NCBI GenBank assembly: GCA_010093605.1
Contig: MU004197.1
Location: forward strand, 806,001 to 870,000
Direction of reading: 5' to 3'
DNA: 64,000 bases
Source: Lophium mytilinum
Lineage: Eukaryota
The notes under the pieces are model-generated. The model worked only from the letters and a program-made list of their open reading frames with translations. It was not told the DNA's origin and ran no database searches. Positions 1 through 64,000 of this stretch are shown here, one piece after another. The stretch's first letter is position 1. Every line of letters begins with the position of its first letter. The position numbers and the translations under genes were made by a program.

Positions 1-169
1 AACCTGTTATCACCGATCTCGATTTGAGACGCCCGCCCACCCCGTTTCCATCATCCTTGAGCTCATGCCGAGCTTTTGAAGCTAAAGCAGAATGTCACCG
101 CAATCATGGTGAATATCAGATGGCATCTCTCATTTTATAGTTTCTACCAATCCCAATTACGCTTCAACC

Positions 170-946
170 TCAAGCTTCAGCATGCCATGTCTTCTCGACT
201 TCAATGGCGCTGATTCCAAAATCAGCCCAATCAAGCCTACTCCACTTCTCCGGATTCTCGGATGCCTCAACAAAGTGCTTCAGCGCCAGGACAGCTTGGC
301 TTGCCCATATCTCCGGGCTTACGCGGCCGACCCCGGTGGCCAGCGGCGTCATGAGAATGCTCTGAATCTCCTCCTCATCTGCCACTGACTCCCCCTCTTC
401 ATTCGCCTTCTCTTTAGCCTCCCTGACACCGCGGTTGTGGTTGTCAATCGCGCACAGCAGGCTCCAGATACACTCGTACACGACCTCGCGATCCCAAGTC
501 ACGTTACTGGGCCTCCGCATCGTAGGACACAGCGCGACGCGCTTCGTGCCCCAGCTCTTCCCGCTGCGGCTCCGCTCGTGGAACTCGTCCGGGATGCGCA
601 CCAAAGTGCAGGTCCCGGGAGGTGCGAACCCGCGCCATTGGCGGTACAACGTGGCCTGGGCAACGTGCGTGAGCGCCAGGTAGTCATCTTTGGGCGAGAG
701 GGCACGGGAGATCGCGTCGTCGAAGGCGCCGTCGAGGCGCCCGTACGAGTTGGCCGGCGACACGATGGTATCGAACTTGACGCTGGAAGGCAGCTGCGAG
801 AGCGAATAGTCATGGATTGAGACGGAAACGGATGAGGGGAGCTTGTGTTTCTCGCTTGCGGCTGAGAATGCCGAGCTGAAGCGCTCCTCCATGCATAGGA
901 GCTGGATCTGCGGGTAGTGCGAGGGTGTGCTGGAAGCCATGCCCAT
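170..946 (-). CDS. Macro-domain (ADP-ribose-binding / Appr-1''-phosphatase-like) protein
   Basis: Single-exon ORF with macrodomain motifs DTIVSPANSYGRLDGAFDDAI, CPTMRRP and MTPLATGVG. Start may be the ATG at 940. Confidence 0.8.
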   Translation of the reverse strand: MGMASSTPSHYPQIQLLCMEERFSSAFSAASEKHKLPSSVSVSIHDYSLSQLPSSVKFDTIVSPANSYGRLDGAFDDAISRALSPKDDYLALTHVAQATLYRQWRGFAPPGTCTLVRIPDEFHERSRSGKSWGTKRVALCPTMRRPSNVTWDREVVYECIWSLLCAIDNHNRGVREAKEKANEEGESVADEEEIQSILMTPLATGVGRVSPEIWASQAVLALKHFVEASENPEKWSRLDWADFGISAIEVEKTWHAEA

Positions 947-1957
947 GTGGTTGAGTATAATGTTTGGCAGTAGAGTAGAATACGTGACTTATAACGTGCA
1001 AGGCTTGACTCGCTGCGTGCTGCTTTATGCGTTGTGTTCAGCTAAGAGCTCATTGACAGATTGCCGGTAATGTGTGAATGGTGAGTGTGAGTTCGTGAGA
1101 CGGATTAGCAACAGTGCTTCATTCTTAACAAATGTGGAAGCCTAAAATGACGTGAAGAACAGATCGCAAGCAGATGCCTACGCCAAGCAAACGTAGGGGA
1201 ATGGATTGAGGGGTACAAAACTACCTAGCGCGTAGGACATTACAATAATGCGTGGTTTTGAAGACAACAACGACTTGGACAGGATTAGAATGAATTGCGA
1301 CGAATCTTTACTCGTCGTTCTGGACGGATTACTAATCTATGACCACGTGACCCTCCGAGCTCATTCCCCACTCCACGTCCCCGGTTCGACACAAACCATC
1401 AATGAGCACACCCCCATCAACCACCTGAAACTCAAGGTTAGCTGCCGCAGGGTCTTTGATCGTGGGCTTGATGTTGCGACCCAGTATCAGGTGCATATCC
1501 CGTAAGAGTAAGAGTGAACAGCTCTGTATTTTAGGTGGCACACGTAGGAGAAGATGTCACCTGCCTTAGAGTACATCTACCGGGCGAAGGAGTTATATTT
1601 CGCAACCAGCGCGATACACCTTCACATCGGAGAGAGAATAGTCAAGCCGGCGAAGGTGGAACAGCGGGAACCTGTGGACACGGAGAAGAAACCTGACTAG
1701 AGCCGCTCGGGCATCTATACAGCCAGGCATGTTAACGTGTTCTGTATTCCTGGTTAGCAGAGTACAGTAGGCGTCAGCCTCGAGGTGGCGGGTTCAAGTT
1801 GGCTGTCTATTGAGGGTCGACCTCCATGGATTAGCGACTTGTTGCTTCTCGACAAATCAGCAGTCTCACGCTTCTCAAGGGTGTTTTCTCAGTCTCGGAC
1901 TCTATTCGACAAGCAAACCTCCCATCGTCAAACAAGCTCAGGAAGCGACAACGAACA

Positions 1958-3820
1958 ATGGCCGAACAGCATACATCGCAAAGGGATTTCCCTGCCTATA
2001 CGGACCTTCCACTTGACTACATCAGGGTTGTGAGGATCTTGCCGGGCGCTGGAGAGAGCGATATCCATTGCCACATCAGCCTCGTCTCACTCAAGAAACA
2101 GCCCGATTACATCGCGTTGTCTTATGCCTGGGGTTCGCCGGAGAAAGAAGGATCATCAAATGCAAACGCAAGGACAACGAGAAAGAGGAAGGAAAGGGGG
2201 AAGACCCGTACCATCTACTTGAACGGGCACCCTCTGGGCCCGATACGCAAGAACCTATGGCGCTTTCTTAATCAAGCTCGAGAGCTCGCATCAACACTCA
2301 CCGACCTGCAGAGCGATTACTGGATTGATGCAATATGCATTGATCAGTCCCACCAGGAAGAACGAAAGCAGCAGGTTGGACTCATGCCGAGAATCTACGA
2401 GACAGCGAGAAAAGTGCTCATCTGGCTCGGCCCAACATACGACAACAGCAATGTCTCTTTGCGGGAACTCACCAGACCCATATTGTACTGGCGAGCGAAG
2501 AAAAATGTATTCAGCGTCTGGACCAAGCCAGCTGGCGCAGCTATTAGTAGCCTTTGTGGAAGGCCGTATTGGAGACGACTCTGGATATTCCAGAAAATCA
2601 TGCTTGCGCGCCAGATCGATATCATGTGTGGCGATGAGATAACCCCGTGGGGTCCTTTCCGCGACTTCCTTGTCGAGCTGAGCACTTTGACACCTCCTCC
2701 TCGCATCCAGGATGCGATCGAGTACCAGAACGTTCGAAATAGCCCTGCAATGGCCATCGTCAAGCAGACTGCGAAGAGGCCCCTCGATGCTACGGAACGC
2801 CTCGGCCGGACTCTGTGGAACCTGATGAGCGCAACGGAGGGTCTTCACTGCGCCGAACCGCGCGACAGGGTCTATGCGCTTCTGGGTGTTGCACAAGCAG
2901 GACACACGAATATCATCGCTGACTATTCCATGTCTATCACGACCCTTCTTAATCTTGTTCTGAAGAAACAGCATGAAGTCGAGCCTCCCTGCAACTTGGA
3001 AGAGGTTGCTAGCCAATGTCGTTATCTTGAAAGATTACTACACATAGAGGCCCATTCGCTGGTCACACTCGAAGGTCTGTCGGAATTAGAAGATCGGCTG
3101 CATTGCCCAGGATTCCTTCACAGCCCCGTATTCAACCTTAATCTACCTCAAAACTATACAACACTCGGGTGGGCCTCGCTCTATGGCCACGACGCGGTGA
3201 AGCGATTGCTGTTTGACCCCGCTCCAGCTGAGTTTGGCTTTGATGAATGGCGTTTGAGTAACATGCTGTTCAAGTCTGCTCAAGACGGAAACGAGGCGCT
3301 ACTGTCGGAGCTGCTCATATGGCATAATCAATACATTCCCGGATCGGTGGACTATGACGACATTAACACACCGCTGCAGTGGGCCGCAGAGAATGGGCAC
3401 AAGATGATGACGAGCTTTCTGCTTGAATCACCAGAGATCAACATCGACTCAGTCTCCAGGTATCCAGTCTCCGGGTATCTTATTGAGAGATTGAAATCAC
3501 CGCTGCTGCTGGCCGCGGCAAATGGACACGACGCGATTGTGAAAATGCTGATGCACAGAGCCGATCTCAACCGTAGAGATCGGGACGGCCGCACGCCGCT
3601 ATGGGCGGCTGCGGCAAGTGGGGATGATGCTATTGTCAACCTACTACTCGACACTGGCAAGGTCAATATCGACTCATTCGACTACGAGGGTTTGACACCA
3701 CTATCAGGGGCTGTATTGTACGGCAGGGATTCAACAGTCAAGCTGTTACTCGACCGTGGAGCAAACCTCCAACTACTTCGATTTAAAATACGATGTCAAG
3801 AGGATAGGGAAAACGATTGA
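1958..3820 (+). CDS. HET-domain protein with C-terminal ankyrin repeats
   Basis: HET motifs YIALSYAWG, WIDAICIDQ, QVGLMPRIYETA, YWRRLWIFQ and PRDRVYALLG. Ankyrin repeats TPLQWAAENGH, SPLLLAAANGHDAIVKMLM, GRTPLWAAAASG and GLTPLSGAV. Confidence 0.9.
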   Translation: MAEQHTSQRDFPAYTDLPLDYIRVVRILPGAGESDIHCHISLVSLKKQPDYIALSYAWGSPEKEGSSNANARTTRKRKERGKTRTIYLNGHPLGPIRKNLWRFLNQARELASTLTDLQSDYWIDAICIDQSHQEERKQQVGLMPRIYETARKVLIWLGPTYDNSNVSLRELTRPILYWRAKKNVFSVWTKPAGAAISSLCGRPYWRRLWIFQKIMLARQIDIMCGDEITPWGPFRDFLVELSTLTPPPRIQDAIEYQNVRNSPAMAIVKQTAKRPLDATERLGRTLWNLMSATEGLHCAEPRDRVYALLGVAQAGHTNIIADYSMSITTLLNLVLKKQHEVEPPCNLEEVASQCRYLERLLHIEAHSLVTLEGLSELEDRLHCPGFLHSPVFNLNLPQNYTTLGWASLYGHDAVKRLLFDPAPAEFGFDEWRLSNMLFKSAQDGNEALLSELLIWHNQYIPGSVDYDDINTPLQWAAENGHKMMTSFLLESPEINIDSVSRYPVSGYLIERLKSPLLLAAANGHDAIVKMLMHRADLNRRDRDGRTPLWAAAASGDDAIVNLLLDTGKVNIDSFDYEGLTPLSGAVLYGRDSTVKLLLDRGANLQLLRFKIRCQEDREND

Positions 3821-4501
3821 CCAGCGCAGGCCCTTTTCATCACCGCGGCCGCAAGCGTCATGCTCCAACGCGACAGACTTGGTGCTCTTGTATGAGGACA
3901 AGTGCGGCTTTTTGAAAACGTCCCGATGTCAGTTGCGGCCGAGCTTAGGAGTTGGATCGTGCTGAGGCGTGGATCTAAATTAGCTCTACTCCATAAGGGT
4001 AGGTGTATGCTACTGGGGCGCTTCTTGTCGGAGAGGAGTTGAGTGGCAGAGTATAACTTGAAAATTAGTATATCGCATTTTTTGCTAATTTTAATCGCCG
4101 CGCTGTCAATGATAGGGGAGACCTAGGGTAGCAGGCAGCACGGTCTTAAAGAGGGTAATAATAGTTCAAGGGATAGACAGAAGATATATAAAGAACGAAT
4201 AAGAAGAGGAATAATAATATATCTAAAGGGTAGCTTGGAAAAATACTAAATGAATTAGGGTATGTAGAAACTGCCTCCGCCACGCTACACCTAGAATACA
4301 CGAAGAAAGAGGGGTGGAGGGGTAATTAAGGCTAGGCAACAGGGACGCCAGGCACCAGGCACACTGGTTAATAGATTCACTATCGTCACGCCGTGGAAAT
4401 ACGCATCACTTTCCAAGTCTTGCACGCCGTCCCCGTGCAAGCGCAGCAGCTGCTCAACTTGCATATCACGACAATCATCCGCATACATCAGTCACGCAAC
4501 C

Positions 4502-5359
4502 ATGGGTGAACCAAGTAGCTATGGCGGCGGCGCCGCCACGTCTGGGGCACCTTACGAGTCTGCCCGAGAGTTCACCATGCTTGGTATTATTTCCCCTTTA
4601 CCACGAGAGATCCTCCATCCAGGTTCCTCCACACAGACCTTGAACTGATAGCTTTCAGAAAACAACCCGGAAGTTATGAACGAACTCGCTCACAAGCTTG
4701 GCGTTTCAAACGAGCTTGCCTTCCACGATGTCTATTCTCTCTATGAAAGCGACATGCTGGCCATGGTTCCACGTCCCGTCTTCGCTCTATTAACCACGAT
4801 TCCCATGACAGAAGTTTGGAAGCAAGACCGCGATGCAGAGGATTCTAGCCTCGAATGGTACAAGGGTGCCGGCTCAGAGGAACCGGCAATCTGGTTTCAG
4901 CAGACCATCATTCACGGCTGCGGGCTCATAGGTCTTCTTCATTGTGTCTCCAATGGGACTCCTTTGGAGATGGTTGTACCCGGAAGTAAGTTGGCCGACT
5001 TTCTGAAGGAAGTGGTGCCTCTTGGAATGGATGAGAGAGCAAAATTCCTGCGCGAATCAGACTTCATGTATGAGGCCAGTGAATCTGTTGCGAAACGAGG
5101 TGATTCGAACCTCCTGACGCCTGGTGACGAGGGTGATATCAACCACTTTGTAGCGCTGGTGAAGGGTGCTGATGGGAATCTGTGGGAGCTCGAGGGAGCG
5201 AGGAAAGGACCACTCAACAGAGGAGCCTTAGCGGAGGATGAAGATGCTCTCAGTGAGCGGGCACTGGAGCTGGGCATCAGGCGTCTCATTGAGATGCAGC
5301 GAAAGGCTGGTGTCGATCTACCTTTCTCTTGCATTGCTCTCGGTCCTAGGGTCAATTGA
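4502..5359 (+). CDS. Ubiquitin C-terminal hydrolase (peptidase C12, UCH-L3/Yuh1-like), divergent paralog; exons 4502-4583 and 4659-5359
   Basis: Splicing the GT-AG intron 4584-4658 restores FTML-ENNPEVM. Catalytic region QQTIIHGCG, NHFVALVK, LWELEG. Confidence 0.85.
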
Positions 5360-6429
5360 TCACGAGCGAAAAGCATGTACTTTGGTAAACTGCCTTATTA
5401 GAGCCATGGATAGGCCAATGGGAGTTTCAACACCACCAACGGCGATCTTCTAATGCTGGATGCTGTTGTTACAGCCTTCTGCCATCAGCCTATCCTATTT
5501 TGCCGGAGAGAAAAGTATAGTGGTCAAGAAGTTCTCGGTCAATCTACCGATCCTTGATTAAATGAAAATGAACGAAAGTAATGAAGTCAATCCAGGGTGT
5601 TCTTTACGAAGCTATCGACTTTTTTTGTCAGACGCAGAAGGAAACAATGCCGCTAATATCGAAAGGCTAAGGACCCACAACCTTTCGACTCATGACCCTT
5701 CCTATACTCCTTCACAAGCAGCATCACTGGATCCAGGCCAACGCAGTGGAAATTAGACTACCTTATGACGAAGGTGTCACATTCAACATGGGGCACCCCT
5801 CACAGTGGTGTCAGTCGGGCAAGAGTAGAGCCAGAGCTGTGAGATATCCACGTGCCCAAACTTATGACCTGGTACTGTATCAAGACATGAGGCCCGGCAG
5901 CACAAATTCTCTATTCATATTACCCCTCTACCTTCGTGTGAGGGATAATAAGCGAGACCGAACAATCCCATTGCCGCTCTCTCGGATTACGGTCGTCCTG
6001 TCGAGCTGTTAGACAATTATGCAACCGTTCAAGCCACCTTCACTTACCTTTTACTGCTCTCCGGTAGAAGGATATGCATGCAGCCACCACCGGGCCCATT
6101 GCAGTGACCCTTTTCTTCTCACCATACTCCATGACTTCTTCATAACTCCTCGATTCGACTTGATTTTCCCTTTGCCCCTTATCGTTTACCAACGCCCGTA
6201 TCGGACCGTCCATTGTCTACATAGGCGGCTAATATTGTCAGCACTAGTGAGGCTCGAAATCCTGAGGTTCCTCACCGAAAACACAAACAGTCAACCAGGC
6301 GGATCCTTAGCTACAGTTGGGAGTTTGATCGCGCTTTTGTCATCTTTTCTACTTGAGGTCTTGTTTCGATTTACCAGACATGAATGTACTAAAGCTCAAA
6401 ATGTCAGGTGCAGTAGAAGTGGTGGCCTT

Positions 6430-8953
6430 TTACTTCGACGAAACTCCCCGTTCGGCACCCGCTGAAATGAGACAGCTGACAATGGCTGCATGACGCGATT
6501 TCGACCAAGGCAATTTACGGCTTAGATTGATATCTGCATAATCCAAAGCGGTTTTCCCAGTAATGTCCTTTGCATTGATCAACTTGTCGTGCCAGGGAAG
6601 TCCAAGAAGGAACGTAATAGCATCGACACTTCCTTTACGAGCGGCAACATGAAACAGCGTCTGCCCTTGCGCTCCGAGGGCAAGGGGATCGTGAGGTTGC
6701 GCTCCTGCTTCAAGGAGGAACTTCATAGCCACCGTACTGTTATCGCTCAAGCCTGCCGCGAACATCAGGATTGATTGGCCTCCAGATTGCGGATAAATCT
6801 CATTTGGATTGGCTCCAGCGTCTAGGAGCACTTTCGTGATCTCGAAGTTTGAATTCTTCAAAGATTTGCCCAAAGGACTGCCCCTCTCGCCCTCAACGCC
6901 AGCAAAGGCAGCGAGAAGGGCTATCATGGGCAAACCGAGTCTGGTTTCCTGCCAGGTAGGGGTCACCCCCCGTCCCGCAGACCTCATCACCGCCATTATG
7001 GGCGTGTAGCTTGTGGGCTTGTTGCTTCGGAGCCCTATTGGCATGATCCTCCGAGTTTCAGGGATGCTCCTCCGAATTTCAGGGATGCTGAGCCCATTGT
7101 ATAAGAATAGATGAATCAAAGAGAGAAGATCGGCCAACTGGGAACTTAGAACCCGCTTAGCCAAATCAGGGTGGACTCTTCCAATATATTCCATGAAAAC
7201 AGTACTACTCCAAATGGCTATCTGAAGTTGTGTAGGATCATTCCAGTGGCGATCATTGATATGAGGAAGTTCGCCTTCTAAGTTTGTAGGAGGCCATCGG
7301 TTGAATTTGATCCCTTCTAGAAGCTTACCATAGAGAGGGGCCTGAAAGTGCGACGGCTTGGCAGAGACGCCGGTTGTAGTGCCCGAGATGGACTCTGGTG
7401 GGGTTTCAAGGAGAACATCCCGCCGCGGCGTGAAACTTCCTCGTTCAACGCGTTTCTCGGTCATATCGGTCCTGCTTGACAAAGAAGATTTCCGCGAGTC
7501 AGACTCCGCACGCCCATGAGGATAAGAAGCATCCTCTTTCAGCTGCCGATAAATATCGTTCAAAGAGTCGACTCTAGAATTCTCGTCAAGCGAGCTGGGA
7601 TATGGGGGGGATCCGGGGAGGTCAATCACGAAGCCATCATCAGTAACATCCTCGGAGATGCAGCATTGACCGCAATAAGGATTTGATGAATCAACATCTC
7701 GACTCTGAAATGTCGAGATGATGTGGTAGATCTCCGCGGCATCTGGCCGGTCACCAGGTGTCAGAGAGAGCATGCCCTCTATGAGTTCTGAGATGGTCGG
7801 ACCTATTTTCTTGGGTCTGGGTTCTTGAAGACGCGAGCGGATCCAAGTGTATGCCGTTTCAGTATTCTTGTGGAAGGCCGTCGTTCCTGAACTACTGCGG
7901 AAAGTGGTTTTGAGGTCTTCAATCCTGAGTCCTCTTTTGACTACGAGTATTTCCATGAAAACACACCCGAGAGACCAAATGTCAGTCCTTGAGTTTCGTT
8001 TCTGATCGGGGTCGAGAACCTCCGGGGCGCAATAGTTGTAGGTCAGTCCAGACGCTTCATCAGTAGTGCTCCTCGAGAGCTGTTGCCAATCAAGGGAGAT
8101 GCCGAAATCTGTGAGATAGACTCCGGCCCCTTTGACGAGAATGTTGTCTGGTTTGATGTCGCGATGGCGAATTTGATTCTGATGTAGGTAATGTAGAGCG
8201 CTAGCAAGGCATCCGAAGAAAGTTCCTAGGGTGATTCTGTGACGGACATGCTGCTCCGAGCTGGCAAGGAAGTCGGTCAGGCTGTGTTCTGCTACGGGAA
8301 CCATGAGCACGCCGAAGTATCTTCTGTCAGTGTAGCTTCCAACCTACACAAATCTGTCAGCGGGTTTTCATATTGAAAAGCGGTAAACTTACAAAGCGAA
8401 CGCAATGTTCATGATCAATACGCTTCATGATGTTCAATTCGTTCTCGAATTCTTTCAAAATGCTCCTCGAATTAGGTCCAAGGCGCTTCTGGAAGCGCTT
8501 TCGGGCAAAAAGGTTTCCGCTTAGCGTGCTGCGCACTCGGTCGACTGCATTTCGTCCCGTTCCCAGCTTTCCAGTTGACTGGTACGGCAAATCTCTGTCT
8601 TCAATGTGCAGATCAACATATTTTCCTTTCCCGAATCCTTTCTCGAGAACAACAGCTTCGGTCAAAACCGAACTCTGCCTTTCGAGGAATGTCTCTGCGC
8701 ATGAACGCAACGCCCTTGGGAGAGAGGAAGGGGTGGGAAAGGGCAAACATATGTCGTTGAAACCCAGGCGAACGAAGTCTTCCATGGCGCTGACTTGGTC
8801 GAGAAGACGACAAAGGATGTAAAGTCTCGGTCGTTTCGCCCACTCGGAGAAGCCTTCATCCTCCAGAAGAGCTGATAACTCCACGCAGTCTCCGTCAGTG
8901 TAGGTATAACCACCGACCTTCTCGGGTGCGAAGTAGTCTGCTAAGGACAGCAT
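6430..8953 (-). CDS. Ser/Thr protein kinase with C-terminal ankyrin repeats; exons 8953-8393 and 8343-6430
   Basis: Kinase motifs GKLGTG, FARKRF, HRDIKPDNIL, TDFG, YCAPE and DIWSLG. Intron 8344-8392 (GTAAGT...CTGAC...TAG) joins CVRF to VGSYTD. Ankyrin-like C-terminus LLDAGANPN, TLFHVAARKG, GKTALDYA. Confidence 0.88.
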
Positions 8954-9734
8954 AGTAATGCGTTTGGGATGAATCTGCGCATGCGGTTCAGTGAACGGTG
9001 GAGTAGAGCATGGCGATGAGGGGAAAGTTGCAGGCCAAGCTGCGAGGCTACGAGGCTGAAGATTTGGGGGTGACGCAAAATAATCAGCCTTCTTATCTGA
9101 AGTTTTCGTGATTGGCTCATGAGGCAAGGCTACTTGATCAAACTTACAATCTTGCAGCGCGCTTTACTTTTATGAACTCCCAGTTCACCTAAACATCACA
9201 CTAATGGGACTTCGAAAGGAGTGTCGAATGCGTCGCTGGGAAAATTGGAATTGAAAAAGAGCTTGCTGAATCAATCGAGTTCCATGACCCATAGAGTGAG
9301 CGAGATGCCATCTTGATAGCGAATGATTTGTGCAAACTCCTTGATAGCTTAGATGAACATGCGCTTGGGCCATGACGTTTGTTACGCTACGCGCCTACTG
9401 ACATCTCCCTTTACTCAGGTGAAAAACAGGGGACACCTCTCTTCCAAGGCGCAGACATCCTCGTAAGTATGAAAACTAGGAGCGAGTTTATCCATTGCTT
9501 CTAACATAACGTTGTTGGTGATCGCTCGTGTTCCGGTTGGTGGGTCGTGATGCTAGGTACTTCATAAGGAGACACGGAGATTGCGCCAAGGCACCCACCC
9601 CCATCCTACCTACCCAGTGATTTAGATCCGCCTGCGAGCACATTGGAGCCTTTACCAATCCAAACGAAAAAGAAGACGGAACGTGATAAGAAGAGATCAG
9701 CACGAGTAAATAAGAAAACTTGAGGACAAAAACC

Positions 9735-9741
9735 AAAAAAA
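9735..9741 (-). terminator. Pol III oligo-T terminator of tRNA-Ser
   Basis: TTTTTTT on the minus strand about 12 nt after the tRNA 3' end, followed by a further T-run. Confidence 0.7.
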
Positions 9742-9752
9742 TTAATCATGTA

Positions 9753-9884
9753 CGACACCTCTGGGGATCGAACCCAGGCTCCCTGAGGATTGTTAGTGAC
9801 CTGATTGGACATCAAGATTTGGGGAAGCCGTACCGAAGGAACGGGCTTAGCAGGCCCGCGCGTTAACCACTCCGCCAAAGTGCC
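9753..9884 (-). tRNA. tRNA-Ser(GCT) interrupted by a 51-nt GT-AG intron-like insertion (9783-9833) in the variable arm
   Basis: Minus strand: GGCACTT TG GCG-GAGTGGTTAA-CGC G CGGGC-CTGCTAA-GCCCG TTCC-TTCG [insert] GGAG C CTGGG-TTCGATC-CCCAG AGGTGTC G. All stems pair, discriminator is G, mature length 81 nt, T7 run downstream. Confidence 0.9.
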
Positions 9885-10473
9885 TGTTTGATGGACGGTA
9901 GCGGAAAATGTTGCAATATATAGTTTATTCAGAAGAGCTAATAGGCGAGATTTGACATCGGCTGCGGGCAAAGGCTTGGCAAGCATGCATGACCTCGGGA
10001 TTACAACTCCACCATCACAACTTGTTACCTGGAAACTGCACATTTCACGCGAGCAAAGGGCCCCGGATAGATGCCGGCTTATTCTGAGTCACGCAAAACC
10101 CTTGTTCAATATTACTGTTATCGAAAATCGGTCCTCCTACATTCCCACTGTTACTAATTATAGGACTAGGGGTGCGTTCAACGAATATTCGACACTTCAC
10201 GTAACATTCGCATAGAAAAGCCTTTGGTTTACTCTCGACAGTCTTTCGCTAAGCCCTCTGGTGCCAAATGCCGGTTTAATTGACGATATGGTAGTGTTGT
10301 TTGCTTCCTTTCGATGGTAAATTTCACGAGCGCAAGGGTATTCATCAGACCAAACACTTCCATTAACATTAGGGTATCAGAATTACTTTCACGTATATAC
10401 ACATCGCAGCTTGAAAACAGACAGCCAACCCCATCTTTCAGATTCCCATCACATCGCCGCCCATTCAAAGTTC

Positions 10474-11367
10474 TCATGAGACCGGCATAAGCTTGATGCT
10501 ATCAACCCAAATCTCCTTCGTTCCCGTATTAGCCTGGGCTACATTGCTGAACTGGATTTGAAGAACACCATAGGTAGATGTGAGTTCCGTAGCCGGGATA
10601 ACAATATTCTGATCCGCCGTAAACGTCGTCCAATCAGAAGAAGCAACATTCTTCGAATACATGATAACGTTGTAGCCCTTAGTACCGATGTCCACCGTCG
10701 CCGAGACGTAGAAAGCCAGCGCAGTCGATGCGGCCGAGTTGCGGCGAGCAGCTAGCGAGAGGCGGTATGTGGTGCCCGGGCAGACGGAAATGCCTTGGGT
10801 GATGTATGAGATGGCATTCGCGTCCGTTTGCTGCACGCTGATGACATAGTTGCCGTCGGCGGGACCGGGCGCAACGGTTCCGCCTCCTGCGCCGGGGCCC
10901 TTGAGCACGGTGTTGTCAGAGGAGCGGCCGGGGACGACGATCCAAGGAGCCAGGTAGCCGCAGCACTGGTTTTCGAAGTCGCCGTTGACAACGGCGTTGG
11001 CGGTGTGATTGCAGGTGGAGGAGGGCTGCACAATCTTGCCATCACAGGTGCCAGTTTCTATGCCAGTGATGCCGCCGACGGTGCCTTGCTTAAGGTAGCA
11101 TGTGCCCCCTGAGGTGTAGGATACGTCGGTGCAACCAGTGGTTGTCGCACAGCTGGTCATGCAGTCGATGAATGAGCCACCGAAGAGAGGATCGCCGAGG
11201 TTATTGTTGGATCGGAGTGCGTCCGCTTCGACGGCGAACAGCTTGCCGCCGGCCGTATAGGTGCTGCCACTGTCGATGCCGGCGCAGTTGGTAGCGCGTT
11301 TCGCAACAGAAAGAGCTGTGATGGGGGCAAGGAGCTGCGCAATGGCAAGAGACAATAAGATTAACAT
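10474..11367 (-). CDS. Secreted Cys-containing protein: PAN/apple-like domain plus CBM4/9-like beta-sandwich
   Basis: Signal peptide MLILLSLAIAQLLAPITA and a KR processing site. Apple-like CMTSCATTTGCTDVSY...CYLK. VVNGDFE...QGISVCPGTTYRLS...IWVDSIKL is typical of CBM4/9-like folds. Confidence 0.65.
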   Translation of the reverse strand: MLILLSLAIAQLLAPITALSVAKRATNCAGIDSGSTYTAGGKLFAVEADALRSNNNLGDPLFGGSFIDCMTSCATTTGCTDVSYTSGGTCYLKQGTVGGITGIETGTCDGKIVQPSSTCNHTANAVVNGDFENQCCGYLAPWIVVPGRSSDNTVLKGPGAGGGTVAPGPADGNYVISVQQTDANAISYITQGISVCPGTTYRLSLAARRNSAASTALAFYVSATVDIGTKGYNVIMYSKNVASSDWTTFTADQNIVIPATELTSTYGVLQIQFSNVAQANTGTKEIWVDSIKLMPVS

Positions 11368-12127
11368 CGTATCAGATTTGTCCGAGTGAAAGAAAATAAG
11401 TAGCGAAAAGGATAAATAAGACGAAGAGAAACAGGAACTGTAGATACTAATGATAAGGAGAAGCACTCTTGTTCATGGGCGAAGGCCACTATTTAAACAT
11501 TCGCAGGCCGGTTCGACCGGACATGGGCTACAAGGAAAGCAACCAAAGATTCCTTCTTTAGTGTTGACGGCGCCACATGAATCGATAATTTCGGCTTCAT
11601 CCTCGCAAGTGCCCTTATAGGCCTGGCTGATACTGGTGCATTTTTCTAGAAGAAGACGACGGACGAGTCTCGGAAGGATCGGCACTCTTATTGACAATGG
11701 AGGAAGCACGGATCCGGCGTACTTTCATAGCAGTACCCCTATACCAAGGCGCCTCGCCAGGACTATCGTGAGTTTAGTGTAAGCCACCTGCGCTAAAAGC
11801 CGGCAGTGGCTGACTGAGAACGCCTCCCTCTGTTGTACTTTTTCCGCAGGAGATGTAATCTTGACTAATTTGATTATCGCGTTCAATTCACGCTATCGAG
11901 ATTGTCGGTGTAGAGTTCTTAGTTGGGGGATAGAGAAGAAGTTGATTTAATCGAAAGCCGCATTAAAGGAAAGATGGGTGTTGTCGGTGTTGAAAATTTG
12001 ACGCGTCGGGATAGGCGAGTTTGTGGCGTTCAGCCAGAACGGCGTGCGGGCTGGCAGCCTCTTTAAGCTAGAAGAAGCTTGACACGGCCTGATCGAGATG
12101 CCCATGACTCCAATAGGAATTTCCATG

Positions 12128-12712
12128 CGACAATAGTCTATGATGCTGGTAAATATACCCTGTATAGTCTTTAATGCTTGCAAAACGCCACCGGGGCTGC
12201 ACTAAGCTAAAACAGCTGTAGCTTCGAGCGACCCTTGCCTATGCAGCGTTTTGCAGGCGTGCACAACTCACGTAGAGGTACCCGTGAGGTGCAAGATGGA
12301 GGAAAAGAGGGTGGGTGATGATAGAAGATAAGGGGGCAGCCCTGTGCCCGGCACGTGCTTATCTTGTTGGCAGAGCAACCACCCCTAAACATAACACTCT
12401 GCCGCCCCCTAACCCTCTTTATAGGCACACACGGAAGACATGCGACCGGGGAAACCAGCTGCTGCAAGGTGGAATTCCCCGTCCGCTTGTCGACAGCGTG
12501 TGCTTTTGACAATCACGGCTGATTCCCTTGATCACGTGGTTGCTAACCAGCTCTGCGCAGCTAAGCTGGGTGAGTTGTGCATGCTTGCAAAACGCTGCAT
12601 AGACAGGGGCGCTCGAAGCTACAGCTGTTTTAGCTTGGTGCAGCCCCGGTGGCGTTTTGCAAGCATTAAAGACTATACAGGGTATATTTACCAGCATTAT
12701 AGACTATTGTTG
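12128..12712. mobile_element. Non-autonomous Mutator-like (MULE) MITE, 585 bp
   Basis: Imperfect terminal inverted repeats of about 143 bp (12128-12271 and 12570-12712). Exact 9-bp direct repeat ATTTCCATG at 12119-12127 and 12713-12721. Confidence 0.85.
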
Positions 12713-12851
12713 ATTTCCATGCCGTCTGGGCTTTTTCAGATGCTAAAATTGTATTCCCCTACGAAGCCAGCATCAGAACCGAGCGCCAACAATGCAAAAC
12801 TCCAAATCATGCTCTGGACTCCCGATCTCCTGATCGAAGGTCTCTTTATCG

Positions 12852-13394
12852 TAGCACTCCTCGGGCTCCATTCTTGTTCTCTTGACACCACTGTAAGGGG
12901 TGCCCCAGCTAGTTATTAGCTTCATTAAAAGGTAGTCTAATTTACACTNNNNNNNNNNNNNNNNNNNNNNNNNNNNNNNNNNNNNNNNNNNNNNNNNNNN
13001 NNNNNNNNNNNNNNNNNNNNNNNNNNNNNNNNNNNNNNNNNNNNNNNNNNNNNNNNNNNNNNNNNNNNNNNNNNNNNNAAAGGTAGTCTAATTTACACTA
13101 TATTAGCCTTTATATAATATTCTCCCCATACATACTAGGTATTAAGTTCCGGGTACACAGATATAGCACTCCTTAGGCTCCGTTCTTGCTCTCTTAATAC
13201 CACTATAAGGGGTGCCCCAGCTAGTTATTAGCTTTATTAAAAGGTAGTCTAATTTACACTGTGTTGGCTTTTACATCGTATTCTCCCTATGCAGTACTGG
13301 GTCTTAAGCTCCGGGCACACGGATATAGCACTCCTCAGGCTCCGTTCTTGCTCACTTGACACCACTGTAAGGGGTGCCCCAGCTACTTATTAGC
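12852..13394 (+). repeat. Tandem repeat with a ~161-162 bp unit, at least 3 copies, spanning an assembly gap
   Basis: TAGCACTCC...AGGGGTGCCCCAGCTA recurs at ~12852, ~13164 and ~13326. AAGGTAGTCTAATTTACACT recurs at ~12929, 13080 and 13241. Confidence 0.85.
12949..13078. other. Assembly gap (130 N)
   Basis: Run of N. Confidence 1.
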
Positions 13395-13396
13395 AA

Positions 13397-13779
13397 CAGG
13401 TCATTGAGAACGCAGACCAAGGCATATAGTAGGACTGCTGCAGATGCAACGACCGGCTCCTCATCCCCAAAGCCATCAGCCGGCCCGAAGGCGATTTCGA
13501 CTTCTGCCCCAAGGCATAGACTGTCCGGGCCACAAGGAGTTGAGCCCCAGGGAAGGCGTCCAACTTAGAGATGATGAGGGCAATCTCGAGAAAGACAAGC
13601 AGTACGTCGTGGGGCTCATTGGAAGGCCTAGATGCTGCCGTTCAGTGGCCCACCGACACGACCTAACTCCTGACATGATGGCGTTGACGAGGTGCTAGTA
13701 TGAGCCGGGGACAAAGGAAGGCCAGGACCTTAGAAAGAAATTCAGGAAATGGTTGGCTAAGCAGAAGCCGAAAGACTGA
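13397..13779 (+). pseudogene. Possible degraded coding remnant
   Basis: Protein-like frames (DCCRCNDRLLIP...; ...LTRC*YEPGTKEGQDLRKKFRKWLAKQKPKD) are broken by TAG stops next to the mutated repeat. Confidence 0.3.
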
Positions 13780-13826
13780 CCCTCCTAAGCCCTTCTTTCT
13801 TGGCCTTTGGGATATTAATTTCTCTA

Positions 13827-13933
13827 GATGTTGATTAGGTATCTTTTCTTTCCTAATATATGGCTTTCTGGATTCTTTGGATGTTGATTAGGTATCTCTT
13901 TTTCCATAATTTATGGCTTTCTAGATCCCTTGG
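13827..13933 (+). repeat. Two-copy 53-bp tandem repeat
   Basis: GATGTTGATTAGGTATCT...ATGGCTTTCT at 13827 and 13880. Confidence 0.75.
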
Positions 13934-14353
13934 TCAGACCGTAGTTGCTCGGAGGTGCTAGACGCCTTAGATTTCCTTTGTTAGTTAGTAGTGCTTTCTT
14001 TTTTTCGGCTACGTTTGGAAGAACGGAAAAGACTACGCATCTCTATCACAGTATTCCGCTGTGTAAAGCTACTGTTTTAAAAAGATACGATATCTCATAG
14101 ATCTGAGAAACAATTGAATGTATATCATCGTGCTGGCAAGTGCCCCAATGGTGCCCATTGTTTTATTAGAAATAGAGCCAAGCAGACCCCTACGACTACA
14201 CGTGGAAAGAAAGTACAACCTAAAGAGGCGTACTACTATCCCTAGCCGAAGCAAGAGAAGTTGAGAAGAAAAGAAGTCGAAAACAATAATACTAGTAGAT
14301 GGGCGGCTCATACAAAATCTTCATATCTCCGCCTCACATCCTTCACAACTAAT

Positions 14354-16184
14354 CTACGCAACACCTTCGTTAACGCTTGTACTCTCCCCCTCCTCTACCG
14401 CTTCCACATGGTTGCAAAACCACTGGTAGAAGGCTCCTTGCTCAATCTGCGTCGCCGTTCCGTTCGCGCCAAATGCCAAGACGTCGTCACTGCCCATGCC
14501 GTAGTGATTGAGCGGCCAGCCCATCTTAGGAAGGTTGGTGGCAGCATTGCTGGGGTCGGCGGCGAAGGCGAGGAGAAGGTCTTGCAAGGTGTTGGCGATC
14601 TGAATTTCCAAAGCCGTGGAGGGACCGAATAGGGAGAGCGTGTCGAAGTACACTGGCATGTTGGCTGTACGAAGTCTTGTCAGTACAGTTCTAATGGATA
14701 GAGGCAAGGTGGCAATGGGAGGCTTACATTGATGGTATGCACCCATCCACGGTAGGGGTGAAAGATTCGTAAAGTTGCCGGCCCACTCAAAGCGCCACGT
14801 AGCAACCCGCTCGTGATTGCGGAGTCTGTGATGATAATCAGCAAGGCGATTCGCCAAATGTATGATACCGAGTGCGAGGATAGACTGACTTGCTCATATC
14901 GCGCTGCGGGCACATGATACCAGCAAGGGTATCGATTTCCACCAAAGTCTGGTTGGGAGGCGCCGCGGTGGTGGTGCTATCAATAAGGGACTCGGCTTCG
15001 TTGCGGTTTGAGCCATAGATGGCTGGCTGTGAGGTACGGTATCAACTAGTGTTCGGCATACGCCAACGGCAACATGGACTTACAAGAGGTGCAAACTGCT
15101 TCGCAAGGGTGCGCTCAGTGTAGTTGGAGAAGTAGGTAATGTTGTCGGCAATTGGCTGGAAGTTCAAGCGAGTGTCTCTCGTTGCGCCAAAGCCTTTCAA
15201 CGCGGTCTCAATATCCTGCCATGATACACTGCGCATACAGGCGAGTTCGGCTGCAGGAGTCGTAGTTGTGCAGTTCAGCTTCTTCGCGAGGGAAGTGAAG
15301 TTGGAGCCGCTGTAATCTTGGGATCCCGAGGGAGTCATGGCGGAGCCGGAAGTAAGGATGATTCCCTTGGCAATTGGGTCTTCGGGATAGGCATAAGGCA
15401 TATAGTCGATGCTTTCGGCTCCAGCGGAATGGCCCAGCAGGGTAATTTTCTCAGCGTCACCTCCAAAGGCGGCAATGTTATCGCGCACCCACTCTACTGC
15501 AAGACGTTGGTCGAGCAAACCGGGATTCTGCTGTGACAGGGCGGGAGTGTCTGGGAAACCGAAGACGTTGACGCGCTACATTGATTAGCACACACATAAT
15601 GCCACAAACAGGTGCTCAAACAAGAACCATCAGGATGGTGATTAGAGGCTTGCAGAACTTACGTAGTTGATCTTGACCATGATGAAGTCCTGTTTCTTCT
15701 CAAGTAGAAACTTTGGGTCCGTATCCGGGACGTCGATCCCGCCGATGGTGAAGCCGCCTCCAAAGATCCAGACTATAACTGGCAACGGCTTTTTCGGTAG
15801 AGGCCCCGTAGGCTTGTAGACGCAGAGATACAGGCAGTCTTCACTAAAGTTCTCAACAGTGTTGTATTGAGGTAAATGAATGGAGAAGTAGTTTGGGGTC
15901 TGATCGAATTGAGGGCAAGACGGCGGAACCTCAGTCGCGTTGATGTAGTCATGATGGTATGGCTTTTGAGGGGGTGCAAATCGCAGGTCTCCCACAGGCG
16001 GCAGGGCGAAAGGGATGCTGCAGTATTGCTCGACGTGTGGGAAAGAACTGTTGATTGTTCCGTAAATTTCAGTAGAGCCGGCCTTGACCATAGGTTTATC
16101 CGGAGGGCATGATGGGCCTGGCAAAGCGGTGGCAGTCTGGCTGAGAGCCAAGACGAAGGAAGAAAGGAGAACTCGCGAAATCAT
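14354..16184 (-). CDS. Secreted type-B carboxylesterase / lipase (multi-exon)
   Basis: Signal peptide MISRVLLSSFVLALSQTATA; motifs IPFALPPVGDLRFAPP, SEDCLYL, VWIFGGGF, FGGDAEKITLLGHSAG (nucleophile Ser) and WMGAYH. About 4 introns. Confidence 0.9.
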
Positions 16185-17393
16185 CTTGAAAGTAGGTATC
16201 GATGTGCTTCGGGGAATTGGATGGCTGCGAAAGAGCTGGCAACCGATCTTCTTATATGGTGAGCCTGGCAAGGTTGAGGTTCGTGAGATTGTCCGAAAGT
16301 AGCTCAGAGTGCGCGACTCTTCGCTATAAGGATCTTATCAGAGCCACAGGCTCCAATATGAGACGGCTCCCTCCTTGTGGAAATTGGACAGTTATGTCAT
16401 TGTGGGAGTCGCCGTCAGCCTCAGCCTAGCTTTTGCTGCGTTCTATGATCGAAACGTTTAGCGGCACGGTAAAGAGCAACCGTTGACGAGATTTTGAGCC
16501 CCAAAATTAGCAGCAGCAAATTCAGGGACAACGCATGCTGATCGAAAAGGCATAGCAGGCATAGAATGGCTGGAATACAGTTCGAATGTGGAAATGATGA
16601 TGAGGTATGATGTGTAAAGAGAGGCGTGGACACTGCGCCGCGAGCTACTTCCGTCTGGCGTGCATAAGGGCGAGAAGGGCTCATGAGAAGATTGGGGGGC
16701 AGAGACTGAGGTCAACTTAGTGCCTTACCTTTTACCAAGGAACCATGTGCCCTCGTAGGTTTTGCTATATTCGGCTAAGCGCGAGATCGGCCCGCGATGA
16801 ATCGATCCGTCGGCGCGGACGACCATCATCTCTGATTGGCTGTCCTGTCGTTCAATGCTCACAACTACTCTGCCTCCGCTAAAGGCTTCATTGTTCCGAA
16901 ACCGGGGAAGAGCAGACGCCGTCTCGTTAGTATGCACACGATTTGTTGGCGACGTCAAGAAGTGGACTTAATCCGTGGGGTAGATTCTAGTTGCCTAGTT
17001 GAAAGTCAACGGTTTCTAGTGGGCACTAAATCTGAGAGTACGCCGCAATAGCGAAGCAAACGCGAGCAAACTTTAGTGAGCAGACCTAAGGGAACTTGAG
17101 TCGGAACGGAGCCGGGGCCTGTGCCGAGCTCGACAACAACGGCGTAGCGTCACGTGAGTAATGACGGTTGAGAGTGTCAGATTGGGGTCCCGTAGCAGAG
17201 TAATTGCTTTACACCTATCCTTTGGGGCTAGAGAGCAAGGAAGCTGGTTGGAAGCTGAGCCAGGGCCTCAGCTACGGCGGCACAGGACTACTTGAGCAAA
17301 CATCTAGCAGCATATGAGTTTTTTTGGCTTATAATAACATATTAGATGCACAAGAACTTAAATCCCAGTCAAGCCTTAGGGGTACATACGTTT

Positions 17394-18753
17394 CTACAAT
17401 CTGAAAATAGATCGAACTCTTGTAGCAACGCCACGATTCTTGCTGCGCGGCAACCGGCTAGCAGCACCTTTGCTCCGCACGACTCTTCTACTAACATCTG
17501 ATTTTAACAAAATGAAACTCTGGTCGTATATATATCCATTCGCATTACCACATCTCTCGAGGGCCGGTGCTACCGCAAGTTCAACTCGTCCTGGTTTTTC
17601 GAACTCCTCGTCGTCTATGTCTTCCATTTCCGAGTCGTAGAACATGTAACCATATTGCTGGTTGGCCTTACCACCAGTATATGTAACAAATCGATAGTCT
17701 GCCTGTTGCTTCTTGAACTTCAAGTCAAGTGCCACCGCAGCAGACACTATTGTTTTAAGATCTTCTTTCCCTGGACGAAGGCTCTGGGTAGCCCAAGGCC
17801 TCAACTTGCGACGAATGCGGCTCGCAAACTTGCCGATCCATTTCAAGATCGGCCCAGCATCAAAGCTTGGGCTCCATTTGCCGTTGACTTCCGGGACGAG
17901 TAGGTTTGCGGTAAGAGCTCTCCAATGGTGGTATTCTTCAGCGTCTTCCTCGTTCGTTACCCCTATCAGTGAAAATCAGTATCAGCTCATCCATTTCCAA
18001 GCCCTGGATCTTACCTTTTCGAATCGCCTCATTTAATGGGCGGAGTTTACGATCTCCTAGCTTACCAGCCCAGACGTAGCCACAGCCTTTATGGAAGCTA
18101 CTAAATATCCGGGCTTGTAACTTGCTCCATAAGTACGCTTGCACAAGGAGTGGCCGGTCCTGTGGATGCTTGAGATATGCGGCATAATTATCTGTAAGAT
18201 GGCCGAAAAGCTCTTTCGAGGAATACAATGCTGGTCGACTTTGGCGTTTTGCCGACGTTCCGCTGAAGTAGCGTTCTGACCATTGCCGTACCTCCCAGCG
18301 CAGTGTCTGCAGCTCTTCTACCAAGGCCCTGTCGTCTGGTCGGTAGTGGCCGTTTGATCGTGGCGATCCGTGCTTGGTGGTGGACATTCGAAGCTGTTGT
18401 CGAAGCTGGTCTCTTTCTCTCGTTACAGCTACGATGCGTTCCATCAGTTCGTCTTGGCTTGACCCAGGTTCGAACCTTGGTCTAGATGGCGATTTTGCTG
18501 GAACAGAGGGTGCGCCTGTCTTCGTGATGACTGGGACTCGCCCAGTCCCTGAGGACAATGACGACGACCCTGAGCCATTCAGACCCTCTTCGCCAGGCAC
18601 GTCCAATAACGGCCTGTTATTCCGCGCAGGTTTCGTCTGCCATGAAGAATGAAAGGCCTTAGGTATCAATATCTCCTCATCTGACCACTCGTTCTCGGAT
18701 TCTCGTAAAAGCGGTGGAGTTTCGGCCTCATGGACGACAAAGGGGTGCTCCAT
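17394..18753 (-). CDS. Hypothetical fungal coiled-coil protein (at least 2 exons)
   Basis: Two long ORFs joined by an intron at ~17964-18014 (GTAAGA...CTGAT..AG). Coiled-coil segment ERIVAVTRERDQLRQQL. Start uncertain. Confidence 0.65.
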
Positions 18754-19588
18754 CGAAGAGCTGAGAACTTCAGCTGAGGGACAGGATAGTTTGAGGGCGG
18801 AAATAGTCGAGTCGCGGACGTCTGTGGGCCTGTTAAACAATGAGGCATGATGTCGAGAAGCACTACCAACCTGTACTGCCCTCCGTGGTCATGTCACCTT
18901 CGGGCGCATTGCACTGGGCCAGACGGCCGAGCCGGTTCCAACTTCTCAGCTTATCTTCGGGCCCAAGGCTGAGCTGTGGTTCGCGATCCTTTGGTGCTGG
19001 CTAGTGGGGATGGGTCGCAGTGCTGTGTGAGGATTTAAACGTTGAGGGAGCAAACAGCTTGCCCACCGCAGGGCGACGCTTTCCCCATCGTGAGAAACAG
19101 AGGTGGCCAATCCTGCTCCTTGCCCTGAGCCCGTATCTAGCTGCACGAGAGATGGCGGTTATGCAGCCAGTCAAGTCAGGCCCTGGATGAGGGGGCGGTT
19201 TGCCAAGACGCGTGATGCATTAGACACCTGGGGTCCACTTGCTGCAGACCCATGCGTAGTTCGCCTGTGAAGCCTGACCCGCAGGTGTTTCGGCCTTGTT
19301 CTTCAATACGATACATGTCTAGGTTTCTATTTCGAGAGGTAAACTTTGGCTCGCAAACGATCACTACTTGTGCATTAATCTTATCAATTCGCTCACATCT
19401 GAACATATGTGTCACATGGTGCTTTCCCAGGTCAATCAGGCATATATGTTTATTCAACTCTCTTCACTGTTCTTAATAGTGACGACGAATTGATTGAAGA
19501 CGAAAAGGCCCAAGTTCGCCGTCAACGCCAGTCTCCTTGCTCGTTATATGCGGACTAGATTAGACTGCTAGCATCCTCTCTCAAAGGC

Positions 19589-20376
19589 CTAATCAAGGCT
19601 GGAAGCTAGAGCAACGATGCTGAACCGAAGATCCTCCCCCATATTCTTGATAAATCGACGAACGCCGAGCTGCAGTGCCTTTTCACTGAGGGCATCATCA
19701 TCCTCACCCAGCACTCCCCGATCTATGGGCCCCTTCCAGCCTCCCTCCAACTCCCATAGATGCCCATCGTCTCCCTTGACAAAAGCAATGAAATGCTGTC
19801 CGCAATGGTCGAAGGATGGCGGAGGAGCCGTGTCGCCCTTTTGAGCTGCGGAGGCATGGGCTGCCTCTAAAGCCTGAGAGTCATACAGGACTTCCGCTCG
19901 AGGGGTCGGCTTGAGCGGTATGGCTTCTTTGAGGATAGCCTCGAGATCAGATCCAGGCTTGATGTACTTTCGTGCTCCACCGTTGCAGACAGCATGCAGG
20001 CAGCCGATCAAGCCGCATGCATTTCCGATAGTCTGTCTGAACCATACAACGGGCTCTGCCTCTCCGGAACCATCGTAGGCAGGAATCGCCTCGTCCTCTT
20101 CCTCGCGGGTTTTGCGGTAGGCCTTGGCAGGACATATGAAAATGAGAGCATGCACAGGGCGTGGAATGAAAGCAAGTAGATCTGGCTCGTCGATGCTGTA
20201 GATGTCATAGAAGCCTAGTTTAGAAGACACGCCAAGGAGATGAACGAGGTGAGTGAAGACTTCCGGGTTGTTCTCTACCGACTAATCAGATGGTGGACTG
20301 AATACAATGCTACTTTAAACGAACCCAATGGAACGAAGTGCTTCTTGCTCGTATCGACTTTTCCTGGGTCGGCCAT
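19589..20376 (-). CDS. YUH1: Ubiquitin C-terminal hydrolase (UCH-L3/Yuh1-like); exons 20376-20325 and 20274-19589
   Basis: HFVPL-ENNPEVF after splicing intron 20275-20324; RQTIGNACG, QHFIAFVK, LWELEG. Confidence 0.88.
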
Positions 20377-20944
20377 TATGTGGATCTGAAGGATTGTGTC
20401 GTGAGGAGTGATTGTGTCGTGAGGTTGTAGTGACGCCTTGCAGGCAGCAGAGCAACGCAACAGCGGCAGCGGCCAAGCCCGGGCCCTTTAACGAGGCCCG
20501 TGTGAAAGATGAATAACCCCACCCCTCTAATATGTGAAATTTCTAGGATATTCGACTGATTAGGACTCAGATCATGCGCAACTCGTGAAATCAACGCTGC
20601 GTGCGTCTTACTAGCATAAACCTCAATGTGACCACCCGGCTAAGCAAAATCGGCATCATGAAACGAAAAGAGAAATCAACGGCGTTAACGGAAGATGTCC
20701 TGGAGCATTTGAATGGCGACAGTGTCCATTTGCCTTCGTTTTCTGGCATCCTAGGTTGGTATTTGTTTTGTGGGTGTGAGAGTTATGAGTATTGAAGTGG
20801 TGATAAAATCCTATTTTTCTCCCTGCTCTCGTTCAGGCGCTGGAGCATTTGCGCCTACGTAAAAGTACAATAAATGTTACAGTGTCTTCTAAATGCTGGG
20901 CCGAAGTTGTATGCAATGAATGGCCAGCTTCTACTGGGTCTTAT

Positions 20945-22182
20945 CTATAAGCCTATCGCGTCCCGAACAAGGGCTATTGTAGCATCGGCGCTAGCACGTG
21001 CTCTACGTGAGCCTTCTTCGTTCATTTCCGACAGCCAATGCGTGTTAGAATCATGCATGATGGTTTCGTACCTGACTCTAATACTGCTGAGATGTTCGTC
21101 AATGGAGTCAGCAACCTTGTCTTTGAAGGCACGCATCGACAAGTCTTTATAGTCGTGTGCGACCTCGTGACAAGATCGAACTTCGGTATCGTCCAGGTGA
21201 GCCAAAATCTCGATCAAATTGGACACCCCTGGCCTTTGCTGGGGGTCATATGTTATACCATCGATTGAATCAGTCAACGCAGACTTGATTTTCTTTGCGA
21301 TCTCATCTCGAGAGTCTGATATGAGGATCCTTGACTTTGGATTTTCATGCGATTTCGACATCTTTAAGTGGGGTTGTGTTAAAGACATGACTCTCTTTGC
21401 AGGTGCTGTACGTATTAGCGGGAGAGAAAATGGTTTTGGTATGCCTAGACTAACACAGTATTGTTTCTGGTGGCACAAGAACCTTGCCTGAGGTATGGTT
21501 GAAGGCATTGGCACAATTACGAGCGAATTCGAGATGCTGGCTCTGGTCCTCCCCGACGGGCACGTGTGTAGCACTAGTGATATACACAATTAGCTGTGTA
21601 TAGGTATGTACGGAGAAGATGCGCACCGGTGTACTAGAACGTCGGCCGCTTGAAGGACTGGATATGAGAAAAGACCCAGTCTAAGCTTGGCTTTGGAGGA
21701 CTCGTCGAGAGGAGACGCGTTGTCTGGTAGGGCCAATTTGCTCTAGACCAAAGTCAATCAGGGCACCCTGACAGGCAACAAGTCAAACGTACCTTCCACT
21801 GTGTCATTCTCGAGAGGTAGCCCATGGATGCAGTGCAGCTCAAGATCCACATCAATTCCGAATGCGCCGGAACAGCAGATTGACAGAAAATTATGGAGCG
21901 CTTCGGATCCAGTCCTACAGCAATCAGGGACGCAAACATCTCCTTGCGCCATTGCCGTAAGCGGGCAGGATCCTGGGCGACGGTGATAGCATGCAGGTCC
22001 ACCACGGAGTAGAGCAGTGTCGACTCTGGCGCGGCCTCATCCTGTAGTTTGACCCATTGGCGGAGGGCACCTAGATAATTCCCCAGGTGTGGTACTCCGG
22101 TCGGTTGGATGCCTGAGAACACGACCTGGCGGCGCGAAGGGGATGCGGCGATGGACAGGAGCCGCGAGGTAGGTCGGAGCAT
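20945..22182 (-). CDS. MSW1: Mitochondrial tryptophanyl-tRNA synthetase (multi-exon)
   Basis: Mitochondrial presequence, VFSGIQPTGVPHLGNYLGA, YPVLQAADVL, VPVGEDQ, KMSKS, RPGVSNL. Confidence 0.95.
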
Positions 22183-22569
22183 GGTAGTTTGCTGGAGGGT
22201 GCGTTGGGAGGACGAGCAAGACCAACGCGTATTGGTCGCCGCTCACACCACCGAGTCGCAGAATAAGCGCCTTGAAGACATGTGAAGAGAAGAAGTAGGG
22301 AGTTGCATCTTGATATGTTGAAGGCCTTAAAACAGTTTGCGATTATTTATTGTTGAGCAAAAAGAACGTACGGAAGTGGTTAGACGCAGTGACGGCTCAG
22401 GCTTCGTCATTGCATTTCACGATCCACCCACCACAGCCACTTTGCGTTGCCCTTTTCACTCTGTACAACCTCCGCTACTGCTATCCAACCCTCGTCTATT
22501 ACCACAACCTCACCATCTACTGCCCTTCCGTCGAATACACACTCTCGCACCCCACAACGACCCGCCAAC

Positions 22570-23503
22570 ATGTCCTGGACCGGCTTCAAGAAGGGCGTCA
22601 ACCGCGCCACGACGCAGGTGTTGATGAAAGCCGGACAGGTGGAGAGGACAAACGACCGCGACTTCGAGACCGAGCACAGGCGCTTTCGCACCATGGAGAC
22701 CGCCGCAAACAAACTGCAAAAAGAGGCCAAGGGCTATCTAGACTCTCTTCGAGGTGGGACGTCCGCCGCTCTCCGCCAGGCCAACCCCACTGACTGGTCG
22801 CAGCCATGACCGCCTCACAGATGCGCATTGCGGAAACAATAGATGCCTTCTACGGCGAGGCCGGCGCAAAAGATGGAGTCAGCAGGAGCTACAAGCAGGC
22901 AGTCACGGATCTCGACGCTGAGACTATAAAAGCGCTGGACGGACCGTACCGGTATGCGACGGTGTTGGGCCACCGGATTACATGAGCTGATGAAGAGCAG
23001 AACTACTGTTTTGGACCCAATTTCGCGGTTCTGCGCCTACTTCCCCGACATCAATGCCTGTATGTTCTACACTTTTATGACAGTACCATCCGCCTCTAAC
23101 CCCGCTAGGCATAACAAAAAGAGAGCACAAGCAGATGGACTACGACCGCATGCGTGCTCAGGTCAAGAAGCTAACCGACAAGCCCGACAAGGACGTGACT
23201 AAGCTACCACGCGCCGAAAAGGACGAACAGCTTGCAAAGGCCGCGTACGATCAGCTAAATGAGACGCTCACCACGGAACTGCCTCAGCTCATCGATCTTC
23301 GTGTTCCGTATCTCGACCCCAGCTTCGAAGCGCTAGTCAAGATTCAGCTCCGCTTCTGCGCAGAAGCATATTCACGAATGGCCCAGGTGCAACAGTACCT
23401 GGACGCGGATACTAGGGACCAGTACGCCCAGGGGCAGCTCGACGCCAGGGTAGAAGAGGTGCTAGAAGAAATCAGAGGGTTGAGTATTGCCGGCACTGTC
23501 TGA
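22570..23503 (+). CDS. RVS161: BAR-domain amphiphysin Rvs161/Hob3 (4 exons)
   Basis: MSWTGFKKGVNRATTQV..., LQKEAKGYLDSLRAMTASQMRIAETIDAFY, LPQLIDLRVPYLDPSFEALVKIQLRFC. Confidence 0.95.
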
Positions 23504-24003
23504 TAGGCTCTTCTTTGGTGGGACTCTAATCAGCACCCTTCTTTCTTGTATGCGTATAGCATTGCATTGGTTTTAGTTTTGTCACGTGGGACGGGGCGTA
23601 CAGGAGTAAGCGGAGGGACTAGGACTGCCCAAGCACGGCATAGAGGCACCTCTTGTGTCAATTCGACGGTTGTTATGTTCATGAGAAGACGTTGCTTGTG
23701 CACGGGAGGGGGGTTATATAAACTCATCTAAAGGGGCACTCCAACTGCGGCTGTGCTTGCTACCCCCGTGATAGCCTGAAATGTGTGTGCATATTCGAGT
23801 AAATGCAGGAGTGACAAGAAGGAAGACCAGGGAAATGAAAAGCCCAATGCTGCTATGAAACGCCAGAGAAATGCAGGATTCGTGCCCAGCGCCGATGTGA
23901 GAGCCCGAAAAGACTACTGGCCCCAACGCCGCGCTTGATGAGAACCAAAAGAAAGGGGGATCTGGGAGTGCCTGCCAGCCAAGCCTCCGCACCGCAGTCT
24001 CTC

Positions 24004-24860
24004 CTAGCTTTCTTCTTCCTGCTCGTCCCCGCTCGCCTCCGAGTCCGAGTCCATGTCTTCGTCGTCATCGTCAACATCTGAGTCGCTGCCCCCGAAGCTC
24101 TCGGCGTCGCTGTCTTCCCAGGTCATGTAGTCATCCTCTTCCTTGTGCGTCTTGAACGCTGCCTCATGGGTCGGCATCACGAACCCGGCGGGAATGTCTT
24201 GCTTGCTGGCTTCGAGGTCTTTCTTGACCATTTCCTTGTAGTTCGCAGGGTCGTTGCGGAGCATCACACCAGCGTCGACGTTGGCGGGCGACGAGACCTC
24301 GGCGTCATCGAGGAGCGATAGGACGGAGATCAGAACAGACTCGACACGCTGAACCGGGGTCCAGCGTTCTGCTGCGAGTTCGCCCGACATTTCGTCATCG
24401 CCAGAAGCGTGCAAGATGGAGATGCACAGACGGCCGTCGGGATAGATGTTCGGGTGGTAGAGAGGGCGGATAAACCTGAAGTCTGGAGTATCGTTAGTTC
24501 TGGTCTTTCATCTCCTCGGGAGTTGCGCGGGACCGCCTGCGATGCCTTCTCCGCCAGTCAAAGAGGTCGGGAGGGGCGTCGGAGTACCAGGCAACGTACC
24601 TGGTGGAGTGTACGGGTAGTTCTTCGAGAAAGTCATCTTCGCCTTGAAGTAGCCGCCGTAGTAGAGAGAGTCGGGGTTGAGGACAATGAGCGCAACGCTC
24701 CATTCCAGCACGTTGTCGTCGATGAGCTAGGCAAGGCGTTAGCTTGGACTCCCGTAACATGTAGCCTTGGATAGATCTCCGAGAGACTCACTTCGACATT
24801 AGTCCAGAGCTCCTTGGAGAGAGCCTTGTACTCGTTCATAAGAAGCCGCTCGGCAGACAT
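24004..24860 (-). CDS. CDC34: Ubiquitin-conjugating enzyme E2, Cdc34/Ubc3-type (3 exons)
   Basis: YYGGYFKAKMTF, YHPNIYPDGRLCISILH, acidic insertion loop, ERWTPVQRVESVLISVLSLL, SPANVDA and an acidic C-terminal tail. Confidence 0.9.
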
Positions 24861-25666
24861 GGTGGCGGCGACAGCGATGTGGTAGGTGGGCGGAAGGAAG
24901 GTCAGTGCGGGGTGACGATGGGTGTAGGGCCAGACAGCTGGCAGGCACTGTCGATATATGTAGAAGAGGTTTGAAAGATCTGGAGGTGGTGGTGGTGAGA
25001 GAGAGGAGAGGTGCAGGAGACGCTGCAGGCAAAGAGGAGGCTGGAAGTAGTGCGCTGGTGACTGGAGTTGGATGTGAACTACGAAGTACTCGGCCGCAAT
25101 CGCCCGCTTTCACGGTGCGCTCTCGGCCCTGCCACACTTCACTTCCACGGTTGGACCATTCTTTCTTCCCATCACCTCATCTGACTAGCTGCCCACATCT
25201 CTCACTCGCTAGCCGCTTCTCCTTGCTTATTCAAGCCCGCCAGATCGGAATCATCACCGGCCCGGGCTGACTGACGCCATTCACCATCACGGTACCCACC
25301 ATCACCAACAATATCGGATTCACAAACAATTAGCAGATGAGAAGGCGAATGGTGAAGATTTAAGCTATTGACACCCATGCTTGACGACTTCAAGGTCTGT
25401 TCCAAGGTTCACTTTTGGTTGTCTGCCAATACATACGGCATTATCCTCAGCTATCTCCGTCCTACCTCCTATCGTATTCAGGCGCCTCAACAAAACGTAC
25501 AAAAGCTTTTTAGAGAACATAGTCTATCTCGGCTAGATATAATTCAAACCAAATCTCTAGTGGCAAGCAACGTATGCGTCGACTAATACGCGGCGCTATA
25601 GATCTTCTTGAGCGCAGAAATATTCTTGGAGCATCTGTTTTGTGCATCGCATCTGCAAGATTGACC

Positions 25667-26973
25667 ATGTTTCCTTCCACCATCCATCTCCGCCATCCTA
25701 ATCCTTCTCCGCCTTCGACCAGAGTAGGCAATACCTATATCCTGTTCTTCATTACGGGAAACCCAGGCCTGATAGCATATTACCGCACTTTCCTCTCCCA
25801 CCTCTACGCGCTGCTATCAAGCACCGAGTCCAGCCAAGCTTCCCCTGGAGCAGACCAGTTCCAGGTCTTTGGGCGGGATTTGTTAGGTTTCGAGGTTGAA
25901 CATGCAGATGCCGCCAGCGCCGCTTCTCCGCCGTACGGACTGCAGGCCCAAGTCGAAGCCACCGAGAAAGCTCTCGACACCCTCGTCAGTGACAACACGA
26001 ACGCCAGTGGCAATCGTCCTAAAGTCATTCTCATCGGCCACTCAGTCGGCGCATATATCCTGCTGGAGGTACTGCGCCGGCATAGAGAGAAGCTCCAGAA
26101 AGCAGCTCCTCAGACCGCTATGACGATCATCGGAGGGATTTGTCTCTTCCCAACTGTCACTCACATCATGCAGAGTCGGAGCGGGAAGAGCGCTGGTGTA
26201 TGTAAAACTCCATATCTAAGCTATCTGTCTGTCTTTGGTAAAGTCGCGAGACATGCTGAGCGGTCATTATGCTGGCACCGTGCTCCCCAATCCAAAGTCT
26301 TACCATTTCTTACAGTTTCTCCTTTGCCGCCCACACTTTGCTCGCATTGCTAGTCTCGTCGCACAGCTGCTCCTGTTCTTCGTACCCAGCGCACTGCTAC
26401 GTCTCCTAATCCGCATAGTAACGGGATTTCCAGCTGAAGCAGTGGCAACAACAGCAGCATTCGTTAAGAGTAAATGGGGCGTGAGACAGGCATTGTACGG
26501 CCCCAGACACCTCCATTCAGGCGAGGCCAAACCCAGATCCTAACATCTTCGCAGGCACATGGCTCGTGATGAAATGCTGTCCATCACCACTGACGCATGG
26601 GACGACGAGGTGTGGGGTGCTGCTCACCCATCTCCAACCTCGCATCCTCGCGCCCAACTGCGATTCCTCTTTGGAACGGGCGATCATTGGGTTGCCGAAG
26701 AGACCAGGGATGACCTGATCCGGACGAGGGCTCTGAAACAGGATAGTGAAGCGGACGAGGCGTGGAAGCCTAAAATGGAGGTTAACGAGGAAGGCTGGCC
26801 GCACGCCTTTTGCATTAGTGGGTCCTATCTATCCATTGGCATCATTAGCTGTCGGGGGGAGGGTGTATGAACTAATTGAAACAGGGCATAGCATTCCGGT
26901 AGCAGAGAAAGTAGCGGAGTACGTTCGCGATACTATACGTGGGGACAAACAGGACGTCGATCAGCAGAATTGA
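25667..26973 (+). CDS. Lipid-droplet-associated alpha/beta hydrolase (LDAH/DUF2305-like), multi-exon
   Basis: FITGNPGLIAYY, ILIGHSVGAYI, CLFPTV, FLFGTGDHWV, WPHAFCI. Confidence 0.85.
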
Positions 26974-27336
26974 AGATCACAGCTTGGAGAGCTAAGGCAT
27001 CATGTCCTAAAAGTCAACGAGACGGTACCTTTTCATCAGAAACTTATGCTTGCATTACTAGCATCTTAGACGTCTGACTCTAGTTAGTGGACTACCGCAA
27101 TAATATGCTAATGGCCGTAACTCTGCGGTCTCCTCTGATTGCTACTCACCCCACTCGGCGTCCTCGTGAGAGTATTAGTGTGTGTTACGCCAGGGGAGGC
27201 CTTTTGCGCTGAAGCAACCTTCAGACAAAGTGATCTAATGGGATGCATTTGGCATCTCCTTCCACCTCGAACGTGTTGGTGGTCTGTGATAAGCACAACT
27301 GGTTGGTAGCTGCTTAACCTGATATCAAGAACCAGT

Positions 27337-28197
27337 TCATCCATTTCCATTATAGCCCTGCTTAGACTTTTGAAACAACTGAGCAAGGAGGTCCACCGAC
27401 TGCCCTGACTTTGGCTGAGTGAGAGGGTCGGCACCGTAATTTGCACTGGACCTGAAGAAGTCGGTGTCCGGCGTGGACCCGAATGGTCCAGACTTAGTCA
27501 CCGGACTGTGATGATTCTGGATACTCCAACCCGAGTCCTGTGCTCTCTGCTGACCAAAAAGCTCTCTCAAGGACAACTGCCGACCCATAGGCACGCTTTC
27601 TTCCTCCTCGTCCTCGGTCTCTTCTTCCTCGTGCGAGGAGGCTCCGCCTCGCATCTCTATCCGCTTCCTACTCTCCTCCGCGCCAGTCGCGCATTCCTGT
27701 ATAAGCTGCGCCGTCATAGTCCTCATATTCGCGGTAGAAGAGGGCTCTGGCTCCGAGAATATCCACAGTCCGTATATCTTAGGCGCGCCGTCGCCAGTAA
27801 CCTGAAGGATGATGTAGTCTTCCGTATTCTCAACATCGTCGCCGCTCAGCAGCTCCGTGTAGAAATTGTCGAGGCCGCGGCGATTGAGGATTGTAACGCA
27901 GTATCGCTGGGCGCCAGTAGGGCTCGGGGTGAGCTCGCAGATGAAGAGGGTGCCTTCAATGCCACACTTTTCCCACTGCTGGGTGGTGCCCGAGAAGAGG
28001 TAGACGACGGCGTAGGGCGCGATGGAGAGGATCTCGGCGACGGAGGGGTTGTGGCGGCGTATTACGGAGAGGTTGAGCTGGTCGTTGGAGCGCGGTGGTG
28101 GGGTGGGGAGGTCGAGGAGGGCGGGCGCGTCTGTTTCGTAGTCCGAGGCTTGGACTGGCGGTGGATTTGGAGCCGCGTTGGGCTTTCGCGAGGCCAT
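27337..28197 (-). CDS. DCP1: mRNA decapping complex subunit Dcp1 (EVH1 domain)
   Basis: LNLSVIRRHNP, APYAVVYLF, WEKCGIEGTLFI, ILNRRGLDNF, IYGLWIF. Confidence 0.92.
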   Translation of the reverse strand: MASRKPNAAPNPPPVQASDYETDAPALLDLPTPPPRSNDQLNLSVIRRHNPSVAEILSIAPYAVVYLFSGTTQQWEKCGIEGTLFICELTPSPTGAQRYCVTILNRRGLDNFYTELLSGDDVENTEDYIILQVTGDGAPKIYGLWIFSEPEPSSTANMRTMTAQLIQECATGAEESRKRIEMRGGASSHEEEETEDEEEESVPMGRQLSLRELFGQQRAQDSGWSIQNHHSPVTKSGPFGSTPDTDFFRSSANYGADPLTQPKSGQSVDLLAQLFQKSKQGYNGNG

Positions 28198-28586
28198 GGT
28201 CAGAGTGCAGAGCGGCTGAAGGTGTGGTGTTGGAAATTGAAGAGGGCCACTTCAGCCCTACGAGAGACACGCTGTGGCCCCAGCTTCATGTGGGTTGTGC
28301 TTCCCTAACATCGACCTTCGACTTCCAGCTGTTTACTCGGCTGCTGCAACAGTGAATCTGGAATACACAGCGCTGACTGATATGGTGATAGTAGGTAATG
28401 AAAGCTAGATCAGATGATAAATGCGTATATCGGTATGTTTAAACTTTGGGAAAAAAAGACAGCGATTGATCGGGTAAAGCTGCTGCGTAAGTACTGCTCT
28501 GTGTAACGTTTCTCACACTACGAATCAGCCAAAAGTGAGAGAGTTCAACCACGGTTGAGGAGACAAAAAGTCAGCAAAAGGAAAGT

Positions 28587-28672
28587 TCTCCGCTCGCGGA
28601 ATCGAACCGCGGACCTTCAGGTATGATGTTCAATTACAGCCCGACGTGATAAACCAACTACACCAAGCGGAG
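28587..28672 (-). tRNA. tRNA-Tyr(GTA) with canonical 11-nt intron at 37/38 (28623-28633)
   Basis: CTCCGCT acceptor stem (C1-G72, A73), TCGGG-CTGTAA[TTGAACATCAT]A-CCTGA anticodon arm, CGCGG-TTCGATT-CCGCG T arm. TATATATA lies 30-40 nt upstream. Confidence 0.95.
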
Positions 28673-29265
28673 GTACTTGATGTATGTGGAGCCAAAATAA
28701 AACATATATATATCAGGGTAATGAAAGATGGCCCCGGCATCTTTGAGATGACCCTGACGCCCTGACTATACCCTTGTACGCAGGATGGGTAGCTCTCCAG
28801 ACACCCTAGTCCGTGTCCTTAGCTTAATTTCAAAGCAATGGTCGCTCACGTGCGTGGAAATTGACTATCCTGTTTAACGAGATACGTAGCATTCATTCAA
28901 TTGGTCGGAGCATTGCTCTAGAAAGCAAGTACCATCTACGAAATATGAAACCACGTGCTAACTTCCTTCGCGCGGGCAGCCCTTTTTGAACGTCAACTCT
29001 GTGAAAAGATTGGAACAAATTTCATTCTTGTCAAAGTGACTCCGTTCCACAGTCCTGCAAGGCTTCCGTCAGGGCTGTTCGAGGCCTGCGCAGGCTATCA
29101 AGACTACCAGCCGCTTGCCGACGTCAACATCGTCATCTGCTGCATCAGCGACGCCCCCACCGAATATAAGACACCTACGCTTCCCCCAGGCAATGCTACC
29201 ATGACTGTCGTGGTGTCCTCCAGGGCATGTTCCTGCTGCTAAATTCCGTTAATCCAACCGCCATC

Positions 29266-32200
29266 ATGACCTCCGCCACATCCCACGGCAGTACCTCGTC
29301 CGTGGACGCCCTCGACTCCCGCATCCCCGGCGCTTTTCCCGCCTCCAGCGTGTCCTCCCACCAAAGCCTCTACCAGGCTGTGTTCGCCAGGCGCTCCGAG
29401 TACACCCGCCTCCGGAGGATTCGTGTCAAAGTTGGATCCTGGAATGTCGCCGCTCTCAAGGGCACCGAGAAGGATGTGGCTGGCTGGTTCGTCGAAGGAA
29501 AAGGCGTGGAAGAGGCCATGGCAGGCCTCGACATTCAGGGCCAGCAATCTGCTGGGGTCGACCAGCGAGAGAGCGTTGCAGAGCAGGAGGCGCGAAGCAC
29601 GCACAAGGCCACAACCATACCTGACAACGATGCCGGTAGTCTCCCTGGTGGTGAAGAAGTAGGCATATACGCCCTGGGCCTGCAGGAGGTCGTTGATGTA
29701 GGATCCGCAACCGAAGCCTTCAAGCCGTATACAGATCCCGCGGTTGCACAAAAGTTCAAAAATGCCATGTTGGCAGCCTTGCCTCCTGGATACCAACTGG
29801 TAGCGGAGCAGCAACTGATCGGCCTCCTGCTGCTCGTCTTTGTGTCCCCGAGCATTCTCCCCGAAGTCAAGTTTGTCAGTACAACAAGCGTGGGAACGGG
29901 GCTTATGGGCTACATGGGGAATAAAGGTGCCGTCACTGCTCGATTGATGGTTGGCGAAACTACTCGGCTGGTCTTTATCGATTCACATCTTTCCGCGGGA
30001 GCAGACAAAGCAGCCCTGGAGCGTCGCAACTGGGACGTAAGTCAAATCATCAGTCGGACCAAATTCGACCCTATCGTGGATCATATGGGCCTCAACCAGT
30101 CCACCGGAGATGGAATAGGCGAAGAAGACTTTGCCTTCTGGTTTGGAGACCTTAATTACAGGCTTGAGGGAATACCCGGTGACGACGTTCGTCGCCTTTT
30201 GACAGTGCACACCCGAGATCTCGACGCCGTGCAATCAGAACCGTCTCTAACGTCCAACGCGGAACAGGCACCAGGAGTGACTCAAATATCTACTAGCAGC
30301 ATTAAAGATGGTGAGATTCCAGCAAATGTACCGGCTCATATGGATCCTGCGTCTCTACACACGACGATAGCGTCACTACTGCCGCATGACGAGCTTCACC
30401 AGCAGCAGAGGCTGAGAAAAACTTTCGAAGACGGATGGCGCGAAGGTCCCATTGAGTTTCTACCGACCTACAAATACGATGTCGGTAGAGTTGGAGTTTT
30501 TGATTCCAGCGAAAAGAATCGTTGTCCAAGCTGGTGCGACCGTATCCTCTACCGTTCCCGAACAGCCAGACTCGCTTATGAGAAGAAGTTGCAAGAGGAG
30601 GGGGTCGCGCGAAAAAAGGATGAAGAAATGAAGGCCAGGGGTTTGGAAGAAGCTGGTGCAGACGAAGATGTTCTTTTCGATTACAACCCGGACACAGATG
30701 GTGACGACTACGACGAGTTCGCCGAATCGGAACCAGAAGTCGTAGATCCGCAAGAGAGGTTTGAAGATGACATAAGTCTCGAATACTATACAGCTCATCA
30801 GAGAGTACTGTCGTCGGACCACAAACCTCTTAGCGCCGTTTTTGCCCTCAAATACGACGCCGTGGTCCCAGAGCTAAGAGCCCGTGTTCACCAAGAAGTT
30901 GCCAGGGACCTCGACCGCGCTGAGAATGAAGGTAGGCCAACTGTTACGGTCGTGGTGGATCACCACTCAGGTCACGAGACAACGGAAGCATTCGATACAG
31001 ATGCCTTGGACCATGAGGGAATCCATTTTGGAGACGTCCGATACGCCACGTCAAAGCGTCGCAGCATCACAATCGCAAATACTGGCAGGGTACCAGCTAT
31101 TGTTTCCTTTGTTGATCGTCCAGCTGAGCCAGGCCAACCTATGGGACCACTGCCACCCTGGCTGTTCGTTCGATTTGACAGAGATCCCGACAAGAACCCT
31201 GGGACTCCAAGTGAGCACAATCAGTACACGATTGAACCTGCGGAAGTCTGCAACGTTGAACTAAAACTCAAAGTCGAGAACATAGAACTCGTTCGTGAGC
31301 TCAATGATGGTGTAGCAACGCTCGACGACGTCCTTGTATTACGAGTCGAAAACGGGCGCGACCACTTCCTTCCCGTTCGAGGCCGCTGGCTCTCATCCTC
31401 TTTCGGCCGCTCAATCGACAAGCTTATCCGAATCCCCGAGGGGGGCATCCGAAAACTGCAACGCCAGAAACCGTCCGCGACTGATCAAGCGGTAAAGTGG
31501 TCGGCGCCGCGGGAGTTATTCCGACTGACGGAAAGCATAGAAGACCTAGTCGAGAGAACGCTCGCTGAGTGGGACATGACCAGCTCCGAAGGCGACAAAG
31601 CTCCCTGGCAAAACAACGCTGGCTGGCCGTTTGCCGAAGAATCTTGGGGGGCTACCACAAGTGCCTCGCGAGTATCTCTGCGGGCAAACGTCTACGAGGC
31701 CCTCGACTGCGATCAACCCTTCGACACGGCGTTCACAGCAGATGTTCTGCCAATGGAGAGACTTGAAGTACTCGCGCAAACGCTGCTTGTGTTTTTATGG
31801 GGCCTGCAGGATGGTGTCGTTACAGAGGAGTTGTGGGTTCAATTGGAGAGCGGCATTGCGGCTCGTGAGAAGGCAAAGCAACAACTCGCCTTGGATGACG
31901 AGCGAATGTCGTGTCTTGAGATCTTGTCGTCAGCTCCGACTCATAACGTCTCGTTTGTCCTCTTGACTTCTATGCTGTCGCGTGTCGCCAGTGAGATCGT
32001 CAATTCAACCTCAACCGCTGCCAGACCAATGTCGGCGCCGAGGTCGAGCGTAGAGCTCCCTGCTTCCCCAAGAGTTACTGTGAGACGGAAGACCCTGAGC
32101 CAGATTCCAGACGTGGCAAGACGGCAGTTGATCAACAGGAACTACGCTGTGATCTTTTCGGGAGTCATGATGAGGACCCCTCAGTTCAGCAAGGGCAAGG

Positions 32201-32280
32201 AGAAGGAGAAGAGGACGCGAGAAGAGCGTATGACTAGTCTCATTGAGATATTCTTGAGGGAAAGCGAAGAAGGACGATAA
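29266..32280 (+). CDS. Inositol polyphosphate 5-phosphatase, OCRL/INPP5B-like (5-phosphatase + ASH + RhoGAP-like region)
   Basis: VGSWNVA, GLQEVV, GYMGNKGAV, FWFGDLNYR, FLPTYKYD, PSWCDRILY, SSDHKPL, DDVLVLRVENGRDHF. Confidence 0.92.
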   Translation: MTSATSHGSTSSVDALDSRIPGAFPASSVSSHQSLYQAVFARRSEYTRLRRIRVKVGSWNVAALKGTEKDVAGWFVEGKGVEEAMAGLDIQGQQSAGVDQRESVAEQEARSTHKATTIPDNDAGSLPGGEEVGIYALGLQEVVDVGSATEAFKPYTDPAVAQKFKNAMLAALPPGYQLVAEQQLIGLLLLVFVSPSILPEVKFVSTTSVGTGLMGYMGNKGAVTARLMVGETTRLVFIDSHLSAGADKAALERRNWDVSQIISRTKFDPIVDHMGLNQSTGDGIGEEDFAFWFGDLNYRLEGIPGDDVRRLLTVHTRDLDAVQSEPSLTSNAEQAPGVTQISTSSIKDGEIPANVPAHMDPASLHTTIASLLPHDELHQQQRLRKTFEDGWREGPIEFLPTYKYDVGRVGVFDSSEKNRCPSWCDRILYRSRTARLAYEKKLQEEGVARKKDEEMKARGLEEAGADEDVLFDYNPDTDGDDYDEFAESEPEVVDPQERFEDDISLEYYTAHQRVLSSDHKPLSAVFALKYDAVVPELRARVHQEVARDLDRAENEGRPTVTVVVDHHSGHETTEAFDTDALDHEGIHFGDVRYATSKRRSITIANTGRVPAIVSFVDRPAEPGQPMGPLPPWLFVRFDRDPDKNPGTPSEHNQYTIEPAEVCNVELKLKVENIELVRELNDGVATLDDVLVLRVENGRDHFLPVRGRWLSSSFGRSIDKLIRIPEGGIRKLQRQKPSATDQAVKWSAPRELFRLTESIEDLVERTLAEWDMTSSEGDKAPWQNNAGWPFAEESWGATTSASRVSLRANVYEALDCDQPFDTAFTADVLPMERLEVLAQTLLVFLWGLQDGVVTEELWVQLESGIAAREKAKQQLALDDERMSCLEILSSAPTHNVSFVLLTSMLSRVASEIVNSTSTAARPMSAPRSSVELPASPRVTVRRKTLSQIPDVARRQLINRNYAVIFSGVMMRTPQFSKGKEKEKRTREERMTSLIEIFLRESEEGR

Positions 32281-32535
32281 AGTATTGTGCGGCTTTTAGC
32301 ATAGAGATCGAGGTCACTTATAGAGATACCCATTAATGATTCCACCTACTGCGAGGCTTTCCAGAGCTCGTTTTCCCCACGTGGATCGCACGTGTTCGCC
32401 CATAGCGGGGTGAAAGACCTCGAGACAGGGGTTGAGTGGGGTAGCACATCCCTTCAGCCCTACGCGACGCCAACACCATAAATTTTCCCGCGCTTTCGCT
32501 ACTCAGGCACAACACATCCACACATCCACGCCCTC

Positions 32536-33940
32536 ATGTCCTCAGACAAGCTCCTCGTGCTCCTCGTCGGCAACGGCGGCCGCGAGCACGCCATTGCCTG
32601 GAAACTCTCCCAATCCCCCCTCGTCGCGCACATCTACGCCGTCCCCGGGAACGGCGGCACCGCCGCGCTCCCCAACGTCACAAACGTCGCCGGAATCGGC
32701 CAAGAAGACTTCGCCGCGTTAACGCAATTCGCCGCTGAGCACAGCATTGGCTTGCTGGTGCCGGGCCCTGAGGCGCCGCTTGTGGCGGGCATTGCGGATT
32801 ACTTCAAGCAGCACGCGCCGGGGGTGAAGTGCTTTGGGCCGTCGCTGGGGGCGGCGCGGATGGAGGGATCGAAGACGTTCTCGAAGGATTTTATGCAGCG
32901 GCATCGCATCCCCACGGCGGCGTATCAGAATTTTGGGGATTATGAGGAGGCGAGGAGGTATTTGGATGGGGTGGGGCATGATGTGGTGATTAAAGCGAGT
33001 GGGCTGGCGGCGGGGAAGGGGGTTGTCATTCCGGCTACGAAGGAGGAGGCGCAGAAAGCGCTCACGGAGATTATGCAGGATAAGGAGTTTGGGGCGGCGG
33101 GGGATGAGGTTGTGATTGAGGAGTTCTTGGAGGGGGATGAGTTGAGTATTTTGAGTTTTAGTGATGGGAGGACGGTTAGGAGTTTGCCGCCGGCGCAGGA
33201 TCATAAGAGGATTGGAGATGGGGATATGGGGCCGAATACGGGTGGGATGGGGACGTATGCGCCGACGAGGATTGCGCCGCAGAGTGTGATTGATGAGGTT
33301 CATAAGACGATCTTGCAGCCTACTATTGATGGGATGAGACAAGAAGGTGAGTGGCATTGCGTCGTGGCGCTAGGAGGTCTGGCTGATCATCCCTCAAGGC
33401 ATTCCTTTCGTCGGCGTACTATTCACTGGCTTGATGATGACGAAGTCTGGGCCCAAGACTCTTGAGTACAATGTGCGATTCGGCGACCCTGAGACGCAGA
33501 GCTTGCTGTCCTTGATGAAGACGGACTTGGCCAGCATCATGCTTGCGTGTGTAGATGGTACCTTGAGCACCAAGGAACTTGAGGTGTTGCCCAAATCTGC
33601 CGTTACGGTTGTAGTCGCATCAGGGGGGTATCCGGGATCATATTCCAAAGGAACGCTAATGAAGTTGGATCCAGTGCCTGAAGGTAAGTCTCCCGGTGCT
33701 CGTCAACTCAGAACAGTATTAATGCTGGACCTAGATGTCGTTCTCTTCCACGCGGGGACTACACTTGTCGATGGATCACTAAAGACATCTGGCGGCCGAG
33801 TCATTGCATCCACAGCTATTGCAGAGACATTGGAAGAAGCGATCAGTAAGGCTTACTCCGGAGTCCAGTCGATCCATTTCGAAGGAATGCAATACCGGAA
33901 AGATATTGCGGGGCGTGCTCTCAAGAAGACTGCATCATAA
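32536..33940 (+). CDS. ADE5: Phosphoribosylamine-glycine ligase (GARS), stand-alone; 3 exons
   Basis: VLLVGNGGREHAIAWKL, PGPEAPL, EGSKTFSKDFM, VIKASGLAAGKGV, QDHKR, GPNTGGMG, EYNVRFGDPE, FHAGT, TSGGRV, YRKDIA, then a stop. Confidence 0.93.
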
Positions 33941-35566
33941 GAGAGCCTTTTCTACCATGGGACCGGACCTGACTAATGGCGTTGAGGTCAAAATTCTCTT
34001 TTTGTAGATTTTAATCCAAAAAGGGTCGGGAAGGTTAGTCTTCACAGAGCAAGGATAAGGAATTGCTTTCAACGTGTGTATTTATCATAGTTTTGTGCTT
34101 TTCTTCGACGCATGCTCCCTATCCCATTCATCCTGTGCGCGTCAATATCAGTTGTCCGAGCAGATAGATGCTAACGGAACGTATCAACTTACATCCCAAG
34201 GGATTCGTGCATTGCGATGCTCGGGCTTAACCGGCGCATTGACCTTGTGATGTTCTACAGTGGCATATATCACTTTACCATCGAGGGAGGTCATTTTCCC
34301 TTGAATCATGGCCATTTGTCTCCCTACCTGAACCACTTTGCTTTCGATTCTGACCGTCGTTCCAATCTGCTAGGGTTGGCACGAGTTGCAAACACGCATA
34401 TGGATGTGGGGAGCTCACGGGAACCGCTTTCAGATAACTCAAGTTTAAAGTACGTGTGACGCCGCCCATAAACCTGTTCGAATCAGTGTGAATTGCAGAC
34501 AGGTTTAGGGACGGTAGAGAGATTCACTCCCAATATCCTGGCCGTGCAAGCGGGCATAGGGCAGACGTCGTGGCCATATCTAACGGGCTGTTCAGTCATC
34601 TGGCTCCTTTCTTGAAGTGATCAAGGCACAAACCGAAGATGACTCCAGCCGCTCCCCCATGCATGACATCTAAAACCCAAATTCAGCCTTTCAGCCCTGT
34701 GACGTAGCCACAAGCCTACCATTAAGGTTGGAATAGGGCTCCCCGATCTCTAGCTCGAAGGCGGCAAAACCGGACCCATCAGCATCCACAAGCTTCATGG
34801 TGCTCATTACTTCGTGATCGAAATCCTGCATTAGTTGCTCCGATTAGGGGGGTTCGATAAAAAAGCAGCCAATTGCGTGATTACGAACAACATGATGGGC
34901 TGGCCGAATGTCTGCAATGACACGGTAGCTGGTTGCATTTAGCCTGGCGCGCTGTAAAGGGGAGTGCCGGAGGAGGTGCCATCCGAGAAGCCACATGATG
35001 CTGGTGTAATATACCAACCAACTTATAAAAAGGAACATACCGATCGAAGAGAGCCTGGACCGCAGCCATTGCCTTTCTGCGGCCTTCTCGGGCATCAGCC
35101 GCCATGATGGGAGCTGGGGGGCTGAGGCTCGCAAGACTGCCCTGGATATGGTGGAGAGGTAGGAGAAGGGTAGGGGGTGCCAGCAGGAGCTGACTGGAGA
35201 CGGGCCGTGTATATATAACGGATGCCGTTGAACAATGGCCAGCGCTGCCTCGGCCCTGCATGCGCGGGCAGCTCTGCGATCCAGGGTGTCGCGTGTGGCG
35301 CTGGACGGCGATCTTTACGGGGCAAATCGTCTCGCAACTGGGCACCGTGTTTCGGCATCGGATGCGTGGCCGATTCACCACCCTCTGCCCAGCCGTGAAC
35401 CTAGTGTGCAATGGCCCGAGACGGCCGCTCTAATTCTCTTATAAGACCTTCGTTTGGAGCCCAGAGATCAGTGTGTATACGCGCTTGAGGCCACGCTATT
35501 CTACCTTTACAACAACAACGCGTTCCCGCGGAGCCATTCACCACATACTAATACCCAACCGCCGCA

Positions 35567-37052
35567 ATGTCTCAAGCGACTCCAGTCGCCGGCGACCTGC
35601 GCAAGAAAGTGCTACGTGTCCTATTCATATCTCTCCTTCTCGATTTAGTAGGCTCCCTTGCGATCAATTGCGTCGAGTAGCCCGCGCTGACTTGCCAGAT
35701 ATCCTTCACCTTCATCCTACCCCTCTACCCGAAGCTCCTCGAGTTCTACCGCGACCACGAAGCCGCCAAAGCGAGCTCCAATACCGTCCTCGGCCAGGTC
35801 CTCCACGGTCTGAACACATACAAGAACTCCTTCGCGCGTCCCATCAATGACCGCTACGACATCGTCCTCCTGGGCGGCGCGCTCGGCTCGCTGTTCTCCT
35901 TCCTCCAAGCAATTGCGTCCCCGATAATTGGAAGACTGTCAGACAAGTATGGCCGCCGGACGGCCTTACTCTGGTCCATGGCGGGCAACATCCTCTCCGT
36001 CGCGCTGTGGGTGGCCGCAACCGACTTCCGGACCTTCCTAGCCAGCCGCGTCGTGGGAGGCCTGAGCGAGGGTAACGTCCAGCTCGCCCTCGCAATAGCA
36101 ACCGACATCAGCGACGACACGCAGCGCGGTGCCACAATGGCGCTCGTGGGGGTCTGCTTCAGCATTGCCTTCACGTTTGGCCCCGCACTAGGGGCCGCCC
36201 TGTCAACAATCACAACTGTGGCCGCGAATCCGTTCGCAACCGCAGCGGGCTTCTCGCTGTTTCTGATCGTCACCGAGACCATCTATCTCTACTTCTACCT
36301 CCCGGAGACTCTCCCAGTGGCAGCGCCAAAGAGTTCGGAAAAGTCGGGGTCCGAGGTCAAACCAGCGGGGCCCCGTGTGAGGACTAACTCGCATACCCTG
36401 CTCAACTTTACCCACTTTACCTTCATTCTCTTCTTTTCGGGGATGGAGTTCTCGCTGCCTTTTATGACGTACGATCTGTTCTCGTACAGAAGTGCGCAAT
36501 CCGGGAAGCTTTTAGGGTTTATTGGTCTTGTTGCTTCGTTGCTTCAGGGCAGTGTGACAAGGAGGCTGCACCCACTCAAAGTCGTGCAGTTAGGCGTAGT
36601 GAGCTGTGCGGCAGGGTTCTTCCTTCTCGGGAGAGTCAATACGGAGAAGGGTCTATACGCTGCTGCAGCATTGCTCGCAGTCACTTCAGCGACTGTTGTA
36701 ACTGGATTGAACAGCTTGAGTAGCTTTGAGGCTGCTGCTGGGGAAAGGGGGAATAAGTTGGGTAACCATCGCAGCTTTGGTAAGATCTTACTTCCCTGAA
36801 CAGCTGGATTTGCGCTAATGTTGCCTCGCAGGTCAAATTGGTCGATCTCTAGGACCTTTGATCTTTTGCACGTTGTATTGGTGGGCTGGAAGGGAAGTTG
36901 CATATGCCGTTGGCGGCGCTGGCATGGTAGCAGTATGTGGCCTTGTATTTGGCGGATTAAAGACGCCCCCAGGGACGGAGACGAAGCGGATGCCTAGAGC
37001 GACAGAAATTGGGAAGAAGCCCAACGCGGCAAAGATGAATGGGAAGAACTAA
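35567..37052 (+). CDS. MFS transporter (tetracycline-efflux / MFSD10-like), 3 exons
   Basis: VLRVLFISLLLDL|ISFTFILPL, motif A GRLSDKYGRR, SRVVGGLSEGNVQ, GQIGRSLGP; multiple transmembrane helices. Confidence 0.9.
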
Positions 37053-37560
37053 AATCAGGGACTGTATAAATATGTTACACCAGAATTGATTTATGCGCTC
37101 GTTCTGTAACGACCCGATCTACCATGCGTGCAATCTCGGAGGTCATGCAAAAGCGTGCTAGAAAGGATTGAAAATTGCGTGTGTCCGATTCAGCTCGTTA
37201 AGATGTTTACATCCAAGTTCCAATGCACGTAGTACGTGTAGAGTATCTTCAATGTCTCAAACATGTGTTCAAAAGCAGAACGAAAGACAACTGATCTCAT
37301 ATGTAGTGCAAAAGGGCATCTGAAATGAGCCCCAAAATAAACAACTAAATTCAGCTCCTCGAAACCTTAACATGGCAACCGCACCTTCCAAACTCGATCT
37401 CAAATGATTCAGATGTTCACCTCTACGTGCACATCTGCATCCAATGCCTTGGGAAGTTTGTGTATTCATGTACAAAGGCTCCCAGCCTAACCCAAACCCA
37501 AGCGCCGCCAACGATCCGATATCATACAAAATATACAATATACCCCCCACCCCTCTCCCA

Positions 37561-38163
37561 TCACGACCTCCGCTTCCCAAACTTCTTCGATTCTACCACA
37601 CCCCATTAGCCAACGCGCCCAACACCACCCCAAAAAACTCAACAAAACAAAAAAAGAAAACTCACCTCCAGCAGTCCTCTTCTTCTTCGGCGGATTCTTG
37701 CCCTTCAATTTCGCCCTGCAACACGGGTGGGGTGGTTAGCCTACATCCATATCCCCAAACTCCATCACCGCAAAAACCAATCATCCCCATCTCTTCCCAG
37801 CACCCAGCTCTTTCATTCCAACCTCCCCGCCCCAGTATAAATCAACGAAAAACACCACATACACCTTCAACTTCTCAATCCAATCATCCTCCTCCTCATC
37901 CACGACATCGTACTCCGGGTACAGCTTCCGCAGATCCTGCGTCGTGCCGATGCGCGGTGGGTAATACGACGCCACGGCGGGTCCGCGGAGGCGCTGGGAC
38001 AGGATCTTGGTGCCCAGGCGCAGGCGGTCGGGGTTGAAGGTTGTGTTGAAGATGCGGCATTGGACCTGAGGAAGAGGTTATTAGTGGGAGGGGAGGGATT
38101 GAGATAGGGGGTTGAATAGCATACGCGGAGCAGGTCGACGATCCGGGAGCGTGGGACGGCCAT
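37561..38163 (-). CDS. RSM27: Mitochondrial ribosomal small-subunit protein Rsm27 (mS33), 4 exons
   Basis: QCRIFNTTFNPDRLRLGTKILSQRLRGPAVASYYP...KGKNPPKKKRTA...ESKKFGKRRS*. Confidence 0.88.
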
Positions 38164-38562
38164 GGTGATCGTGGGTGGTGGGGAGGGACGGGTGTGTGAT
38201 GCTGGTGAGGTTTTGGGAAGGGTGTGAGGCTTGGCGGGGTAAGGGGGTTTAGGGGAATAGGGGGGTTTGGCGTTGCCGGGTGTGCAAATATGCAACCCCT
38301 AGACCAATTGTTTGCGGTCCGAGATGTTTTGCGACGCGTTTCTCGTCAAAGAATCTTGCATTTAAACCTCACAATCACTTGCTCAAAAGACTTGGGTCCA
38401 ATTCAGGTTATTATTAAAAGAGCCCTTCTATAAGAAGAAAATTCTACACAGAACCAACAATCCCCAGTCTTGAACTCGAACACACAAATGCCTCCCAACG
38501 ACGTAGATGGTTTACGCGTTTCTTCTCCCCTCTTCGAGCTACCAGAAGACAAGATCCGGTGT

Positions 38563-40626
38563 CTAGATGTACTTCATCCGTTTAGCTACCACCAGACACA
38601 CCGTGACGAACGCAGCGATAACACCCAGGATGCCGAAGAACCAACCCAGACCACCAGCGTCCTTCCCAGGCACGTTGACGTTCATGCCGAATAGACCACA
38701 GATCAAGTTAAGCGGCACCAAGATCGTCGCGATAAGCGTGACCTTCCCGAGCGTGACGTTGGCATCGTTTCCTTGAATCAGATTATCCACGCTGATTTGA
38801 GCCAGGTAGTTGCTGTGGCTTCGGGACAGCATCTTCTCGAAGTGCCCCAGATTAGACATCATCGTTACGACGTGATCTTGGATATCCGAAAGATAGAGTC
38901 CCACGTCGCCGCGAGGAGCCACGTTGAAGTTTTCGTTGCACCGCTTTGCGAATCCCTTGATGACGTCGGCCTTTCCACCGAGGAGGCGGAGGAGCGACAT
39001 CACTTTCTTGCGGCATTCGCCAATGGCGCGCAGGATCTCGCGAGAGTCTTCCATCCGGGCGGTGAATACTTGGTCTTCGATTGCGTCGGTCTCATGTTCC
39101 ACATCTCGAATGACGGGAGCGAAAGAATCAACAATGTCGTCACTGAAGATCAATTAGTAAATGTGACAGAATAGCGATCGAGGCCGGAAGTGTACTTACA
39201 TCAGTGCGTAGCAGATCCAATCAGAACTCAGAGAAACGTAGTCACGGAGTCTTCCAATACGCTTCCGGACGTTGGCAGAGTGAGGGCTCTCACAGAATGT
39301 GAAAGTCAACAATCCTTCCTTGAAAACAACGCCGTAGAAGTTGACTGGCTCCAGGTAGTCCTCGCTTGTCTTCTCCATCTGATAGAAGGACCGGAAGCAG
39401 ACGAAGTAGTAGTAATGGAACAATTCTACTTTTTCGCGAGTCTCTTGAGTCGTAATGTCCTCGCGTGTAAGAGGATGCACTCCAAAAGCTTTGCAGATAG
39501 CGAAAACTTCTTCTTCGGTGGGATTGACCATATCCAGCCACCATACGCCGCCGTCAGGGGAGAGTTCAAAGAGATCGCGGAATCGCTCTCCAGGCATCAA
39601 AAGCCCACCCAGTTCAGCGGCATGGATGGTATCGTCCAATTCCGAAGAAAAGAATGACCAGCGAGTCCTAGACGCATCGGCAACACTGGCGTTGTGCACA
39701 CCAAACTCAGCATCAAGATCCGCACACTTCTCGTCGAGTGCTACATCTGAAGCATTTCCACTAGGGGTGGGGCACTCGGTTGTGATTTTTGGGATTTGGC
39801 TGTGGCTCGATTTTGGGCGGAGGTCCTGGAAAATCTTAGACTTGCCGATGTCTTTCCCTTGGCTTCCCTTGTGTCGCAAAAGCGGTGCGATGGGCGTATT
39901 TTCGTGAGACCCGGCAACGAACTCTTCAAGCTCCTCGAAGTCGATGTCCGTTGTCTTACCCGGATCTTCGGTGACCGGGAAACACACGTCTTCCTCTACG
40001 GAGCTGTGACGAGATGCAATATCCGTGTGCAGGTCATTTGGGCGATCATCGCTGATAGTGGGTCGTCGCACGTGGGTTCCTCCAGAAACGGTTCGGTGGA
40101 GGGTCAAATCTAGCTCAGATGGAGAACGGCTGTTAACAGTTCCTGCGCGGTCCCGGCGGCGATTGTCTGCAAAGGCATCGACGGAATTGGGTGGAGAAAC
40201 GGAGCGCGAGGAAGTGGAAGAGGTCCTTGACTTGTGCACTCTCTGTGCTGGTTCGTCCTGAGGGCGCCGGAAAGTGTTCCTCCGCGCGTTTGGGCTGACG
40301 ATTGAGCCTCGTCGAGCGAATCTATCCTCTCCAGCAAATGTGCCTTGGCCGCTTCTATCGTCGTCCACGATGGCGTTTTCAAAGTCCCGAGCCTCGAAAT
40401 CTCGTGAAGTCACCCCCTGTGCTTCTAGAGCATCATTGACTTGGAGTAGGTTGGGACGTTCGATTGGCTGGATACTGGCGACAGTTCCCCTTCGAGTCCC
40501 CGGGATGGATTGCATGCCTCCTTCGAGCCTCGGCAAGGACGCAGGCTGGCGGCGGTGGTCGTCGAGATCGGACACTGGCGTGCTGAATCTCGTCTGAGAC
40601 CTCTCGGACCTCGGTGTCTCGGCCAT
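38563..40626 (-). CDS. ALR1: CorA-family Mg2+ transporter (Alr1-like), at least 2 exons
   Basis: WWLDMVNPT, FGVHPLTREDI, EKVELF, DWICYALIDDIVDSF, GLFGMNVNVPG (GMN motif) and two C-terminal transmembrane helices. Upstream exons are possible. Confidence 0.9.
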
Positions 40627-41781
40627 TGCGATGTTGTTGTACTATCGTATCGTGGTACACAAAGTGGCCAGTGTTTTATGAAGTTGTCGAACGGGGGCCC
40701 TATGGGTTCAACTGGCGAGCCGCTTGTGAGCGCTCACCTTGGAAGGGAGCTCAACTTGATTGAAGGCTTCGCGTAGGGGCCTCCCTACACTCAGCCGGGG
40801 GGACTCGGCCTGTCGGTTCGTGTATAATTACGCCAGAGCGCCGGGTTGTGGTTGCCGTTGTGTGATCAATGCTGCGAGTGTGAGATGTGTCGACGTGAAA
40901 CCAGTTATGGAGGCTTCTTGTAGTCGCCTCCGTAGACCCAAGTCTTTGGGCCGAGAAGGGGACGAACGAAGGAGAACTTGTGGAGAGTGATGCCCGCCAA
41001 TTTGATGGTATTGCTATATCAAGACGCCTTGGCGCCGAGGGTGGTGGTGGGAGGTTGCGTGGGCGAGCAGCAGTGAAATGAGTCTCGAGAGCAGTCCGGT
41101 CGCAGGAATAGGCCTGGAGCGGAGTGTGGGTGGTGGAATGCGGACAAGTGGTCGATTGGGGCGTCGTAATCGAGGAGACTGGATAGGTTTGCTCTGAGCG
41201 TGTGAATTGGCGTGTTCAGGACACGGGTGTTAATGGTGAAAAATGGTTTGATAAACGAACAAAGGTCCAAAGGACGGTTGTGAGGGAAGAAGAAGGGTGA
41301 AAGGGGACGGGGCGACGGTGAAAGAAAAAGGCTGGTCTTTGCCCAGGTGTGCACGGAACGGAAGCGATGAGCCCAGTCCAGCCAAACAGGCGCCTCGGAC
41401 GCCGGCGAAGACAGCCCAACTGACTCAGCGGATTGGTCTGTCCGGTGACTGGTGAGCGATTTTGAAACCGACGGGAATAGCGTTTTCAAGATTTGCAGGG
41501 AAAAAGTGACCGCGGCCGGGAGAAAAAGGAAGAAGGTAAGGCAGGGGACAGCCAATGCGAGCGCAGCATACGGGCAGGTTCAAGGTTGAGACTGTCGACT
41601 GGCGATGTCATTGAGGCCCACACGTGTTGTACCCCTGTCCAGCTGCACTCCCTCCCGGCACTCCCTCACTCCCCTGCACTCCCCGCCGGCCGCTACCGTG
41701 CTTAGCTGCATCCCAAAGCCAGATCGCCTCCAATTCACTGCTCCTCAAACCGCCCTGCCTGGACTCCATATCGACACCAGC

Positions 41782-42190
41782 ATGGCCGACCAGCTTCTCG
41801 AGACGCTGCGTGATGCCGTCGAAGGCCAGATTGCAAGTGCTCTGCTGGAATGCTTCAGGTATCATGCTAACTTGGGACAGGACTTCGAGGGCCAACGCCT
41901 GGCTGAGCTCGTCACAACGGTGCTGTTAGGAGTGTCCGGAGTAAGCTCTTCGCCATTTCCTGATTCAATATCACGCGCTCACACAGCCCAAGCTCATTGC
42001 CTTCTTCGTCGGCTACGTCCAACAAGACATCTACCAGACCCTGTGGATTGGACTAGGGGGAACCGCCCTCACCTTTATCGCTGTCGTGCCGCCGTGGCCC
42101 TTTTACAACAAGAACCCTGTTGACTGGCTGCCTCCTCACAACTCTATAGCGGACCTGAGAATCGATGTGGACGGGAATCAAGTGGGCTGA
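41782..42190 (+). CDS. SPC1: Signal peptidase complex subunit Spc1 (SPC12), 3 exons
   Basis: EGQI|DFEGQRLAE...IAFFVGYVQQDI...VVPPWPFYNKNPVDWLP. The first intron is GC-AG (41833-41880). Confidence 0.9.
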
Positions 42191-42700
42191 TGTGGATATA
42201 TGCTGAAGAGAGCTGCGTCTATTACGAAATAATGATCAAGCTCCAATATCTCATTTCAGCACTGTGGTACTGCTTCACAACCTTTCTTGAATGTCACCCT
42301 CCCCTGTTGATTAGCTTTCCAGTCACTGCACCGTGACGTGGATGGGAAGCTCGCCTGCAGGCCACCTTTTGATTCAAATGGCACAACATGTCAAGGGTCT
42401 CAACCAGTGGTGAATACACGGACAGACGGATCATGCTAGCTCTGGCATTCATTGTGCAGACCTCTCTATCTGCCAATCTTTTTGTGATTCACACCCTCGG
42501 TGCTCCCACTGCCCATATGCGCAATCCCCAATGAACACCGTGCGCCTGCAAGCTGTCCAGAAGCTGTCCCAACTGTACCATTTTCCGAGAGTCAGTGTTC
42601 TCCCAGAATAATATCATGGCGTCTCAAGTTGTGAATAGCTCGAAGCTTGCTAAATTCTGCCGCCGCTAATAAAGAGACGAATCGCGCCTGTGCCTCCGAT

Positions 42701-43236
<536 letters not shown>

Positions 43237-44306
43237 GGTTGTGTGCTGAAGATGGGGATTCAGTGGGTGATGTAGGTGGTATTCTAGGTGTGGAGCAGCC
43301 TAGTGGAGGTGGGTGGTGTTGAAGTCGAAGGCGTACAGTCCTTTAAGAAGCACAAGAGGAGAAGCTCGTGGGGAGTTCCAGGCACACGTGAAACTGGTGG
43401 AGCTGGCGGGCTGAAGTGTTGTTGAAGCCTAGAAGTGAAAGTGCTCAGGCCGCCATGTCCCGCAGTTACACTGATACGCGCCAAGATTTCGCCCGCTTAA
43501 ACCGCCCGCCACTATATCTGACCAGATCTCAGATTTGGGTACCGTCCATCCATCCATGGTACTGCATGTACATATATAGTAGTAGTTAAATGTCCCTGCC
43601 CTTCGAGTTTCTTCGAACAGGTATCCTGATTTCTGATTTTCATTGCTTCCTCGTGCCCGTATTTCGTATGTCACATTCCTTTCTCGCACAAGAGCGCCGT
43701 GTTGATACCATGATGGCCGTAAATAGCCGCACAAGTGTAGACTGCAGCTTCAGAGTCATAGAACAAAGCATACCTGGGCACATGTGTAGTATTGCATCTT
43801 CAGCTCCTCCGATCACCTCACCATACCGCTTCAACCGCATAAAATCACACTGCGTGCACCAAACAGGTACAGCCCCAGCCACAATCTGTCACGCACTCGG
43901 CCTAGCTGCATCCAAAGCCGGGCGCATACACCGTTGCTGTCCGCCACGTCCAAGCCTCCTGCCTCGATCTTCGCCGACGACAGCTCAACACCGCCTCACC
44001 CGACCTTGTCACCACCACCAGCTGCAAGACCATCTCCAGAGCTAGATCTCTATTATTTCACATATCTTCTAAGTAATCACGTCCCCTCGTGTGGACATGC
44101 GCTCCCCGGTTTTCTCCTCCTCATCCACCCTATCAAACTTCCTTGATTCCGATCAGCTACAGTCATCGAGACCGAACACATACACAGCCGCCATCCGAAC
44201 AACCCAGAGGGCTAGGAGTCGAACAGCCGGATAGTCCGCCGTTTCCTTGACGTCAAACACCGCCTGCACTGGACACGCGGTCCTTCTACACTGAAGCTAT
44301 CTCCTG

Positions 44307-46010
44307 ATGGCAAGCCCTGCACAAACACCGCCGCCAAAGACCTCCCGGGCGAGGCACCAGCATTCCAAGAGCGCGACGCCTGTTGGGCTAGACAATGGGG
44401 GGAAATCCGGTATTCGGCGGCAGCGCAACAACCGTAACAACAACAACAACGAGCGCAACAACTTCGTTCAATACCCGCAATCTCAGAATGGGTACGGATC
44501 CAGCCAGGTTCAACCATACAACCAGCCGCAGGAGTATTACTCGTTTGCACAGCCGGGCGAGGATGTTGAGAGCAGCGGTGCTGTCTCCGAGGGCCCGAGG
44601 CCGCCAAAACAACGCCAAAACCGGCCCGCGCAACAGCAATTCGCTTCCAACGGTGGTATGGAACATGAAGCCCTGCCACAATCCCCTCCTAGTGTGAAAT
44701 CTCCCTTGGTGCAAGGGGCTGTTATGACTCCGGCCAGGGCTCAAGCCGCGTATGCCGGGCCTACTTTCCATGCATCTCCAGCGCCTTCGGCTCTCCCGGT
44801 TCCAAAATTCTTCTCAAAATCAGTTCCCGCATCAGGATCGCAGCCAAGTTTGCAGGCCCGTTTAGAAAGTGAGGCGGTAGATCCTTCGCCAAAGCCTTCC
44901 CCACCATCTCCACCAGACGCCGTTATCGCCGCCCCGCCGAGACATGAGGACTCTCCACTTGACTTTTTCTTCAATGCGGACAGGAAAGAAAAAGCAAAAA
45001 GGGGAAGTGGACTGTTCACTCCTGAAAGCAAACAAAAGCCGGCAGCATCGACCACCCAGCCTTTCCCAAGCACTGCGTCGAAGAACAACGATGCGTCGCA
45101 TCATTCGCGACACAGCTCTACTAGATCTAGTAAGAGGGTTTTTATGATAGAGCTAGACGGTGGCGCCAATGTAGCCATTCGAAGATCTCCAGCGATTGCT
45201 GCGCCTGCAAGCCGCTCTGTGACTGCTCCTTCCAGAATACCCCAGATTAGAGACCGGACGAAATCAGAAAAGGACACCCAAGTTCTCCAGGATATTCTCT
45301 CCTCTCTTACAAAACCAAAGCCTCAACCTTCTACTCCGTACGCAGCGCCGGATCGCATTCCTTCAGAACCAAATTCGAGATTCCACACTCCTTCTCCCTT
45401 CAATCAGCCAAGATCAAGCACCCGAAGTGCTTCCGGGCCTACCACCCCAGCACCGCAGACCAATGACATTGCAAACCCTTCATATTACTACGGGAACCGC
45501 AATCTTTCTCCTCTTTTCAACGCAGCAAAAACAGACTCCGCCAAGCGGTCGTCTAGTCTTCGCCAAGAAGTCACCGCAGCCTCACCCACTGTGAAGCAAA
45601 ACGGATTTCCTTTCAACGGCCCACCTGAGTCCCCTCTTAATCACGCTCGCCGACATCCCAAAGAGAATGCGGATCCACGATCGGTGTCACGACAGTACTT
45701 AGATTCGGTAATGAATTCTCCGGGTTCGTCTGCGAGCCCACGTCCTGCTCGCTCTTATGGACAAGCTCAAGGGTCCTATGCCTTGGACGGATCTGGCGAT
45801 CGCCCAGCGAACCAGATTATGCAGCCCAATTTTCTACATCAATCTCCTATGTCACGAACAGCCGGCAGTGTTCCTCAGGCAAACGGGATGTCTTCACCCA
45901 ACAAGAATTACGCACCATCTAATACCCCTGAAATGCAATCTATGGAGGACAGTTTACGTCGGTTATTGAAACTCAACGGTGTTGATGGCGATTCAGCGGG
46001 CGTTCGATGA
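44307..46010 (+). CDS. Intrinsically disordered protein with PNRC/Edc1-type decapping-activator motif
   Basis: Low-complexity S/P/Q/N ORF containing YAGPTFHASPAPSALPVPKF and a C-terminal amphipathic MEDSLRRLLKL. Confidence 0.75.
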   Translation: MASPAQTPPPKTSRARHQHSKSATPVGLDNGGKSGIRRQRNNRNNNNNERNNFVQYPQSQNGYGSSQVQPYNQPQEYYSFAQPGEDVESSGAVSEGPRPPKQRQNRPAQQQFASNGGMEHEALPQSPPSVKSPLVQGAVMTPARAQAAYAGPTFHASPAPSALPVPKFFSKSVPASGSQPSLQARLESEAVDPSPKPSPPSPPDAVIAAPPRHEDSPLDFFFNADRKEKAKRGSGLFTPESKQKPAASTTQPFPSTASKNNDASHHSRHSSTRSSKRVFMIELDGGANVAIRRSPAIAAPASRSVTAPSRIPQIRDRTKSEKDTQVLQDILSSLTKPKPQPSTPYAAPDRIPSEPNSRFHTPSPFNQPRSSTRSASGPTTPAPQTNDIANPSYYYGNRNLSPLFNAAKTDSAKRSSSLRQEVTAASPTVKQNGFPFNGPPESPLNHARRHPKENADPRSVSRQYLDSVMNSPGSSASPRPARSYGQAQGSYALDGSGDRPANQIMQPNFLHQSPMSRTAGSVPQANGMSSPNKNYAPSNTPEMQSMEDSLRRLLKLNGVDGDSAGVR

Positions 46011-46942
46011 TACATTCTCATTCCTATCTCTGCGTTGTTGCTGCAGCCGCTTTTGTGGATCAGCTTGTCTATAGTGACTACTCTAAGTCTACTCTCTTTC
46101 TTCACGTGTATAAGGGCGTTTTGGGGTTTTTGGCCATGTCACATTACGAGCATTTGGCTTGCAAGGCGTTGGCAGGTTTACTATCCAGAGGCTATGGTTG
46201 GGTAACTGTCTAACTTCTCAGTAACGGGGCTTGCATGGATCTGTCTGCTGGGTCTATATCTGAAGACGGCTTCTCATAGAGCCCTAGCGTCAGGATGCTT
46301 GGTACCTAGGGCCGCTTATTGCTTTATTTGTTTGGGTTGTTGGTCGGGCGGCAGGACCTGGAGTCTCATGGAGGATCTGCTAAGGATGGATTATACCCGC
46401 TCTTTGGAGATCGGCTTCTTGTGGCCTTCGATGTGGAGGGAGGGTGGTTGGACTTGTGGCGGATGCGAGTCACGATAAAATATTAAAAAATAGGATAGGA
46501 GACCTCTTTGCTGATGGCAATTGAGGCATTTCTTGTCCAACAACTGTTCATACCGTTACTTTAGTGATCTGCAAAGAGTGTAATGCATAATCTTTACGTC
46601 AAATCTACCTCTATTTGGGTTTTTGCTGATGAGGGGCTCTCGAGGGAGTACTTATACTCTGAAGATATGGTTTCTGTCATTTCCAGCGGCGATGACTTTG
46701 TAGACACCCCTACGCAGTACACTCTAATCTTTTAAAATGGCGTTGCGATTGACCGAAATGGGAAAGTAAGAATTACGGAATGGCATCTTTAGCCTTGCCA
46801 AGAGCGGTCGGGGCTGGACCACTTCTCATTCACCGTTAGTAACCAGCCCCTGCCCGCAAACCTACCTTTATAGCTCTCCCAGTCCGCACACCAAGTCCCT
46901 TACAACCCACTAACTCGTATACCACTCATACAACTTACCACC

Positions 46943-48755
46943 ATGCCAGGACAAGGCAAGAAAAAGCGGGCGAAAAAGATCAACAAGCCACCAGCGAAAA
47001 TCAATCTCACCGATATGCCAGGCGAGCTCATTGAGCGGATTGCCCTGCATGTACTCTATGACGATTTCGATGACAACGACAGCGACGACCAAAGATCCAC
47101 ATGGGCTGGCCTGTTGTTTGACTTGCGCCTAACATGCCGAAGTCTCCGGGAGAAGTCCGAGCACATCTTCATTCGAACCGCCTTTAAGAGGTTCGGCATG
47201 ACTCTATCTCTAGAAGATCTTGAAATGCTCACCGAGGTCTCCCAACTGCCAAAGATTGCGTCAGCGGTTCGAACACTTTTCATAAGCGAGGGGTTTAAGG
47301 AAGAGAAACACTATAATCTGCTTTCAGATCTTCAAGGCCATACGCAATCTGCAGAAGAGCACGAAGACACCTTAGCCGAATTCACTGATGGGCGCAATGA
47401 ACAAATTGAGGCTGCTTATCTAGGAAGCTCAGGAATGGCCGCAAGCATGCTCACACAAGCCTTGAAGAATCTTCCAAACGTTCGGAAAATCTTCATTGCG
47501 ATTCCACGGAGACGCTATTACGGAACCATTAGCCATGATTCTAGCTTCCAAGGAATACCCTTTTCCAATATCGTTTCTATTGCTCTCACAGCTTCGGCAG
47601 TAGCGAACGTCAAGCTGGATGAGTTCAGAATGAGTTTGCAGTTTTTCAAAGACAACTACGGTGCTTCTGTACAGGCACTACAGGTGGGAATGTTACTTCC
47701 CGGTCGTTTCTCATGCTTGAAGAAGCTCGACATATATCTTAGCGCAAAAGAGTGTCACCGTCATGGTAAGTGCTCCGCGTAGTCAACTATCTACGCAATC
47801 ATTTTTGCTCCTGGTGGACGTACTTTGATACATACGGCTATGTCTTGGACGGTGATCACAGGCTAGTCAATACAGTACTAAGCCAACAGTCTGGGCACAT
47901 AGACTCACTACAGCTTGGCTCCAACTTGCTCACTCAACACCACTGTCGGGGGTACCCTGGCTATTGAGTAGCCAAGTAGTCAAGAGGTAGTCCAATCTGC
48001 ACTGCTTGAACCTCGAAATCACCCTTGGATCTTCGAAATCCTGTGCGGGAACCCCATGCGGTGTCGAGCTAGTGTGCCCAGACTTTTGGCTTGTCACTGT
48101 ATATGCTCTGATTCCTAGAGATATACGCATACCAGTGCCCTAGAACTGTACCCTTCCTTCCTGAACCTGGCTAACTCTGTCAGCTCCCGATGTGTTGATT
48201 TCATATACGTCACACTTTTTGGCTGGGGCTACCGAGCTCACAGAGCTCAATTTGTCCTTCGATGACTGGACGGCTACGGACCGTGTCTTTGAAGCTATCG
48301 CTAAAGACGTTTCTCTCGAGAAACTCCAAGTACTTACTCTAGAAGGCATTCGTTTCCGCGCGGAAGACATAATCAAGTTCTTGCAAGCCCACAGGACGTC
48401 AATTCGGAAAGTTAAACTTGACACCTGCCGTATCTCCATTGGCACATGGCTACAAGTCTTGCAAGGCCTCAAGTCCATGCAAGAACTCGAAGATCTACAA
48501 CTCACCCACATCGTTCAACAGCGCTTCCGGGTTACATTTCCTTCGACTGCGAAAATCGATGCCTCCTCCCTGTGCGACGAGGACGACGACGAATTCGCCG
48601 ACTGGGTGTACGTCACGCGCCCCTACAAATATATTGCCTCCGTGGAAATTTGGGAAGATATGCCTACTAAACTCGAGGAGTTTGAGCGTGATATTAAGAT
48701 CACAGATCAGACCTATCATTCGGACGGTAGAGGACTCTTTCATTGGTACACTTAA
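46943..48755 (+). CDS. F-box-like / LRR-like hypothetical protein; exons 46943-47765 and 48184-48755
   Basis: F-box-like LTDMPGELIERIALHV...LRLTCRSL and LRR-like LTELNLSF, LQVLTLEG, LEDLQL. The 418-nt intron 47766-48183 (GTAAGT...GCTAAC...CAG) keeps the frame. Confidence 0.7.
47873..48099. mobile_element. 227-bp Tc1/mariner-type MITE, copy 1 (intronic)
   Basis: TA|CAGT...ACTG|TA termini and ~30-bp imperfect TIRs. Homologous along its length to 57529-57755 in the opposite orientation. Confidence 0.85.
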
Positions 48756-49757
48756 GCTAAAGCATCAACATCTAGCTTCTTGTTAGCCTTCAATGCCGCA
48801 GGTAGCGTGAAGAGTTAGAGGGATCATACATCACTACTGCACTAGGCTGGAAGGCGTCTTCGGGAAGGTAGAACTCAGGTTATGTTTTAGGATTTCCCAA
48901 CCAAGATTACTGGTGAGTCATTCCGAGTAGATAGATTCGATCATATTCTCCGGGCCGTCATGCAGCTGCATGCCAAGAGTGTGACGGAAACCCGGGATGA
49001 TATATCAGATTCAAACTCAACCCACTCGACTGTCCACCCACCAAACTGTTGCTCTGTGTGTCCTCTCTTGCCAATGCGTGTGGGGCTCGAGGGAAATATG
49101 AAATTTGGAACAAAGGCAAAGTTCATGACTCTGAGCAGTCTACGAACTAGCTGGGCTGCATTAAGACGCGATGTCTAGCATATCTGAAAAAATTAGGACA
49201 AGATGTAGCTTTCTTTGAAGCCTGAAAGAGGGGTCACTTCGTAGTCTTGACCGACGTTCGATCTCGCTAGGATAGCCTAAGCGTGGTTAAGTACGTCGCC
49301 CTGATGATCGAGATTGTACGGGCCGTACGATGTGATCTGTCATTCACTGATAGCAAAGTGCAGGAAAATAACGAATTACCCAGTCTCATGCAAAGGGCTT
49401 TTAAGTGAGAGACTGCTGCCTAAGAATACCCTAGGCTGGAATCTATCAGGCCGCGCTCTTTACAACTCAAAGCTTATGGCTCTAGGAAATTCCCAAGAGA
49501 TTCGCTTCACTCTATTTCACTACAAGCAACCTCTCCAATCTTCACCTGACACATTACTGACCAGTCTAGATGACGTGATCTTGCCTTAAGATCTCACTTT
49601 ATCTGACTCTAACCTGCTTCACCCTGCTTGCTTCAGCTCTTTCTTCGCTCTTAAACCTTCTTTATCTTCCAACCGGACAACCTTCCTCCTCCAACGCTCC
49701 AATCCTCCTCAACCCTGCTCTCAGTCTAGTTGATCAAAGTCGATCGAACTCATCAAG

Positions 49758-50428
49758 ATGCCGATGAACTGGACGCCCGAGGCTGATGCCAAAGTATGTT
49801 CACTCCATAACATCGCTCATTCATACTAACAAGGAGCAGTTGTTTGTGAAGGTCCTGAATGTCTCCAACATCAAGCTGAGCCAAGAAGTGCTCGATAAAA
49901 TCGCTTCTGAGATGAGCCCAGGTATGTCACCTCTGTGGAGGTCTTCAAACACACATTATCACCCAAGGACCACATCGCTAATGATGCTTTAATATTCTAG
50001 ACTGCACTGGAAGGGCCATCAAGGAGCGCATCTTCAAGCTGAAGCAGAAGGCAGCCGGCACTGGCAACTCAACCACCGCGTCGTCCACCCCTAAAGCCCC
50101 AAGGACTCCGAAGACCCCGCGATCTGGCAAAGGCCCAAAGAGCACGCCTGGTACTGGTCAGAAGCGGAAGGGTGGCAACGTCGCTGGTCCACTCAACGAT
50201 GCTGATACGGACGATGGCGAGGACCTCCAGAAGTTCGTGACTCCCTCTAAACAAAAGGTAGAATATGCCAACGAGTACGATTCCGCGGGCAGCCAGGATG
50301 ACAACGAGGAGAGCCCCTCGAAGCGCATCAAGCGCGAACCATCGAACGACTTCGAGGGCGAGTTGTGGGACGGCGGTCACAACGCGCACAACGACTTCGT
50401 CCGAGATCAGTCTGGCGACCTCTTCTAA
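49758..50428 (+). CDS. Small fungal Myb-like / low-complexity hypothetical nuclear protein (3 exons)
   Basis: MPMNWTPEADAK|LFVKVL...IASEMSP|DCTGRAIKERIFKLKQKA followed by a TP/K-rich tail. Introns have canonical signals. Confidence 0.7.
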
Positions 50429-51146
50429 GCACCTCTCTCGACGGCTGATTGGAGTACACGGCGTCTGCTTGAGAGGAGCGGGGTTTGGTGGATCGTATGG
50501 GGCGTCCTCTCTCGGATGATGCTACTTCGATAAAACCAACTTCGCCTTGGGATCATTTGGGACATTTGGGTCGGTTCTCGACTCTTTGGTTTTCATGTTA
50601 GCGTGTGATGGTTAGCGGTTTTCTTCACTCCATTCACCGCTCCAATTCTCCTATCACAACCGATGAACCTGTTCGCGGTTCAGCATTACCTGCGGAATTT
50701 GGTATGGGCAAGCTTTGTTAGGGAGAACCTTGGGATCAATTTTGGACGGACTTCTACCAGCGCGAAGCTGCGCCTCTCTCTCTATAGGCAAACAGTCAAA
50801 AGTGCTACACCTTATAATGTGCTTGATGTGATGTAACATTGCTTGGGGTCCTGCGGTGTGTCTAATGAAGCTGAAAGAGAAGTGACTTTGCTTACCCCGA
50901 ATTTAAAGGTCTGTTTGATCAATATTTTTGACTGATGTAACTTTCCGATTGGGAACCTCAATGCGCCTTGGGCCCAATCCTTGAATGATCTTTTTGATGC
51001 TTTTCAACTGTGCGTGTCAACGATACTAGTCTTTCAACTTAAAGCGGGGTGGGATCTCTTCTTCTCTCACAAATTCACTTCTCTCATACGGCTCTCCACA
51101 TCAACAAACACCTTCGAGACAATCCTACAACAAACCTTACCCCATC

Positions 51147-51914
51147 ATGACGACACCCACCATCTCTCTCATGCTCCCACCCTGCCTACCACCCCACCCA
51201 TCAACCACACTCACAATGTCGTTCCGCCGCCGGCCTCAAACCCGCGCCCGGCCGCCCAAGAGCACGCACACCCACGGGACCTACGCCTCGCCAATCACCC
51301 TCTCATCCAGCCCCTCCACGCCATCCACAGCTACTCTCCAAGCAGACACCCCCATCCATGTCCCCCCAGCGCCCTCCGACCTCATCCCCGTCCCCACCCC
51401 GCTGCCCTACAACATCCTCATCGGCCTGCGCGCCCCTCTCTTCGTCAACCGCGCCGCCGACCCCACCACCCTCCTCCCCGAGCTCCTCCGGCTCGCCGCG
51501 CTCCGCCCACAAGTCCTCGACTACACGTACGTCGGCGCCCACATCCCCTCGAACCCCGTCGTCTTCCTCTGCATCCAGGACTTCTATGGCCGGGGGCGGA
51601 GCAGCGTCGGCTTCTTCAGTCCGATGGTGGAAGAGAGTTGGTGGGAGGAGTGGGGGGATGGGGCAGCGGAGATGTTCTTTACCGAGTGTAGTGATGCGGA
51701 GTTGGCGGCGTCGGAGGTGATGGTGGCGCAGATTGGGGAGGATTGGGGGAAGCGGGGGGGTGGGGAGGCGGAGAGGGTGGAGGCTGGGTCGCAAGGGAGA
51801 GGTGGAGCGAGGTGGGATTATAGGAGGTTGCAGAGGGTTGTGGAGACGTTTTGGCATGCGAGGTTGGATGAGGCGCTGGTTACGAGGAGGCCGTGGATGT
51901 GTGGGGATGTTTAG
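51147..51914 (+). CDS. Hypothetical protein
   Basis: 255-aa ORF with strong codon periodicity. Start may be the ATG at 51216. Confidence 0.55.
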   Translation: MTTPTISLMLPPCLPPHPSTTLTMSFRRRPQTRARPPKSTHTHGTYASPITLSSSPSTPSTATLQADTPIHVPPAPSDLIPVPTPLPYNILIGLRAPLFVNRAADPTTLLPELLRLAALRPQVLDYTYVGAHIPSNPVVFLCIQDFYGRGRSSVGFFSPMVEESWWEEWGDGAAEMFFTECSDAELAASEVMVAQIGEDWGKRGGGEAERVEAGSQGRGGARWDYRRLQRVVETFWHARLDEALVTRRPWMCGDV

Positions 51915-52295
51915 GGGATGAGGGGAGATTGAGGGCGGAGGATCAAGGAAGTTGTTGGTATGTCTATGGGGATGTGGAGCTGGGGTATACTTTTGGTGTG
52001 ATTTGGAAAAGAACGGCTGGGAGAGTGGGAGGAACTTGATATCTTTCTTGGCTCACGGTGCTGACAGCCATAGTACTGTTTTGATTTACAGAAGATTGCA
52101 CTGGAGCTTAGGAGGCAGACTCTGATTTACGTTGGCTTTTCAGGCTTCTTTAGATAGCGGGCTCCCAGACTCGAGGACACATAGTATTACAAACTAGAAA
52201 ATGACTTTTGATTTTGATATGTTGTGCTACCTCGCATTGACTCGAAGGGTTTGACATGATTAAGGGGTGTTTACCGTCGATAATCTTACCATCCC

Positions 52296-53411
52296 TTACC
52301 CAGCAGCCTGCGCGGCATGGCCAGTAGTCAGCCCCAACCTTCGGGCCTCTCCGTCAACAATAGATGGGATCAAGTCAAACAGAGACTTCTCCTTCGGTTC
52401 CTAACCGAGGAGCTTCCTGGCTCTCACAGCCCTGCCCCTCGAATTCTGGCCCTAGATACCGGCTCCGTGCGGAGAAAACGACTCTGCTTCTTTGGGGGAC
52501 ACACTTTCAAGCCCTTCATTCTTGATCAGCTTCTTCTTATATGCGTCCGTTGCAATTGCCGCCGCCACATCACCCCAGACGAAGTCCCCATTCTCAGTGA
52601 AGTAGTACCCCTCCGCTCCCCAAGTTGCCGCCCCACCACCCTTCACAGCCTCTTCCACAAGTCTTAGAAAGACATTGCTAAGGTCGTGCACGTGGACCTG
52701 CGTCCACAAGTTCTGGCCGCCTTCAACTTGGAACCCCTTCCCCCTTTCCAACGTCACGCGAGACATCTCATACGCCTGGTGGCTCCTCTGATTATCCGGA
52801 CCGCGACCTGGTCCATATATCGTCGGCGGGCACACAATTGCCGTAAAGACCTTCCCAGGATGCTGCTCTCCCGCCGCCAGAACAATCTTATCCACATTCC
52901 TATGCGACGCTGCGTCCGGGAGGCTGGTGACCTCCTTTATGCCATCCCAGTCATCAAACACCTTCTCGCTTCTAATCCCATACGTGCCCTTCTCGGCGTC
53001 CCCAACCATCAGGATCCCAGTACCGGAAGTGTGGATGAAGTATCCCTTCTCGCCCGCTCCTTTCTTCGCCAGGCCAGCTATTATCGCGGCCGCAGCGCCA
53101 GGGTGGTCGGCATTGGCCCAGTGGCAGACAATGTCTGCTTTGGAAGCCTCTTCGGTGATCAGCTCGGTGCTGTCGAGATCTCCGTAGACGAGCCGGATGG
53201 ATGCATATTGGGACGCGACCTTGGCGCCTTTCTCGCTGTTGCGCACGAGGGCGGTAATGGAGTAGTCCGGGTGCGCGTGCGCGATGGCGTAGAGGGCATC
53301 GCCGCCTATGTAGCCGGTCGAGCCGGTGCTGGAGGGTTTGTTAATGGCGGGGTGATCTGGATGGAGTTGAGGTTGGAGAGAGGTCTGAGCTTACACGAAG
53401 AGCTTGGGCAT
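52296..53411 (-). CDS. NAD-dependent epimerase/dehydratase (atypical SDR, YLL056C-like) containing two in-frame TAG codons (52452-52454 and 52401-52403)
   Basis: MPKLFV|TGSTGYIGG Rossmann motif, YFIHTSGTG, IVCPPTIYG, VHVHDL. The frame continues GI*GQNSRGRAVRARKLLG*EPKEKSL...GHAAQAAG to TAA at 52296-52298. Confidence 0.85.
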
Positions 53412-54187
53412 GGTGAGACCAATCAAAGCTTGGCTGGTTTAGATGCAGGTTCAGAAGTGGATTTCGGAGGATGGATGATCACGGAGAGTGTTGCAGAGAG
53501 CACGATGGAGGAGGAGTATTTAGATGGGGAGCAGCAACCGGAGTCAGAGGGCGCAGCTACGAACTATGGCATCACTTCTACCTAGTGACGTCGCAAAAAG
53601 GGCGGCATATACCCAAAGTCCAGAGCCAATCACGAAGCGTAGGAAGGCACTACGACTGAATCAAAATATCACGTCCAGGTTTCAAATTTTTGCAATATAC
53701 GGGGAGGAGAACCGTACAGTACATCTAGCTAGGTAGACATCATCTGATTGATATTCTCGCTGTAGTTGTTCCTGCCGATCTCCGATATGTCCGAACATCT
53801 TCTTGTCCAGGGGCCCACTTCTCTCGACAATTATAACCAACTAGAACACGCATATACCGTTTCCTATGCAACAATAGGAAGCAAGCTGCAACAGACTATT
53901 CTGCAACGCAAATGCTCGCTTCTCCTCAGCCTCTTCCATACATGCCAATTTAACCTACCAACGCCAACCCTTTGACCGACAGTCCACCCCTCCCTCGTCC
54001 AATCATATGATACTGCACCAGCCATCGAGATACCTCATAAGCCAACAATCTTGGCAATAGTGCCGCTCAAGGCAACCTTATCGCATGGGAAATGAGGGGT
54101 AACTCTTTCTCAACCCCCTCAGACTGCCGTGACTGCCTCTATACAACAATTGAAGAGTCGAGATTCTGAACCTCATAATCAGCTCAA

Positions 54188-54823
54188 ATGGCCGCCGCAT
54201 GGAACTTCGTCAAAAGGCCCTTCACCGAGCCGAAAGTCACCCCAAACCGCGACAGCCGCAAGGCTGGCACCCGTAAAGGCCCCAACGGCACAGGTCTCAG
54301 CCGCGAGAAACGCGCCAAACATCTCGACGACGATGGGCTCCTTGAGAAACACGCCAATGCGTACTCCAAAGCGATGAACGATACCGGCGCCTTCTACAAC
54401 TCGTACAACAAGACGTATCAGGGTGCCAACAAGATTCTGCACAAACCACATCGTGGCATCCCCGAAGAGATCAAAACGGGTAGGACGTTACTTAGCGCTG
54501 CTGAGATGGTAGACCGCTGGGATGATAGCTTGTACCAGCATAACAGAGCGTATGACTACAAGAGGCAGCTTACGGCTCGTGGACTGCGACCTTCAGTGTC
54601 GAAGGAGAAGGAATGGGACTCTTTCTCTGAAGGGTGGAATCGGAAACGTGAGCCGATTCTGAAAGCTGTGGATAAGAATCTGGGGAAAGCTCAAAAGGGC
54701 GCGAAGCTGGCGGAGAAGCTGGCGGAGAAGCTGGCGGAGAAGCTGGCGGAGAAGCTGGACAAGGATAGGATGGAACATGATTCAGAGCAGTCAAGCAACT
54801 GGTCAGAACGTAGGTCCTCTTAG
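54188..54823 (+). CDS. Hypothetical basic protein with (KLAE)n repeat
   Basis: 211-aa ORF with a good start context; no recognisable domain. Confidence 0.55.
   Translation: MAAAWNFVKRPFTEPKVTPNRDSRKAGTRKGPNGTGLSREKRAKHLDDDGLLEKHANAYSKAMNDTGAFYNSYNKTYQGANKILHKPHRGIPEEIKTGRTLLSAAEMVDRWDDSLYQHNRAYDYKRQLTARGLRPSVSKEKEWDSFSEGWNRKREPILKAVDKNLGKAQKGAKLAEKLAEKLAEKLAEKLDKDRMEHDSEQSSNWSERRSS
54704..54758 (+). repeat. Perfect 12-bp coding minisatellite (AAGCTGGCGGAG)x4.6
   Basis: Seen directly in the sequence; encodes KLAE repeats. Confidence 0.9.
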
Positions 54824-55148
54824 TGATTAGGATTGATTCGTTGTTGGTACACGGCTGACTCCCTTTCCTAGCTCATTATACCTACACAACCTCTTGTGAC
54901 GACGACGATTATGACTACTAGCAGGATTGTTGGGATATTTCATGTTCCTACCTAAGCGTCTATCAAGCTTAGCATAAGTGCAGCTTCAGTGACCTAGGGT
55001 TTGCTTCGTTATTCCTTGTCGGAAAGACGTCATGTCCGGGGTATCCGCGTAATGTAGCATTCACTTAAAATCCTTCTCTTGACCCCGAACCAAAAGTGGT
55101 TTGACTCGTCTGCTCCATCAAGTGAAAGATCTCCGTAACTGAATCTCA

Positions 55149-57201
55149 TCACCGCCCAATCTCCCTCCTTAACCTTCCAGCCGCAGATGTCGGTGCAGGC
55201 TCCGGCCAAGACTCGACCGCATCCTCAACCTCTTCCAAGAATGACGAGCTGTTATGCACCGATGTCCCCCCTAGCACGACCCTGACTCCGGGGGAGCTGG
55301 CATTGACTTGCGCCACCATCTTGGCTTCCTCATACGTCGTCCCACCAACCATGAATACGATAATATCCTGCGGCTTGTCCTTGGTAGTTGGCCCGCCCTC
55401 CACGAACGGATAAATTTGCTGGCTTAGCCGCCCCTTGATCAAGTCTTGAAGCGTGGTCTCTAATCGAGGCGAATGCTGGGTGTAGACGTTCTCTACGCCT
55501 TTCAGTCCTTTTAAGCGGCCCCGCGCTTGGCCGAAGAGTGAGCCTGGTTGGAACAAATCGGGGATCCCACCACCCGCGACTGCTGAGTTTTGGAGGGAGT
55601 TGTGGTACGTGAGGAGTTTGGTGATCACGTTGATGCGGTGACGAGAAAGGTTTCCGGACACGCCGAGAAGATCGAGGAGCATGGGTGTTGAGTTTGCGGG
55701 GTGTTTTGAATACCGTAGTGCGTAGATGGCTGTTAGTCGAAGTTTGTTGTTTGCCGGTATCGATGGGTTCTGGATGATGCGTTGAAGGCTCTTGATAGGG
55801 TTAGTTATGAAATGATCTCTATCAGATTTCAAGGAACATACTTTGACATCGTTTGAATGATTTTCGGTGCAAGCTAAGCTCTGTTCAAGCTCACTGACAT
55901 CCAGGAGGCTTTCTTCGCCAACACGTCGACTTAACTCGCCCACAAGAGTCACATGCTTTGTTACATTACCAGATAGCTTGCGAAATTCGGGATAGTCCTC
56001 GATGAAACGCTTCATGTCCGCTATGGATTCAAGCTTCGAGGGTCCCTGGCTTTTGGACGCAAACTGTTGGACATAGTCCTTTGCGTTCTGGCCAAGGTCC
56101 CCAAAGTTTAGATACATGTTCTTCTTGAAGAACGGATCTTGGTCTTGTGAGAGCACGATTTCCTGCAAACTACATTAGTACAATTGCTTGATGATATCAC
56201 GACTCTCAGTGTCATACCTGTAGCTCTGGCCTGACCTCAGGGACGTCTTTCAAATCCACCCTACCATTATGGATACCGAGCAGTTCGTGTACCATGGCTT
56301 GGTATGTCCACTGAGTCAGCAATGGCGTGACCGGATCGTCTCTTCGGTCGACTATTAGCAGAATAGGAGGTGTGTCGGTTTTTCGGAAGTCAAATAATTG
56401 CTCCTCTTGTGTCATATGATAGCGCACTTCGGTGGCGAGCTTTTTCGATAGCAGACTGTTCTTCTCGTATCGTATCAATGCCTTCTTCTTCAAAGCAAGC
56501 AGCAATGCCATGACGCCGTCCGTAGATCGTTGCAAGGCATCTTGATTCCACTGGTCTGGACTTGTGCTCCATATCCTCTGATTAGGAAAGCCTAGATTTA
56601 GTGACATCAAGTCAGGATTGATAACAAGGAAGTCCGCAAAGTACTCCTGAACAGCGCGGACAACCTCGTGGTCATCTGCCTCAGCCAAGCGCTCGAGAGA
56701 GGACTTCTTTATGATATTGCTAAAGTCTTTCTCAGTCAGAAATAGCCCCAAGTTGTATTGCATTTGACAGAGCTTCCTTACATATGTTGTATTCGCCGTA
56801 TTTGGGATCTCGTAGCTCCTCAATCAAGTTCTGTATTGATTCAGACGTCGGTCGAACAAAGCACAGGCAGCGTAGATGTCGCATCTTTTCACGTGTTTGG
56901 TTTTCCAATCGGCTAGGACAGCAGGTCAGAGGGAGGGACGTATCGTAGTGTATAGTGGGGCGTACTCGGTGAGGTAGACTTCATGGTTGAGGAGGGCGGA
57001 TTGGGTCGTTGCCGTCGAGACTATGGACACCTATAAGGTGTAAGAATGGTTACTCAGAGCTATACACGAAATAGTTGACAAACCTACCGTTTCGCTATCC
57101 AGCAACAATATCTTCATCTTCGCGGCGGAGGTGCCTGCAGCGCTGTCCCCGGCCGACACCATCTTGGTGATGTAGCCGGAGACGGCTTGAACGATGTCCA
57201 T
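55149..57201 (-). CDS. VPS45: Sec1/Munc18-family vacuolar sorting protein Vps45 (multi-exon)
   Basis: KMKILLLDSET, TQSALLNHEVYL, EKMRHLRCLCFVRPT, LERLAEADDHEVV, DRRDDPVTPLLTQWTYQAMVHELLGI, ENVYTQHSP, VFMVGGTTYEEAK. Confidence 0.95.
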
Positions 57202-57528
57202 GGTGAAGGTGAGGCTAATGAGAGCTCAAGTGGAGCTTTCTGGGTGGTTAACCTGTGTCTTGGAAAGCTGCAGGCCCCATGCCGCCGTACGTATTGACGA
57301 GGTTCACTCGTGCCTGGAGCGCGCTGGGATGCTATGACCTCGAATTAAGCAGTGTTTTAGCGTTCTCGATTTAACCACCCCCGTTCCTCATCTCCACCAC
57401 TCCGTCTTCATACCGAACTTCAACCCAAGGCTTCAATCAACCATATTTGACCTTTCCAAATTCCTCGTGTAGAAAGCGTATATCGCAATAGCTAGGTAGA
57501 CTGCAGACCTATTCAAGATCCACTAGTA

Positions 57529-57755
57529 CAGTAACAGGCCATAAGTCTAGGCACACTAGCTCGACACCGCATGGGGTCCCCCTACAGGATTTCGAAGATC
57601 TAAGGGTGATATCGAGCTTCAAGCAGTGCAGATTAGACTCCCTCTTAACTAATTAGCTGCTCAACAGCCAGGGTACCCCCGACAGTAGTGTCGCGTGAGC
57701 AAGTTGGAGCCAAGCTGTAATGAGTCTATGTGCCCAGACTTGTGGCTTACTACTG
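57529..57755. mobile_element. 227-bp Tc1/mariner-type MITE, copy 2 (intergenic, between VPS45 and the GST gene)
   Basis: TA|CAGT...ACTG|TA termini. The reverse complement matches 47873-48099 (e.g. ACAGCTTGGCTCCAACTTGCTCAC, CCCCATGCGGTGTCGAGCTAGTGTGCC). Confidence 0.85.
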
Positions 57756-58143
57756 TAGGTATGCACTAATCCCCAGTCCCTTCGCGAGTACGATCTCCTA
57801 CCTCACAACCCTGTAGGCGTGCTTACTGTAAGACTCCTTCGGGGTATAATAGCCTGGCAAACCACTCTCTGAGTCCAGCATATTCCACTAGGGGATCTTT
57901 GTCATACGTCCCGCAGATACACGGACTGTCAGGCGTGCCCTAAGCCACTGGGGAATAAACTCATCAAGTGAGCAAAACCTTGCAGCAAAAAAGGTCAAAT
58001 GTCCTGCTGCGTCCGCAATTCTAGCGATTCTCGTAGCGTATGTTGCAACCAAGGGCAACCTCTCGTTACGCTCAGACCTTGACCTATGAGATAGCCACCA
58101 CTACGACATTCCAACGTCACATTTCGAAGCTGGATAGGCTGTT

Positions 58144-58899
58144 ATGGAACAGACAATAGCAACCGAGTCCGCTCAACGTGAGGCACTCACGCTACACCAC
58201 CTCAGCTCCTCCCAGTCCTTTCGCGTTCTATGGGCTCTAGAGGAGCTCTCTGCGGCGCACGGCCTGCAATACACCATTCGGTGCTATAAGCGCATCAACG
58301 GCCTCGCGCCCCCAGAGATGAAGAAGATCCATCCTTTAGGCAAGTCGCCTATTCTCGTCGTAGACGGCCAGTCTCCCTTAGAGCATACAGTCCGAGTGGA
58401 AAGCAGGTTGATACTACGGTGGCTCTCCGAAACTTACGAAGTGGGTATGTGGACCCCCAAAACTGCACAAGATAGCGCCCGGGACGCTCTGTGGGAAGAA
58501 TTTGGAGTTTCAACACTTAACACCATCGTCAACTTGGCTCTGTCGTTTGAAGCTGTTCCCCCAGCTCTCCCGTTCTACATCCGCCCCATATTTTCCAGTT
58601 TCTGCTACGCCATAGCCAATTTCCACCTGCAGAAGCTGGGTCCAGGGCTTGCATTGATGGAAGACGTCCTGACAGATGAGCGACCTTGGTTTGCGGGTCC
58701 AAAGTTGGGCTTGAGTGATATCAACCTGGTCTGGCCGATAGATGTCGCAAGCCAACGAGGGTGGTTCGATGCAAAGCAGTTCCCGAAGGTAGCAGCGTGG
58801 CATCAGAGGATCCATGAGCGGCCAGCGTACAAGAGGGCGTTGGAGAAAGGGGGGTCGTACGACCTTATCACGTTCGATTACCCGAAGAGATGGCTGTAG
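58144..58899 (+). CDS. Glutathione S-transferase (Gtt1-like)
   Basis: LTLHHLSSSQSFRVLWALEEL, APPEMKKIHPLGKSPIL, ESRLIL, WFAGPKLGLSDI, RIHERPAYKRALEKG. Confidence 0.9.
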   Translation: MEQTIATESAQREALTLHHLSSSQSFRVLWALEELSAAHGLQYTIRCYKRINGLAPPEMKKIHPLGKSPILVVDGQSPLEHTVRVESRLILRWLSETYEVGMWTPKTAQDSARDALWEEFGVSTLNTIVNLALSFEAVPPALPFYIRPIFSSFCYAIANFHLQKLGPGLALMEDVLTDERPWFAGPKLGLSDINLVWPIDVASQRGWFDAKQFPKVAAWHQRIHERPAYKRALEKGGSYDLITFDYPKRWL

Positions 58900-59542
58900 C
58901 CTGATTGTTCGTGCTGGGAAGAAGAGCGCCGTATTCATAGACAGAAGACTGCAATAATAGAGCTCGGAGGCTTTCAACCTCGCTCGTTTTCGCTACAAAC
59001 GCAGAGATTCTTTGCAGTTTTAGATGATGGCATTCTCAAGGGCGTGTCTTGGACGCGGGATTTTAAGGAATCTCATTGACGATAATGAGACTGTGTTCTC
59101 TAGATCCATTACCAATAGGGGAGCGGATATCAAGCTTATCCCGTGTCCCTCTTGACAGCCTTATGCCACCGTCAGGAGGACCCCAGCTACTAAGTCGCCG
59201 CGCAATCAAAAGGTTGCCCAAATCGCAGGGTCACAGATTTTACATTTCCTCAGTTTTACCCTTCTCAATACCCATACCACATTTTCACATTACCGTATGA
59301 TAATGATCTCAACCTGACTCCAAAACGCTGCACTGTGGAAGGATTGCTTGATTCGATCTCCACGATCTCCACGATCTCCGGGGCCCACCTAAGCGCTAGT
59401 AGGGCTTAGGTGCACAGCCTTGCGCTCCGCCTCGTAACAACTACACAACTACCAAATGCTGCCTGCCATCTCCTGCTACAATGCGAGACTACGATCCTAG
59501 GACTGTATTGAATCGCAACCACTCGCCCGATCTATACCCACC

Positions 59543-60667
59543 ATGAACGCGGATACTATATCGACGACGGGGGACGAAAATGACACCGGAAGTTTCCGGA
59601 CTCCACTCCAGTTGATTATCAAGACCATCGTTACCCACGGATTCGCTCTGGCATGCTATTGCTACACATCCAACCTTCTACGCCGGCCACTTCGTAATAA
59701 CATCTTTGTCCTACGCGTCCTATTCTTCGCGTTTGTTCCCACCCTACCGCTCGTGGAACTGGTCGTGTCTGCCATCAGGTCTTTGGCCCAGTTCGTACGA
59801 AACTACGAGGACGATGATGAAATCCACCTCTGGTACTATATATGCGGTGCTCTCGGCGTGAATGCCACGCTCTCCCAATCCGACGACAATAAAGACACCA
59901 AGGCTGCTTCGAACAACCTCCTCCTTCTTCAAGCCGGAAGCCATTTCGTCGAGCGAACACGGTACAAACTGGATGTTACTTGGTTTGGAAAGCTATTAGC
60001 TGCCCTGTTCGGGCTCACTCAGGCAGTCGGTGCAACTGTAATGTACGTGCGACGACTTAAGCATGATAACTACTACGTCTTTGGTTTCGACCACCGCAAT
60101 GGTGGAATGGGCATTGCGTCCACCATCTGCGGCGCCATCAGCATCATCGTTATCTTACTACGGCTTGAATGGAAAGTCAGTAAGTCATTCGAGGCCCCAG
60201 CAGTCTCGCGAACGCCGTCGTCAAAGACACAGTTTGTAGCCGAAGCCGTTCTGGCGCTGCTCACTCATCTTGGAATCGCCTGTTTGTTTGGTAGCCGCCA
60301 CAACCGATTTCTTTACTCTTCGGTTGGATCAATCGCGTGGCTTTTTACTAAGAACCTGAAAGTGTTCCTGTACACCTGGCAATCGATGTTACTCCTCATA
60401 TTTCTATTCATATTCCGGGAAGAAATCGCGAGAAGGATTGGTTTAAACTTTCCTTCGGTCGGGAAAAGAATCCAGGCTATGTTTGCCAGTCGACAATTCA
60501 AAAGAGTCCAAGCCTTGGTCTTGTTTTGTTTAGTCCTATGGGTTATTGTGGATATTATCTGGCTATTCGTTTCCGATGTCATTAAGCTGGTGCAAGAAAG
60601 TCATCATTCTGACCCGAGTGGTTGGTGGTGGCAGGATCCTATATCAGATTCTATAATAGTAATATGA
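59543..60667 (+). CDS. Multi-pass membrane protein of unknown function
   Basis: 374-aa ORF with about 7-8 hydrophobic segments and a C-terminal WWWQDP. Confidence 0.7.
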   Translation: MNADTISTTGDENDTGSFRTPLQLIIKTIVTHGFALACYCYTSNLLRRPLRNNIFVLRVLFFAFVPTLPLVELVVSAIRSLAQFVRNYEDDDEIHLWYYICGALGVNATLSQSDDNKDTKAASNNLLLLQAGSHFVERTRYKLDVTWFGKLLAALFGLTQAVGATVMYVRRLKHDNYYVFGFDHRNGGMGIASTICGAISIIVILLRLEWKVSKSFEAPAVSRTPSSKTQFVAEAVLALLTHLGIACLFGSRHNRFLYSSVGSIAWLFTKNLKVFLYTWQSMLLLIFLFIFREEIARRIGLNFPSVGKRIQAMFASRQFKRVQALVLFCLVLWVIVDIIWLFVSDVIKLVQESHHSDPSGWWWQDPISDSIIVI

Positions 60668-61167
60668 AAGACCAGGACATCAGTCCACTTTTGCATGAAT
60701 TGACACCTTTTGCAATGCCGAAATGCAGACGTGACTCCATTATAATTGTACCGGCGTTTCAGGCACTTACAATTCAGTTGACTGAAGCCGTCTCCGTGTT
60801 CGCAAACAAAAGCAATCCATTTAGCTTCGAGGTCCGCCGGGGGTAGCCTAGCAAGTCTGCAGATTATTCCACACCGATCGAGCTTTGTGGCCGTCTCGCG
60901 CAAATCCTTAAGAAGGTCTTGAAACACCCATGACAGCGGCAAGTGGAGTTCTTCAAGGGGGCGTGCTTGGAATGTATGACGTGGTGGCAATTCACACTTT
61001 GCGGTTGCCGGTAGCAACTATCGTTTGTAAATACCTAACCATCTTCCTCAAAAACTCAGTCCACCACCTACATCTACCACCAGCACCTCCACACCTCCAA
61101 CAGACTCAAAGCAACATACCACTACCCTCATAATCTCCGCTACCAAGTTTGCCGAAAACCAGAGAGC

Positions 61168-61645
61168 ATGTCTTCCAATATCCTCGCGGACCGTGACACC
61201 AACGCCAAGCTGGCCCAATCTCCCGAGAAGGAGGCTGGCAAGGACAAGCCAAAGTCCATGGAGTTCCATCGACAGGTCTTGGAGTCTCGCATGAAGAGTG
61301 GACAGTGAGTTGCTTCTACAGCCTGCGAGCTAAACAGCGCTGATTGGATCGCAGGGCCCAGCAAACCTACATTTCTCCATCTGACCAGATCCTTTCTCCC
61401 GCCACCCAGAAGGTCAACGCCTATCGGAATAAGCATGCGATGAAGAAGTAAGCGGATTTCGATACAGAATGTAATATATTGCGAGGGTTCTGACCATTAG
61501 TTACAGATCCAAGCCCCAGACTCTCTTCGCGAAGACAAGCAGCAAGAATCTCGAAGCAGCCAAGTCCGCCAGCATGTCGAACATGTTCGAAGACATTCCC
61601 AAGGATAATGCGACTTCTGATGCGACCTCTGAAGACGCCAACTAG
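61168..61645 (+). CDS. Spo12-family protein (3 exons)
   Basis: KPKSMEFHRQVL...TYISPSDQILSPATQKV resembles the Spo12 SPSD..SP motif. GT-AG introns at ~61305-61354 and ~61448-61506. Confidence 0.75.
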
Positions 61646-62079
61646 GTCATTCCTCCGCTTTCCTATGTTCTATACCACGTGTGTTTCTATTTGGACAGGA
61701 TTGGGTCCTTGGTTTTGGAGTTCTCTGTAGGATTATGGGACATCCACGGGCTTCTGGGCGACTATGGCTCCTGGATACATTATTCTTGGCCAGTAGTGTT
61801 GCTCGATATTCATTGTGATGGGCAGCGGGCTTCGTATGGACGACGTTCGGTACCAGGAATCATGCATTGAGGCGGCGTTATGGTCACTACCTACCTAGCA
61901 GAGCTTGGGATTATAGCAATGATATGAATTACAATTTGGAGTCAATGAGCCATTGAGAAGTCCTTCGGAGTGTTGTGTGTAGCATGTGCCAGACCCCATC
62001 AAATCAACTCAATGCATCTGATGCATTTCCGCATCGAGATCTCCTCCATCTTCCTTCAACCCCACCTTAACATGCCTCC

Positions 62080-63015
62080 ATGACATCCACCAACGACGAC
62101 CAGCAGTCTCTCCAAAACGAGATAGCTAGTCTTGAGCGAAAACTTCGAGATGCAAAAGCCAGACTGACCACCGACGCCCCTCTGGCCCCTTCTACACCAG
62201 CGAACGATGTTGGTTAGTTTCGCTCCATTAGGTACCCTCTTCTCGTCCCCACATCTGACCGCATCATAGCTCTCCATGCACTGCTACTTCTTTCAGACTC
62301 CGCCCTCCCTTTGGGCTCATTTGCTTTCAGCAGCGGCCTAGAGTCCTACCTCGCCCATCACCGGCCGTCCCCACCCACAGCGTCCCAGGTCCCATCTTTC
62401 CACACCTTCCTCCGCCTCTCCCTCTCCACTCTTGCCAGCACCGCTTTGCCATACGTGCTCGCAGCATACCGAGAGCCAGAGAAGATAGAAACGCTTGACA
62501 ACGATTTCGACGCCAGCACGCCATGCACCGTAGCCCGCCGCGCGAGCGTCACCCAAGGGCGCGCCCTTCTCGCGATATGGGACCGCAGCTTCCGGTCACA
62601 CTACACCGAGTCGTCTAAAGCCAACGGCCATGCGGTGGGGCTAGATTCTCTTACGAGCTTTCAAGCGCTGATACGCAGTGCATCGTCTGCTGAGGATGGC
62701 TTCCAGCGCAATGCGCATCTGGCCCCGCTCTGGGGTCTTACGACCAGAATCTTGCAGGTCCCGCTGCATGATGCGGCGTATCTATTCTTATTCTCGCACG
62801 CGAGAACGGTCATTAGTGCTGCGGTGAGGGCGAGTGTGCTGGGACCGTATCAAGCGCAAGGTGTGCTTGCGAGTCAAGATTTGCAGGAGAGGATCAGATC
62901 TTTAGTGGAAGAGATGTGGGAACGGAAGGTGGAAGATGCGGGTCAGACGGTGCCGGTGATGGATCTGTGGGTTGGCAGGCACGAGAAGCTGTATAGCAGG
63001 ATATTCAATTCGTGA
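62080..63015 (+). CDS. ureF: Urease accessory protein UreF (2 exons)
   Basis: LLLLSDSALPLGSFAFSSGLES, RRASVTQGRALL, AAVRASVLGPYQAQ, GRHEKLYSRIFNS. Confidence 0.93.
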
Positions 63016-63145
63016 GAGCATGTAAGAGCAGTCTTCAAAAGATTTCACACATAGTATCTTCAAAACTAGCACGCTTTGCACCAAACTTCGAAATCGAGAG
63101 CGAGCAGGTTGATTTCCGTCCCTCTATTCCTTTGCTGTAAGATTC

Positions 63146-64000
63146 TCATGGATTAACTACGCTCATCTTCTTTGCGCTGCTAAATACCAGGCCCCGGACA
63201 TCTGCTAGCAGCTCCATCAAAGCCTCCCGCTCGGATCGACCATATGCCTTCGAAACTAGTTTCTGGTCGCTTCCCATATCTCTGAGACACGCCACCCACT
63301 TTTCCGCTGGATCGCAGTCTGCATTTCTGTCGCAACCAATGCCGACCACGAATTTCCCCATGGGCAAAGAGAAATAGGCATTGCCTGTATTGAAATGAGA
63401 GTGGGCTCAGACATCAAAGGTTCACCAGTGATGAAGGGAACACGTACTCAGAATTCTTTGGTCGTGAACCAGATGAAGTGAGCGTCTTTTGCGGGATCCG
63501 ATATCGCGGTCAAGGTCGGGGTTTCTGAGGCTGTGTCCGACGTGATGGTCCTTTGAGAGTTTGTCACCCCCGATCCGGTTCGAGCATGTGCGTTCGGGTC
63601 TGTTACAGTGCTTTTCCCATCATCTACATAAGAGTTGTAGGTCCCAGCATCTGAATATAGGTCCGACATGGTGCTCTTCGAAGGTCTTTTGGGGTTGATC
63701 TGGGTCCAGTAGTTGAACTGGTTTCTGGCAAGCTGTGTGAGCGAAAGGACCTCAAGCTATTTGAAGGGAAAGCCCTGCCCTAAATATAAGTGCTCTGGTT
63801 CTTTTCTTCTTCACAAACACAACAACTCTCCTTATCTTGTATATCTGTAGCTTTGTCGGAACAAAAAGCTTTCATGGTGGAAGTCTGACGGGAGAACAAA
63901 CCTGCCTCTTTCATCATTTGTTGGACATACTTATTCTGTTTCTGAGTTTCACAAAGTCTCAGAGCGGGAGTGTCTAGATAGTCCATCTAACAAGTGAGAG
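63146..64000 (-). other. Fragmented protein-like ORFs running off the window edge (partial gene or pseudogene)
   Basis: Three successive minus-strand ORFs (63780-63986, 63448-63669, 63146-63367). The first two are out of frame and separated by a TAG. Confidence 0.3.

Follow-up and report, generated by a model that had tools for sequence, protein, structure and literature searches.

Within the window, the 64-kb stretch of DNA analysed here, a tRNA-Ser(GCT) gene is split by 51 nt that lie in its variable arm and carry splice signals of the mRNA type. The locus raises the question of whether this insert is a spliceosomal intron and whether a functional tRNA is made by its removal. Textbooks and reviews separate the eukaryotic nuclear intron classes, assigning tRNA introns to position 37/38 and to a protein endonuclease (PMC10275265, PMC12530127). 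The first-pass annotation of this DNA knew of no tRNA with a spliceosomal intron, and no published tRNA gene of this kind was found in a literature search that included only a minority of subscription-journal papers.

If the insert is really spliced, a requirement for the spliceosome would be on record for a tRNA for the first time. The tRNA would join snRNAs and rRNA as non-mRNA hosts of spliceosomal introns, the Pol III transcripts handled by the spliceosome would come to include a second kind, and tRNA maturation, so far achieved through endonuclease/ligase, group I or group II splicing, would gain a fourth route. The capacity for mRNA splicing would be directly linked to translation, and the locus would offer a natural system for intron gain, by reverse splicing into abundant RNAs, and for the Pol II dependence of splicing. 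Should the gene be a pseudogene, it would still record, in a rare and datable form, how an intron was inserted precisely into a non-coding gene.

Structure and surroundings of the interrupted gene

The gene and its parts are as follows:

9753..9884, minus strand: tRNA-Ser(GCT) gene including the insert, 132 nt (Rfam RF00005; ARAGORN on the script-spliced 81-mer)
9834..9884, minus strand: exon 1, 51 nt, with the 5' strand of the acceptor stem, the D arm, the anticodon arm, and the 5' half of the variable arm plus its TTCG loop (sequence, ARAGORN; colinear with exon 1 of the second locus, L002)
9849..9851, minus strand: anticodon GCT, reading AGY serine codons, in the uninterrupted loop CTGCTAA (sequence, ARAGORN on the spliced form)
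9783..9833, minus strand: insert with spliceosomal-intron signals, 51 nt, in the loop of the variable arm (sequence, excision, chance and pair-count tests)
9828..9833, minus strand: 5' splice-site-like GTACGG (sequence; hexamer also found in the LDAH intron at 26495)
9792..9796, minus strand: branch-site-like CTAAC, within CACTAAC, with branch A at 9793, 10 nt before the 3' end of the insert (sequence)
9783..9785, minus strand: 3' splice-site-like CAG (sequence)
9753..9782, minus strand: exon 2, 30 nt, with the 3' half of the variable arm, the T arm, the 3' strand of the acceptor stem and discriminator G (sequence, ARAGORN)
9765-9774, minus strand: B-box-like GGTTCGATCC in the T arm of exon 2 (sequence)

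The complete minus-strand tRNA-Ser cloverleaf split by 51 nt (9833-9783), as described in the first-pass annotation, reads as written. The Rfam model RF00005 matches 9753-9884 from end to end (positions 1-71 of 71). The score of 49.7 bits exceeds the gathering cutoff of 29 and is comparable to the 48.9 bits of the neighbouring tRNA-Tyr; in the alignment, an insertion of about 61 nt falls within the variable region. A tRNA-finder run on the in-silico spliced sequence, which the annotation had suggested, agrees with the product that it had predicted: for 9884-9834 joined by script to 9782-9753, ARAGORN returns an 81-nt tRNA-Ser(gct) with every stem paired and G as discriminator. By a fixed pair count, all 24 cloverleaf pairs are present after excision. 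Anticodon GCT, a long variable-arm hairpin and discriminator G give the spliced sequence the characters of a class II tRNA-Ser(GCU). Its rebuilt variable region of 13 nt comprises a 4-bp stem and a TTCG loop, the arm TTCC-TTCG-GGAG expected from removal at GT/AG, and the variable arm of the tRNA is the recognition element of SerRS (PMC10275265).

The expectation that standard tRNA finders could miss this gene was borne out. ARAGORN does not find it without the intron option and, with this option, miscalls it as a tRNA-Val(aac) with a 58-nt intron. ARAGORN also proved too permissive for intron boundaries, calling a tRNA-Ser for at least 443 of the 558 sequences obtained by excision from the window gene, and was therefore replaced by the fixed cloverleaf pair count. 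Since such genes are missed or miscalled by finders, or silently given as over-long tRNAs, fungal tRNA gene sets may be systematically wrong.

Three further features flank the gene:

9735..9741, minus strand: T7 run starting 12 nt after the tRNA 3' end; predicted Pol III terminator by its form (sequence)
9915..9922, minus strand: TATA-like TATATATT, 31-38 nt upstream of tRNA position 1; candidate promoter element (sequence)
5831..9741, minus strand: kinase/ankyrin mRNA, an assembled RNA contig whose 5' end abuts the T run (run X1)

The box A- and box B-like sequences together with the T7 run give the gene the appearance of a Pol III unit, while the contig of a Pol II mRNA ends 12 nt downstream. 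The host is accordingly described here as a tRNA-Ser(GCU) gene of putative Pol III type in a filamentous ascomycete, the polymerase being predicted. Run X1 was taken as RNA because its contigs carry spliced joints; the introns removed from the kinase/ankyrin mRNA are 5998-6047, 6229-6275 and 8344-8392. The leader of this mRNA, about 790 nt as far as the contig reaches, is unusually long, assembled contigs being unable to reveal true RNA ends. Contigs of the run cover 5831-9741 and 10345-12154, and the stretch 9742-10344 between them, with the tRNA, has no contig, which is uninformative either way. The neighbourhood also contains a HET-domain gene and encodes Ascomycota-like proteins.

The insert and the mRNA introns of the same genome

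All of the splice signals named in the first-pass annotation are present in the insert: GTACGG, CACTAAC with its branch A at 9793, and the 3' CAG. Together they make up the U2-type GT-AG signal set, namely GT with G at +5, CTRAY at 10-20 nt from the 3' end, and YAG. The suggested similarity in size and layout to local mRNA introns could be assessed with eight GT..AG introns of 47-87 nt that are proven by run X1 RNA contigs within 4000-16000. All eight end in YAG, and in seven of them CTRAY starts 13-19 nt from the end; in the 51-nt insert, CTAAC starts 14 nt from the end, which is CAG. The similarity extends to base composition, the insert having a GC content of 0.47 as compared with 0.39-0.58 (and lengths of 47-87 nt) in nine local introns.

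The LDAH intron (26495-26554), previously cited as having the same GTACGG..CTAAC..CAG layout, has a 5' hexamer identical to that of the insert. This intron is real, as evidenced by the continuity of the Pfam LIDHydrolase profile, of which positions 133-195 match before and 197-262 after it, and by an in-frame stop inside it. GTACGG is a non-consensus 5' site; GTAAGT opens four of the nine introns here. The absence of a T4 run from the insert, invoked earlier in favour of read-through by Pol III, is correct as an observation (the longest T run is 2), but as an argument it has no value, since TTTT occurs in just one of the nine real introns.

The signals are rarely matched by chance. Of 300,000 random sequences of 51 nt placed in this context, 73 combined GT..AG with G at +5 and a CTRAY whose distance from the end was 7-30 nt, a frequency better read as about 2e-4 to 1e-3, because the cloverleaf leaves the boundary not unique: with the excision length fixed at 51 nt, three of 14 distinct products (nine placements, one of them GT..AG) retain all 24 pairs. 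The boundary slides by one base either way with the spliced product unchanged. It is very probable, judging by the signals, that the insert is by origin a spliceosomal-type (U2-type GT-AG) intron.

Other origins were considered and rejected. A group I or group II self-splicing intron would contain a ribozyme core several hundred nucleotides long, compared with only 51 nt here, and in a comparison of 9500-10100 with Rfam at E values up to 1, tRNA is the sole matching family. As read by eye, the insert lacks the terminal inverted repeats of a transposon or MITE, and any target duplication is limited to the 1-2 G shared at its borders; no further copies of it occur within the 64-kb window. An origin by tandem duplication would be indicated by the likeness of the intron end TCCTCAG to the exon-1 end TCCTTCG, which is too weak (5 of 7 positions).

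In the unspliced RNA, GGCUUCC in the 5' part of the intron can pair with GGGAGCC in the 3' splice-site region to form a 7-bp helix. This pairing could impede splicing as readily as aid it.

A second interrupted tRNA-Ser(GCU) gene

The first-pass annotation had proposed a search for other interrupted tRNAs. A metagenome scan was performed with a pattern for this isoacceptor only, leaving the insert unconstrained and imposing no GT/AG condition; it returned ten loci, among them a second gene with a similar insert. This gene, L002, located on a metagenome contig, is a tRNA-Ser(GCT) with an Rfam score of 45.9 bits and a T run after the gene. Its insert of 54 nt reads GTATGT..CTAAC..CAG and is located within the T stem, and its excision gives an 81-nt tRNA-Ser. 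Of 16 excision products, only the GT..AG one retains 24/24 cloverleaf pairs, and the same signals occurred in 74 of 300,000 random inserts. The same DNA pattern gave no matches in collections of genome contigs and of viral contigs, both of which contain little or no fungal DNA.

Each of the two loci displays in uninterrupted form what excision rebuilds in the other. The variable arm of L002 is uninterrupted, with 13 nt, a stem of four pairs and a TTCG loop, which is the design restored by excision in the window, and the uninterrupted T arm of the window gene is what excision restores in L002. MAFFT alignment of each precursor with the uninterrupted exon of the other locus is colinear up to the TTCG loop, the end pieces being placed arbitrarily. 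The spliced tRNAs are identical at all but 13 of their 81 positions, and no cloverleaf pair is broken by the differences: ten are both sides of five compensated stem pairs, one changes G-U to A-U, and two lie in the T loop. No similarity was found between the two inserts by blastn-short, the longest chance match being 11 nt. Introner-like and other repeated mobile introns would occur in numerous near-identical copies; within the 64 kb covered, the window insert is single. To judge by these comparisons, the inserts are independent cases at different sites of related tRNA-Ser(GCT) genes.

Fate of the insert and comparison with known introns

The proposed maturation pathway would start with transcription of all 132 nt by Pol III via the intact A- and B-box-like sequences, ending at T7. 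The tRNA body could still adopt the cloverleaf, the intron projecting from its variable arm. Recognition of GUACGG, CUAAC and CAG by the spliceosome would release the intron as a lariat, and splicing would thereby restore the variable arm needed by seryl-tRNA synthetase, with its 4-bp stem and UUCG loop, yielding the 81-nt tRNA. The intron itself would have been an existing one, inserted, for example, by reverse splicing plus recombination. Whether the insert is spliced and the gene functional appears evenly balanced on the features of the gene. The wider proposal can be made only tentatively, with slightly more doubt than belief: some filamentous ascomycetes may have spliceosome-dependent tRNAs, in which introns were gained more than once in Pol III-transcribed tRNA-Ser(GCU) genes, so that decoding of AGY codons would need the spliceosome.

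The strongest alternative is that the gene is a pseudogene. In this case, one of several tRNA-Ser(GCT) genes would have received, by precise insertion, a genuine spliceosomal intron or a copy of it such as a cDNA, recently enough to be undecayed; its Pol III transcripts would be spliced poorly or not at all, and the tRNA would be supplied by the remaining genes. This reading corresponds to the default in the field, where insertions at odd sites of eukaryotic tRNA genes, which mostly hit one of many synonymous copies, are taken as pseudogenes (PMC4090602), and to the usual restriction of splicing to Pol II transcripts (PMC8527467). Precise GT..AG borders are expected here too if the insert arrived as an intron. 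On the other hand, the exons are perfect after excision, with all 24 pairs, and the splice signals are perfect at both the window gene and L002; all 13 differences between the two preserve structure, and the T-run terminator right after the gene is kept at both. A recent dead insertion would equally show intact exons and intact signals. Two independent insertions, both dead on arrival and both undecayed, are less likely than one, although with n=2 this argument is weak. Moreover, by reversibility of the reaction, an intron that entered by reverse splicing should be spliceable in that context. On balance, a pseudogene appears somewhat unlikely.

An intron of the tRNA type, cut by Sen and joined by Trl1, with GT, CTAAC and AG present by coincidence, would have parallels in several lineages. 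Non-canonical tRNA introns cut at a bulge-helix-bulge (BHB) motif are described from archaea, Cyanidioschyzon merolae, and the nucleomorphs of cryptophytes and chlorarachniophytes, with excision confirmed in nucleomorphs; like the inserts described here, they occupy sites other than 37/38, including the variable region and the T arm, and standard finders miss or miscall their genes (PMC4090602). Ordinary tRNA splicing is, moreover, used in the same genome, as evidenced by the tRNA-Tyr(gta) at 28587-28672, whose 11-nt intron after A37 agrees with the canonical intron annotated there earlier. The window organism, a filamentous ascomycete with this canonical intron, differs from the hosts of BHB-cut introns, and those introns are devoid of the GT, CTAAC and AG signals found in the insert.

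The position of the insert argues against such an intron, since eukaryotic tRNA introns are normally located between positions 37 and 38 (PMC10275265). The CTGCTAA anticodon loop of the window gene is uninterrupted, as noted before, and the window insert lies in the variable loop, that of L002 in the T stem. Similarity to canonical introns is confined to the short length (the range stated for yeast is 14-60 nt; PMC10275265) and the nuclear tRNA gene as host; unlike them, the inserts have conserved terminal motifs and leave the anticodon loop uninvolved. The 3-4-3 BHB motif is also missing: at the cuts that restore the tRNA, the central helix has 0/4 pairs in the window gene and 0-1/4 in L002, but 4/4 in the archaeal-type controls L003, L008 and L010, whose outer helices have 6-8 bp. 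This comparison rules out the strict archaeal motif only, which is also lacking in three of six canonical-intron controls and in the window tRNA-Tyr. Cut pairs elsewhere that do show the motif would wreck the long variable arm or require pairing of the anticodon stem with the T stem. Finally, the coincidence of three signals, at about 2e-4 to 1e-3 per locus, would have had to occur at both loci. A tRNA-type intron is therefore very improbable.

Equally improbable is a variant of the spliceosomal explanation in which the tRNA is part of a Pol II transcript shared or overlapping with the downstream kinase/ankyrin mRNA, spliced co-transcriptionally and then released by RNases P and Z. The extension of the kinase contig to within 12 nt of the tRNA 3' end, the long leader and the TATA-like element upstream could be explained in this way. 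However, the contig halts at the T run, outside the tRNA, and contigs do not show RNA ends; the gene resembles a Pol III unit in every mark, and the terminator layout is the same at L002. An mRNA left uncapped by RNase Z would probably be unstable.

Retention of the insert, either in a 132-nt RNA with a giant variable arm and some other role or in a decayed sequence resembling a tRNA by chance, is scarcely credible: the 7-bp helix would lengthen the variable arm, but the RNA folds no better than shuffled sequences (z -1.4 for the local intron fold, -0.74 for the whole precursor), an insert splitting the T stem as in L002 would presumably be intolerable for any tRNA function, and the frequencies among random inserts are low at both loci.

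For the preferred reading, a spliceosomal intron in a tRNA gene, precedents exist in other RNA classes. Ectopic spliceosomal introns in non-coding RNA genes are already known, and the new element here would be a tRNA as the host. The splicing of Schizosaccharomyces pombe U6 has been demonstrated. Introns of the mRNA type are present in U6 of S. pombe and other fungi and in U1, U2 and U5 of Rhodotorula (Tani and Ohshima 1989, 1991; Takahashi et al. 1993, 1996; Canzler et al. 2016; all cited in PMC5855946). The products of Pol III and Pol I that this source names as carrying reported spliceosomal introns are the U6, U1, U2 and U5 snRNAs and rRNA, a list without tRNA; for many intron-bearing U6 genes it describes expression and splicing as awaiting validation. 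The inserts resemble the snRNA introns in being short GT..AG sequences with a branch site inside a small structured non-coding RNA gene (U6 being a Pol III product), and in their scattered, lineage-specific gain at differing positions; the snRNA introns are thought to have been reverse-spliced into place (PMC5855946). Unlike the snRNAs, the host here is a tRNA, known from its gene sequence alone. The tRNA is not part of the spliceosome, and the argument that snRNAs lie close to the active site is therefore inapplicable.

Spliceosomal introns are likewise present in the nuclear rDNA of ascomycetes, especially lichen-forming ones (Bhattacharya et al. 2000, cited in PMC8527467 and PMC5855946). 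The window insert shares with these rDNA introns of Pezizomycotina an ordinary spliceosomal appearance and an ectopic location in a gene that is not transcribed by Pol II, as predicted in the case of the tRNA. The hosts differ, being rRNA (Pol I) in one case and tRNA (predicted Pol III) in the other, and the many rDNA cases compare with two tRNA loci. The rDNA introns are removed from the mature RNA, and a lichen spliceosomal intron is removed from Pol I rRNA even by yeast (PMC8527467).

The tRNA-Ser(GCT) gene and its insert

The Rfam tRNA model was matched over its whole length by 9753-9884 of the minus strand (49.7 bits versus a gathering score of 29), with about 61 nt in the variable region taken as an insertion. 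The only other Rfam match in the 64-kb window is the tRNA at 28587-28672 (48.9 bits). ARAGORN without the intron option did not detect the tRNA-Ser gene, and with this option miscalled it as a tRNA-Val(aac) containing an intron of 58 nt. Nothing interrupts the anticodon loop, CTGCTAA, so there is no insert at 37/38, the site of eukaryotic tRNA introns according to the relevant passage of a review (PMC10275265). Scripted removal of 9783-9833 and joining of the flanks yielded an 81-nt product, identified by ARAGORN as tRNA-Ser(gct), with acceptor, D, anticodon and T stems of 7, 3, 5, and 5 bp, a variable arm comprising a 4-bp stem and TTCG loop, and discriminator G. The first-pass annotation had described a tRNA-Ser split by an intron-like segment; its coordinates, letters, branch A at 9793 and product length all agree with the sequence readout and the scripted excision.

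Features in and around the gene:
5831-9741, minus strand, RNA contig of a protein kinase with ankyrin repeats, downstream of the tRNA
9783-9833, minus strand, 51-nt insert with a GTACGG start, CTAAC beginning 14 nt from the end and a CAG end
10345-12154, minus strand, RNA contig of a gene for a secreted CBM_4_9-domain protein, upstream of the tRNA
1835-3820, plus strand, gene with a HET domain and ankyrin repeats

The gene is flanked by the two minus-strand genes. Upstream of it, at a distance of 31-38 nt, lies a TATA-like element; sequences resembling boxes A and B are present, and a T7 run starts 12 nt past its 3' end. These elements are the usual appearance of a Pol III tRNA gene, and by its look the tRNA-Ser would belong to this type. 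The tRNA-Tyr(GTA) at 28587-28672, minus strand, carries an ordinary 11-nt intron after A37, indicating that the genome uses the standard tRNA splicing pathway as well.

The final 7 nt of the insert, TCCTCAG (9783-9789), and of exon 1, TCCTTCG (9834-9840, both minus strand), are alike at five of seven positions, which may reflect a short direct repeat from the insertion event, or chance. Intron bases 5-11, GGCUUCC (9823-9829), could pair with GGGAGCC (9777-9783, minus strand), comprising the last intron base and the first six bases of exon 2; this pairing would join both splice sites and compete with formation of the native stem of the variable arm. Compared with shuffled sequences, the fold lacks significance (z -1.4).

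Comparison with mRNA introns of the same genome

X1, the one sequencing run found to cover the region, is RNA, as evidenced by spliced contigs skipping eight GT..AG segments within 4000-16000. These RNA-proven introns are 47-87 nt long, start with GTAAGT (four), GTGAGG, GTAAGC, GTCAGT or GTATTA, contain CTRAY starting 13-19 nt from the 3' end in seven of eight cases, and all end in YAG. A ninth contig joint, 12892-13270, was rejected as an intron, since it crosses an assembly gap. The GTACGG start recurs in the segment 26495-26554, which contains an in-frame stop and splits the Pfam LIDHydrolase profile (positions 133-195 and 197-262 on either side); this sequence is thus a 5' site elsewhere in the genome. 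Judged by its size, CTAAC position, CAG end and the use of GTACGG elsewhere, the tRNA insert has exactly the appearance of a local mRNA intron. Its lack of TTTT is uninformative, because TTTT is present in just one of nine real introns of the window.

A second interrupted tRNA-Ser(GCT) gene

A metagenome collection was scanned with a pattern comprising the Ser D loop, the GCT anticodon loop and the T loop, in which 60-90 unspecified bases were allowed between the two latter elements and the insert itself was unconstrained. Ten loci were found.

Metagenome loci:
L003, L004, L007, L008, L009, L010, ordinary 37/38 introns (L003 and L008 identical over the compared stretch)
L001, L005, adjacent tRNA gene pairs
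L006, 1-124, minus strand, tRNA-Ser(GCT) cut off where the contig ends (37.4 bits in Rfam)
L002, 1170-bp contig, tRNA-Ser(GCT) (Rfam 45.9 bits) followed by a T run

The acceptor 3' strand of L002 is identical to that of the window gene. Its 54-nt insert (GTATGT..CTAAC..CAG) is located outside the variable loop, separating bases 3 and 4 of the T-stem 5' strand. Excision gives an 81-nt tRNA-Ser(gct), and all 24 pairs are retained by one of 16 excision products only, the GT..AG one. No similarity was found between the two inserts, nor a second copy of either within the 64-kb window. After in silico splicing, 13 of 81 positions distinguish the two tRNAs. Five stem pairs with compensated changes account for ten of these, a G-U to A-U change for one and the T loop for two; no pair is broken. 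In its unsplit variable arm, L002 shows the 13-nt design rebuilt by excision in the window gene, and the unsplit T arm of the latter is what excision restores in L002; each locus is an uninterrupted reference for the part split in the other.

A bulge-helix-bulge is required for the non-canonical tRNA introns of archaea and a small number of algae, as stated in part of PMC4090602. The strict motif was present in the archaeal-type controls L003, L008, and L010 (4/4 central pairs, outer helix of 6-8 bp) and absent from L004, L007, L009 and the window tRNA-Tyr, so the test excludes the strict form only. At the cuts restoring the tRNA, 0/4 central pairs form in the window gene and 0-1/4 in L002. 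The few motif-bearing cut pairs elsewhere would delete the long variable arm or require pairing between the anticodon stem and T stem. In the tRNA gene of L010 (1501-1626, plus strand), a 67-nt intron occupies the canonical position and has the strict motif; the anticodon-loop segment occurs a second time within this intron, which ARAGORN misplaces as one of 56 nt. The L006 insert of about 46 nt lies right where the variable region begins; it shows no GT..AG and no clean bulge-helix-bulge yielding a normal variable arm.

The chance occurrence of the splice signals was estimated from 300,000 random inserts, generated by a first-order Markov model of the window and set between the real exons, with any product-preserving border shift permitted. 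GT..AG, G at +5 and CTRAY with its branch A located 7-30 nt before the end occurred together in 73 inserts for the window exons and in 74 of 300,000 for L002. With a fixed 51-nt excision in the window, all 24 pairs are retained by 3 of 14 distinct products, corresponding to nine placements that include a single GT..AG placement. The border cannot be derived from the cloverleaf alone, because the resemblance of TCCTCAG to TCCTTCG lets alternative excisions keep it, and the chance for the window insert is therefore read as 2e-4 to 1e-3.

Probable origin and possible splicing of the insert, and its gene surroundings

It is very probable that the window insert is a spliceosomal-type intron by origin, since all three signals occur, at tRNA-defined borders, in each of two independent inserts, and the mRNA introns of the genome are similar. 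We know of no report of such an intron in a tRNA gene, and none was found by a full-text literature search, most subscription journals being outside its scope. The non-coding hosts named in the pertinent section of a 2018 U6 review are snRNAs and rRNA (PMC5855946), and passages of a 2023 tRNA review (PMC10275265) and a 2025 paper on tRNA intron loss (PMC12530127) keep tRNA introns and spliceosomal introns apart, as classes unrelated to each other. The insert would be an ectopic spliceosomal intron in a non-coding RNA gene, a kind already known, with tRNA as a new host class.

There is about an even chance that the gene gives rise to a functional, spliceosome-dependent tRNA-Ser. Removal of the insert is favored by the action of the spliceosome on non-Pol II transcripts: the U6, U1, U2, and U5 snRNAs and rRNA are reported as such hosts in the section consulted (PMC5855946), and a lichen intron is removed from Pol I rRNA by yeast, according to an excerpt of PMC8527467. 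Removal is also favored by the undecayed state of both genes and by intron sites that leave the rest of each cloverleaf foldable. It is quite possible, though less likely, that the window gene is a pseudogene, as a recent dead insertion would have the same appearance and such genes are pseudogenes by the field's default (part of PMC4090602). The remaining readings are unlikely even jointly. Co-transcription of the tRNA and kinase mRNA by Pol II is only a minor variant: the kinase contig extends to 9741, within the T7 run, and contigs cannot show RNA ends. The kinase ATG is likely near 8953, leaving a leader of about 790 nt, and the tRNA gene is located right at the mRNA start region.

A HET domain together with ankyrin repeats is typical of filamentous ascomycetes, and the presence of this gene along with Ascomycota-like proteins indicates that the window comes from such a fungus. 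The same peptide is encoded in opposite-strand ORFs at 12068-12238 and about 12560-12700, suggesting an inverted repeat about 100 nt long, which adjoins the assembly gap (N run at about 12950-13090). RNA contigs there are just 90-95% alike, with one joint skipping 377 nt over the gap; a repeat family is probably present here.
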